From an uncultured Lachnospiraceae bacterium (GTDB lineage: Bacteria; Bacillota; Clostridia; Lachnospirales; Lachnospiraceae): a DNA stretch of 43,267 nucleotides. The stretch's first letter is position 1. Each line of letters opens with the position of its first letter. The translations under genes were made by a program, and so were the position numbers. The stretch covers positions 1-43,267 of the forward strand of contig CAMHCL010000001.1 of assembly GCA_946183625.1 (NCBI GenBank), given 5' to 3'. Positions 1 to 43,267 of the stretch are shown piece after piece. The notes under the pieces are model-generated. The model saw only the letters and a list, made by a program, of their open reading frames with translations, made no database searches and was not told the origin of the DNA.

Positions 1-183
1 TATCTCACCCTGTCTCTCCTGTGGAAGTTCAACATTGAACTCCTCTTCCATTGCCATAACAAGATCATACAGATCTAGTGAATCAACTGCCAGGTCATCC
101 TTAAATGACGTATCCAGCGTTATATCCTGTGGCTGAACTGAGAGACGATCCATCATTATTTCTACCAATTTATCAAATATCAT
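1..183 (-). CDS. acpP: Acyl carrier protein (3' end truncated by window edge)
   Basis: Manual translation MIFDKLVEIMMDRLSVQPQDITLDTSFKDDLAVDSLDLYDLVMAMEEEFNVELPQE..., with the DSL phosphopantetheine motif; AAGGAG RBS upstream; not in the ORF track. Confidence 0.9.
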   Translation of the reverse strand, partial: MIFDKLVEIMMDRLSVQPQDITLDTSFKDDLAVDSLDLYDLVMAMEEEFNVELPQERQGEI

Positions 184-262
184 AATACAAAAATCTCCTT
201 ATGTTATTGCTAAATCGATATAAACATACAACACATATTTATGGGTTGTCAAGAGATATTAA

Positions 263-1558
263 TTACTCATATCTAAGTGCATCGATAGGGCTGAGTCTTG
301 CTGCTCTTCTAGCAGGATAAAGACCGAATATGATACCTACCAGCATGGAGAATATGAAGGATATGATTATCGCTGTAAACGGTGGTGTTACCGCTACATT
401 TAACCCTTGTAGCATCTCTGACTGGCCGATCAAGGCTTTTGCAATTACTGATACGAGTCCACCACTGATAAGTCCCATCACGATTCCAATGAAACCACCA
501 ATTGCACAGATGAACACAGCTTCAACCAGGAACTGCATTTCGATAACCTTGTTCTTCGCACCCAATGCTTTTCTGATACCGATTTCTTTAGTTCTCTCCA
601 CAACAGATACAAGCATTATGTTCATAACTCCGATACCACCAACGATAAGCGATATGGCTGCTATAACTGAGATAGCGAGTGTAACGACATCGAGTATCTT
701 GCTGATTCGTCCAAGTATCTGCTCCAGACTTTCGCACTGGAATATGAGCTGAGAGTTCTTATCAAGCTTTCTATTGAAGTAATTTGATGTTGCATCCATC
801 AGGTCTTTAGGTTCTACGCCTTCTTCTGAGAAGAAATAGAACATACCGGCATCATAATCTTCCAGATTACCGCCTTGAACTTCCACAGCTTCGCTGTAAG
901 GAACAATCAGCGGTGTTGATATATCTTTTTCTTCCTGCTTTGCAGCTCCTAATCCATTTACCTTATTCTGGTCATATTTGTATACTCCGATGATGTAGAG
1001 AGTCATAACATCTCCACTTTCAAGAGTCAGCTCAATTGGTTCTCCTATAGGATTTCCACCGCCTAAAGCATATTTTACGAAAAGGTCTGATACTACACAG
1101 ACTTTCTTTCTGCCTATGCTGTCATCAAAATTAATATCTCTACCATATATAAAATCAAGATTAGAGATACGACAGTATCCTTCTGTTGAGCCGGTTACTT
1201 CTACATTTACATCATTCTCGCTTGTAGAGTAAACTGATGATCCCAGCTGCACCATACTGCTGACCTGGGAAACCTGGCCCGAAAAGGCTTTTTTATAATC
1301 TATCATATCCTGGAACGTGATTGGTGGAGGCAGCTCCTCATATTCGTAAGTTGGATCATAATAGTATCCTGCCAGCTGGTTTGCACCGGACATATCACTG
1401 ACGGATTTTTCTATTGTCTGCCTCAGGGTGGAACCTATGGTAGATATAGTGATAACCGAACTAATACCTATAATGATACCAAGCATTGTCAGGATGGAGC
1501 GCATTTTATTAGCTTTGACACACGCCCATGCCAGTCGGAGGTTTTCTGTAAATTTCAT
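263..1558 (-). CDS. MacB/FtsX-family ABC transporter permease
   Basis: N-terminal RSILTMLGIIIG; GGIGVMNIMLVSVVERTKEIGIRKALGA; C-terminal PARRAARLSPIDALRYE. Confidence 0.93.
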   Translation of the reverse strand: MKFTENLRLAWACVKANKMRSILTMLGIIIGISSVITISTIGSTLRQTIEKSVSDMSGANQLAGYYYDPTYEYEELPPPITFQDMIDYKKAFSGQVSQVSSMVQLGSSVYSTSENDVNVEVTGSTEGYCRISNLDFIYGRDINFDDSIGRKKVCVVSDLFVKYALGGGNPIGEPIELTLESGDVMTLYIIGVYKYDQNKVNGLGAAKQEEKDISTPLIVPYSEAVEVQGGNLEDYDAGMFYFFSEEGVEPKDLMDATSNYFNRKLDKNSQLIFQCESLEQILGRISKILDVVTLAISVIAAISLIVGGIGVMNIMLVSVVERTKEIGIRKALGAKNKVIEMQFLVEAVFICAIGGFIGIVMGLISGGLVSVIAKALIGQSEMLQGLNVAVTPPFTAIIISFIFSMLVGIIFGLYPARRAARLSPIDALRYE

Positions 1559-2358
1559 TACTCGTTACCTCCCTTCTGCTCAGTAATAACAACATCGCCA
1601 CTAGTAGAATAACTCATCTTGTCTGCATCCGGATCTGAGTTTCTTGCATCACGTCTTGCCTTGAAGAACTGATTATATTCATCAGACATTATATATCCGT
1701 CGCTGATGGTTACTATTCTCTCTGTCTCTGCAGCCAGTTCCTTACTGTGAGTTATAAGAACTATAGTTTTATGCTGTTCATCATGAAGCTTATGGAATAT
1801 ATCCATAATCTTATGTCCTGTTTTAGAATCCAGGGCTCCTGTAGGCTCATCCGCAAGGATCAGTGAAGGCTCACAAGCAAGTGCCCTTGCTATAGCCACT
1901 CTCTGATTCTGACCACCTGAAAGCTCGTTGGATTTATGATTATATCTTTCAGCCATGCCCATCATTTCCAAAAGGTACATAGCTCTCTCGCGGCGTTCTT
2001 TCTTGCCGTAGCCCGCATACATAAGGGGCACTTCTACATTTTCAAGGGCTGTTATCCTAGGTATCATACAAGCGCTCTGAAATACGAAGCCAATCTCCAT
2101 ATTTCTTATCTCACTAAGCTGTTCATCATCCATCTGGGATATGTCACCGCCGCTGAGAAAATACTCGCCACTGGTAGGTCTGTCCAAAGCACCCATGATA
2201 TTCATCATAGTTGATTTACCTGAACCTGATTCACCTACCAGAGATACAAACTGCCCTTCATCGACTGTCAAATCTATATCGTGTAATATATGCAGCTCAT
2301 TTTCCTGACCTTCGTAGTACTTCTTGTTAATGTGCCGCATATCTATAACTCGACTCAT
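1558..2358 (-). CDS. ABC transporter ATP-binding protein (LolD/MacB-like)
   Basis: Walker A GESGSGKST, signature LSGGQ, Walker B ILADEPT; start moved to the ATG after an AGGAG RBS. Confidence 0.95.
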   Translation of the reverse strand: MSRVIDMRHINKKYYEGQENELHILHDIDLTVDEGQFVSLVGESGSGKSTMMNIMGALDRPTSGEYFLSGGDISQMDDEQLSEIRNMEIGFVFQSACMIPRITALENVEVPLMYAGYGKKERRERAMYLLEMMGMAERYNHKSNELSGGQNQRVAIARALACEPSLILADEPTGALDSKTGHKIMDIFHKLHDEQHKTIVLITHSKELAAETERIVTISDGYIMSDEYNQFFKARRDARNSDPDADKMSYSTSGDVVITEQKGGNE

Positions 2359-2369
2359 ATGGCACACTC

Positions 2370-3974
2370 CTATTCTTCTGTACTATCCTTTGATTCTTCA
2401 CTTGCAGATTCCTCAGCATCCTGAGCATCCTTAACATCCTGCTTCTCTATAGCAAATAATGAACCTGATGTTATTGTATCCGGATATAGAATTACAAGAT
2501 CACCCTGCTTAAGGTCTCCACTAACGATTTCTGTATAATAGTCACCAACCTCACCTGTTTCTACTTCAACTTCCTCAGACTGATACATACCATTTGCAAC
2601 TTCTTTTGCAATATATACTTTTGAAGTCTCATCAGAATCAGTAATGATAGCTGTATATGGAACACTGAAAAGTGAGCTCTCTGCACCCATAGCAATCTTA
2701 GTCTTAACAGTCATACCAAGAAGAAGTCCATCACCGCTTGTTACCTTTATAACTGCTGAATAACCTGATGACTTCTGAGTTGCTCCCTGCATAAGAGGAT
2801 TAGTTGATGCGTCCTCTGATGAAGCCACGAAGTTTACAACCTTATCAACTACACCCTCTGCAGCTATATCCTGAAGAGAATCATTTGATATGGTTACTTC
2901 CTGACCTTCCTTAACTTTAAATATATCTCTTTCTTTTATCTCAACTTTAATCTGGAGGTTTTCATTATCTTCAATCTGAAGAATAGTTCCCTGGCATACC
3001 TGTCCCTCTGTTCCACTAACAGAAGTTACGATACCAGATACATCTGATTTAATTACTGAATTTTCTTTCTGCTCATATAATTCAGCAAGCTGAATAGTGA
3101 GCTCAGATACACTGGATACAGTGATAGATGTCATATCAAGAGTATCCTGAGCACTCTGAATAGCTTCACCACTTGCTTCTACTGTCTTATTGTAAGCCTT
3201 TACTGCTGCATCATATGCAGCCTTCTTCAGCTCAACACTTTCATCAGCTGCTACGGCTGTTGCATAGGCTGTTTCATAAGCTTTCTTAAGATCCTTGAGT
3301 GCTGCCTCTGCAACTGCATCACCAGGAGTTGCCTTTTCATAAGCTGTCTCATATGCAGTCTGTGCAGCAGTAGCTGCAGCATAAGCAGGTTCAACAGCTT
3401 CCACTGCACTCTCATATTCTTTTCTTGCTTCATCAAGTGCTTCAGCTGCAGAACTAATTTCAACATTTGAACTCTTACGAGCATTCTCAAGACCATGACG
3501 TGATGTCTCAAGCTGCTTAGCCTGAGCTCTCTCTTCGTCAGAAGCCTTACTCTCGAGATTAGTTATCTGTTTATCTATATCATCAGTTTCGATGGTACAT
3601 ACAACCTGACCCTTCTTAACCTTATCACCTACTGATACCTTGATCTCATCAATAGGATACTGAAGTCTGGTTGATATGCACTGTACATTCTGACTCTCAA
3701 CAGTACCCTTTGTACTAATATAAGAAGTCATATCATGCATTCCATACTCCTGAACAACAGTCTTGTTATCCATAGCACTCTTTGCCTTATTCATAAAACT
3801 TTTGAATAAAACAACTGCTCCAATGATAAATACAACTGCAACGGCAGCTATTATAATTATCCATTTCTTAGCGCCGCCCTTCTTCTTCGCCTTTTTCTTA
3901 TCAAATGCTGCTGAATTCTGCTGATTAGGATTCTGTTGCATTGGACTTTGTTGCATTGTACTCTGCTCTTCCAT
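2370..3974 (-). CDS. Efflux periplasmic adaptor / membrane fusion protein (HlyD/YknX-like)
   Basis: N-terminal TM helix, lipoyl-like VSVGDKVKKGQ, long coiled coil, C-terminal EIVSGDLKQGD; first gene of the ABC operon. Confidence 0.88.
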   Translation of the reverse strand: MEEQSTMQQSPMQQNPNQQNSAAFDKKKAKKKGGAKKWIIIIAAVAVVFIIGAVVLFKSFMNKAKSAMDNKTVVQEYGMHDMTSYISTKGTVESQNVQCISTRLQYPIDEIKVSVGDKVKKGQVVCTIETDDIDKQITNLESKASDEERAQAKQLETSRHGLENARKSSNVEISSAAEALDEARKEYESAVEAVEPAYAAATAAQTAYETAYEKATPGDAVAEAALKDLKKAYETAYATAVAADESVELKKAAYDAAVKAYNKTVEASGEAIQSAQDTLDMTSITVSSVSELTIQLAELYEQKENSVIKSDVSGIVTSVSGTEGQVCQGTILQIEDNENLQIKVEIKERDIFKVKEGQEVTISNDSLQDIAAEGVVDKVVNFVASSEDASTNPLMQGATQKSSGYSAVIKVTSGDGLLLGMTVKTKIAMGAESSLFSVPYTAIITDSDETSKVYIAKEVANGMYQSEEVEVETGEVGDYYTEIVSGDLKQGDLVILYPDTITSGSLFAIEKQDVKDAQDAEESASEESKDSTEE

Positions 3975-4173
3975 CTTAACCTCCGAAAATGTTTAATTTG
4001 TTTATTCCCTCAACCCTCTGACTATACCATAAAGACTGGGGCGAGGCAAGCTACCACACCCTAGCAATCCATGGTTTTACACTGTCAAAAAATCAACAAT
4101 ATAGATATTATAGCAGACATAGTAACAATTTTTTCTTAAATAAATCTTAAGATAGGATAATTAGTTTATTAAC

Positions 4174-4227
4174 TTCTATGGGATGGCGTTATTCTGTGGG
4201 ATGGCGTTATTCTGTGGGATGGCGTGC
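4174..4227. repeat. 18-bp tandem repeat x3 (TTCTRTGGGATGGCGTTA)
   Basis: Copies start at 4174, 4192 and 4210; the third runs into the 73-bp array. Confidence 0.9.
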
Positions 4228-4626
4228 GGGTTGAGGCAAATTCCTCTTGCTATCCGCACGCGAAATTCCTTGAATCCTTTGATTTTGTCGTGGCACGTGC
4301 GGTTTTGATTAATTTCCGGTTGCTTTCCGCACACTTAATCCCGAAAAAGCCTTTATTCTGTTGTATCGCGTGCGGGTTGAGATAGTTTCCTCTTGCTTCC
4401 CGCACACTTAATCCCGAAAAAGCCTTTATTCTATGAAATAGCGTGCGGATTGAGATAGTTTCCTCTTGCTTCCCGCACACTTAATCCCGGAAAAGCCTTT
4501 ATTCTGTTGGGGCGCGTGCGGGTTGAGATAGTTTCCTCTTGCTAACCGCACACTTAATCCCGAAAAAGCCTTTATTCTGTTGGGGCGCGTGCGGATTGAG
4601 TTATAAAAGTCTTGTCACCCGCACGC
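4222..4626. repeat. 73-bp tandem repeat array (about 5.5 units), each unit containing a GCGTGCGG-N24-CCGCAC(A/G)C inverted repeat
   Basis: Units start at 4222, 4295, 4368, 4441, 4514 and 4587 (exact period 73); central units near-identical, outer units diverged. Confidence 0.93.
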
Positions 4627-4663
4627 AGTCCAAAAAAATCACATAACCTTATAAACCCTAAAC

Positions 4664-4692
4664 TTGCCAATACTCTTTTTTTGTGATACTAT
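4664..4692 (+). promoter_or_regulatory. Putative sigma-A promoter for scfAB
   Basis: TTGCCA-N17-TACTAT with extended -10 (TGA TACTAT). Confidence 0.6.
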
Positions 4693-4737
4693 CTTTCATA
4701 GGTTTTAATCCTAATTATTATTTAAGAGGTGAATATC

Positions 4738-4875
4738 ATGGAGAGAATTAAGACACTTGAGACAAAAGATCTCTGTGAAAGCGCAAAGACAGGCGGATGC
4801 GGCGAGTGCCAGACATCATGTCAGAGTGCTTGTAAGACAAGCTGTGGCGTAGCTAATCAGCAGTGTGAAAAATAA
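4738..4875 (+). CDS. scfA: SCIFF (six-cysteine) ranthipeptide precursor
   Basis: MERIKTLETKDLCESAKTGGCGECQTSCQSACKTSCGVANQQCEK (45 aa) with the hallmark GGCGECQTSCQSACKTSC; GAGGTG RBS; directly upstream of the radical SAM maturase. Confidence 0.97.
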   Translation: MERIKTLETKDLCESAKTGGCGECQTSCQSACKTSCGVANQQCEK

Positions 4876-4880
4876 CAAGA

Positions 4881-4906
4881 GTGCCGCCGAAACAGGCGGC
4901 ATTTTT
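4881..4906 (+). terminator. Intrinsic terminator-like hairpin between scfA and scfB
   Basis: GTGCCGCC-gaaaca-GGCGGCAT followed by a T run. Confidence 0.75.
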
Positions 4907-4936
4907 GTTGAAGAAAACCCTAAGTGAGGAACCCAA

Positions 4937-6466
4937 ATGGTACATCAATACAAACTTAATGGCTACAACATAGTTCTCGATACATGCTCCGGTTCGGTGC
5001 ATAATGTGGACGATGTAGCTTACGATATAATTGAAATGTTTCCTACAAACAGCGAAGATGAAATCGTTGCTGAGATAATGAAGAGATACGGCGACCGTCC
5101 AGACGTGACCGAAGAAGATATCCGTCTATGTATAGATGATGTCCGCACTCTCAAGGAAAACCATAAACTCTATACCGAGGATACATACGCTCCTCTCGCA
5201 GGCGAGTTCAAGAGACGCAGTGGCGATGTCATAAAAGCTCTTTGTCTTCATGTATCACACACTTGCAATCTTAACTGTGAGTACTGCTTTGCAAGCCAGG
5301 GCAGATATCACGGCGACAGAGCGCTCATGAGCTTTGAAGTTGGAAAGGCTGCTATCGATTTTCTGATCGCTCATTCTGGAACAAGGCACAACCTCGAGGT
5401 GGACTTCTTCGGCGGAGAGCCTCTTATGAACTGGGATGTGTGCAAGCAGATCGTCGAGTACGCTCGTTCAATCGAGAAGGAAGCAGGCAAGAATTTCCGC
5501 TTCACTCTCACCACTAACGGAGTTCTTATCGATGATGATGTCATCGATTTCTGTAATAAAGAAATGTCAAATGTAGTGCTTAGCCTTGATGGTCGTAAAG
5601 AGGTTCATGACAGGACCCGTAAGGATTTTGCTGGCAACGGAAGCTATGACAAGATAATCCCTAAATTCCAGGAATTAGTAAAACGTCGTGGTGATAAGAG
5701 CTACTACATAAGAGGAACTTATACACATTTAAATACTGATTTTACAAATGATATCTTTGCAATGGCTGATCTAGGATTTGATGAGCTATCTATGGAGCCT
5801 GTTGTATGCAGTCCTGATGACCCACTTGCCCTTACAGCCGAGGACCTTCCAGTTCTAAAGGAGCAGTATGAAATACTTGCTAAAGATATGCTTCAGAGAG
5901 ACAGAGAAGGAAGAAGTATTACTTTCTATCATTATATGATCGACCTTAAGTCCGGTCCTTGTATCTACAAGAGAATTTCCGGATGCGGTTCAGGAACAGA
6001 ATATATGGCCGTTACACCTTGGGGCGACCTTTATCCATGCCATCAGTTCGTTGGCGAGGAGAAGTACAAGCTTGGCGATCTGTGGAACGGCGTTACAAAC
6101 ACCGAAGCACAGGAAGAATTCAGATTCTGCAATGCCTATGCCCGTCCAGACTGCAATGACTGCTGGGCTAAGCTCTACTGCTCAGGCGGATGTGCCGCAA
6201 ACGCATATCATGCCACAGGCGATGTTAAGGGCATTTATGAATATGGCTGTGAGCTTTTCAGAAAGCGTATGGAATGTGCCATTATGATCCAGGTTGCACA
6301 TGATGCAGAAGGAATCGTACCTAAGAAGGCCAGTTCGACAGACAGTCAGGCGACCGATGCCAATATTAACGCCGACTCCGATTCTAAAGCCAGCGTTGAT
6401 TGCAGCGATGATACAGATTGCAATAACTGTGCGTCAAATGACACAGAAGACCTCAGACGTTGTTAG
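4937..6466 (+). CDS. scfB: Thioether cross-link-forming SCIFF radical SAM/SPASM maturase
   Basis: CxxxCxxC (CNLNCEYC), FFGGEP, SPASM cysteines (GCGSG, YPCH, CNDCWAKLYCSGGC), N-terminal RRE-like region; adjacent to scfA. Confidence 0.96.
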   Translation: MVHQYKLNGYNIVLDTCSGSVHNVDDVAYDIIEMFPTNSEDEIVAEIMKRYGDRPDVTEEDIRLCIDDVRTLKENHKLYTEDTYAPLAGEFKRRSGDVIKALCLHVSHTCNLNCEYCFASQGRYHGDRALMSFEVGKAAIDFLIAHSGTRHNLEVDFFGGEPLMNWDVCKQIVEYARSIEKEAGKNFRFTLTTNGVLIDDDVIDFCNKEMSNVVLSLDGRKEVHDRTRKDFAGNGSYDKIIPKFQELVKRRGDKSYYIRGTYTHLNTDFTNDIFAMADLGFDELSMEPVVCSPDDPLALTAEDLPVLKEQYEILAKDMLQRDREGRSITFYHYMIDLKSGPCIYKRISGCGSGTEYMAVTPWGDLYPCHQFVGEEKYKLGDLWNGVTNTEAQEEFRFCNAYARPDCNDCWAKLYCSGGCAANAYHATGDVKGIYEYGCELFRKRMECAIMIQVAHDAEGIVPKKASSTDSQATDANINADSDSKASVDCSDDTDCNNCASNDTEDLRRC

Positions 6467-6529
6467 TACAAAATAAAACCCCATTAATAATTAATGGCAT
6501 ATCATAGACCTTACAGTTTAGGAGGCACT

Positions 6530-8203
6530 ATGAAAAATACGAATATAACAACCCCTATAAATGATTTCACATCGGACTACTCCACTTCAGGCGTAGTCCG
6601 TCTTCATATGCCAGGGCACAAAGGTTCTGGGGATTGGGATCAGGGAGTAATTCCAAACAGCGATGCAAATTTTGGACAGGGGTTGATTTCCAACGCCCTT
6701 GATATCACTGAGATTTCCGGTGCTGATTCTCTTTATGAGGCCGACGGGATAATTCTGGAAAGCGAGAATAATGCCTCCGAACTATTCGGTACAAGACATA
6801 CATTTTACTCATGTGGCGGCTCAAGCCAATCTATAAAGTCTATGTGCTATCTAGCACTAAAGCATGCCGCTTCAACACCTAATAACATTGGTATAAAGCA
6901 TACACCGACAATCCTTGCGGGCAGAAATGCGCACAGGGCTTTTCTTGATGCATGCATGCTTCTTAAGTTCGACGTTGAATGGCTGTATTCCGAGGACGAG
7001 ACTTCACTTTGCAGATGCCTGATCACTCCGGAAGGATTAGATGAGCGTATACAAGAATTCAAGGTGGAGCATTACGGTGCCCTTCCATCAGCTATCTACG
7101 TGACAAGTCCTGATTATCTTGGAAATGTACTGGATATCCGTGGGCTCGCTGAAACGACCCACAAATACGGCATTCTTCTATTGTGTGATAACGCCCATGG
7201 TTCGTATCTCAGATTCATATCAACTACGGACACATCAACATGTGAAAACACAACCACATCAGAATGTGGAAACAGCGCGGATATAAATGACCTCCATCCA
7301 ATCACTCTCGGTGCAGATATTGTATGCGATTCTGCACACAAGACTCTTCCGGTTCTTACTGGAGGCGCATATCTCCACGTAAGCAATTCGGCTCCGAAGG
7401 GAATAGAAAAAGAAGCAAGACAGGCTATGGTCATGTTCGGTTCCACAAGCCCATCATATCTGATACTTAATTCACTGGATAAAGCGAATAAAATCCTTAG
7501 TGAAGATGGTTATAAAATGTACCAGGACTGTCACAAGAAAATCTCTGAATTAAAAGAAAAGCTGACCGAAGCCGGTATCCTTCTGATGGGCGACGAACCG
7601 CTGAAGATTACTATCGATGCACAGCGTTCTTTCGGACTTAGTGGAACAACACTTGCTGATATCCTTCGTAAGGGATTATCGTCATCCGATATTGCAGAGA
7701 AAGCCAATTCATCCAGCATCGCAGAAAAGGGCAATTCATCCAGCATCGCAGAAAAGAGCAATTCATCCAGCATCACAGATGAAGTCCGAATCGAATGTGA
7801 ATACGCTGACCGCGACTACCTGGTAACCATGTGGTCTCCTTGCAATCCAGATTCTGATTATGAAGATTTCTATAAGGCGATTATCAGAATCATGGGTCAT
7901 AGAAATAACATTTCACACGAGGCCAGCGAAATCATACACGGAAAAACCAAAAACAAAACGGAAGATGCTGTTTGCACCTTCCGCTATAATGCTGTAGCTA
8001 AATACCAGCCATATGAAACTTTATTCATGGATACTGAAACTGTGAAGGTTTCTAAATCCATCTGTGGCCGAATCGCAGCTGATACATCTGTGCACTGCCC
8101 TCCGGCTATTCTTCCTATAGTTCCCGGCGAAATAATTGACGAGAACACGTTAGCCATTCTCAAATACAACAACATAAATCAAATCACTGTCATTAGATTA
8201 TAA
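6530..8203 (+). CDS. PLP-dependent Orn/Lys/Arg decarboxylase family protein
   Basis: LHMPGHKG, DNAHG, PLP lysine SAHKTLP, STSPSY, PPAILPIVPGE; start at the ATG after AGGAGG. Confidence 0.88.
   Translation: MKNTNITTPINDFTSDYSTSGVVRLHMPGHKGSGDWDQGVIPNSDANFGQGLISNALDITEISGADSLYEADGIILESENNASELFGTRHTFYSCGGSSQSIKSMCYLALKHAASTPNNIGIKHTPTILAGRNAHRAFLDACMLLKFDVEWLYSEDETSLCRCLITPEGLDERIQEFKVEHYGALPSAIYVTSPDYLGNVLDIRGLAETTHKYGILLLCDNAHGSYLRFISTTDTSTCENTTTSECGNSADINDLHPITLGADIVCDSAHKTLPVLTGGAYLHVSNSAPKGIEKEARQAMVMFGSTSPSYLILNSLDKANKILSEDGYKMYQDCHKKISELKEKLTEAGILLMGDEPLKITIDAQRSFGLSGTTLADILRKGLSSSDIAEKANSSSIAEKGNSSSIAEKSNSSSITDEVRIECEYADRDYLVTMWSPCNPDSDYEDFYKAIIRIMGHRNNISHEASEIIHGKTKNKTEDAVCTFRYNAVAKYQPYETLFMDTETVKVSKSICGRIAADTSVHCPPAILPIVPGEIIDENTLAILKYNNINQITVIRL
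7694..7774 (+). repeat. In-frame 27-bp tandem repeat x3 encoding AEK(A/G/S)NSSSI
   Basis: Copies at 7694, 7721 and 7748. Confidence 0.9.
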
Positions 8204-8249
8204 TCTTCAACCGATTCCTCCATCATAAAAATATCTCATTGATCTCACA

Positions 8250-9233
8250 TTACAACCATCTGCCGGTGATACGAGCATGACAGTAGCCCCTTACAGGTTC
8301 TATGCCTCTGCCCTTCATCTTAGCCATGCAGAGTGTCTCGTGCGAATGGATCATCGGAATCAGTTCCTCATCAAAATCCAACTTCTTAGGAATAGCGCCC
8401 ATTATAAGGTGCACATCCAATTCTCTTACATAGAAATCAAGTTTCAGTGGACCCGGTTTTTTATAGAATTCCACAATCTGGCTGGCAACCAGAGGACACA
8501 TGATATTCTTCTGAATACCATCAGTTTTTATGAACTTGGCCCAGCCACGTTCAACGCCCTCTACGCAGTTCATCCAGATCATTGCCTTCGCGCCATTTTC
8601 AAATACAAAATAGAATCTAGCCCATCCAACCTTGGCATTCTTAACAGGTCTTTCTGACGCAATCCTTCTGGTTGGGAGCAGGCTGAATCTGGATGCCGCC
8701 TTTCCATACCATTCTCTACCAACCCAGGACGTAGCCTTAATCTCCGTACTAACATTTCCCAGCGTTATAGTTCCGCCGGTATATGTTCCCGGATATGTAA
8801 AATTGTACATAGCCGAATCATTTAATGATGCTTCTCCGGAATCAGTCAGACACAGAGGTAATCCCTGCGGTCTGAGGTTGATATCTAGAGAAACTCCGTC
8901 CATACTAGCATGGATCTGAATTCTATCTATGTTGCCTGACACTTCACTGTCAGGTGTCCTTGCAAGAAATGCATTAGCGGACACCATGACTTCTTTTTCA
9001 TCATAATAATGGACTTCGTCTATGAATTCCTTCTTAGTCTGATCCGCAAGCACAAAATACGTACCTATCTTGATCTCCTTACCTGGCAGTTCAACTGCCA
9101 TGATATGGTACAGATAGTCCATCTTGTGTCCTTCCAGATCGAAAGTACCACTGGCATAAAATGAATTAAATATATAATTACGTTTAAAGATTAAATCCAT
9201 CGTCGGATTAACCTTAATAATTCCATCACGCAA
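8250..9233 (-). CDS. Hypothetical protein, possibly AttH/lipocalin-like double beta-barrel
   Basis: Beta-rich; YNFTYP...GGTITLG...SWVGREW resembles AttH/CrtC-like motifs; TTG start. Confidence 0.45.
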   Translation of the reverse strand: MRDGIIKVNPTMDLIFKRNYIFNSFYASGTFDLEGHKMDYLYHIMAVELPGKEIKIGTYFVLADQTKKEFIDEVHYYDEKEVMVSANAFLARTPDSEVSGNIDRIQIHASMDGVSLDINLRPQGLPLCLTDSGEASLNDSAMYNFTYPGTYTGGTITLGNVSTEIKATSWVGREWYGKAASRFSLLPTRRIASERPVKNAKVGWARFYFVFENGAKAMIWMNCVEGVERGWAKFIKTDGIQKNIMCPLVASQIVEFYKKPGPLKLDFYVRELDVHLIMGAIPKKLDFDEELIPMIHSHETLCMAKMKGRGIEPVRGYCHARITGRWL

Positions 9234-9259
9234 TTCTATAACCCCACGAAAATGTCACT

Positions 9260-11698
9260 TTATAAATCTACTTCTACTTTCTTAAGCTTCCAGATGTCCT
9301 TTACATACTCTTCGATAGTTCTATCTGATGAGAACTTGCCGGAGCATGCTGTGTTCATCATAGCCATACGAGCCCAGCCTTCCTGGTCACGATATGCAGC
9401 ATCAACTCTCTGCTGAGCCTCTGCATAAGAATCGAAATCCTTAAGGATGAAGTAAACATCTTCCTTGGTAAGTGAATCATACAGATCTCTGAAGAGCTCT
9501 GTATCTTCGTTAAATGTACCGTTGATGAGCTGTGTAAGAACTCTTCTTACATTCTGATTAGAATTGAAGATGTCCATAGGATTATATCCACCCTCACGCT
9601 CATACTTCATAACTTCATCAGCTGAAAGGCCAAAGATAAATGCATTTTCTATACCAACTTCTTCAACGATCTCTACGTTAGCACCATCCATAGTACCAAG
9701 AGTAGGAGCACCATTGATCATGAACTTCATGTTACCTGTACCTGAAGCCTCGCGGGAAGCTGTAGATATCTGTTCAGAAACATCCGCAGCAGCAAAGATG
9801 ATCTCACCATTTGATACACGGTAATCCTCGATGAAGACAACCTTGATCTTGTTATTGATAGCTGGATCATTATTAACTACGTCTGCAACTGAATTGATGA
9901 GCTTGATTGTAAGCTTAGCTCTCTTATATCCTGCAGCTGCCTTTGCACCGAAGATAAATGTTCTTGGGTACATATCGAAATCAGGATTCTCTTTTAATTC
10001 ATTGTAGAGATGCATTACATGGAGTATGTTGAGAAGCTGTCTCTTGTACTCATGAAGTCTCTTAACCTGAACATCAAAGATTGAGTTAGGATCAACGTCA
10101 ATGCCGTTGTTCTCCTTGATATATTTAGCAAGTCTCAGCTTGTTCTGATATTTGATATTCATGAACTCCTGCTGATACTTCTTATCATCAACATATGTCT
10201 TGAGCTTAGCCATCTGAGAGAAGTCTGTGATCCAGTCTTCTCCGATCTTCTCATTAAGCCATTTAGCAAGAAGTGGATTAGCATGAGCAAGGAATCTTCT
10301 CTGTGTAACACCATTTGTCTTGTTATTAAATGACTTAGGATTCATTTCATAGAAGTCCTTAAGCTCTCTCTTCTTCAGGATCTCAGTATGGAGTCTTGCA
10401 ACACCATTTACAGAGAATGAACCTGCGATAGCAAGGTGAGCCATCTTAACCTGTCCATCATAAAGGATAGCCATATTTCTAACCTTATTAGGATCGTTTG
10501 GATACTTCTCCTGAATCTTGATCACATATCTACGGTTGATCTCTTCTACGATCTGATATACACGTGGAAGAAGTCTGGAGAAGAGCTCGATAGGCCATTT
10601 CTCAAGAGCCTCAGACATGATTGTGTGATTTGTATAAGCACAGCACTTAGTTGTGATTGCCCATGCCTCATCCCACTCAAGACCTTCTACATCCATGAGG
10701 ATACGCATAAGCTCTGCTACTGTAAGTGTAGGATGTGTATCATTCATCTGGAATACAACCTTCTTAGGCAGATCCTGAATCTTCTTGTTGTTCTCCTTGA
10801 ACTTAAGGATAGCTCTCTGAAGTGATGCAGATACGAAGAAGTACTGCTGCTTCAGACGAAGCTCCTTACCTGAATAATGATTATCATTTGGATAAAGTAC
10901 TTCGCAGATATTCTTAGCCAGGTTCTGCTGCTCAACAGCCTTCTCATATTCACCCTTATCAAATGAATTGAGGTTGAACTCCTGAATAGCCTCAGCATCC
11001 CAGATACGAAGTGTATTAACTACGTTGTTGCCATAACCAACGATTGGCATATCATATGGTACGGCACGTACAGACTGATAACCCTCCTGTATGAAGTGAT
11101 TACGTCCATCTCTGTTCTCAACTCTTACATATCCACCGAACTTTACTTCAACGGCATACTCTGCACGCTTTACTTCAAATGGGAATCCATTTCTTAACCA
11201 GTCATCTGGCTCCTCAAGCTGATAGCCATCAACAATAGCCTGCTTGAACATACCATACTTATATCTGATACCGCATCCATATGCAGGGTATCCAAGAGTT
11301 GAAAGAGAATCCAGGAAACATGCAGCGAGACGGCCCAGACCACCATTACCAAGTGCAGGGTCTCTCTCCTGATCCTCTATAAAGTTTATATCAAGTCCCA
11401 TCTCTTCAAGAGCCTTCTTGACTTCTGGATAATATCCTAAGTTGAGAAGGTTATTTCCGAGCGCTCTACCCATCAGGAATTCCATTGAGAGGTAGTAAAC
11501 TTTCTTAACATTCTGATCCTTGTAAACCTTATGTGTTGCAATCCATCTGTCAATAATGTCGTCCTTACATGCATAGCTGACAGCCTGGAAAATCTCCTGT
11601 GGATTAGCCTCCTCTAAAGGCTTTCTGTACAGGGTCTTAATATTCGCAGCAACCTGTTTTTTGAAACTCTTCTTGTCAAATTTTGCAATTTTCTTCAT
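9260..11698 (-). CDS. glgP: Glycogen/starch phosphorylase
   Basis: LGNGGLGRLAACF, YLSMEFL, QVKRLHEYKRQ, PLP site EASGTGNMK. Confidence 0.97.
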   Translation of the reverse strand: MKKIAKFDKKSFKKQVAANIKTLYRKPLEEANPQEIFQAVSYACKDDIIDRWIATHKVYKDQNVKKVYYLSMEFLMGRALGNNLLNLGYYPEVKKALEEMGLDINFIEDQERDPALGNGGLGRLAACFLDSLSTLGYPAYGCGIRYKYGMFKQAIVDGYQLEEPDDWLRNGFPFEVKRAEYAVEVKFGGYVRVENRDGRNHFIQEGYQSVRAVPYDMPIVGYGNNVVNTLRIWDAEAIQEFNLNSFDKGEYEKAVEQQNLAKNICEVLYPNDNHYSGKELRLKQQYFFVSASLQRAILKFKENNKKIQDLPKKVVFQMNDTHPTLTVAELMRILMDVEGLEWDEAWAITTKCCAYTNHTIMSEALEKWPIELFSRLLPRVYQIVEEINRRYVIKIQEKYPNDPNKVRNMAILYDGQVKMAHLAIAGSFSVNGVARLHTEILKKRELKDFYEMNPKSFNNKTNGVTQRRFLAHANPLLAKWLNEKIGEDWITDFSQMAKLKTYVDDKKYQQEFMNIKYQNKLRLAKYIKENNGIDVDPNSIFDVQVKRLHEYKRQLLNILHVMHLYNELKENPDFDMYPRTFIFGAKAAAGYKRAKLTIKLINSVADVVNNDPAINNKIKVVFIEDYRVSNGEIIFAAADVSEQISTASREASGTGNMKFMINGAPTLGTMDGANVEIVEEVGIENAFIFGLSADEVMKYEREGGYNPMDIFNSNQNVRRVLTQLINGTFNEDTELFRDLYDSLTKEDVYFILKDFDSYAEAQQRVDAAYRDQEGWARMAMMNTACSGKFSSDRTIEEYVKDIWKLKKVEVDL

Positions 11699-11728
11699 AC
11701 GGGGTTTCCTCCTTTATTTTAGCCTTGG

Positions 11729-14700
11729 TTATCTTGCGACTCCCAAAGTTACATCCTCACCATTGATGTCCCACTCCTTAGTGAAGCCGGCCATACTTCC
11801 AACCATGATGTGGTCAGCAAGAACAGCAGCCTTGATCTTATCATCATTTCTGATGATGATCTCAGCGATCTTGTCATTATTGTCCACATACAGATTGATT
11901 CTGTCAGTTACCTCGAAATCAGCTTCCTTTCTCATTGACTGAACCTTGGAAATGATTTCTCTTACGAAACCTTCCTCGATCAGTTCAGGAGTAAGTCTTG
12001 TGTCGATTACAACTGAAACGCTGTTATCACCTTCAGTTGCATAATCCTTGCTCTGAGCAACCTCTATAAGGAGATCCTCCTCAGCAAGCTCAACCTCCTG
12101 ACCGGAAACTTCAAACTTCAGTGAACCTTCAGCCTTCAGAGTTTCCATAGCCTTATTACCATCTTCAATATTAGCCAGGTACTCTCTGATTCCGCCAACG
12201 ATCTTTCCATACTTAGGTCCAACCGTTCTAAGCTGTGGCTTGAATGTGTATGATGAGAAGGATGATACATCATCCTTAAACTCAACTGATTTGATATTCA
12301 GCTCATCCTTAACGATGTCAACGAAGAAGTCATCCAGTTTCTTCTCTGCCTTGATGTACATATGTGCGATTGGCTGACGATTCTTGATGTTAGCCTGATT
12401 ACGCGCAGCACTACCAAAGGTCTTGATCTTCAGAACTTCTTCCATTGCTTCCTCAAGTTCAGGATCAATATAATCCTCATTAACCTCAGGGAAGTCACAC
12501 AGATGAATACTGATAGGTGCATCCTTGTCTACATTTCTTACCAGATTCTGATAAATAGCCTCTGTAAGGAATGGAATCATAGGTGCAGCAGTCTTACAGA
12601 TAGTCACGATAGCTGTGTACAGAGTCATGTAAGCATTGATCTTATCCTGCTCCATGCCCTTAGCCCAGTAACGATCACGACAACGTCTTACATACCAGTT
12701 ACTCATCTCATCCACAAACTCTGAAAGAGCTGCAGCTGATTCAGGAATCTTGTAAGCACTCATATTCTGGTCAAATGTTCTGACTGCGGAATTAAGCTTC
12801 GACAGCAGCCACTTATCCATAACTGAAAGCTTATCATATTCCAAAGTATACTTAGTAGGATCGAACTGATCTATATCTGCGTATAATACGTAAAATGCAT
12901 ATGTATTCCAAAGTGTTCCCATGAACTTACGCTGTCCCTCAAGAACTGCATCTTCATGGAATCTGTTTGGAAGCCATGGCTGTGAGTTAGTGTAGAAATA
13001 CCATCTGATTGAGTCAGCTCCAAACTTCTCAAGAGCCTCCATCGGATCAACCGCATTTCCCTTGGACTTACTCATCTTCTGACCGTCCTTATCCTGAACG
13101 TGACCGAGAACGATTACATTTTTGTAAGGAGCCTTATCAAACAGAAGTGTTGATATAGCCATAAGTGAATAGAACCATCCACGAGTCTGGTCTACTGCTT
13201 CAGAAATGAAATCAGCAGGGAAGTTCTCCTTGAAGATGTCCTCGTTCTCAAATGGATAATGCCACTGTGCAAATGGCATAGCACCTGAGTCGAACCAGCA
13301 GTCAATAACTTCAGGAACTCTGTGCATTGGCTTGCCGCAATCAGGACATTTAATAACAACTCCATCAACAAATGGTCTGTGAAGCTCGATATCCTCAGGA
13401 ACCTGGCTTCCATCTTCCATCGTACCTCTCTCACGGAGTTCAGCTATGCTTCCGATGGCATCTCTCTTACCGCAGTCTGGGCACTCCCATACATTAAGTG
13501 GTGTTCCCCAATATCTGTCACGGCTGAGACCCCAGTCCTGAACGTTCTTCAGCCACTCACCGAAACGTCCCTGGCCGATACCCTCAGGTATCCAGTTAAC
13601 TGTATTATTGTTAGCAACCATGCGGTCGCTCACTTCTGTCATCTTGATGAACCATGACTCTCTAGCATAGTAGATAAGTGGTGTATCGCATCTCCAGCAG
13701 AATGGATAGTCATGCTCGAACTTAGGTGCTGAGAAAAGAAGCTCTCTTGAATCAAGATCTACAAGAACCTTCGGATCAGCATCCTTTACGAAAAGTCCTG
13801 CGAATGGTGTTTCTTCAGTCATGTTACCTTCAGCATCAACGAACTGTACAAAAGGAAGATCATATTTACGACCAACGCGTCCATCGTCTTCACCGAAAGC
13901 AGGTGCTATATGAACTATACCAGTACCATCTGACATAGTTACATAGTCATCAGCTACTATGTAATGGCCCTTCTTATGCTGCTTAGCAGCTACATCTCCA
14001 GCTGCAGCATAGAGTGGCTCATATTCTCTGTATTCCAGATCCTTACCTACATAAGACTCAAGCACTACATATGCCTTTCCATCAGTAGCATCTGTGCTGT
14101 ACTTAAGTACCATCTCTCCATCATCGTTCTTTACCTTCTCTTCTGCAAGAGGTCCAAGAACTGTATCAAGGAGTGCATCTGCCATTATGTATGTATAACC
14201 ATCGCAAGCCTTAACCTTGCTGTACTTCTCTTCAGGATTTACACAAAGTCCTACATTTGAAGGAAGTGTCCATGGAGTTGTTGTCCATGCCAGGAAATAG
14301 TACTGTTCTTCGCCCTCAGCAACCTTAGCCTTGAAACGAACTACTGCTGAACGCTCCTTAACAGACTTATATCCCTGTGCAACCTCATGAGATGAAAGTG
14401 GAGTACCACAACGAGGGCAGTATGGAACTACCTTGAAGCCCTTATAGAGAAGACCCATGTCCCAGATCTTCTTAAGTGCCCACCACTCTGACTCTATGTA
14501 ATCATTATGATATGTAACATAAGGATCATCCATATCAGCCCAGAAGCCAACCTTGCCGGAGAATTCTTCCCACATGCCCTTGTACTTCCAAACGGATTCC
14601 TTACATTTGCCAATAAAAGGTTCAATACCGTACTCTTCAATCTGTTCCTTGCCGTCGATACCGATCTCCTTCTCAACTTCCAGCTCTACAGGAAGTCCGT

Positions 14701-14962
14701 GAGTATCCCAGCCGGCCTTACGGATTATCTTGTGACCCTTCATGGTCTGATAACGTGGAACCATATCCTTGATAACACGTGTAAGAACGTGTCCGATATG
14801 AGGCTTTCCGTTAGCTGTTGGAGGGCCATCGTAAAATGTATAGACTGGGAGATCCTTCTTCTCATCTATACTCTTTTCAAATACATCATTTTCATTCCAA
14901 AACTTTAATACTTCATTTTCGTTCTCAACGAAATTGAGCTTTGGTGATACCTTGTTATACAT
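11729..14962 (-). CDS. ileS: Isoleucine--tRNA ligase, type 2 (IleRS2)
   Basis: DGPPTANGKPHIGH, GWDTHGLP, AWTTTPWTL, DQTRGWFY, KMSKS; long type-2 C-terminal domain. Confidence 0.97.
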   Translation of the reverse strand: MYNKVSPKLNFVENENEVLKFWNENDVFEKSIDEKKDLPVYTFYDGPPTANGKPHIGHVLTRVIKDMVPRYQTMKGHKIIRKAGWDTHGLPVELEVEKEIGIDGKEQIEEYGIEPFIGKCKESVWKYKGMWEEFSGKVGFWADMDDPYVTYHNDYIESEWWALKKIWDMGLLYKGFKVVPYCPRCGTPLSSHEVAQGYKSVKERSAVVRFKAKVAEGEEQYYFLAWTTTPWTLPSNVGLCVNPEEKYSKVKACDGYTYIMADALLDTVLGPLAEEKVKNDDGEMVLKYSTDATDGKAYVVLESYVGKDLEYREYEPLYAAAGDVAAKQHKKGHYIVADDYVTMSDGTGIVHIAPAFGEDDGRVGRKYDLPFVQFVDAEGNMTEETPFAGLFVKDADPKVLVDLDSRELLFSAPKFEHDYPFCWRCDTPLIYYARESWFIKMTEVSDRMVANNNTVNWIPEGIGQGRFGEWLKNVQDWGLSRDRYWGTPLNVWECPDCGKRDAIGSIAELRERGTMEDGSQVPEDIELHRPFVDGVVIKCPDCGKPMHRVPEVIDCWFDSGAMPFAQWHYPFENEDIFKENFPADFISEAVDQTRGWFYSLMAISTLLFDKAPYKNVIVLGHVQDKDGQKMSKSKGNAVDPMEALEKFGADSIRWYFYTNSQPWLPNRFHEDAVLEGQRKFMGTLWNTYAFYVLYADIDQFDPTKYTLEYDKLSVMDKWLLSKLNSAVRTFDQNMSAYKIPESAAALSEFVDEMSNWYVRRCRDRYWAKGMEQDKINAYMTLYTAIVTICKTAAPMIPFLTEAIYQNLVRNVDKDAPISIHLCDFPEVNEDYIDPELEEAMEEVLKIKTFGSAARNQANIKNRQPIAHMYIKAEKKLDDFFVDIVKDELNIKSVEFKDDVSSFSSYTFKPQLRTVGPKYGKIVGGIREYLANIEDGNKAMETLKAEGSLKFEVSGQEVELAEEDLLIEVAQSKDYATEGDNSVSVVIDTRLTPELIEEGFVREIISKVQSMRKEADFEVTDRINLYVDNNDKIAEIIIRNDDKIKAAVLADHIMVGSMAGFTKEWDINGEDVTLGVAR

Positions 14963-15005
14963 TAGTCTATATGTCCTTTCATAGGTTATCTTATGTTATG
15001 ACAGT

Positions 15006-15335
15006 TTATGCCTCGTCCTTCTTGTCTTCATCCTTATTCTGTCCAGGAATTCCCAGAGTCTGTGTCAGGAAGTCATTTACAACCTTGGCAACATCATCTG
15101 TCTCAAGTCCATGAACAGCACACGCCTGTTCAAGAGTCTCAAACTGAGAAACACCACAGGATATGCAGTGCATACCACATTTCATGAGAACAAGTGCTGT
15201 ATCCGGATACCATGCGATCATATCGCCTATGAGCATATCCTTATTCACATATTCTACAATTCCATCCTCATCAATTCTGAGGTTTTCTGCTTCTGGTTTC
15301 TCCGGAACTCCGCCGTATGTCATTTCTTCAGACAT
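15006..15335 (-). CDS. DUF1858 domain-containing protein
   Basis: MLIGDMI...GMHCISCGVSQFETLEQACAVHG. Confidence 0.85.
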   Translation of the reverse strand: MSEEMTYGGVPEKPEAENLRIDEDGIVEYVNKDMLIGDMIAWYPDTALVLMKCGMHCISCGVSQFETLEQACAVHGLETDDVAKVVNDFLTQTLGIPGQNKDEDKKDEA

Positions 15336-15444
15336 TTCTATATCTCCTATTCTATATCTATTTCCCCGCCATAAAATACATATAACCTAACTTAGCCATG
15401 CATTTCTATCAAAATATCCATTTTTGCATAGCAAATCAGTGTCC

Positions 15445-15474
15445 ATTATACCATAATTGTAGGATTTAGTACAA
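15445..15474 (-). promoter_or_regulatory. Putative sigma-A promoter of the DUF1858-ileS-glgP unit
   Basis: TTGTAC-N18-TATAAT with extended -10 (TGG TATAAT). Confidence 0.55.
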
Positions 15475-15486
15475 CTTATATATAAC

Positions 15487-15515
15487 AAAAAACTCCCGTG
15501 CCTGAAGCACGGGAA
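15487..15515 (-). terminator. Intrinsic terminator
   Basis: TTCCCGTGC-ttcag-GCACGGGAG-TTTTTT on the minus strand, just after the stop at 15517. Confidence 0.85.
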
Positions 15516-15516
15516 T

Positions 15517-15924
15517 TTATCTGAACTTATTTACGAAATTAGCAAGTGGTTCAACCACATCTCCCAGATCCTGGATAGCCTGGTTCAACTCATCAAAGTT
15601 GATACTGTTGAGGTTATTTACAGCCTCCTCTAAGGATTCTGTATTATCAACCACAAGAGTATTTACATTAGTGATCATGCCATCAATTTCTGACAGCGAC
15701 TTTTCTGCTGATTCAACAAGTGATTCAGTTCTTTCAATCGCAGCATTTACATCATCCAGAGTTTTAGTTACCTTTGGAACGAGAATTCCAAGGGATATAC
15801 ATACAGCAACGCACATTATTACTACCGCTGCAGTAGCAATTCTGGTTCCCAGAAGAGTTCTCTTCTGTGTTTTAAGAATCTCTTCCAACAATTGCTTTTC
15901 GCTTAATGAATCTGTTTTCGCCAT
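15517..15924 (-). CDS. Hypothetical membrane-anchored coiled-coil protein
   Basis: One TM segment followed by a heptad-rich helix; GGAGG RBS. Confidence 0.75.
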   Translation of the reverse strand: MAKTDSLSEKQLLEEILKTQKRTLLGTRIATAAVVIMCVAVCISLGILVPKVTKTLDDVNAAIERTESLVESAEKSLSEIDGMITNVNTLVVDNTESLEEAVNNLNSINFDELNQAIQDLGDVVEPLANFVNKFR

Positions 15925-15940
15925 TTCTTACCCTCCAACA

Positions 15941-16900
15941 CTACTTCACAAACACCTTAATATGATTACTACTGTCATTCTCCACCTTCAGGTCCTTGAT
16001 ACCGCAGATGAATTTATACAGAGTTGAATATCCATATTCCTTGACGTTGAAGTCAGGAAACTGAGTATGTATCTTCTGTCCCAGAAGTCCCAGCTCAATA
16101 CCCTTGGTTCCACTCTCTGCAACAACATCAAGTGTGAATTCCTTAACCTTCTTCTTGGTATTCTTATCTGTATGGATGGACACGAACATAGTTCCGTCCT
16201 TCTTCTTTACATCAAAGCCTGCAGTCTCAACTATAAATGTTGAAAGTGAACTGTAGCCATAATTACGTACGTCAAAGTCGGAATACCTCTTCTGAAGTCT
16301 GCTTCCCAGCTCTCCAAGTCCGGTCTCACGACCCTTGTTGTCATTTTCTGTAATGATCTCAATGATAGCATCTTCAACAGCCTTCTGGCTCAGTGCATTC
16401 TTAGCCTTGGACTTCTTCTTAGCTGAAGATCCGCCCTTGCCTGTTGAAGTTGTCTCATCCTCCGACTGATCCATAAGGAGCTCCAGATCAGTGAAGATGG
16501 TACAGGCTGCTCTGAAGGATCTAGGAGTCTTATTCTCTCCCATTCCTATTACATGCATTCCGGATTCTCTGAGTCTGCTGGCAAGTCTGGTAAAGTCTCC
16601 ATCACTGGATACTATACAGAAGCCATCCACCTTATCCTCATATAATATATCCATCGCATCGATAATGAGCGTTGAATCCGTAGCATTCTTTCCAACGGTA
16701 TTTCTGAACTGCTGTATAGGCGTAATGGAATTCTCCATAAGTTCCTTCTTCCATTTATTAGCCTGAGTGCTGGTCCAGTCACCATAGATTCTCTTATAAG
16801 TTACAACTCCATATTTTGTCATCTCATCCAGTATATTTGACAGGTATTTGGATGAAATGTTGTCCGAATCGATCAGTACTGCATATTTCTTATCTTCCAT
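15941..16900 (-). CDS. NYN domain protein with OST-HTH/LOTUS domains (putative RNase)
   Basis: AVLIDSDN, KRIYGDW, GKNATD, IVSSDGDF; two FDVRNYGY/FNVKEYGY LOTUS repeats. Confidence 0.9.
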   Translation of the reverse strand: MEDKKYAVLIDSDNISSKYLSNILDEMTKYGVVTYKRIYGDWTSTQANKWKKELMENSITPIQQFRNTVGKNATDSTLIIDAMDILYEDKVDGFCIVSSDGDFTRLASRLRESGMHVIGMGENKTPRSFRAACTIFTDLELLMDQSEDETTSTGKGGSSAKKKSKAKNALSQKAVEDAIIEIITENDNKGRETGLGELGSRLQKRYSDFDVRNYGYSSLSTFIVETAGFDVKKKDGTMFVSIHTDKNTKKKVKEFTLDVVAESGTKGIELGLLGQKIHTQFPDFNVKEYGYSTLYKFICGIKDLKVENDSSNHIKVFVK

Positions 16901-16996
16901 GCTCCCCCATTTCCTCCTATCTATGCCTCGATCTGCCGGTTCCAAATATCATCAAAACTTATAATACAACACTTCTCATATATCTACAAAGAAAAA

Positions 16997-17971
16997 TTAC
17001 TTATCCTCACTTGTTATTACAATCTTGCCATCTTCAATATCTATCTTTACACGATTGGAATTAATTCCTGCCGCCTTACGCATTTCATCAGACAGTTTTA
17101 CGCGTCCGGCCTTATCAAGAATGGAGAATTCCTCGTGGCTGTCATTAGGATTGAATCCCAGCTGTTCACCATTTGCATCGCCGCTTCCCCACGCAGCACC
17201 ATCAACGAAGTTTTCTCCAGCTTCAATCGCCTTCTCATACTGTTCCTTCAGAATTCTCTCGCTGCTGATCTTGCCGTCAGAGATCATTACAACTCTGTCC
17301 ACACGGTCAGCCAGTCCTATATCATGAGTAACTATAATAATAGTTATTCCAAGTTTTCTATTGATATCCCTGAACATATCCTGAAGCATTATGGATGTCT
17401 TCCTGTCCACGGCACCTGTCGGCTCATCCATCAGAAGAAGCTCAGGTTCATTAGCCAGCGCAACAGCTATGGCAACTCTCTGCTGCTCACCACCGGACAA
17501 CATGGCCGGGAAGGAATTCTCCTTATCAGCGAGACCTACTGCATCCAGAAGATAGCGTGCTCTCTCCCTCTTCTCCTTACGTGACATTTTGGTAAACATC
17601 AGAGGCATCTCTATATTTTCAGCAACTGTAAGATAGAAAAGCAGGTTGTCAGAATTCTTCTGCCATACGAAACCTATATGGTCATTTCTGAACTTGGCCA
17701 ATTGCTTATTCGACAGGTCATTCAGGCAGACTCCATCGTAATAAACTCCGCCCACACTAGGTCTGTCCATGGCGCCAAGAAGCCCCAGAAGTGTTGACTT
17801 ACCACTTCCGGACTTACCGATTATCGCCATGAGCTCACCCTTCTCAACTTCCAGATCAAGTCCCTGAAGCGCCATAACTTCTATCTCTTCAGACTTATAT
17901 ATCCTTACCAGGTTATCACATCTGATATATGGTACATGTTCAGTTGTATTTTCTTCTGTGAATTGATCCAT
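16997..17971 (-). CDS. ABC transporter ATP-binding protein with C-terminal AbrB-like domain
   Basis: [22 protein letters not shown]; C-terminal [20 protein letters not shown]. Confidence 0.92.
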
Positions 17972-18008
17972 TTCTTTACCTCATCTGGTCGGTTTCCAGT
18001 GAATCTCT

Positions 18009-18710
18009 TTATCCCAACTTAATTACATCATCCGCCAGCTCAGCCAGCCTCAGATCATGTGTATTCATTATGATAGTAATACCCTCACTATGAGCCAGGT
18101 GCTTGAAGAGCTCTGTGATCCTGATACCCGATTCCGTATCAAGAGCTCCTGTTGGCTCATCAGCAAAAAGGATTTCAGGTCTGTGAGCATAGGCCCTGGC
18201 AATGGCTATTCTCTGTCTCTCACCACCGGACAGCTCCTCAGGAAAATGCTTTCCTCTGTCGCTGAGCCCTACACTTTCCAGGACTTCCTTTATCCTCTCA
18301 TCTCTATCACCCTTGTACTCAGCCGTACGTAGTCCGAAATCTATATTCTCATAAGCCGTCATAACAGGAATAAGCGCCACCGACTGGAATACAAAGCCCA
18401 TCCTGAAACGTCTCAGCTTCTCCTTCTCTTCAACTGACATCTGAGAATATCTGTTCTCCTTAAGATATATCTCCCCTTCGTCAAATGTATCGAGGGTGCT
18501 GAGCATGTTAAGAAGAGTAGTCTTTCCGGATCCGGATCTACCCATTATCATGATGAGGTTACCGGCGCCAAACTTATAGTTCACATGATCCAGAACTACC
18601 TGCTGGCCACCGTCACCCGTCTTATATGCTTTTACAAGGTTCTCTACCAGCAGGATGGTGTTATCATCTCTACTGACTGCCCCTTCCATATTGTACATGT
18701 CTTCAGCCAT
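18009..18710 (-). CDS. ABC transporter ATP-binding protein
   Basis: GRSGSGKTT, LSGGERQR, FADEPT. Confidence 0.94.
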   Translation of the reverse strand: MAEDMYNMEGAVSRDDNTILLVENLVKAYKTGDGGQQVVLDHVNYKFGAGNLIMIMGRSGSGKTTLLNMLSTLDTFDEGEIYLKENRYSQMSVEEKEKLRRFRMGFVFQSVALIPVMTAYENIDFGLRTAEYKGDRDERIKEVLESVGLSDRGKHFPEELSGGERQRIAIARAYAHRPEILFADEPTGALDTESGIRITELFKHLAHSEGITIIMNTHDLRLAELADDVIKLG

Positions 18711-18711
18711 A

Positions 18712-21642
18712 TCAATCGTCTCCCAGCTTCAGAGCCTCTGTAATGTTCAGATCCTTGATGATCCTTCTGTTCCAGATGATACATATCACCATAAATAACA
18801 GAAGTATCAGTCCCAGCTTCAGCATATCCCCAAGGGACGAGCTGGCAAAAAGTGCTATATTATGCTTCTGTGGCAGATAGAATGTTGCAAAAAGCTTTGC
18901 AAAAAGCTTCGACGACAAAACACCGGCAATGATTCCCGCCATTATCGCAACCAGCGACAGGAACGCCTGCTCTATCATTATCATACTATTGATCTCTTTC
19001 CGGCTGATACCCATAGCACGGTATATACCAAACAGAAGTTCTCTGTCTCTTATGGATGTGAGCCAGTAGATCATGTAGCCAATAATACACAGAATAAGTG
19101 CAATAATGAAATCCGCCGTAAAAAGTCCATTTGTGATCTGAAGAATAGCAGTGGACTTCTCCTCCAGGATTTCCTCATCAGTTGATACAACATCATTCAG
19201 GTATCTGTCAGTTCCCTCAAACTCCACCTTCAGCTTATCTCTTACTTCATCTGTGGAAGCATCTGTCCTGACCCATACCTCATAAGGCATAGTTCCAAAT
19301 ACAGACATAGAGTTCGAATAATTCATAATTATAAGGCTTCTATTTGTACTGGATTTCTTCACAGTCTTAACCACAGGATCACTGAGGATATTATCAAGTC
19401 CAGGATGATTTTCTCCCGAAACCACTACTTCCTCAGTCTCATCAGAATAAGCATATTTATACTTATCATATCCCGGCCAGGCGTCGATAATTCCTACAAC
19501 CTTAAGGTCGGAACCACCTGCATCGTCACTTCCATACATTTCAGGAATAGGAGACTTAATGAATACCCTGATCATATCTCCTTCCTTTATCTCAAATGTA
19601 TTGGCCAAATTCCTTGATATCAGGATACCTTCTTTATTCTTTGCCAATGTGTTCAGATAATTATACCAATGTTTATCATTAAGGTTTGGATCAAGCTGAG
19701 CTATCTCCCCAAACTCCTTGGTGTTGACTCCCATGATCGTGACATTCGGAACATTTTTCTGCTTTGCAACAGCAATACCCTTTTCGCTATACATAACCTT
19801 GGTAATTGCATCAAATGTACCGTCATCATTCAGGTGCTCATATGCCTGATATGCTGGTTCTCTATAATCCCAGGTCTTAAAATCAATACCTCTTGTCTTA
19901 AGCTTCCATTTCTCCTTGATCCTCATTTCAGTACCAACATTATATTCAATTCTGGCCTGCTTATTGGCATTTATTGTTCTAGCCATATTTGCATTAAAAA
20001 GGCTCATAGCCACAGTCATAACCAGGAAGATGGAAATAACACCAGAACTCTTTCTGGTTCTGAGGATCTGCAGAAGTCCTGCATAAGTCGCGATCTTATA
20101 CTTCTTGCTGCCAAGCTTTGTAACAAACTTTACTACATAGAATATAAGTCTCATTATCAACATTCCACACGCAAATAAGAACAAAGTGGAATTGATGAAG
20201 ATGACCGGATCGATTCCCTTTCCATTAATTACATCCTGAGCAAGATTGTCCAGCTGCTTGTTGTAGTTCACCAGAAGATAGATTGAGATTGCGATCAGGA
20301 TTATATCCAGATAATATCGCTCCCATGTCGGAACCACACTTCTCTTCTTTCCCTCTTTCTTCTTCTTGAAGAAAAGCAGAACAGGTATAATCATAATGAT
20401 TATCGCGACTATGCAGGCAACCAATCCCGCCAGTATCATAGACGGAGTAAATATGTAATCCTTGGTACTGATCCTGTCAGCACCCCAGGTAAAGCTCATA
20501 AAATCATCTGTTCCGGCTACAAGCTTTCCGAGCAGGAATCCAAGCAGGACACCAGGAGCAAGTGAAACAGCACAAAGGATTACAGACTGTATAAGATACA
20601 TTCCTATAATCCTTGACTTACTTAAACCTCTGTCTCTCAGGTTTCTAAGTTCCCCGTTTTCAGAATCAATGATCCTGAAGGATATCATTCCTATGAAAAC
20701 GATTACAAGAATAATAAGTGGAAGCGTAATGACATAAGTCATCTGCTTAATCGAAACACTCTCCTTATTGTAATTCTTCACAACAGGAGTAATACTTTCA
20801 GAAATATATAAATCCTTCTTCAGAATGCTCTTTATTGCAGCCTGAATATACATTACATTTGTCGAATCAATATATCTGTAATCAACGGCATGATTGACGC
20901 GGTAATACACATTCTTCTCACCGGTCTGTACCAGATAATCAAAGAAATCCTTGTCAACTATAAGGAATGCCCTCTCAGGTAATCCCTCATTCCAGTAATA
21001 ATCATCACGATTTTCTCTTACAATACCCGACACATAGACCACTGCGTCCTCAGTTGCACTGACCTTCGAAAGAGTAATGACTTCACCAGGTACCACGCCA
21101 TAAGTAGTGGCCATACTTTCACTGACATAGCAAGGCACAGCACCTTCCGGAATCTCAACTCCAGAATCACTATAAGAGGATATATCCTCTCCCATTTCGA
21201 CGCCTGATATAACAGTAAAATGTTCTTCATCCGTGTCATAATACCCTACATCAGCATGTCCGCTGTCACCATAGCTATATAAAACCTGTACATTTTTAAC
21301 GAAGATGGTCCGCTGATCAGAAACAACAGGAATCTGAAGCTTCCTATCCCAGTCATTTACTATGTCATCCACATAATCATGCATGAAATCTGAAGGTTTG
21401 GAGTCCCCCATATTTTCCTTAACATCTTCATAATGCAAGGCATCCTCTCTCTGAAGTACTGCAGGGAATGCTCCTGAGCTTTCATATTGTCTCAAGAATC
21501 CACTCATGACAGACTTATCCAGAGAACCACGCCTAAACATCATAACCAGTGAGAACATGGTTATCATGGAGACAATACCTACTATCAGACACAGGTAGAG
21601 CTTATATTTATTTTTAATCTTGACTAAAATGTACCTGATCAT
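18712..21642 (-). CDS. Large FtsX-like ABC permease (two FtsX modules)
   Basis: Multiple TM helices; ELRNLRDRGLS and LFGIYRAMGIS motifs; ends EALKLGDD. Confidence 0.88.
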   Translation of the reverse strand: MIRYILVKIKNKYKLYLCLIVGIVSMITMFSLVMMFRRGSLDKSVMSGFLRQYESSGAFPAVLQREDALHYEDVKENMGDSKPSDFMHDYVDDIVNDWDRKLQIPVVSDQRTIFVKNVQVLYSYGDSGHADVGYYDTDEEHFTVISGVEMGEDISSYSDSGVEIPEGAVPCYVSESMATTYGVVPGEVITLSKVSATEDAVVYVSGIVRENRDDYYWNEGLPERAFLIVDKDFFDYLVQTGEKNVYYRVNHAVDYRYIDSTNVMYIQAAIKSILKKDLYISESITPVVKNYNKESVSIKQMTYVITLPLIILVIVFIGMISFRIIDSENGELRNLRDRGLSKSRIIGMYLIQSVILCAVSLAPGVLLGFLLGKLVAGTDDFMSFTWGADRISTKDYIFTPSMILAGLVACIVAIIIMIIPVLLFFKKKKEGKKRSVVPTWERYYLDIILIAISIYLLVNYNKQLDNLAQDVINGKGIDPVIFINSTLFLFACGMLIMRLIFYVVKFVTKLGSKKYKIATYAGLLQILRTRKSSGVISIFLVMTVAMSLFNANMARTINANKQARIEYNVGTEMRIKEKWKLKTRGIDFKTWDYREPAYQAYEHLNDDGTFDAITKVMYSEKGIAVAKQKNVPNVTIMGVNTKEFGEIAQLDPNLNDKHWYNYLNTLAKNKEGILISRNLANTFEIKEGDMIRVFIKSPIPEMYGSDDAGGSDLKVVGIIDAWPGYDKYKYAYSDETEEVVVSGENHPGLDNILSDPVVKTVKKSSTNRSLIIMNYSNSMSVFGTMPYEVWVRTDASTDEVRDKLKVEFEGTDRYLNDVVSTDEEILEEKSTAILQITNGLFTADFIIALILCIIGYMIYWLTSIRDRELLFGIYRAMGISRKEINSMIMIEQAFLSLVAIMAGIIAGVLSSKLFAKLFATFYLPQKHNIALFASSSLGDMLKLGLILLLFMVICIIWNRRIIKDLNITEALKLGDD

Positions 21643-23954
21643 ATAAGTATTACATCTCCCACATTTATGCCGTTAAGTACCAGCACTTCTTTACCAATAT
21701 TATCCGAATCAAGAGGTACTACAAATTCCTTTACTATCTGTCCATTCTTTACTTTCCATACGAAGTATTTCTCATTTCCTGAGAGCTTATCAGTTTCCAA
21801 ATGAATAGCTCCTCTAGGAATAGCTACCGAATTCTCCATATAGTTGTTATCAAAAAGAAGAGTTGCGCCAGTCAGTTCCTCTATCGTTACATCACTATCC
21901 ACTTCAACATAAAACTGTTCTCCGGTTCTGGTTCCCTGAGGTTCTACAGTCTCAAAGCGTTCATTATTTCTGGTGAATAGAATATATCTGGTTTTCTGTC
22001 CACACTTTCCTATAGTATGGCCCTCATATTCCTTACCATCCTTTTCGAACCTGACCTTCTGTCCTAAAGCAGGAGCAACCGGAATTCCTCCCACTGCCTT
22101 TGTAGAACCACTTGGTACACCTACGTAGAGGATCAGTTTGCCTTCTGATGATTTTCTTTTGGTTACAGTCATAATGTATTCGCCAGACTTTAATATGGCA
22201 TTATCCAGAGACACCTCATAATCCAGAACTCCATCGGAACTGGCATATAGATGTTGTATTCCATCCCCATCTACATCCCCACAGATCTGATTATATTTTT
22301 TAGAAAGTGCTGATCTGTCAGAATTATAAATAGCCTCATCAAATTCATGGATTGCATTAAGCGCATCCAGCTGACACTGAGTTCTCTCTGCCAGATATCT
22401 GGTTTCTCTTATGGCATCCGTATCTGTCGCCATCATAGATGGATCCATGTTATTCGCATCATTTATAACGCCCTCCAGTTCTTCCTTCTGGGCATTGTAA
22501 TCTTTGAGTGTCTTTTGATGATCGCTATCCAGCTTACTTATCTCCAAGCGGAGTTTTTCCTTCTCAGATACACCCGAACTAAGCTTTATATCGAAGAGAT
22601 GATCTCCCGCCGATACATTCCCTGGCTCCGCCAGATTGGTGATCGTACCCGAATATCTGGCAATGTAAATATCTGTTCCCGGATATGTAGCATCAAAATA
22701 TTTTGTATCGTATGTATCTCCAAAGGTAGCTGTTACCACTTCATATTCTTTATATTCATTTGGGATCATCGTAAGAGTTTTATAGAAGATCTCTTCGCCT
22801 TCTTCAACACCACTCTTGATCTCTGTGTAGAGTCCATCCGTAGCGCCTACTTCAACTTTTCGTCTCTCCATCTTGGAATAATCAACAGTCACATCGCCAG
22901 GAGTAGCACCCTCTATTACGGCATCCTCTCCTGTTTTCACATATAGATAGGTACCTTCCTCCTCATAATAGAGAGAGTCATTTCCAACAGTAAGAACATA
23001 ATCCCTGCTGCTGTTCATGAAGTAGAGCGGCAGAGTTTCACCCATCGTAAGTTTTCTTCCATCAATAGGAACAAATCTCATATATGGGAATTTACCCTTT
23101 GATGTTGCATAAGAAACTTCTGAGTTAGTATAATCCAGTTCATCTATATCTACTGGCTCACCACCTATAACAGTCCACTTGCTTTGGAACTTCTCAAATT
23201 GATAATCTTTGAGATCCTGGGCTTTCATTTCTATATACAGGTCGTCATAATCTGAGATCACAACTATATTGGTATTGCCCTCTAGTACATTTCCCTTACT
23301 GAGATCAGCAACAAATGTAACATATCCTGAATGCGGAGCTAAAAATGTCTGCTTGTCCCTCTCCTCAACCAGCTTTGCAATGTCTTTATCCAGACTGGCT
23401 ATCTGCTGATCCAGAAGTGCCAGATCATATGAAAGTTCTTCCTGTTCTTCTGCAGTCTGTACTACCTTGGCTTCAGCTCCTTCCGGATTTCCTACGAAGT
23501 CCTCTGTCATTCTCTCATATCCCAGTTCTTCAATCCTGGCATCATGAGTCTTCTGAGCCCTGATCTTACTCTTCTGTAGTTTAGTCTTCTGGTTCGACAG
23601 TTCATTTATCTGTTCATTCAGATCTGTTACATCACCATAGGCTACTATCTGTCCTTCTTCTATGTAATCACCTATCTCGACCTCGATGCTGCTTACGCTT
23701 ACCATCTCCTTCGAGAAGCATGGATAGTCCATAGGAACAACTATTCCATAGAACATGTTGCTTCTTCCCACAATCCTCTTTTCTACAGGTCTGAAGAATG
23801 CCTGAGTTCCGGTGGATTCAAGCAGTTCAGGAACTTCTCTCTTCTGACCGCATGCCGTGGCAAGAGAAACAGTTCCCAGAAGCTGTGCAAAGATAAGTGT
23901 GCATACTATGAAGTTTTTTATATTTCTCTTTATTTTCATATCACTTAACCGCAA
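21639..23954 (-). CDS. Lipoprotein with tandem membrane-fusion/adaptor modules
   Basis: Lipobox LATAC; lipoyl-like VEIGDYIEEGQ, coiled coil, EIKSGVEEGE, then a second module ending VLNGINVGD; alternative start at 23939. Confidence 0.8.
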   Translation of the reverse strand: MRLSDMKIKRNIKNFIVCTLIFAQLLGTVSLATACGQKREVPELLESTGTQAFFRPVEKRIVGRSNMFYGIVVPMDYPCFSKEMVSVSSIEVEIGDYIEEGQIVAYGDVTDLNEQINELSNQKTKLQKSKIRAQKTHDARIEELGYERMTEDFVGNPEGAEAKVVQTAEEQEELSYDLALLDQQIASLDKDIAKLVEERDKQTFLAPHSGYVTFVADLSKGNVLEGNTNIVVISDYDDLYIEMKAQDLKDYQFEKFQSKWTVIGGEPVDIDELDYTNSEVSYATSKGKFPYMRFVPIDGRKLTMGETLPLYFMNSSRDYVLTVGNDSLYYEEEGTYLYVKTGEDAVIEGATPGDVTVDYSKMERRKVEVGATDGLYTEIKSGVEEGEEIFYKTLTMIPNEYKEYEVVTATFGDTYDTKYFDATYPGTDIYIARYSGTITNLAEPGNVSAGDHLFDIKLSSGVSEKEKLRLEISKLDSDHQKTLKDYNAQKEELEGVINDANNMDPSMMATDTDAIRETRYLAERTQCQLDALNAIHEFDEAIYNSDRSALSKKYNQICGDVDGDGIQHLYASSDGVLDYEVSLDNAILKSGEYIMTVTKRKSSEGKLILYVGVPSGSTKAVGGIPVAPALGQKVRFEKDGKEYEGHTIGKCGQKTRYILFTRNNERFETVEPQGTRTGEQFYVEVDSDVTIEELTGATLLFDNNYMENSVAIPRGAIHLETDKLSGNEKYFVWKVKNGQIVKEFVVPLDSDNIGKEVLVLNGINVGDVILI

Positions 23955-25104
23955 CTATCTCTCCGCCTTCAAGACCTTCTCTTATTACTATATAATCATC
24001 TACACGTCCACCAACTGTGACACGTACAGCTTTAAAGTCTTCATTCTCTGTTTTTACAAATACATAATTTCCATCTTCCGCTTCAATCACTGCCCCCTTC
24101 TCAACATACACCGCATCCTTAATTTCAGGCTGTTCATATGTCAGGATAAGAGACAGGCTCGGTACCACATTATCATTTCCAAGAAGCTTGAAGTAAACAT
24201 CATCTCCCGGCTTATATGCAGCATCTGTCGGAGATGCGTTATCTGCATCTGTTGGAGATGCGCTGGCGAAGCTGGCATCTGTTGGAGATGCACCATTTGC
24301 ATAAGCCTTACCCTCAGCCGGATCCATAACCTCTAAGTCATACTTTTCCAGGAAAGTAACACCTGTATATACGTCTCCAGGTTTGAACTGCAGACCACCC
24401 TCTGCAGCGCTCTCATCAATTTCTACAACATCAGGCTTAAATACATATATTCCAGCCCCTTTAAATACCTTTATAAGCGGCGAACCAATTGCAATATATC
24501 CATCCTGAAGAGATGCATCTACATAGCTCACCATGCCGCTTGATTCAGAAATAATATTCAATTCACTATAGGTCTTGTTGATATCTTCAATACTGATATT
24601 AGCTATCGCTATATCAGCCTTAACACTTTCAATCTCATATGTCATATCAAGGTTCGGATCTATAGCCACCATATTCCTGTAATGCTCTAATTTAAGAATA
24701 TCCTCTGCTCTTTGCTTCTGATACTCCTTCAGCTTGTCATCAAGAATCTTCGACTTTAAGGTCACAAGAACATCACCGACGTTAACACGATCGCCAACAT
24801 TCACCTTAACCTCATCTACTTCGACATCATAATTATCTATAAGTCGTGTAGCTTCGTTCTGACTATATCTATAGGTATCTTCATCGGAATTGACCAGGGA
24901 TAGAGTTTTCTCAAAGACAGGCTTCAGATCACCTCTCTTAACTTCTGTCACACTCTCTGCTGGTCCATCATATACGACGTCACCTGCTGGAACCAGAGAA
25001 TCTGTTGCTTTCTTCTGACATCCGGCAAGCACAAAAAGAAGAAGCAGAAACGCTTCTATGATGCATAGTTTCTTCTTTAAATCACGTAAAACTTTAACCT
25101 TCAT
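23941..25104 (-). CDS. Lipoprotein efflux adaptor (membrane fusion protein)
   Basis: Lipobox LAGC; VNVGDRVNVGD; IREGLEGGE. Confidence 0.82.
   Translation of the reverse strand: MKVKVLRDLKKKLCIIEAFLLLLFVLAGCQKKATDSLVPAGDVVYDGPAESVTEVKRGDLKPVFEKTLSLVNSDEDTYRYSQNEATRLIDNYDVEVDEVKVNVGDRVNVGDVLVTLKSKILDDKLKEYQKQRAEDILKLEHYRNMVAIDPNLDMTYEIESVKADIAIANISIEDINKTYSELNIISESSGMVSYVDASLQDGYIAIGSPLIKVFKGAGIYVFKPDVVEIDESAAEGGLQFKPGDVYTGVTFLEKYDLEVMDPAEGKAYANGASPTDASFASASPTDADNASPTDAAYKPGDDVYFKLLGNDNVVPSLSLILTYEQPEIKDAVYVEKGAVIEAEDGNYVFVKTENEDFKAVRVTVGGRVDDYIVIREGLEGGEIVAVK
24220..24291 (-). repeat. Three ASPTDA-encoding repeats inside the adaptor gene
   Basis: GCATCTGT(T/C)GGAGATGC on the plus strand at about 24221, 24245 and 24275. 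Confidence 0.9.
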
Positions 25105-25189
25105 CTGTTTTTCGTCTCTTTATAAAATTTTCCCCCTGTGTGGTAATATATCATTTTATTCATTATTAAACAATATACATATTTGCCAA

Positions 25190-25432
25190 AAAATAGTGGC
25201 AAATATTCACTCATCACGCGGCTTGCGCCTCAAATCGCATGTACCAGAATTGCTAAAGCAATTCTGCATACGCTTCGCGTATGTCTGTGCTTCGCACAGG
25301 TATCCTTTGCTTCGCACAGGATGCTCGCCCTAAAGGCCGAGCACTATCACGTAACAGTTCTAAGGATGCAAAATACGCATCCAAAGAACTGACGTCACTA
25401 CATGGTTCTTCGTGGATATTTGCCACTATTTT
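25190..25432. mobile_element. 243-bp TIR-bounded, multi-hairpin non-coding element (MITE/REP-like)
   Basis: AAAATAGTGGCAAATAT(T/C)CAC inverted repeats, 20/21 match (25190-25210 and 25412-25432); at least six internal hairpins; no transposase. Confidence 0.65.
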
Positions 25433-27066
25433 CATTCACTCTTCTCTTCGTTATCTACCACTAGGGTGGCGGAGCCGAAGGCCTTAAGTGGTTTACCGTT
25501 CTCGTCGTACTCAAGGGTGTAGCGGACAATGAATGGTATACGGCCTGCCGTAAGCGGTATGACTGCTTCCAGATTGTCAACACCATCTCTCATCTGTTTC
25601 ATCCAGTCTCTGTACATGTCTGCATAGTCTGCAGGGAACAGACCGGATTCTATAACAGGTTCCGGATAGTTCTTTACAACTGGCGGAAGCCCCAGGTCTC
25701 TCATACATCTGAAGCATGGATGCATCTCAAAGGTTGAGAGATTTACTTCCCATGCATATACATTTGCATGCTCAAATCCATATTTAAGAAGATGCTCACT
25801 GTTATTTAACTCCATCAAAGCCTTCTTCTCTGTAGTTACATTCCTTACTCTCGAATATATAAGGTACTTATCTCCACCCTTACCTACCACTCTCATGTGG
25901 CTTCTGATACATATCTTTTCTTCTCCACACAATTTTGTACAGTAACTACGCCAGGTGTCACACATTTCTTCATCATCAGAGGCAATGGCTTTCTTGATAG
26001 TTTCTTCATATATTTTGAGATTTTCTTCATCAAAGCATTCCCATGGATCGCTATTCAGAATGTCATATTCATCCTGACCTCTGCCAATCTCTCTGACGTA
26101 CTGCTCATTAACTCTGTGAATTTCAGCTGAATGATCATATATATCGTATGTCATTACAACTGCCGGCCCTACAAAGTTACTGAAAATGATTGCTTCCATA
26201 GAATCCGGATCCCAGAATTTGCCATTATCCATATCAGTGATCAGCTGCATCGCAGACTGCACCGGCTCATAATCCATATCCTTGATTTTCTGAAGGAAGC
26301 CAGCCTCTTCAAGAGGTTTTGAATACAGATAACCCTGGATATAATTACAGCCCATGCTCTTAAGGAAGTTAGCCATTTCCATGGTCTCAACGCCCTCTGC
26401 AATAACAGGTGTCTGTAGCCATTTTGCCATCTGAATGATGGAATTAAGGATCGTACCACCACGGCCTCCAAGCTTTCCACTCATGAAGATCATGTCCAGC
26501 TTGATTATATCTATATCCAGATCCTTCAGGATGTTCAGTGATGAATATCCGCTTCCGAAGTCATCCATTTCAACCAGATAGCCATAACCATGGAGCCTGT
26601 CCAGTGCATTTTTAACCAGCTTTATACCACCTATAGCTGAGGATTCTGTAATCTCTATACGAAGATATTTAACTGGAACATCGTACTTCTGCCTTATCTT
26701 CTCTATCTCTTCAACATAATCTCTGTCATAGATATCATAGCGGGACAGATTAACAGAAATCGGAACAACAGTTAACCCTTCATCGATACATTTATTAATA
26801 AATCTGCAAACCATATCAAACAGATGCAGATCAGCCTTATATATAAGGCCATTACTCTCCAGTACAGGAATAAAATCGGAAGGGTACTGCATTCCGCATT
26901 CCGGATCCTTCCATCTCATAAGAGCCTCCGCTCCAACCATACGTCCGGTTGAATGATTTACCTGAGGCTGAAAATATGCAAATATATGATCATTCTCTAT
27001 CGCTTCATCAAAAGCAGCAAGCAGCTCCTGCTCATTCATACGACTATTTGCAACCAATCCAAGCAC
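25432..27066 (-). CDS. EAL-domain c-di-GMP phosphodiesterase with C-terminal PAS-like domains
   Basis: FQP, EAL, ISVNLS, EITES, DDFGSGYSSL, EGVE, QGY all intact; no GGDEF. Confidence 0.9.
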   Translation of the reverse strand: MLGLVANSRMNEQELLAAFDEAIENDHIFAYFQPQVNHSTGRMVGAEALMRWKDPECGMQYPSDFIPVLESNGLIYKADLHLFDMVCRFINKCIDEGLTVVPISVNLSRYDIYDRDYVEEIEKIRQKYDVPVKYLRIEITESSAIGGIKLVKNALDRLHGYGYLVEMDDFGSGYSSLNILKDLDIDIIKLDMIFMSGKLGGRGGTILNSIIQMAKWLQTPVIAEGVETMEMANFLKSMGCNYIQGYLYSKPLEEAGFLQKIKDMDYEPVQSAMQLITDMDNGKFWDPDSMEAIIFSNFVGPAVVMTYDIYDHSAEIHRVNEQYVREIGRGQDEYDILNSDPWECFDEENLKIYEETIKKAIASDDEEMCDTWRSYCTKLCGEEKICIRSHMRVVGKGGDKYLIYSRVRNVTTEKKALMELNNSEHLLKYGFEHANVYAWEVNLSTFEMHPCFRCMRDLGLPPVVKNYPEPVIESGLFPADYADMYRDWMKQMRDGVDNLEAVIPLTAGRIPFIVRYTLEYDENGKPLKAFGSATLVVDNEEKSE

Positions 27067-27138
27067 CTCCCCATCACTTAAAAAACAAGCTTTCGTGCTA
27101 CATTTTAATTATAATATAACCTTTAACCTTTAAGCAAT

Positions 27139-27175
27139 AAAAAAAGGCCGATAAATAAAGCATTATCGGCCTTTT
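27139..27175. terminator. Intrinsic terminator (bidirectional type)
   Basis: AAAAAAAGGCCGATAA-N8-TTATCGGCCTTTT. Confidence 0.85.
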
Positions 27176-27198
27176 CGAATCATTTTATTAAGTTGATC

Positions 27199-28662
27199 TT
27201 AGTAACCCTTGATCGTAAATACAATAGCCTCGTCAGCTGACTTGTCTTCACGCTCTTCTGTCATTACAGTATAAACTGTTCCATCAGATGTTACACAGCT
27301 GTCTGCGAACCATGGATAATTTGTACTGAAGAGCTCGCTGTCCTCGATACGTCCGATGTAAGAACCATCCTTGTTCCAGAATGTTACTGTACGCATGTTA
27401 CCATCCATAGCCATGAATGTGCTGTCAGACTCTGTCATATATGTAACGCTTCCAAGCCCTACATTCTCGCCGTCAGCATGAAGTGCCTGCTGGAATGTAC
27501 CTGCTGTGTCATATACGAATACTGTATGTCCATCATCGCTATCCTTAGGTGAACCACATACGAAGATGTGATCGTTAGATACGGTGATGTTTGAAATGAT
27601 ATCAACCTCTGGGAATGAAATAGCTGTAGTTGTAGCTGTTCCATCTGCGATTTCAACCTTGAAGCACTCCTCACCAGATGTGAAGTAAGAGATACCCATA
27701 GTACCTGCTGGGTTCATAGCTACATAATCAATATCCTGATTATCAAATGTATTAGCTACTGCTCCATCCTTCCACTCAATAAATGGTGCACTGAAGGATG
27801 ACAGGTAGAGACTACCATTATCTGACACGTCCATATTTGAGTACTCAGCGCCCAGATCATATTCATTGCTGAACTTAAGTGTATCACCACTGATTGAATA
27901 CTCTCTTAATGTTGTCTTGTTAAGGAGATAAACCTTATCACCTACAACTCCGATCTGATGTTCAAATGTATCGTGTGTAATAAGTGGCTCATCCATAAGA
28001 AGTGGAGAAGCTGTAACAGTTACACTGCCAACTGTTGCATCAGAAGCTGTTGCAGTAAATGGTGTTCCTTCCCAATACCAAGGACCATCTTCATTTCCAA
28101 TATCATTGATGTTGTATGTGATACCATCCAGAAGCGTCTGAACTGCAGGATTACTTACCTCACCATTAACTTCAATTTCAAATGACTCATTAGCGCCCTC
28201 ATTACGAGCGATATACTCTACTGAAGACTCTGACTTCTCATACTTCAGGAATTCGGCACCGCCGATATTGATTCTGTCATATCCGCCTTCATCATATTCC
28301 TTTTCATCGAATCCATCGCTGTAAAGACTGTCTCTGAATCCATAAGGATCACCAATTCTGGCACTGATGTAGACATTTACCTTGTCTTCCTCGCCATCGC
28401 TTATCTTAAGAGTAACGCTTGACTGTTCATCTTCGTCATAGAGATCATCCTCTTCATATGACCAAACACTGTCATCATAAGTTACGGTGAACAGACTAGT
28501 TTTAAGGCCATCACCTGCGGTTGCGGAGTCTCCACTTGAAGCTTCTGTTGCAGCTTCAGTTGTTGGAGTTTCTGCCTCAGTGTCTTCAGCCTTAGCTCCA
28601 CATGCACAAAGTGAAAATACAAGAGCCATTGCTACGGACGCAGCTAGAAATTTCTTTTTCAT
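27199..28662 (-). CDS. Acidic lipoprotein, probable C-terminal beta-propeller
   Basis: Signal peptide II (FSLCAC), T/E/A-rich linker, beta-strand-rich C-terminal half. Confidence 0.75.
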   Translation of the reverse strand: MKKKFLAASVAMALVFSLCACGAKAEDTEAETPTTEAATEASSGDSATAGDGLKTSLFTVTYDDSVWSYEEDDLYDEDEQSSVTLKISDGEEDKVNVYISARIGDPYGFRDSLYSDGFDEKEYDEGGYDRINIGGAEFLKYEKSESSVEYIARNEGANESFEIEVNGEVSNPAVQTLLDGITYNINDIGNEDGPWYWEGTPFTATASDATVGSVTVTASPLLMDEPLITHDTFEHQIGVVGDKVYLLNKTTLREYSISGDTLKFSNEYDLGAEYSNMDVSDNGSLYLSSFSAPFIEWKDGAVANTFDNQDIDYVAMNPAGTMGISYFTSGEECFKVEIADGTATTTAISFPEVDIISNITVSNDHIFVCGSPKDSDDGHTVFVYDTAGTFQQALHADGENVGLGSVTYMTESDSTFMAMDGNMRTVTFWNKDGSYIGRIEDSELFSTNYPWFADSCVTSDGTVYTVMTEEREDKSADEAIVFTIKGY

Positions 28663-28745
28663 AGTTGTTCCTCCCTTTCATTTTTCATATAAACACCGCA
28701 GTCATTATATCACAATAATGGTATAAATACAAAAATTATGCGGTT

Positions 28746-29309
28746 CTACCGGAGGATTGCAACTATCCACTCCGGATCCGGAGCCTTCATTTCCTTATCC
28801 ATAGCCATTTCTTCCATTATTCCCTGAACCGATGACCAGAAGCATCTGGACATGAGCAACGCGCCCCCCTTGTGAAATGTACCGGCCTTCTGTCCGGCTT
28901 TTATAAGCTCTGCCGTTCCCTCAACAGTCTTAACTGAGAGTGCCAGTTTTCTGGCCTCCTCCGGCATTCCTGGTCTTCTTACCTGTCCCATGAGAACAAA
29001 CATATTGAATACCCAAGGCTGCTGCTTGGCATACGCAAACAACTGGGTCAGAAATCCTGTAAGAAATACATCCGGTGGAAGATCAGGAACCTGATCAGCC
29101 ACCTTGGTTCCTTCCACTCCCATCTTAACCAGTTCCAGGAGCAGTTCTTCCTTGGATTCAAAATAATGGAACATAAGCCCGGTGCTCATGGGAACCGCTG
29201 CAGCTATATCTGCAATCTTCGTATCATAATAACCACGTTCCACAAAAAGTGTCAGCGCCGTCATCAGGATTGCTTTTCTTCTTTCCTCTTTCTGTTCTGC
29301 TCTCGTCAT
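28746..29309 (-). CDS. TetR/AcrR family regulator
   Basis: ALTLFVERGYYDTKIADIA...GLMFHYFESKEEL. Confidence 0.93.
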   Translation of the reverse strand: MTRAEQKEERRKAILMTALTLFVERGYYDTKIADIAAAVPMSTGLMFHYFESKEELLLELVKMGVEGTKVADQVPDLPPDVFLTGFLTQLFAYAKQQPWVFNMFVLMGQVRRPGMPEEARKLALSVKTVEGTAELIKAGQKAGTFHKGGALLMSRCFWSSVQGIMEEMAMDKEMKAPDPEWIVAILR

Positions 29310-29386
29310 ATCCTTTTCTCCATTTTTCACGCCAATTTTCGTCGCATGTTACCTATCTATCCGTGCCACCATCCGGCACATTTTAC

Positions 29387-30883
29387 TTAAATATCTATGC
29401 TCTTCTTCTCGCTCTTAAGAATTCTCTGGATGGCGAATTTTCCACTTGCTGCAGCAACCGGAAGTCCACCCGGAGAGCTTGTCCACTGACCTGCTACATA
29501 CATGTTCTTGATTCCCTTAAGTCTGCCCTTCATCTTCAGCTGCTTTGCTTCAGGTGTTGTTGTGAAGCTCATGTAGCTTCCATGATATGCGTTGCAATAT
29601 CTCTCATAAGTAAGTGGTGTCCAGCAGTCCAGGAATTCCATGTCGCCCTTAAGTTCTGGGAAGGTGTCCTCTATACGCTTCTGAACCTCTGCTGTAAGCT
29701 CTTCCTTCACCTGACGATACTCTTCTTCAGAAAGGCTCTTCCAGTATTCAAAATCCTCATCAACCTGAGTGATGCAGGTCTGGATAACCTGTCTGCCATC
29801 CTTTACGAAGATTGGATCATAGCCATAAGCCTTCACATACATTCTGTCAAATGTTCTGTTGCCCACCTTTATAGGATCAACGTCGATAAATATAGTCTCG
29901 CCTCTATTATATTCCTCGCTCACTGCAAATGCGATCTGGAAACCGCTGGTTGCAGGATACTTCTTAGGTGATTCATATGCAGCCTTGAATTCCTTTGGCA
30001 TGTAGCCTTCTGGAAGGAACTTGTTGAAGAGAACATGTGTATCAACTGTTGGGATTATATAGTCAGCTCCCACAAATGCTCCATCTTCGAGCTTGATTCC
30101 TGTAGCAATCTTCTTCTCAATAACTATCTTCTCAGTACTTGCATTGTAGAATATCTTGCCGCCCAGTTCCTTGAATCTGTTCTCCATTCTGAGTGACATC
30201 TGAAGAGATGCTCCCATAGGGATCTTGCCGTTTCCATCAGCCATTGTTGCGTACGATACTAGGAATGCATATGCACAGTATTCCTTTGGAAGATAATCGC
30301 ACATCAGTCTCTGAAGTAATGGGGACTTAAATCTCTTGCTATACTCTCCAAGAGATATCTTGCCGAACTCCTTCATAACCTTAGGGAAGTCAGCCATATC
30401 CTTGCCCATTTCGATGTAATCCTTTACGCTCCACATTTCCATTGGTTTCTTAGCTGGGAACAGGCACTGCTTTGAATATTCTACATACTGGATGAATTTC
30501 TTTATCTCAACTTCATCTTCAGGAGAGAGCTCGATGAGCTCGCGCTCTGTTCTCTCCAGATCATTCCAAAGTGTTGCTGTTCTGCCTTCATACATGCATG
30601 TATAGAATGCATTTATTTTAGCATATTCCATGTCATCTGATAAAGCCCCAACCTTCTTCCATACATCATACATCTCTGTGTCTTTTCTTGTACCTGTGAG
30701 CCAGTGAATGCAGTTATCAATGTGGTAACCCTTTCTATTCCATCCGATGCACTCGCCACCTGGAATAGCGTTCTTCTCATATATCTCAACCTCAAAGCCT
30801 GAAAGCAGTCCATATATTCCTGCTGTTAAACCTGCGATACCTCCACCAATTACAACGATCTTCTCTTTCTTTGCTGAATTCAT
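29387..30883 (-). CDS. Phytoene desaturase-family FAD-dependent oxidoreductase
   Basis: GGGIAGL Rossmann motif, EK...GG, TPLTYERY, NMYVAGQW...GGLP; start at the ATG after GGAGGA. Confidence 0.88.
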   Translation of the reverse strand: MNSAKKEKIVVIGGGIAGLTAGIYGLLSGFEVEIYEKNAIPGGECIGWNRKGYHIDNCIHWLTGTRKDTEMYDVWKKVGALSDDMEYAKINAFYTCMYEGRTATLWNDLERTERELIELSPEDEVEIKKFIQYVEYSKQCLFPAKKPMEMWSVKDYIEMGKDMADFPKVMKEFGKISLGEYSKRFKSPLLQRLMCDYLPKEYCAYAFLVSYATMADGNGKIPMGASLQMSLRMENRFKELGGKIFYNASTEKIVIEKKIATGIKLEDGAFVGADYIIPTVDTHVLFNKFLPEGYMPKEFKAAYESPKKYPATSGFQIAFAVSEEYNRGETIFIDVDPIKVGNRTFDRMYVKAYGYDPIFVKDGRQVIQTCITQVDEDFEYWKSLSEEEYRQVKEELTAEVQKRIEDTFPELKGDMEFLDCWTPLTYERYCNAYHGSYMSFTTTPEAKQLKMKGRLKGIKNMYVAGQWTSSPGGLPVAAASGKFAIQRILKSEKKSIDI

Positions 30884-30918
30884 TTTTATTTCCTCCACTT
30901 TTGAAATTTATGTTTTGT

Positions 30919-30975
30919 TGAATGTGTATTCATTGAATGTATATTCAATATACAGCATCAAAAGTGGTTTGTCAA
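30919..30975 (-). promoter_or_regulatory. Promoter with tandem TetR-type operators
   Basis: TTGACA-N17-TATATT; palindromes TGAATGTGTATTCA (30919-30932) and TGAATGTATATTCA (30934-30947) just downstream of the -10. Confidence 0.75.
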
Positions 30976-31004
30976 CAGAAAATTGAATTTAAATTCAACG
31001 AAAT

Positions 31005-31030
31005 AAAAAACGGCACCGAGTGCCGTTTTT
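31005..31030. terminator. Intrinsic terminator
   Basis: AAAAAACGGCAC-cga-GTGCCGTTTTT. Confidence 0.85.
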
Positions 31031-31038
31031 ACATCTAT

Positions 31039-32694
31039 TTATTTTATCAGGTCTGCTTTCGTGATCGTCATCAGATCATCCGTATTATCGAGGCCTGCAG
31101 TTCCGAGTTCCATAAGGCGGTTTGCCTGGTTGGAGATAACTTTCTCGAAGTAGTTACGTACGGAACGTGCGTTACCGAAGTTCTCTTCTTCTTCGGCTCT
31201 TATCTTCTGGATGGCATCGAGGATCACTTCATCTGTTCCTTCTTCAAGAACGAAGTCCTGGCCGGATACGTATTCCTTAAATATCTGAAGCAGCTCATCA
31301 TCTGAATAGTCGTTGAACTGTATGTATCTGTTGAAACGCGAACGCAGTCCAGGGTTGGAATTGATGAAATCCTTCATCTCTTCTGTATAACCCGCAACGA
31401 TAACTATGAGATTATCTCTGTTATCCTCCATCAATTTAAGAAGTGTGTTGATAGCTTCCTGACCGAAATCGCCTTCATTTTCTGACACAAGGGAATATGC
31501 CTCATCTATAAAGAGGATTCCGCCCATCGCTTGCTTTACAACTTCTGAAACCTTCTCTGCTGTCTGGCCCATGTAGCCTGCAACCATTCCGGTACGGTCT
31601 GTCTCTATCATATGACCCTTCTCAAGGATTCCCAAAGTCTTATATATCTTACCTATGGCTCTTGCTATAGTTGTCTTACCTGTACCAGGATTCCCCGTGA
31701 ATACCAGATGTCTTGAAACCACCGGACTCTTAAGCCCTTTCCTACGACGCATTTCATTTATTAGCATCATATTGACCATGTCGTGGATCTCTTTCTTTAC
31801 ATTTCCGAGTCCCACAAGGCCATCAACGTCATTAAGGATTTCATGAATGGTATCCATATCTATAGGATTACTTTCTTCAGCTTTAGCTGTAGAAGTTGTC
31901 CTGTGAGGTGAACTGAAGGAAGCAAGCTTAAGATCTCCTCTGTAGCTCTCAAGCTGAGTCTCTACAACATTCTTATCATTGAATTCCTTAGCACTATTAT
32001 CTGATTCCTTGAACTCCTCAAGAGGATGTTTGGTAACATCTATACCTTCATCCTGTCTTGGCTGAACCTTCATTTTCAGGCCACCATTACTCATGGCCTT
32101 CTTTTCTTCCGGCGCATCTACGTACTTCACCTCAAGAGGTTTTCTCTGGGCAAGTCTGCTCTTAGTGAAATTAACTGCCTCATCCAGCTGGGAACTCGAA
32201 AATCCATCCAGCTCTTCCATCCTGAAGATAAAATTCAGAATATTGTTGATGAAATAGCTCTGTATCATAACGCAGAATTTAAGAGTAGCACCTGTACAGT
32301 TCAGGATGATATTACCAAATTCCTTCATAGCCCCATAAAGCACACGGGTATTCTCAAGAAAACAGTTCGGGGAAGGATTTTCACTCTTCTCCAGCTCCGC
32401 AACTGTCTTGATGGAAATCGGAATTTTCTTCATATAACTTTCATCAGACAGATAGTCCAGTCCATAGCTCTTAGACAGAATGCTGTAATCAAAATCCACG
32501 CCAAATGTCCTGCTGATCACATCGATTTCCTTACTATCCACATAGCCATCGCTGACCGCGATCATAAAGGCCATTCGTATGGTATCATCACAGAACTGAT
32601 AGAAAAGCTCATTTCCTGACGCTCCAGGAATACGCTTCTCATAGTTCTCACATATTACTTTACATTTATTAAGTACAACACCAATCGGTTCCAC
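31039..32694 (-). CDS. CbbX/SpoVK-family AAA+ ATPase with TerB-like N-terminus
   Basis: GNPGTGKTT, YMGQTA pore loop, FIDEAY, NPGLRSRF, FGNARSVRN; N-terminal IAVSDGYVDSKEIDVI. Confidence 0.85.
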   Translation of the reverse strand: MEPIGVVLNKCKVICENYEKRIPGASGNELFYQFCDDTIRMAFMIAVSDGYVDSKEIDVISRTFGVDFDYSILSKSYGLDYLSDESYMKKIPISIKTVAELEKSENPSPNCFLENTRVLYGAMKEFGNIILNCTGATLKFCVMIQSYFINNILNFIFRMEELDGFSSSQLDEAVNFTKSRLAQRKPLEVKYVDAPEEKKAMSNGGLKMKVQPRQDEGIDVTKHPLEEFKESDNSAKEFNDKNVVETQLESYRGDLKLASFSSPHRTTSTAKAEESNPIDMDTIHEILNDVDGLVGLGNVKKEIHDMVNMMLINEMRRRKGLKSPVVSRHLVFTGNPGTGKTTIARAIGKIYKTLGILEKGHMIETDRTGMVAGYMGQTAEKVSEVVKQAMGGILFIDEAYSLVSENEGDFGQEAINTLLKLMEDNRDNLIVIVAGYTEEMKDFINSNPGLRSRFNRYIQFNDYSDDELLQIFKEYVSGQDFVLEEGTDEVILDAIQKIRAEEEENFGNARSVRNYFEKVISNQANRLMELGTAGLDNTDDLMTITKADLIK

Positions 32695-32733
32695 TTTAAT
32701 CTCCTAACATATATAGTACATTTAACCACTGAA

Positions 32734-33993
32734 CTAATCCTGTTTCTTCTTAATCCTGTGGATCGTCATAACTGTATTATTTCCAATCGTTGATATTCCC
32801 ACTATATTCTTACCATAAGATATCACAGGCGGGATAAACGAGAAGAAATCAATCTTATAAGCCCCATATGTATCAGCTATATCCAGCTTCGTAAGATTCG
32901 TTATAGACAGATCCTTGGTCTTCTTTCCGTAACCCAGGATACTTGCCAGTCTTCCCGATGTCCTGCTGTGAAATGTACCGGCATGCTCCAGATTTATAGC
33001 GTCCACAAGAGATGGCCTGAAAGCAGCCATGAAAGGAAGAATGAACATACGTGATTCTTCATCCTCCAGTTTCTTCGTCATACGCTTCTGGACCTTAATT
33101 ACATTTGACTTAAATGACTTATCATAATTGTAAGCATACTTGATGGAAATACCAGTGGCCTGATTGCCCATGCAGCGGTTTCCATCTCCCCGGGCATCCA
33201 CCGCATAACCGATATCCAGCTTTCTGCCCAGCCTGCGAAGGAAAGCTGTTGTGACATAGGCAGTGAATCCAACGTTCCACTCCCTGCATCTCTTCATTAT
33301 TTTCTTCACCGTTTCAGGTTTAATTATGTATTCACTTACCACTGACTCTCTGTCAGCCCAATAGTTCTGGTAAGCCTCGTCCATGTCATCATAGTTAAAT
33401 GTTCTGGCTTCAGTTTCCTTATCCCATCTGATGTTGTAGATCTTAGGAACCAGTACCAGTGGTCCGATCCTATCCTTTAATGCCTCATCACTTATATCCC
33501 CTGCCGGGATAGTACGGATCTCATCCTGTTCTAAGGTTTCTCCGGACAGCGCCTTCATAAAGGACTCAATGAAGTATACAAAGGACTTGCCATCTCCTCC
33601 CAGATGATGCATCAGGAAGAGTATCTTGCAGCCTTCGTCACTTAGTTCGTAGCAAAAAGCTTTTAAGTATTCGCCTTCTTCTATTTTAAACCTGACCTTC
33701 TCTTCACGTTTTAATATATCCATCCATGGCGAAGCTTCGAAGAATATCTTATTATTATCAGCTTTTATCTCGGATGCATCGTCTCCAACGCTTTCATAAA
33801 ATGCTGTTCCATCATCCTGTATGCATACCCTTGTTGCAAGGATCTTGTGGGCAGCGACAGCTTTTTGGAATGCGTCTTTTATAGCATCCTCCGATACATT
33901 TCCACTTATATGAACACGCATGGATATAAGAATGCTGACATCGAAGAGATCAGCTCTTTCTGTTTCAATTTTTGTGATCATCATATTATTCAC
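32734..33993 (-). CDS. Condensation-domain / CoA-dependent acyltransferase family protein
   Basis: HHLGGDG (HHxxxDG), AVDAR, MGN, SITNL. Confidence 0.75.
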   Translation of the reverse strand: MNNMMITKIETERADLFDVSILISMRVHISGNVSEDAIKDAFQKAVAAHKILATRVCIQDDGTAFYESVGDDASEIKADNNKIFFEASPWMDILKREEKVRFKIEEGEYLKAFCYELSDEGCKILFLMHHLGGDGKSFVYFIESFMKALSGETLEQDEIRTIPAGDISDEALKDRIGPLVLVPKIYNIRWDKETEARTFNYDDMDEAYQNYWADRESVVSEYIIKPETVKKIMKRCREWNVGFTAYVTTAFLRRLGRKLDIGYAVDARGDGNRCMGNQATGISIKYAYNYDKSFKSNVIKVQKRMTKKLEDEESRMFILPFMAAFRPSLVDAINLEHAGTFHSRTSGRLASILGYGKKTKDLSITNLTKLDIADTYGAYKIDFFSFIPPVISYGKNIVGISTIGNNTVMTIHRIKKKQD

Positions 33994-33997
33994 CTTA

Positions 33998-36628
33998 CTA
34001 AAGATTTCTTTCCTTTTTTATATCAAGTCTTTCTTTCGCAAGTGTAATTGCAGCATTTATCATTACTCCGATTACTGCTATAACAAGAATAACCAGGATG
34101 TCACCCACGCCTACAACTGCAAGCTTAAGGAGTTTGCGGATCGGAGGAATGATGAGAATAAGTATCTGTGCTGCTATACCAGCTAATGTTATATAATTCA
34201 GTGCCTTGTTGTTCCATGATTCCTTAGTGAAGAATGCCAGACTTCCCTTGGTCTTGCAGACATAAGCCATGAGCATCTCATTAATAGCAAGAGTGCTGAA
34301 GCAGTAAGTTCTACACATAGCAAGAAGTGCAGGATCACCATTTAAGTTACCAAGTATATCTCCTGTTCCATACTTTGCGATAACAGGAAGAAGGAACGCA
34401 AGCAGTGCAACGAATCCGCTGATAACGCCCTGGATTACTATGTTGAGGTAATCGCTCTTGTTGAGGATTCCCGCTTTTACGTCTCTAGGTTTTTCATTCA
34501 TTACTGTATCAGAACCCACATCCATACCAAGTGCAAGGGATGGTGCAGTATCTGTAAGCAGATTAACCCACAGTATCTGAATTGTGGAAAGTGGTGAAGA
34601 GAATCCGGCAAATATAGCGGATGCCATCAGCACAACTTCACCGAAGTTTGATCTGAGCAGGTATACTACTGACTTCTTGATATTGTTGAAAAGGTTTCTT
34701 CCTTCCATTACCGCATTCTTGATGGTAATGAAATTATCATCTACAAGGATCATTTCAGCTGCATCCTTTGCAACCTCTGTTCCACCGATACCCATAGCAA
34801 CACCGATGTCTGCAGCCTTAAGTGATGGAGCATCATTTACACCGTCACCTGTCATGGAGCATATCTTACCATGAGACTGGAACGCCTGAACGATCTGAAC
34901 CTTATTCTCAGGTGATACACGTGCAAATACGCGATAGTTCAGTACATTATTCTTGAACTCTTCAGGATCCATTTCATCAATCTCAGCACCTGAGATACAT
35001 TGTTCAATATCGGTAGCTATATCAAGTTCTTTAGCGATGGCAAATGCAGTGATCTTATGGTCACCAGTGATCATTGCTACATCAATTCCTGCGTGATGAC
35101 ATTCATCAACTGTTTCTCTAACGCCTTCCTTCGGTGGGTCGATCATAGCTGACAAACCTACGAATATCATATCCTTCTCCTGAGGAGTGCTGTCACCTTC
35201 TCTATAGGCCAGAGCCAGCACACGGAGAGCATCTGAACTCATGTGGTCAGCAGACTGCGTAGCAAGAAGTATATCTTCATTTGTTATCTCTCTTACGCCG
35301 TTCTCGTCGAGAATTCTATCGCATCTTACGATTACAGAATCAATAGCGCCCTTTGTAAAGGATACATCCTTTGTAACTCCATTTTCTTCTATATGACCCA
35401 GTGTGGTCATCATCTTTCTGTCAGAGTCGAAAGGAATCTCATCGAAACGATCTATGTGGGACATGATCTGGTCGTATTCCAGTTTATTGTCCTTAGCATA
35501 CTTAATAAATGCAGTCTCTGTAGGGTCACCGATTTCCTCGCCGGTTTCCTCTGAATACTTAGCATCATTACATGCCAGGAAGCCTGTGAGCAGCTGCTTA
35601 AATACAGGATCATTTACAGATGTTTTCTCAGGTTCTATCTCTTCTCCCAGGAAGAACCATCTGACTACAGTCATTCTGTTCTGTGTCAGGGTACCAGTCT
35701 TATCGGAACAGATTACATTTACCGCACCCAGAGTCTCTACTGCATGTATCTGCTTAACGATCGCATTTCTCTTACTCATCTTCTGGATACCGGAAGAGAG
35801 AACAAGTGTAACTACTGTAGCAAGTCCCTCAGGGATTACAGCAACTGCAAATGCGATGGATATCATCAGAGTTTCGATGACCTCAGTTTTATATATGAAT
35901 ATCTGGCATACGAACATAAGGATACAGAGAACAACGCCTGCAATTCCAAGTACCATGGAAATGCTGTTGAGGTTCTTCTGAAGCGGTGTCTCCTGCTTAG
36001 TGATCTTATGAAGCATGCTTGAGATCTTACCAATCTCAGTATCATCACCGATCTTCTCTACAGTACCTTCACCACGGCCATATTCAACAAGGGTGGACAT
36101 GAAAGCCTTGTCCTTACGGTCTCCGAGAGGTGTCTTCTCATCACTCTTTTCATTGCAATCCTTCTCAACCGCAACACTTTCACCTGTAAGAGCAGATTCA
36201 TTTATCTTAAGAGAACTGGTCTGCTCAAGAGCCAGGTCTGCAGGTATTATACGACCTGCTTCCAAAATTACGTAATCACCTACAACAAGGTCTGCAGCAG
36301 GTATTTCCTTCTGTTCCCCATCTCTTACAACTACTGCTGTAGATGCATTTATCTGTTTAAGTGCTTCAACGGATTTTTCAGCTGATACTTCCTGCACTGT
36401 TCCAATGATAACATTTGCAAGAACAACAACTATGATGATTATTCCGTCGATCAATTCTCCTGTGGCAATAGAGATTACTGCTGCTACGATGAGCAGTATC
36501 AGAAGTGGTGATGCAAACTGTCCCAGGATTATGGAGAAGATACTCTTCTTCTTGCCCTGCGTCAGTACATTTTTACCATTCTTCGCTCTCTCCAGAGCTT
36601 CCGCTGTTGTTAAACCCTTTTCGTTCAT
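33998..36628 (-). CDS. Cation-translocating P-type ATPase (Ca2+-type, PII)
   Basis: TGES, PEGL, DKTGT, TGDH, GDGVND, ILWVNL. Confidence 0.95.
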   Translation of the reverse strand: MNEKGLTTAEALERAKNGKNVLTQGKKKSIFSIILGQFASPLLILLIVAAVISIATGELIDGIIIIVVVLANVIIGTVQEVSAEKSVEALKQINASTAVVVRDGEQKEIPAADLVVGDYVILEAGRIIPADLALEQTSSLKINESALTGESVAVEKDCNEKSDEKTPLGDRKDKAFMSTLVEYGRGEGTVEKIGDDTEIGKISSMLHKITKQETPLQKNLNSISMVLGIAGVVLCILMFVCQIFIYKTEVIETLMISIAFAVAVIPEGLATVVTLVLSSGIQKMSKRNAIVKQIHAVETLGAVNVICSDKTGTLTQNRMTVVRWFFLGEEIEPEKTSVNDPVFKQLLTGFLACNDAKYSEETGEEIGDPTETAFIKYAKDNKLEYDQIMSHIDRFDEIPFDSDRKMMTTLGHIEENGVTKDVSFTKGAIDSVIVRCDRILDENGVREITNEDILLATQSADHMSSDALRVLALAYREGDSTPQEKDMIFVGLSAMIDPPKEGVRETVDECHHAGIDVAMITGDHKITAFAIAKELDIATDIEQCISGAEIDEMDPEEFKNNVLNYRVFARVSPENKVQIVQAFQSHGKICSMTGDGVNDAPSLKAADIGVAMGIGGTEVAKDAAEMILVDDNFITIKNAVMEGRNLFNNIKKSVVYLLRSNFGEVVLMASAIFAGFSSPLSTIQILWVNLLTDTAPSLALGMDVGSDTVMNEKPRDVKAGILNKSDYLNIVIQGVISGFVALLAFLLPVIAKYGTGDILGNLNGDPALLAMCRTYCFSTLAINEMLMAYVCKTKGSLAFFTKESWNNKALNYITLAGIAAQILILIIPPIRKLLKLAVVGVGDILVILVIAVIGVMINAAITLAKERLDIKKERNL

Positions 36629-36775
36629 TTCATACCTCTAGTTATTTACTGTTTATTTTTTGATAATACAGATGTAAAATCACCTTTTTGCATCTGCAAA
36701 ACACTAATTAAATATAACATAAATCTGATAGTTTGAATATACAGAAGTACAATCAGAAGACATATCGTGAAATAT

Positions 36776-36797
36776 AAAAGGAGCCCGCAGGCTCCTT
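36776..36797 (-). terminator. Intrinsic terminator after the GNAT gene
   Basis: AAGGAGCC-tgc-GGGCTCCTTTT on the minus strand. Confidence 0.7.
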
Positions 36798-36823
36798 GTT
36801 GATCAGACGAGTTTTCGAACATT

Positions 36824-37567
36824 TTATAGAACTTCATATGCTGTGTATTCATGGTCAAATTCATAACCCAGTTTTTCTGATAAATGTACTGAATTCATAG
36901 TCATTGCATCCCAGCTCGGATAAAGCCCCTCTTCAAGGCAGACAAGGATCAGCGCTGCACAGGCAATGCTGGCAAGTCCCTTACGTCTCTCTTCCATCAC
37001 TGTGTCGACTTCAATCTCTATACCTTCCTTATATCTGGTGTAGGAAGATGCTCCGGATACAACTCTTCCATCCTTTATGATGGCCATACCGCGCCCCAGT
37101 TCCAGGTAAGCTTCCTTGCTGTCAAATGAGGAAACGAAGTCCTGAGTCTGAGCATCCTGAAGGCACAGATCATAAACCTCAGAATTGATCGGGCTTATTT
37201 CATAACCCTCTGGAAGCTTTGCAACGTCAGCCTTAAGCTTTTCAACGTCAAACTTTGTATCTTTTTTAATGGCATATCGCGTAATCTTTTTTGCTTTTGG
37301 AAAACACTCCTCAATCAGCTTTTCCCATTCCTCATTCTGAGGAACCACGATTGCAAAGCCATTTGGTTTTCCTTCAACCAGTTCCTTGTCAGGCGCGCCA
37401 GCCAGGAAGGCAAAGCATCCCACATAAGCCATGGCTGACTTCGGTGTTGTCCTGTCAGTCACATAGATCTTACCCATGACCTTCTGCAGACATGAATAGA
37501 TCAGAGTCTCCTCCCAGCCTGCAAATAATCCTTCTACTAATGATGTATCTGATAATTCGTATATCAT
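36824..37567 (-). CDS. GNAT family N-acetyltransferase
   Basis: IEIEVDT...RRKGLA...YPSWDA...SVHLSEKLGY. Confidence 0.9.
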   Translation of the reverse strand: MIYELSDTSLVEGLFAGWEETLIYSCLQKVMGKIYVTDRTTPKSAMAYVGCFAFLAGAPDKELVEGKPNGFAIVVPQNEEWEKLIEECFPKAKKITRYAIKKDTKFDVEKLKADVAKLPEGYEISPINSEVYDLCLQDAQTQDFVSSFDSKEAYLELGRGMAIIKDGRVVSGASSYTRYKEGIEIEVDTVMEERRKGLASIACAALILVCLEEGLYPSWDAMTMNSVHLSEKLGYEFDHEYTAYEVL

Positions 37568-37642
37568 TGCGTCTCCTTTGTTCTACAAGATAATGCAAAA
37601 ATGTTCCTATGTTCATTATATGTCATTTCACAAATTTAACGA

Positions 37643-38449
37643 TCATCTACCACAAAAAGTGAATATGCGGTCATAGAAGTCCTTGGCCTCCTCAAAGGCA
37701 CCATGTCCAAGTCCTTCATAGACGTAAAGTTCGCTATTTGGTATTCCGTCCTTCAGCTCGCCGGCCGCATCATTTCCAACCGTCTTATCATCTTCTCCTG
37801 CTATTATATATGTGTTTGCAGTAATCTCTGATAATCTGTCACGGACATCGAACTTTAGTATTGCATTGGCATTTCTGTAAAACCTCTCATAGCTGGAGGG
37901 TTTCGTAAACTTCGCCATTATCGGAAAGAACTTTCTGTTTTTAGCCAGATATCTATCTGAGTACATTTTATCAGCAGTATCAATCATAAGTTCGGTATGG
38001 TTGCCACTATCCGCCATCTTGATCCAGCCTGAAACCGCATCATAAGAAACATTATTTACGCTTGGTGCCGTAACAGCAAGCACTAACTTCTCTACAACCT
38101 CCGGATGATTTAAGGCGATGCACTGGGCTATCATTCCGCCCTGTGAAACTCCGCACACATAGGCCTTATCTATTCCCAGCTTCTTCATAGCAGTAACCTG
38201 ATCATCTGCCATATCCTGTATGCTGTAATCTTCAGGCATTTTATTCTTACGGCTGAACATATAGATTGTATAATCCTTTAGATATTTTTTATAAGGGCCC
38301 ACCAGCAGGCGAGCTTTACCCTTTACTGTTGTAAGCCCGTCACTGAGCCCCGGAAGCATGACCATCTTCCTGCTTCCTTTGCCAAAGAACACATAATACA
38401 TTTCAGTATCACCTATTTCAACGCAGCCATTAACTATATTCTTTCCCAT
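37643..38449 (-). CDS. Alpha/beta hydrolase
   Basis: GVSQGG nucleophile elbow, GEDD, GLGH. Confidence 0.9.
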   Translation of the reverse strand: MGKNIVNGCVEIGDTEMYYVFFGKGSRKMVMLPGLSDGLTTVKGKARLLVGPYKKYLKDYTIYMFSRKNKMPEDYSIQDMADDQVTAMKKLGIDKAYVCGVSQGGMIAQCIALNHPEVVEKLVLAVTAPSVNNVSYDAVSGWIKMADSGNHTELMIDTADKMYSDRYLAKNRKFFPIMAKFTKPSSYERFYRNANAILKFDVRDRLSEITANTYIIAGEDDKTVGNDAAGELKDGIPNSELYVYEGLGHGAFEEAKDFYDRIFTFCGR

Positions 38450-38511
38450 ATCACAAGGCCTTTCTAATCTTCATACATTTATAACATCCAAATCATTCTA
38501 ACTAACACTAA

Positions 38512-39126
38512 TTAAAGTCCGTTCTTCAGCACCTTAAGATGCTTCCGTAACTGTCTGATATACTCCTTCTTCAGCTTTTCAACATCATCGTTTGGAGAGG
38601 CACTTTGCAGGAAGCTGTTATTAAATCCCGTAAGAACCCATCTCAGGATATCAGTAACTTCCCTTCTGCTATTGCTAAACCCTGACATATCTACACCTTT
38701 GAGTAACTCCTCATATATATCAGAGCTTTTCTCTCCATATCTTTCGATTATCTTCTTTCCAATCTCGGAACTAGTTTCAGCCGCAACACCTATCAGGAAC
38801 TTCCCTTCAATTGGATGCGATATATACCACGAGATTTCAGCTGCCGAATACTCAATAACCCTCTCGAATAAATCCTTCGACATCTTACTAATGTCCACAC
38901 TGGTCTCTGCAGCCATCTGAATATAGACAGTATCAATAAGATAGAAATACAATTCCTCTTTATTATCAAAATACTTAAAGAGACTACCCTTGCTGATGCC
39001 ACAATCCTTCACTATTCTATTGGTTGATCCATTCTCATAGCCATATTCTGCGAACTCCTTCAAAGCCGCCTCAACGATCCTGTCCTGCTTATCCTTATCA
39101 AGTTCAACGAAAACTTTCTTCGGCAT
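38512..39126 (-). CDS. TetR/AcrR family regulator
   Basis: EFAEYGYENGSTNRIVKDCGISKGSLFKYF. Confidence 0.93.
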   Translation of the reverse strand: MPKKVFVELDKDKQDRIVEAALKEFAEYGYENGSTNRIVKDCGISKGSLFKYFDNKEELYFYLIDTVYIQMAAETSVDISKMSKDLFERVIEYSAAEISWYISHPIEGKFLIGVAAETSSEIGKKIIERYGEKSSDIYEELLKGVDMSGFSNSRREVTDILRWVLTGFNNSFLQSASPNDDVEKLKKEYIRQLRKHLKVLKNGL

Positions 39127-39147
39127 TTTATAAACTCCTTTTAATTC

Positions 39148-39234
39148 AGTGACCAGTCGGTCATTATCAAAGTTAAATTATAGTGACCACATGGTCACTA
39201 TAATTATAATACGCTTTAAAATTTCTGTTGTCAA
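39148..39234 (-). promoter_or_regulatory. Promoter with two TetR-type operators
   Basis: TTGACA-N17-TATTAT; palindromes AATTATAGTGACCA-ca-TGGTCACTATAATT (39176-39205) and AGTGACC-agtc-GGTCATT (39148-39165). Confidence 0.8.
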
Positions 39235-39263
39235 CCATGAAAATCTCAATTAATTAAACTATC

Positions 39264-41051
39264 TCAGGGGTTCATTACGAACCCCATAGTCACACCAGTT
39301 TCCTCCGGCTTCATATTGTCCGGCAAACAGAAATCCTCCGGCTCTAAGACAAAGTCATCCATAGCCTGCTCTTCGTCATTTCCAACCTGCTCACCGCCAT
39401 CACCAAACGCCCTGAGCGCATATGACAGAACCGCATTCTCCACCAGGTTTCTGCAGAACCGTCCGTTACCCATATTAGGATTGTCCAGCACCTGGTCGAA
39501 GATTCCACCAAGCTTTTCCTTTGCCTCATCCGATATAGAGAATCCTCTCTTCGTTGCCTCTAGCTCTGTGATCTGCACCAGCTCACCAGCAGAGTAATCG
39601 TCAAATGTAATGCTGAACGGCACTCTCGACCTAAGCCCAGGATTCTTGGAGAAAAACTCTTCCATCTTGTCCGGATAACCAGCAAATATCACCACTGTAT
39701 CATTTCGGTTATTCTCCATTTCCTGAACTATGGTATTTATTGCCTCTTCACCATAACCTCCTCTGCAATCCGAAAGCGAATAAGCTTCATCAACGAAAAG
39801 CAGACTCCCTTTAGCCTTCTCAAACACCCGCTTCACCATATCGGCTGTGTGTCCCACATACTTCCCAACAAGGTCAGCCTCACCAACCTCTATAAGGTCG
39901 CCCTTCGGAAGTACATTTTCATCCTTCAGTATTCCCGCAAGGATCCTTGCCACAGTAGTTTTTGCCGTTCCCGGATTTCCCACAAACTCCATATTAAGTG
40001 CGATTGGAATTTCCTGTCCCTCCGGCATACTCTTCTTCAGCTTCGCCAGAGCCTTTATCTTCTCCACCTGCGTTTTCACAGCTTCCAGACCAATCAGCTC
40101 ATCCAGCATTTCTGAATAATTCTTCTGTTCCTCTTTAATCCTTGGCTTCCTATCAAACTCAGCCAGAGCCTGCTTTATTTCCTCAAAACACTTTCGACTC
40201 AGATTCCTGATACCCAGCAGCTCCTTGTCGGACATATCTCTTAGTTCCTCAACAGATTCAACCCCTGCTCTCTTCAGACAGTTATACGACCTCACACTAA
40301 GGAGCAGCTCATCTATATCCGTATACGAATAATCCATTTCTTCAGCGAATCCACCATCGTCAAACTCCAAATCATTATCCTCAGTCTCGTCATCTCCGTA
40401 CACATCAAGAGACATCAGATTTTCCATGCAGTCCTTTATCAGGGCCGTCGGAAGCACATTTTCACCATCAACAAAAGTCTCCTCCAATTCGGTAACAACC
40501 GTTCCCGGAAAAATCATTGATACCAAAGTCTTCATCTTGAGAGTCATATCTTCCTTAAGACTTATCAACATCCTTCCGGAGCTCTTATCCTCTGAACCCT
40601 TTCCTTCCATTACAATTCTGATTATCCCTTCAGAGCTTCTTATCTGGCCCATCAGGTCCGAATAGTTCTCTAGATTATCAGCCTTTTCAGTCGGCTCAAT
40701 CCCCTTATCAAATGTCCTGACCGCGTATACCTTTCTGTCTTCAGCAAATATATCTGATAACTCCTCTGTATCAACTTCCGAAGCAGCTGCAGTACCGCTG
40801 AAAATCCATTCTATATCCCTTTCATCCACCTTGGTATCTGCACCGAAGAATACAAACTCCTTAGTCTTCTCGTCAGAACCAGTTTCCATCTGCCAGCCGA
40901 TGAATTCATTCTCACCAAGCAATTCACTTGCAGTGAAAAACCTCTTGCAGGAAGCACAAACACGTCTAAACACACCGTACACGGAATCGTTACCATTTGC
41001 AGTTAAACAAACAACATTAGTTGCAACCTTATTAAACTTATAGTTTGTCAT
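39264..41051 (-). CDS. RNA polymerase alpha-CTD-like domain fused to a CbbX/SpoVK-type AAA+ ATPase
   Basis: IDELLLSVRSYNCLKRAGV...IRNLSRKCFEEI; GNPGTAKTT, YVGHTA, FVDEAY, NPGLRSR, GNGRFCRN; start after AAGGAG. Confidence 0.85.
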   Translation of the reverse strand: MTNYKFNKVATNVVCLTANGNDSVYGVFRRVCASCKRFFTASELLGENEFIGWQMETGSDEKTKEFVFFGADTKVDERDIEWIFSGTAAASEVDTEELSDIFAEDRKVYAVRTFDKGIEPTEKADNLENYSDLMGQIRSSEGIIRIVMEGKGSEDKSSGRMLISLKEDMTLKMKTLVSMIFPGTVVTELEETFVDGENVLPTALIKDCMENLMSLDVYGDDETEDNDLEFDDGGFAEEMDYSYTDIDELLLSVRSYNCLKRAGVESVEELRDMSDKELLGIRNLSRKCFEEIKQALAEFDRKPRIKEEQKNYSEMLDELIGLEAVKTQVEKIKALAKLKKSMPEGQEIPIALNMEFVGNPGTAKTTVARILAGILKDENVLPKGDLIEVGEADLVGKYVGHTADMVKRVFEKAKGSLLFVDEAYSLSDCRGGYGEEAINTIVQEMENNRNDTVVIFAGYPDKMEEFFSKNPGLRSRVPFSITFDDYSAGELVQITELEATKRGFSISDEAKEKLGGIFDQVLDNPNMGNGRFCRNLVENAVLSYALRAFGDGGEQVGNDEEQAMDDFVLEPEDFCLPDNMKPEETGVTMGFVMNP

Positions 41052-41099
41052 ACCTTTTCTCCTTTTCAAAATACACATTCGTTACTCATCTTCAACAGT

Positions 41100-41341
41100 C
41101 TACACAAGCTATTCCGTTGGCAGGCTCATATCATCGCCATGCTTCCCCCGGCCGGCCGCCGTGCATCTGAGGATTCAGTTGTCAAGGTACATGCTCTGCT
41201 TAAAGTTTTGGCTTTAAGCAAAACAAAAAAGCAGCTGTGAAACATCTTTCAAATGGGCATAGTATCCCCATCAAAAGACTTCAATACCATACAAACCATA
41301 TATTTCACATCTGCCTTAACGACAAACTATTAAGTTGTATT
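41100..41341 (-). promoter_or_regulatory. Structured leader/attenuator-like intergenic region
   Basis: GCAGATGTGAAA...TTTCACAGCTGC plus T tract, a second hairpin at 41197-41220, boxA-like GTACCTTGACAACTGAAT and a GC-rich segment. Confidence 0.45.
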
Positions 41342-41381
41342 TAGAATTTAACACCATGTGAGAGGAAAGTCAATAGAAGGA

Positions 41382-41996
41382 CTATACAAACTCAAAACAA
41401 TTAATCCTTTTAAATTTTTCTCCTTTATAAACCCTTCCCGGATTTCCTCTTTCAAGTCTTGTATGTTCTTTCCAGGCTGTATTCTTCTGTTCTGCTTTTT
41501 TGTCATATCCCACCTGCATAAGAACAGCTTTCAGTTTATTCATGGCATCAGATCTATTCATCTGCTGTGTACGCTGTGCAGTTGAAGTAACTGTAATTCC
41601 TGTCGGAATATGAACCAGTCTCACACCTGTCTCAACTTTGTTAACATTTTGTCCGCCTTTGCCTCCTGAATGAAATCTTTCAAACCTTATGTCTGAGTCC
41701 TTTACATCTATAGATGTATCATCAATCTCTGGGATTACACTTACATCCACAAACCAGTTTTTCCTCTTGTGATGCGGTCTGAAGGTACTTTCTGAAATCC
41801 ACTGAATCGACCCATCTAGAAATGACAGATCCTGTTCTGTACTAAACACTATCGACTTGTAGCATCCTTTTTCCTTTGATGGATGTTCATACACTTTTTC
41901 TATATCAGGAAATTCTTCCTGCAGCGAGGCAAAAAGAAGCCCCACTGCAAGTTCACATTCTACCGGTCCCTGACCAGAACTAATTTGTAATAACAT
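41382..41996 (-). CDS. prfH: Peptide chain release factor H
   Basis: MLLQISSGQGPVEC, RKNWFV, SGGKGGQNVNK; adjacent to rtcB. Confidence 0.92.
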   Translation of the reverse strand: MLLQISSGQGPVECELAVGLLFASLQEEFPDIEKVYEHPSKEKGCYKSIVFSTEQDLSFLDGSIQWISESTFRPHHKRKNWFVDVSVIPEIDDTSIDVKDSDIRFERFHSGGKGGQNVNKVETGVRLVHIPTGITVTSTAQRTQQMNRSDAMNKLKAVLMQVGYDKKAEQKNTAWKEHTRLERGNPGRVYKGEKFKRINCFEFV

Positions 41997-42014
41997 ATAA
42001 TATCCTTTCCATAA

Positions 42015-43151
42015 TTAATTGTTTCCACCAGCTTTATAGTTATAAACCGGCTTAATTATCTTATCTATTTCTACTGTGTCATTTATCGCTGCTGCTATAT
42101 CGTCTATACCTCTATAAGCAAATGGGCTTTCATCCAGAGTATCCTTATTGATACATATTGAATAGATTCCATTCATTGCTTTCTTAAAGTCAGATACAGT
42201 ATGATGTTCTGCAACTTCTGAACGCTTGTAGATTCGTCCTGCTCCATGAGGTGCTGAATAGTTCCAATCAGCATTACCTCGTCCGGTTCCAAGTATTATC
42301 CCATCTCTCATATTGATTGGGATAATTACTCTTTCTCCCTCCTTGGCACTAATTGCACCTTTTCTGAGGATAGGATCATCACCTGAAAAATCCACATAGT
42401 TATGGATGCATGTGAAGCAGTCTTCTATCTTCCACTTCATCCCATTTGTGATGGAATCTATGATTGCATCTCTGTTAAGACGAGCAACCTCCTGGATAAT
42501 CTTTATATCATGAAGATAATCATCCATAAGCTCACCAGTTAGACAGGTCATCTCATATGAAGCATAACCCTGCTTCTTCATCTGCATTTCCTTCTGACCT
42601 GTTCTTAAGTAGTAGTCTGCAACCTCCATGCCAAGATGTCTGCTGCCGGAATGTATTACAAGATATACATTTCCATCCTCATCCTTATCAACCTCGATAA
42701 AGTGATTTCCTCCACCAAGTGTACCAATACTCCTATTTGCTTTACGTGCATTGATATGTTTATAACATCTAAGTTCTTCAAGGTTAATTCTGTCAGCATA
42801 CTTGTGATCCTTTTCTCTGATTCTTGGACCCACTGGTACATTTTCTCTTATAACAGAATCCAGCTGCTGAAACTGAAGTCCTTTCGTCTTAACCTTAGCC
42901 ATTGTCATTCCACAGCCAATATCAACTCCCACCAGACTTGGCAGGATGGAATCTCCGACTGTCATAGTAAGGCCTATAGTTCCAACCTTACCCGGATGAA
43001 CATCCGGCATTACTCTGATCACACTTCCCTCTGCACTCGGATGATTGCATACCATCTGGAGCTGTTTTCTTGCATATTCTTCAAGAGCATAAAGCTCGTT
43101 CTCTACTGTATAAACGATAGCATTTGTATATTTTCCATATATTGTAATCAT
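42015..43151 (-). CDS. rtcB: RtcB family RNA ligase (RtcB2-type, prfH-linked)
   Basis: MPDVH, VGVDIGCG, GTLGGGNHFIE, IHSGSR, IHN, RKGA, SAPHGAGR, DESPFAY. Confidence 0.93.
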   Translation of the reverse strand: MITIYGKYTNAIVYTVENELYALEEYARKQLQMVCNHPSAEGSVIRVMPDVHPGKVGTIGLTMTVGDSILPSLVGVDIGCGMTMAKVKTKGLQFQQLDSVIRENVPVGPRIREKDHKYADRINLEELRCYKHINARKANRSIGTLGGGNHFIEVDKDEDGNVYLVIHSGSRHLGMEVADYYLRTGQKEMQMKKQGYASYEMTCLTGELMDDYLHDIKIIQEVARLNRDAIIDSITNGMKWKIEDCFTCIHNYVDFSGDDPILRKGAISAKEGERVIIPINMRDGIILGTGRGNADWNYSAPHGAGRIYKRSEVAEHHTVSDFKKAMNGIYSICINKDTLDESPFAYRGIDDIAAAINDTVEIDKIIKPVYNYKAGGNN

Positions 43152-43181
43152 ATATAAATCCCTTCTTTTTATTTCCACAAC

Positions 43182-43227
43182 AAAAACACCCCTGGTGCTG
43201 AAACAATGCAGCACCAAAAGAGGTGTT
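43182..43227 (-). terminator. Terminator-like hairpin in the rtcB 5' region
   Basis: AACACC...TGGTGCTG-N8-CAGCACCA...GGTGTT followed by T-rich sequence, about 30 nt upstream of the rtcB start. Confidence 0.6.
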
Positions 43228-43267
43228 AGTTATCCTAAATAAGCATATTAAAATATAGAGTACTATT

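What the first reader, a model, noticed from the sequence alone, without database searches (positions are those of the whole stretch)
39264..41051. RNA polymerase alpha-CTD-like domain fused to a CbbX/SpoVK AAA+ ATPase, downstream of rtcB-prfH
Seen: an unknown N-terminal domain of about 215 aa, an acidic linker, a clear alpha-CTD-like segment (about 40160-40325) and a full AAA+ module with a variant Walker A (GNPGTAKT), YVG pore loop and Arg finger. Residues equivalent to E. coli alpha R265, N268, N294 and K298 appear retained; G296 and S299 are replaced by S and C. Established: alpha-CTD binds UP-element DNA, activators and NusA, and CbbX-type ATPases are hexameric remodellers. Inference: an ATP-driven remodeller or decoy that uses an alpha-CTD mimic to target promoter DNA or alpha-binding factors (host or phage), possibly forming a stress or anti-phage module with RNA repair and ribosome rescue genes.
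Basis: partly seen in the sequence, partly recalled or inferred. Interest (0 to 1): 0.75.

Follow-up and report, generated by a model that had tools for sequence, protein, structure and literature searches.

The report
Polymerase-tail unfoldase with two-part RNA leader
A solitary gene scattered through gut and rumen Clostridia joins a copy of RNA polymerase's DNA-gripping tail to a ring ATPase and sits behind its own conserved, uncatalogued two-hairpin RNA leader; it likely strips proteins off transcription complexes and is predicted to pass them to the ClpP protease, while its place next to rtcB-prfH here is incidental.

Summary
The fusion is real (39264-41051, minus strand): an N-terminal domain, an acidic linker, an RpoA alpha-CTD (Pfam E 1e-21) and a SpoVK/CbbX/EccA-clade AAA+ module with all catalytic motifs. 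It defines one Clostridia clade (119 of 120 top homologues share the architecture). The rtcB-prfH link fails: 0 of 80 related loci carry either gene within up to 10 kb. The scan met this family before on other DNA (e1-4005187, which noted the IGF tail; I confirmed it in 118 of 120 versus 10 of 797 background). New here: (1) the N-terminal domain folds like the VirB4/EccE3 domain (Z 10.9). (2) The gene has a conserved leader: sigma-A promoter, long hairpin with U-run, boxA-like site, covarying kink-turn hairpin. One or both parts occur in 66 of 68 loci, and Rfam has no match. (3) A ClpP paralogue paired with a soluble VirD4-like ATPase is enriched in carrier genomes (14/50 versus 5/147) and sometimes adjacent or under the same leader. 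Best reading, untested: an attenuator-gated, ClpP-docking unfoldase aimed by its alpha-CTD at promoter DNA or alpha-binding proteins (about 40%). New variant of a known kind.

The parts
41345..41373 (-). sigma-70/sigma-A-type promoter-like site (TTGACT-17-TAAATT with TG extension)
   Evidence: 9 of 12 consensus matches, alone near chance level; a TTGACA-N15-18-TAnnnT site lies just upstream of hairpin 1 in 29 of the 51 loci where a closing hairpin was found
41220..41320 (-). leader element 1: 60-95 nt long hairpin followed by a U-run (terminator/attenuator-like), with a conserved inner motif
   Evidence: covariation 18 of 23 pairs, 0/500 shuffles; model R2 hit E 2e-6; no Rfam family
41173..41190 (-). 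boxA-like motif
   Evidence: the same motif lies 300-560 nt after 16S rRNA in 7 of 15 16S copies in 3 genomes; resembles the B. subtilis boxA that binds NusB (PMC13753749)
41086..41172 (-). leader element 2: long hairpin with internal loops ending in a kink-turn (a K-loop at about 41124-41137 in this copy)
   Evidence: covariation 21 of 25 pairs, 0/500 shuffles; standard k-turn pattern in 41 of 43 sequences; model R1 hit 41086-41197
39264..41051 (-). 595-aa NTD / alpha-CTD / AAA+ / MGF-tail gene
40392..41030 (-). N-terminal domain (res 8-220), tandem alpha/beta domain resembling the VirB4 N-terminal / EccE3 domain
   Evidence: AF2 pLDDT 90.9; VIA-align best hit TrwK/VirB4 7o42 Z 10.9, rmsd 3.9, 196 aligned; EccE3 6lar_G Z 7.9; no Pfam match
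40326..40391 (-). acidic, disordered linker (res 221-242)
   Evidence: pLDDT under 50 at 222-242; 15% mean family identity
40158..40340 (-). RNA polymerase alpha C-terminal domain copy (res 238-298)
   Evidence: PF03118 E 1.2e-21; 54% identical to the host's own RpoA CTD; residue mapping
39318..40118 (-). SpoVK/CbbX/EccA-clade AAA+ module (res 312-578); Walker A at 39957-39980
39279..39287 (-). C-terminal MGF tripeptide (IGF in 86% of the family), candidate ClpP-docking tail
   Evidence: G590 and F591 invariant; tail motif in 118/120, 103/109 and 76/79 proteins versus 10/797 neighbouring ORFs

Best explanation
This gene encodes a SpoVK/CbbX-clade AAA+ ATPase fused to an RpoA alpha-CTD and a VirB4/EccE-like domain; it likely works as a hexameric unfoldase that uses the alpha-CTD to reach promoter DNA or alpha-binding transcription proteins, is predicted to dock on ClpP through its C-terminal (I/M)GF tail, and is likely kept off by a promoter-proximal terminator hairpin until read-through occurs. 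Shown: the domains, the intact catalytic and DNA-contact residues, the tail, the two conserved covarying leader hairpins, the single-gene scattered distribution, and enrichment of a ClpP paralogue / soluble VirD4-like pair in carrier genomes. Inferred: hexamer formation and substrate threading (from the clade), ClpP docking (motif and co-occurrence only), the substrate class (alpha-CTD surface only), termination at hairpin 1, and NusB/S10 loading at boxA plus protein binding at the k-turn to carry read-through transcripts into the gene.
For: All clade and catalytic motifs are nearly invariant; the best structural match is CbbX. Characterised clade members are narrow-target chaperones whose variable N-terminal domains likely recruit substrate (PMC11513918). 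The alpha-CTD is conserved at 58% mean identity versus 33% for the NTD, with the DNA-contact positions at 92-98%; 2 proteins carry two alpha-CTDs. The IGF-type tail is in 118/120 versus 10/797 background; (L/I/V)GF/L is the ClpP-docking motif of Clp ATPases (PMC8745299). A C-terminal docking tail is how PAN/Cdc48 reach the proteasome (recalled). A ClpP paralogue with an intact Ser-His-Asp set occurs in 14/50 carrier genomes versus 5/147 non-carriers (11/47 versus 4/146 without profile donors) and in the window's own genome. In L009 and L027 it lies within about 6 kb of the gene; in L012 the gene is third in a leader-headed run with a ClpX-like ATPase. Leader.
Against: No activity, binding or expression data exist. 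36 of 50 carrier genomes show no ClpP paralogue (many are incomplete), and the carrier and control sets differ in lineage and habitat, so the enrichment is overstated. This copy reads MGF, outside the strict (L/I/V)GF motif, and has S and C at the G296/S299 positions. The alpha-CTD is absent in 4 of 79 locus proteins and 10 of 140 representatives, and the NTD is absent in 5 of 79, so neither is required by the core. Walker A has Ala for the last Gly (invariant); that such variants are active in MCM and RavA is recalled, not tested. The simple terminator scan found no terminator in the window, and boxA lies downstream of hairpin 1, so it cannot be what overrides it. The boxA pattern matched 0 of 6 rRNA copies in G085.
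Confidence: 0.4

Rival explanations
1. Decoy or sensor against invaders: the alpha-CTD is bait for phage or mobile-element proteins that bind, modify or cleave RpoA, and the ATPase destroys them through ClpP or triggers abortive proteolysis. The leader would switch on when an invader defeats termination.
For: Patchy single-gene spread (3/150 family genomes, 1/24 same-genus genomes). The boxA/k-turn element has relatives at the head of mobile-element operons. An alpha-CTD-like domain is part of the BREX protein PglW (PMC12839542). Phage Rac targets RpoA (PMC7552054, listing only); T4 Alt/ModA modify R265 (recalled).
Against: Neighbours are mostly housekeeping or unrelated genes, not defence islands. 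There is no full-length homologue in phage records and only weak PADLOC hits. Conservation of R265 fits DNA binding equally well.
Confidence: 0.2
2. Non-proteolytic remodeller in the manner of CbbX or SpoVK: it loosens or reactivates a DNA-bound target, and the IGF tail is an assembly or localisation motif rather than a ClpP plug.
For: The characterised clade members are chaperones, not protease partners (PMC11513918). Most carrier genomes show no ClpP paralogue.
Against: The invariant terminal GF is shared with sister tandem-AAA proteins but absent from the host's four other CbbX-like proteins, one of them cut short in extraction. ClpP paralogue and ClpX-like genes recur nearby.
Confidence: 0.2
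3. Subunit of a larger secretion-derived cytoplasmic machine: the VirB4/EccE-like NTD docks on the soluble VirD4-like ATPase that travels with the ClpP paralogue, and the alpha-CTD is only an optional DNA tether.
For: NTD fold. EccE3-like domains are known fused to VirB4-like ATPases (PMC11090510). The VirD4-like gene is within 1.5 kb of the ClpP paralogue in 17 of 21 loci. The same double leader heads a ClpP/VirD4-like operon in G097. NTD-AAA forms without an alpha-CTD exist.
Against: The pair was found in only 14 of 50 carrier genomes and is physically near the gene in 2 of 80 loci; alpha-CTD-AAA forms without the NTD exist.
Confidence: 0.15
4. Shared RNA-repair and ribosome-rescue module with rtcB-prfH.
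For: Adjacent and co-oriented in this window.
Against: 0 of 80 loci; PrfH-like genes in 7 of 50 carrier genomes, never adjacent; own promoter and leader.
Confidence: 0.02

Closest known systems
SpoVK / CbbX / EccA higher-order clade of classical AAA+ ATPases (PMC11513918; PDB 3SYK, 3ZUH, 9LUR)
   Same: One AAA+ module with the GY sensor-1, Asn before the Arg finger, sensor-2 Arg and Tyr pore loop; variable N-terminal recruiting domains; 40% identity to CbbX.
   Different: Below the SpoVK, CbbX and EccA equivalog cut-offs. It carries an alpha-CTD, a VirB4/EccE-like NTD and an IGF-type tail, has no Rubisco, sporulation or T7SS context, and has its own RNA leader. The text and supplement terms I searched do not mention this architecture (figure labels not seen).
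ClpXP / ClpCP
   Same: An (I/L/V)GF-type tripeptide on an AAA+ protein, with ClpP genes nearby in some loci.
   Different: The motif is a C-terminal tail on a classical-clade ATPase, not a loop of an Hsp100/Clp ATPase; docking is untested.
RpoA alpha-CTD, and the alpha-CTD-like domain of BREX PglW (PMC12839542)
   Same: PF03118 domain with the DNA-contact face conserved; reused outside RNA polymerase.
   Different: Here it is tethered to an unfoldase rather than to polymerase or a kinase.
EccE3 / VirB4 N-terminal domain (EccE3-HerA of CoCoNuT extensions, PMC11090510)
   Same: Same predicted fold placed N-terminal to a ring ATPase.
   Different: No transmembrane part, and the ATPase is AAA+, not FtsK/HerA.
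rrn / lambda nut boxA antitermination sites, and k-turn RNAs (drum, HOLDH, RAGATH-18, Actinomyces-1; PMC8191799)
   Same: boxA-like motif like that of clostridial rRNA spacers; standard k-turn geometry.
   Different: No Rfam 15 family matches either hairpin; the order promoter, terminator-like hairpin, boxA, k-turn hairpin before a protein gene was not found in my searches.

Membership tests
SpoVK/CbbX/EccA clade | GY signature in sensor-1 | tested here: met
   G458 Y459 invariant
SpoVK/CbbX/EccA clade | Asn four residues before the first Arg finger | tested here: met
   N470 100%, R474 90%, R476 100%
SpoVK/CbbX/EccA clade | second Arg finger (sensor-2) | tested here: met
   GNGR, R531 99%
SpoVK/CbbX/EccA clade | bihelical hairpin before Walker A | tested here: met
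   helices 312-318 and 323-341 in the model; Foldseek top hits are CbbX
SpoVK/CbbX/EccA clade | ATPase activity and hexamer | not testable with these tools
   variant Walker A (GTAKT); needs an assay
SpoVK (TIGR02881) | score above equivalog cut-off; short NTD | tested here: not met
   241.7 vs 422.95 bits; 310-residue N-terminal region
CbbX (TIGR02880) | score above cut-off; Rubisco context | tested here: not met
   209.9 vs 459.25 bits; no Rubisco among 118 nearest neighbours
EccA (TIGR03922) | score above cut-off; TPR N-terminal domain | tested here: not met
   174.5 vs 466.65 bits; the NTD is alpha/beta
RNA_pol_A_CTD (PF03118) | score above gathering threshold | tested here: met
   76.6 vs 23.8 bits
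RNA_pol_A_CTD (PF03118) | DNA-contact residues (R265, N268, N294, G296, K298, S299; list recalled) | tested here: met
   4 of 6 in this copy; family 98, 94, 98, 84, 92 and 50%
RNA_pol_A_CTD (PF03118) | binds UP-element DNA or activators | not testable with these tools
   needs EMSA or pull-down
Clp ATPases (ClpX/ClpA/ClpC) | Hsp100/Clp-clade ATPase with an internal IGF loop | tested here: not met
   classical-clade module; the tripeptide is C-terminal
ClpP partner (works like ClpX) | physical docking on ClpP | not testable with these tools
EccE3 / VirB4 N-terminal domain | structural match over most of the domain | tested here: met
   Z 10.9, rmsd 3.9, 196 of 213 aligned; next unrelated hit Z 6.8; Foldseek TMq 0.49
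EccE3 / VirB4 N-terminal domain | sequence-level homology | tested here: inconclusive
   no Pfam match in 60 members; Atlas lead DUF8128, score 0.89, 15% of members
standard kink-turn | C-helix, 3-nt bulge, tandem G:A / A:G | tested here: met
   41 of 43 sequences; definition from PMC8191799
boxA | same motif in rRNA operons of the group | tested here: inconclusive
   7 of 15 16S copies: 4/4, 3/5, 0/6; NusB binding untested
any Rfam 15 family | gathering score | tested here: not met
   none for the leader in the window or 6 loci
RtcB-PrfH module | conserved linkage | tested here: not met
   0 of 80 loci

The most novel reading that the evidence does not exclude
A transcription-surveillance protease. 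A terminator-gated leader fires only when termination fails or polymerase is hijacked. It then makes a classical-clade AAA+ ring that has independently acquired a ClpP plug at its tail, uses a stolen RpoA alpha-CTD to find promoter-bound or alpha-binding proteins, and joins through a conjugation-derived domain a dispersed regulon of ClpP paralogue and soluble VirD4-like ATPase controlled by the same uncatalogued boxA/k-turn RNA.
Probability: 0.15. Interest if true: 0.9.

Novelty: new variant of a known kind. Interest (0 to 1): 0.66.

Why it matters
If the tail docks on ClpP, this would be a ClpP partner from outside the Hsp100/Clp clade that is aimed at transcription by a borrowed polymerase domain: a new route to regulated proteolysis in gut Clostridia. 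Independently of that, the two leader elements are well-supported structured RNAs absent from Rfam 15. One is nearly specific to this system. The other links a boxA-like site to a k-turn and recurs at the start of clostridial mobile-element operons, which gives a direct test of Nus-type antitermination outside rRNA operons in Firmicutes.

Tried and rejected
rtcB-prfH module: rejected. Conserved partner gene or defence island: none; recurring neighbour clusters reached at most 12 of 81 sources and the largest were generic. Phage-borne gene: the 11 viral-contig hits matched only residues 244-593, and the five I read were other AAA proteins without this architecture; no phage record covers 80% of the protein. 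ClpX-like companion as an obligate partner: only 4/50 versus 2/150. RNAalifold on the MAFFT alignment recovered only 5 pairs, so both structures were set by hand from pair counts and single folds. The k-turn hairpin alone folds no better than shuffles in the window (z 0.78); the whole 294-nt leader gives z -3.7. Expression: no RNA holder listed; three small-share runs gave only short contig pieces and no ends, so nothing follows. Complex prediction of the tail with ClpP was not available, so there is no verdict. Stand-alone NTDs: 20 of 140 representatives show only the NTD and may be fragments; I did not resolve this. Literature searches for the fusion, the tail, the ClpP/VirD4 pair and the leader found no description. 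The sequence files of PMC8040213 (files 7, 8) were not searched, so the leader may be among its candidate RNAs.

Full report
Observation. The gene is at 39264-41051 on the minus strand. Pfam finds RNA_pol_A_CTD at residues 238-298 (E 1.2e-21), AAA and AAA_lid_6. NCBIfam ranks SpoVK, CbbX and EccA first, all below their cut-offs. The host's real RpoA is on another contig and is 54% identical over the CTD. The upstream genes are rtcB and prfH.

Family. Of the 120 best homologues, 119 have NTD, alpha-CTD and AAA+ (one with two alpha-CTDs); the other is a triple-AAA protein. An NTD profile finds 367 proteins among 1.84 billion representatives. Among the 140 new representatives: 98 have the full architecture, 1 has two alpha-CTDs, 10 lack the alpha-CTD, and 31 are short (NTD with or without alpha-CTD, possibly fragments). 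Among 79 locus proteins (window included; L036 and L037 gave no called ORF): 66 full, 5 without the NTD, 4 without the alpha-CTD, 4 other AAA proteins. A quick tree of 95 AAA domains puts 76 family rows in one clade (SH-aLRT 95), beside IGF-tailed tandem-AAA proteins, with host families mixed (the careful search did not finish). The gene is rare: strong NTD hits in 3 of 150 same-family genomes and a full copy in 1 of 24 same-genus genomes. Named records are Lachnospiraceae, Oscillospiraceae and other Clostridia. Walker A GNPGTAKT, Walker B, Y398, GY, N470, R474/R476 and R531 are 90-100% conserved, meeting the clade features in PMC11513918 (section 7 read; supplement searched by terms). Mean pairwise identity is 70% in the AAA module, 58% in the alpha-CTD and 33% in the NTD.

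N-terminal domain. No Pfam family matches any of 60 members. The AF2 model is confident (pLDDT 90.9). Its best match among 48,161 chains is the N-terminal part of TrwK/VirB4 (Z 10.9, rmsd 3.9, 196 aligned), then ESX-3 chain 6lar_G (Z 7.9), which I take from recall to be EccE3. Foldseek gave no clear E-value, but VirB4 had the best TM-score shown (0.49). PMC11090510 (passages) describes EccE3-like domains fused to VirB4-like ATPases, so this domain class is known in front of ring ATPases.

Tail. G590-F591 are invariant, preceded by I in 86% and M in 8%; this copy has MGF. The motif ends 118/120, 103/109 and 76/79 proteins against 10 of 797 neighbouring ORFs. An earlier scan note (e1-4005187) named this tail as a ClpP-docking candidate; I reuse that reading after checking the counts. 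PMC8745299 (passages) gives (L/I/V)-G-(F/L) as the docking motif of Clp ATPases.

Neighbourhood. In 80 genome loci with up to 10 kb flanks, tblastn found no rtcB, prfH or tetR. Recurring neighbour clusters were generic or limited to close kin, and 118 nearest neighbours were a random mix. PrfH-like genes occur in 7 of 50 carrier genomes, the nearest about 17 kb from the gene. The downstream tetR has its own promoter-like site, so the gene looks monocistronic.

Leader. Upstream of the start lies a boxA-like motif followed by a long hairpin. On 43 sequences, 21 of 25 hand-set pairs show changes on both sides; no shuffle of 500 and no slid control reaches this (relatedness can inflate it, and the outer helices are loosely aligned, 54-73% paired). 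The tip is a standard k-turn in 41 of 43 (definition in PMC8191799, first part read). Further upstream lie a promoter-like site and a 60-95 nt hairpin ending in a U-run, with 18 of 23 pairs covarying, strongest in the basal stem (92% paired; inner helices 55-58%). Of 76 family loci, 68 have at least 300 nt upstream: model R1 hits 62, R2 hits 61, both 57, either 66, at E up to about 0.06 and including training sequences; held-out counts are 22/28 and 20/27, some being near-copies. The two without a direct hit (L012, L027) have a leader-like hit at the head of an adjoining operon. R1 hits 49 of 50 carrier genomes, mostly once. In 150 family genomes R2 hits the 3 carriers, one ClpP/VirD4-like operon (G097) and 2 weak sites. 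R1 hits 20 of 150, the weaker ones in front of excisionase-like, HTH and other mobile-element genes, often beside a divergent repressor (labels by inspection), and 9 of 28 viral pattern loci at E under 1e-4. Rfam has no match. The boxA pattern lies 300-560 nt after 16S in 7 of 15 copies (4/4, 3/5, 0/6), and PMC13753749 (passages) shows that a similar B. subtilis motif binds NusB.

Companion genes. The window's genome has a separate operon of ClpX-like ATPase, ClpP paralogue and VirD4-like protein, with no exact boxA match or R2 hit there. Such genes lie near the AAA gene in L009, L012, L027 and a second copy in G174 next to recombinase-like genes. A paralogue profile separates cleanly from housekeeping ClpP (over 230 versus under 200 bits): 14 of 50 carrier genomes versus 7 of 150 family genomes, 2 of those 7 being carriers; without profile donors 11/47 versus 4/146. 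The sets are not independent or matched, and 36 of 50 lack it. The ClpP/VirD4-like pair was noted earlier by the scan.

Mechanism. Shown: anatomy, conservation, leader structure, distribution. Inferred: a hexameric unfoldase with the alpha-CTD and NTD on the entry face and the tail on the exit face, as for PAN/Cdc48 tails (recalled), docking on ClpP and removing proteins at promoters or alpha-binding factors, with expression limited by hairpin 1 and read-through supported by boxA and the k-turn hairpin. I put this at 0.40; invader decoy 0.20; non-proteolytic remodeller 0.20; subunit of the ClpP/VirD4-like machine 0.15; rtcB-prfH module 0.02.

Novelty. It is a member of the SpoVK/CbbX/EccA clade but of none of its named families. 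Eight literature searches found no description of the fusion or the leader; figure labels of PMC11513918 and the sequence files of PMC8040213 were not seen. Other papers used: PMC12839542 (one passage) and PMC7552054 (listing only). Verdict: new variant of a known kind, interest 0.66.

Noticed in passing
L194 (G000:C56) 2421-8495, minus strand: Operon in the window's own genome: 159-aa unknown, ClpX-like AAA without IGF tail, 306-aa unknown, ClpP paralogue, VirD4/TraG-like ATPase, three unknowns. Parts recur in G174, G160, G164, G154.
   Followed up: partly
L158 (G097:C4) 6372-9936 and about 10600-11303: Same double leader heads HTH-XRE, 298-aa unknown, ClpP paralogue and VirD4-like gene; a second leader 4 kb on precedes a 205-aa unknown.
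   Followed up: partly
L088-L112, L122-L143, L196, L200: boxA-like plus k-turn hairpin relatives at the head of clostridial mobile-element operons (excisionase-like, HTH, Cys-rich, AAA genes), often right after a promoter shared with a divergent repressor; not in Rfam for the copies tested.
   Followed up: partly
L197 7022-8292; L198 3946-10695: boxA/k-turn leader heads a MoxR-like AAA and metallopeptidase-like operon, followed in L198 by the ClpP paralogue and VirD4-like gene.
   Followed up: no
L037, L040, L013 upstream of the gene: These copies carry a different conserved GC-rich element in place of the k-turn hairpin (L037 and L040 keep hairpin 1).
   Followed up: no
   Followed up: partly
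window 31039-32694 (-): Second CbbX/SpoVK-like ATPase (551 aa) with an unannotated N-terminal region, canonical Walker A and no IGF tail; three more CbbX-like genes elsewhere in the genome.
   Followed up: no
window 41199-41224 (-): An extra perfect hairpin between the U-run and boxA, seen only in this copy.
   Followed up: no
L012 9149-9841: Homologue of the 306-aa unknown with a DnaB N-terminal-domain match, between the ClpX-like gene and the AAA gene.
   Followed up: no
L199 2225-3667: A full double leader in G160 precedes an unrelated 404-aa secreted-looking protein, suggesting the leader can be left behind or reused.
   Followed up: no
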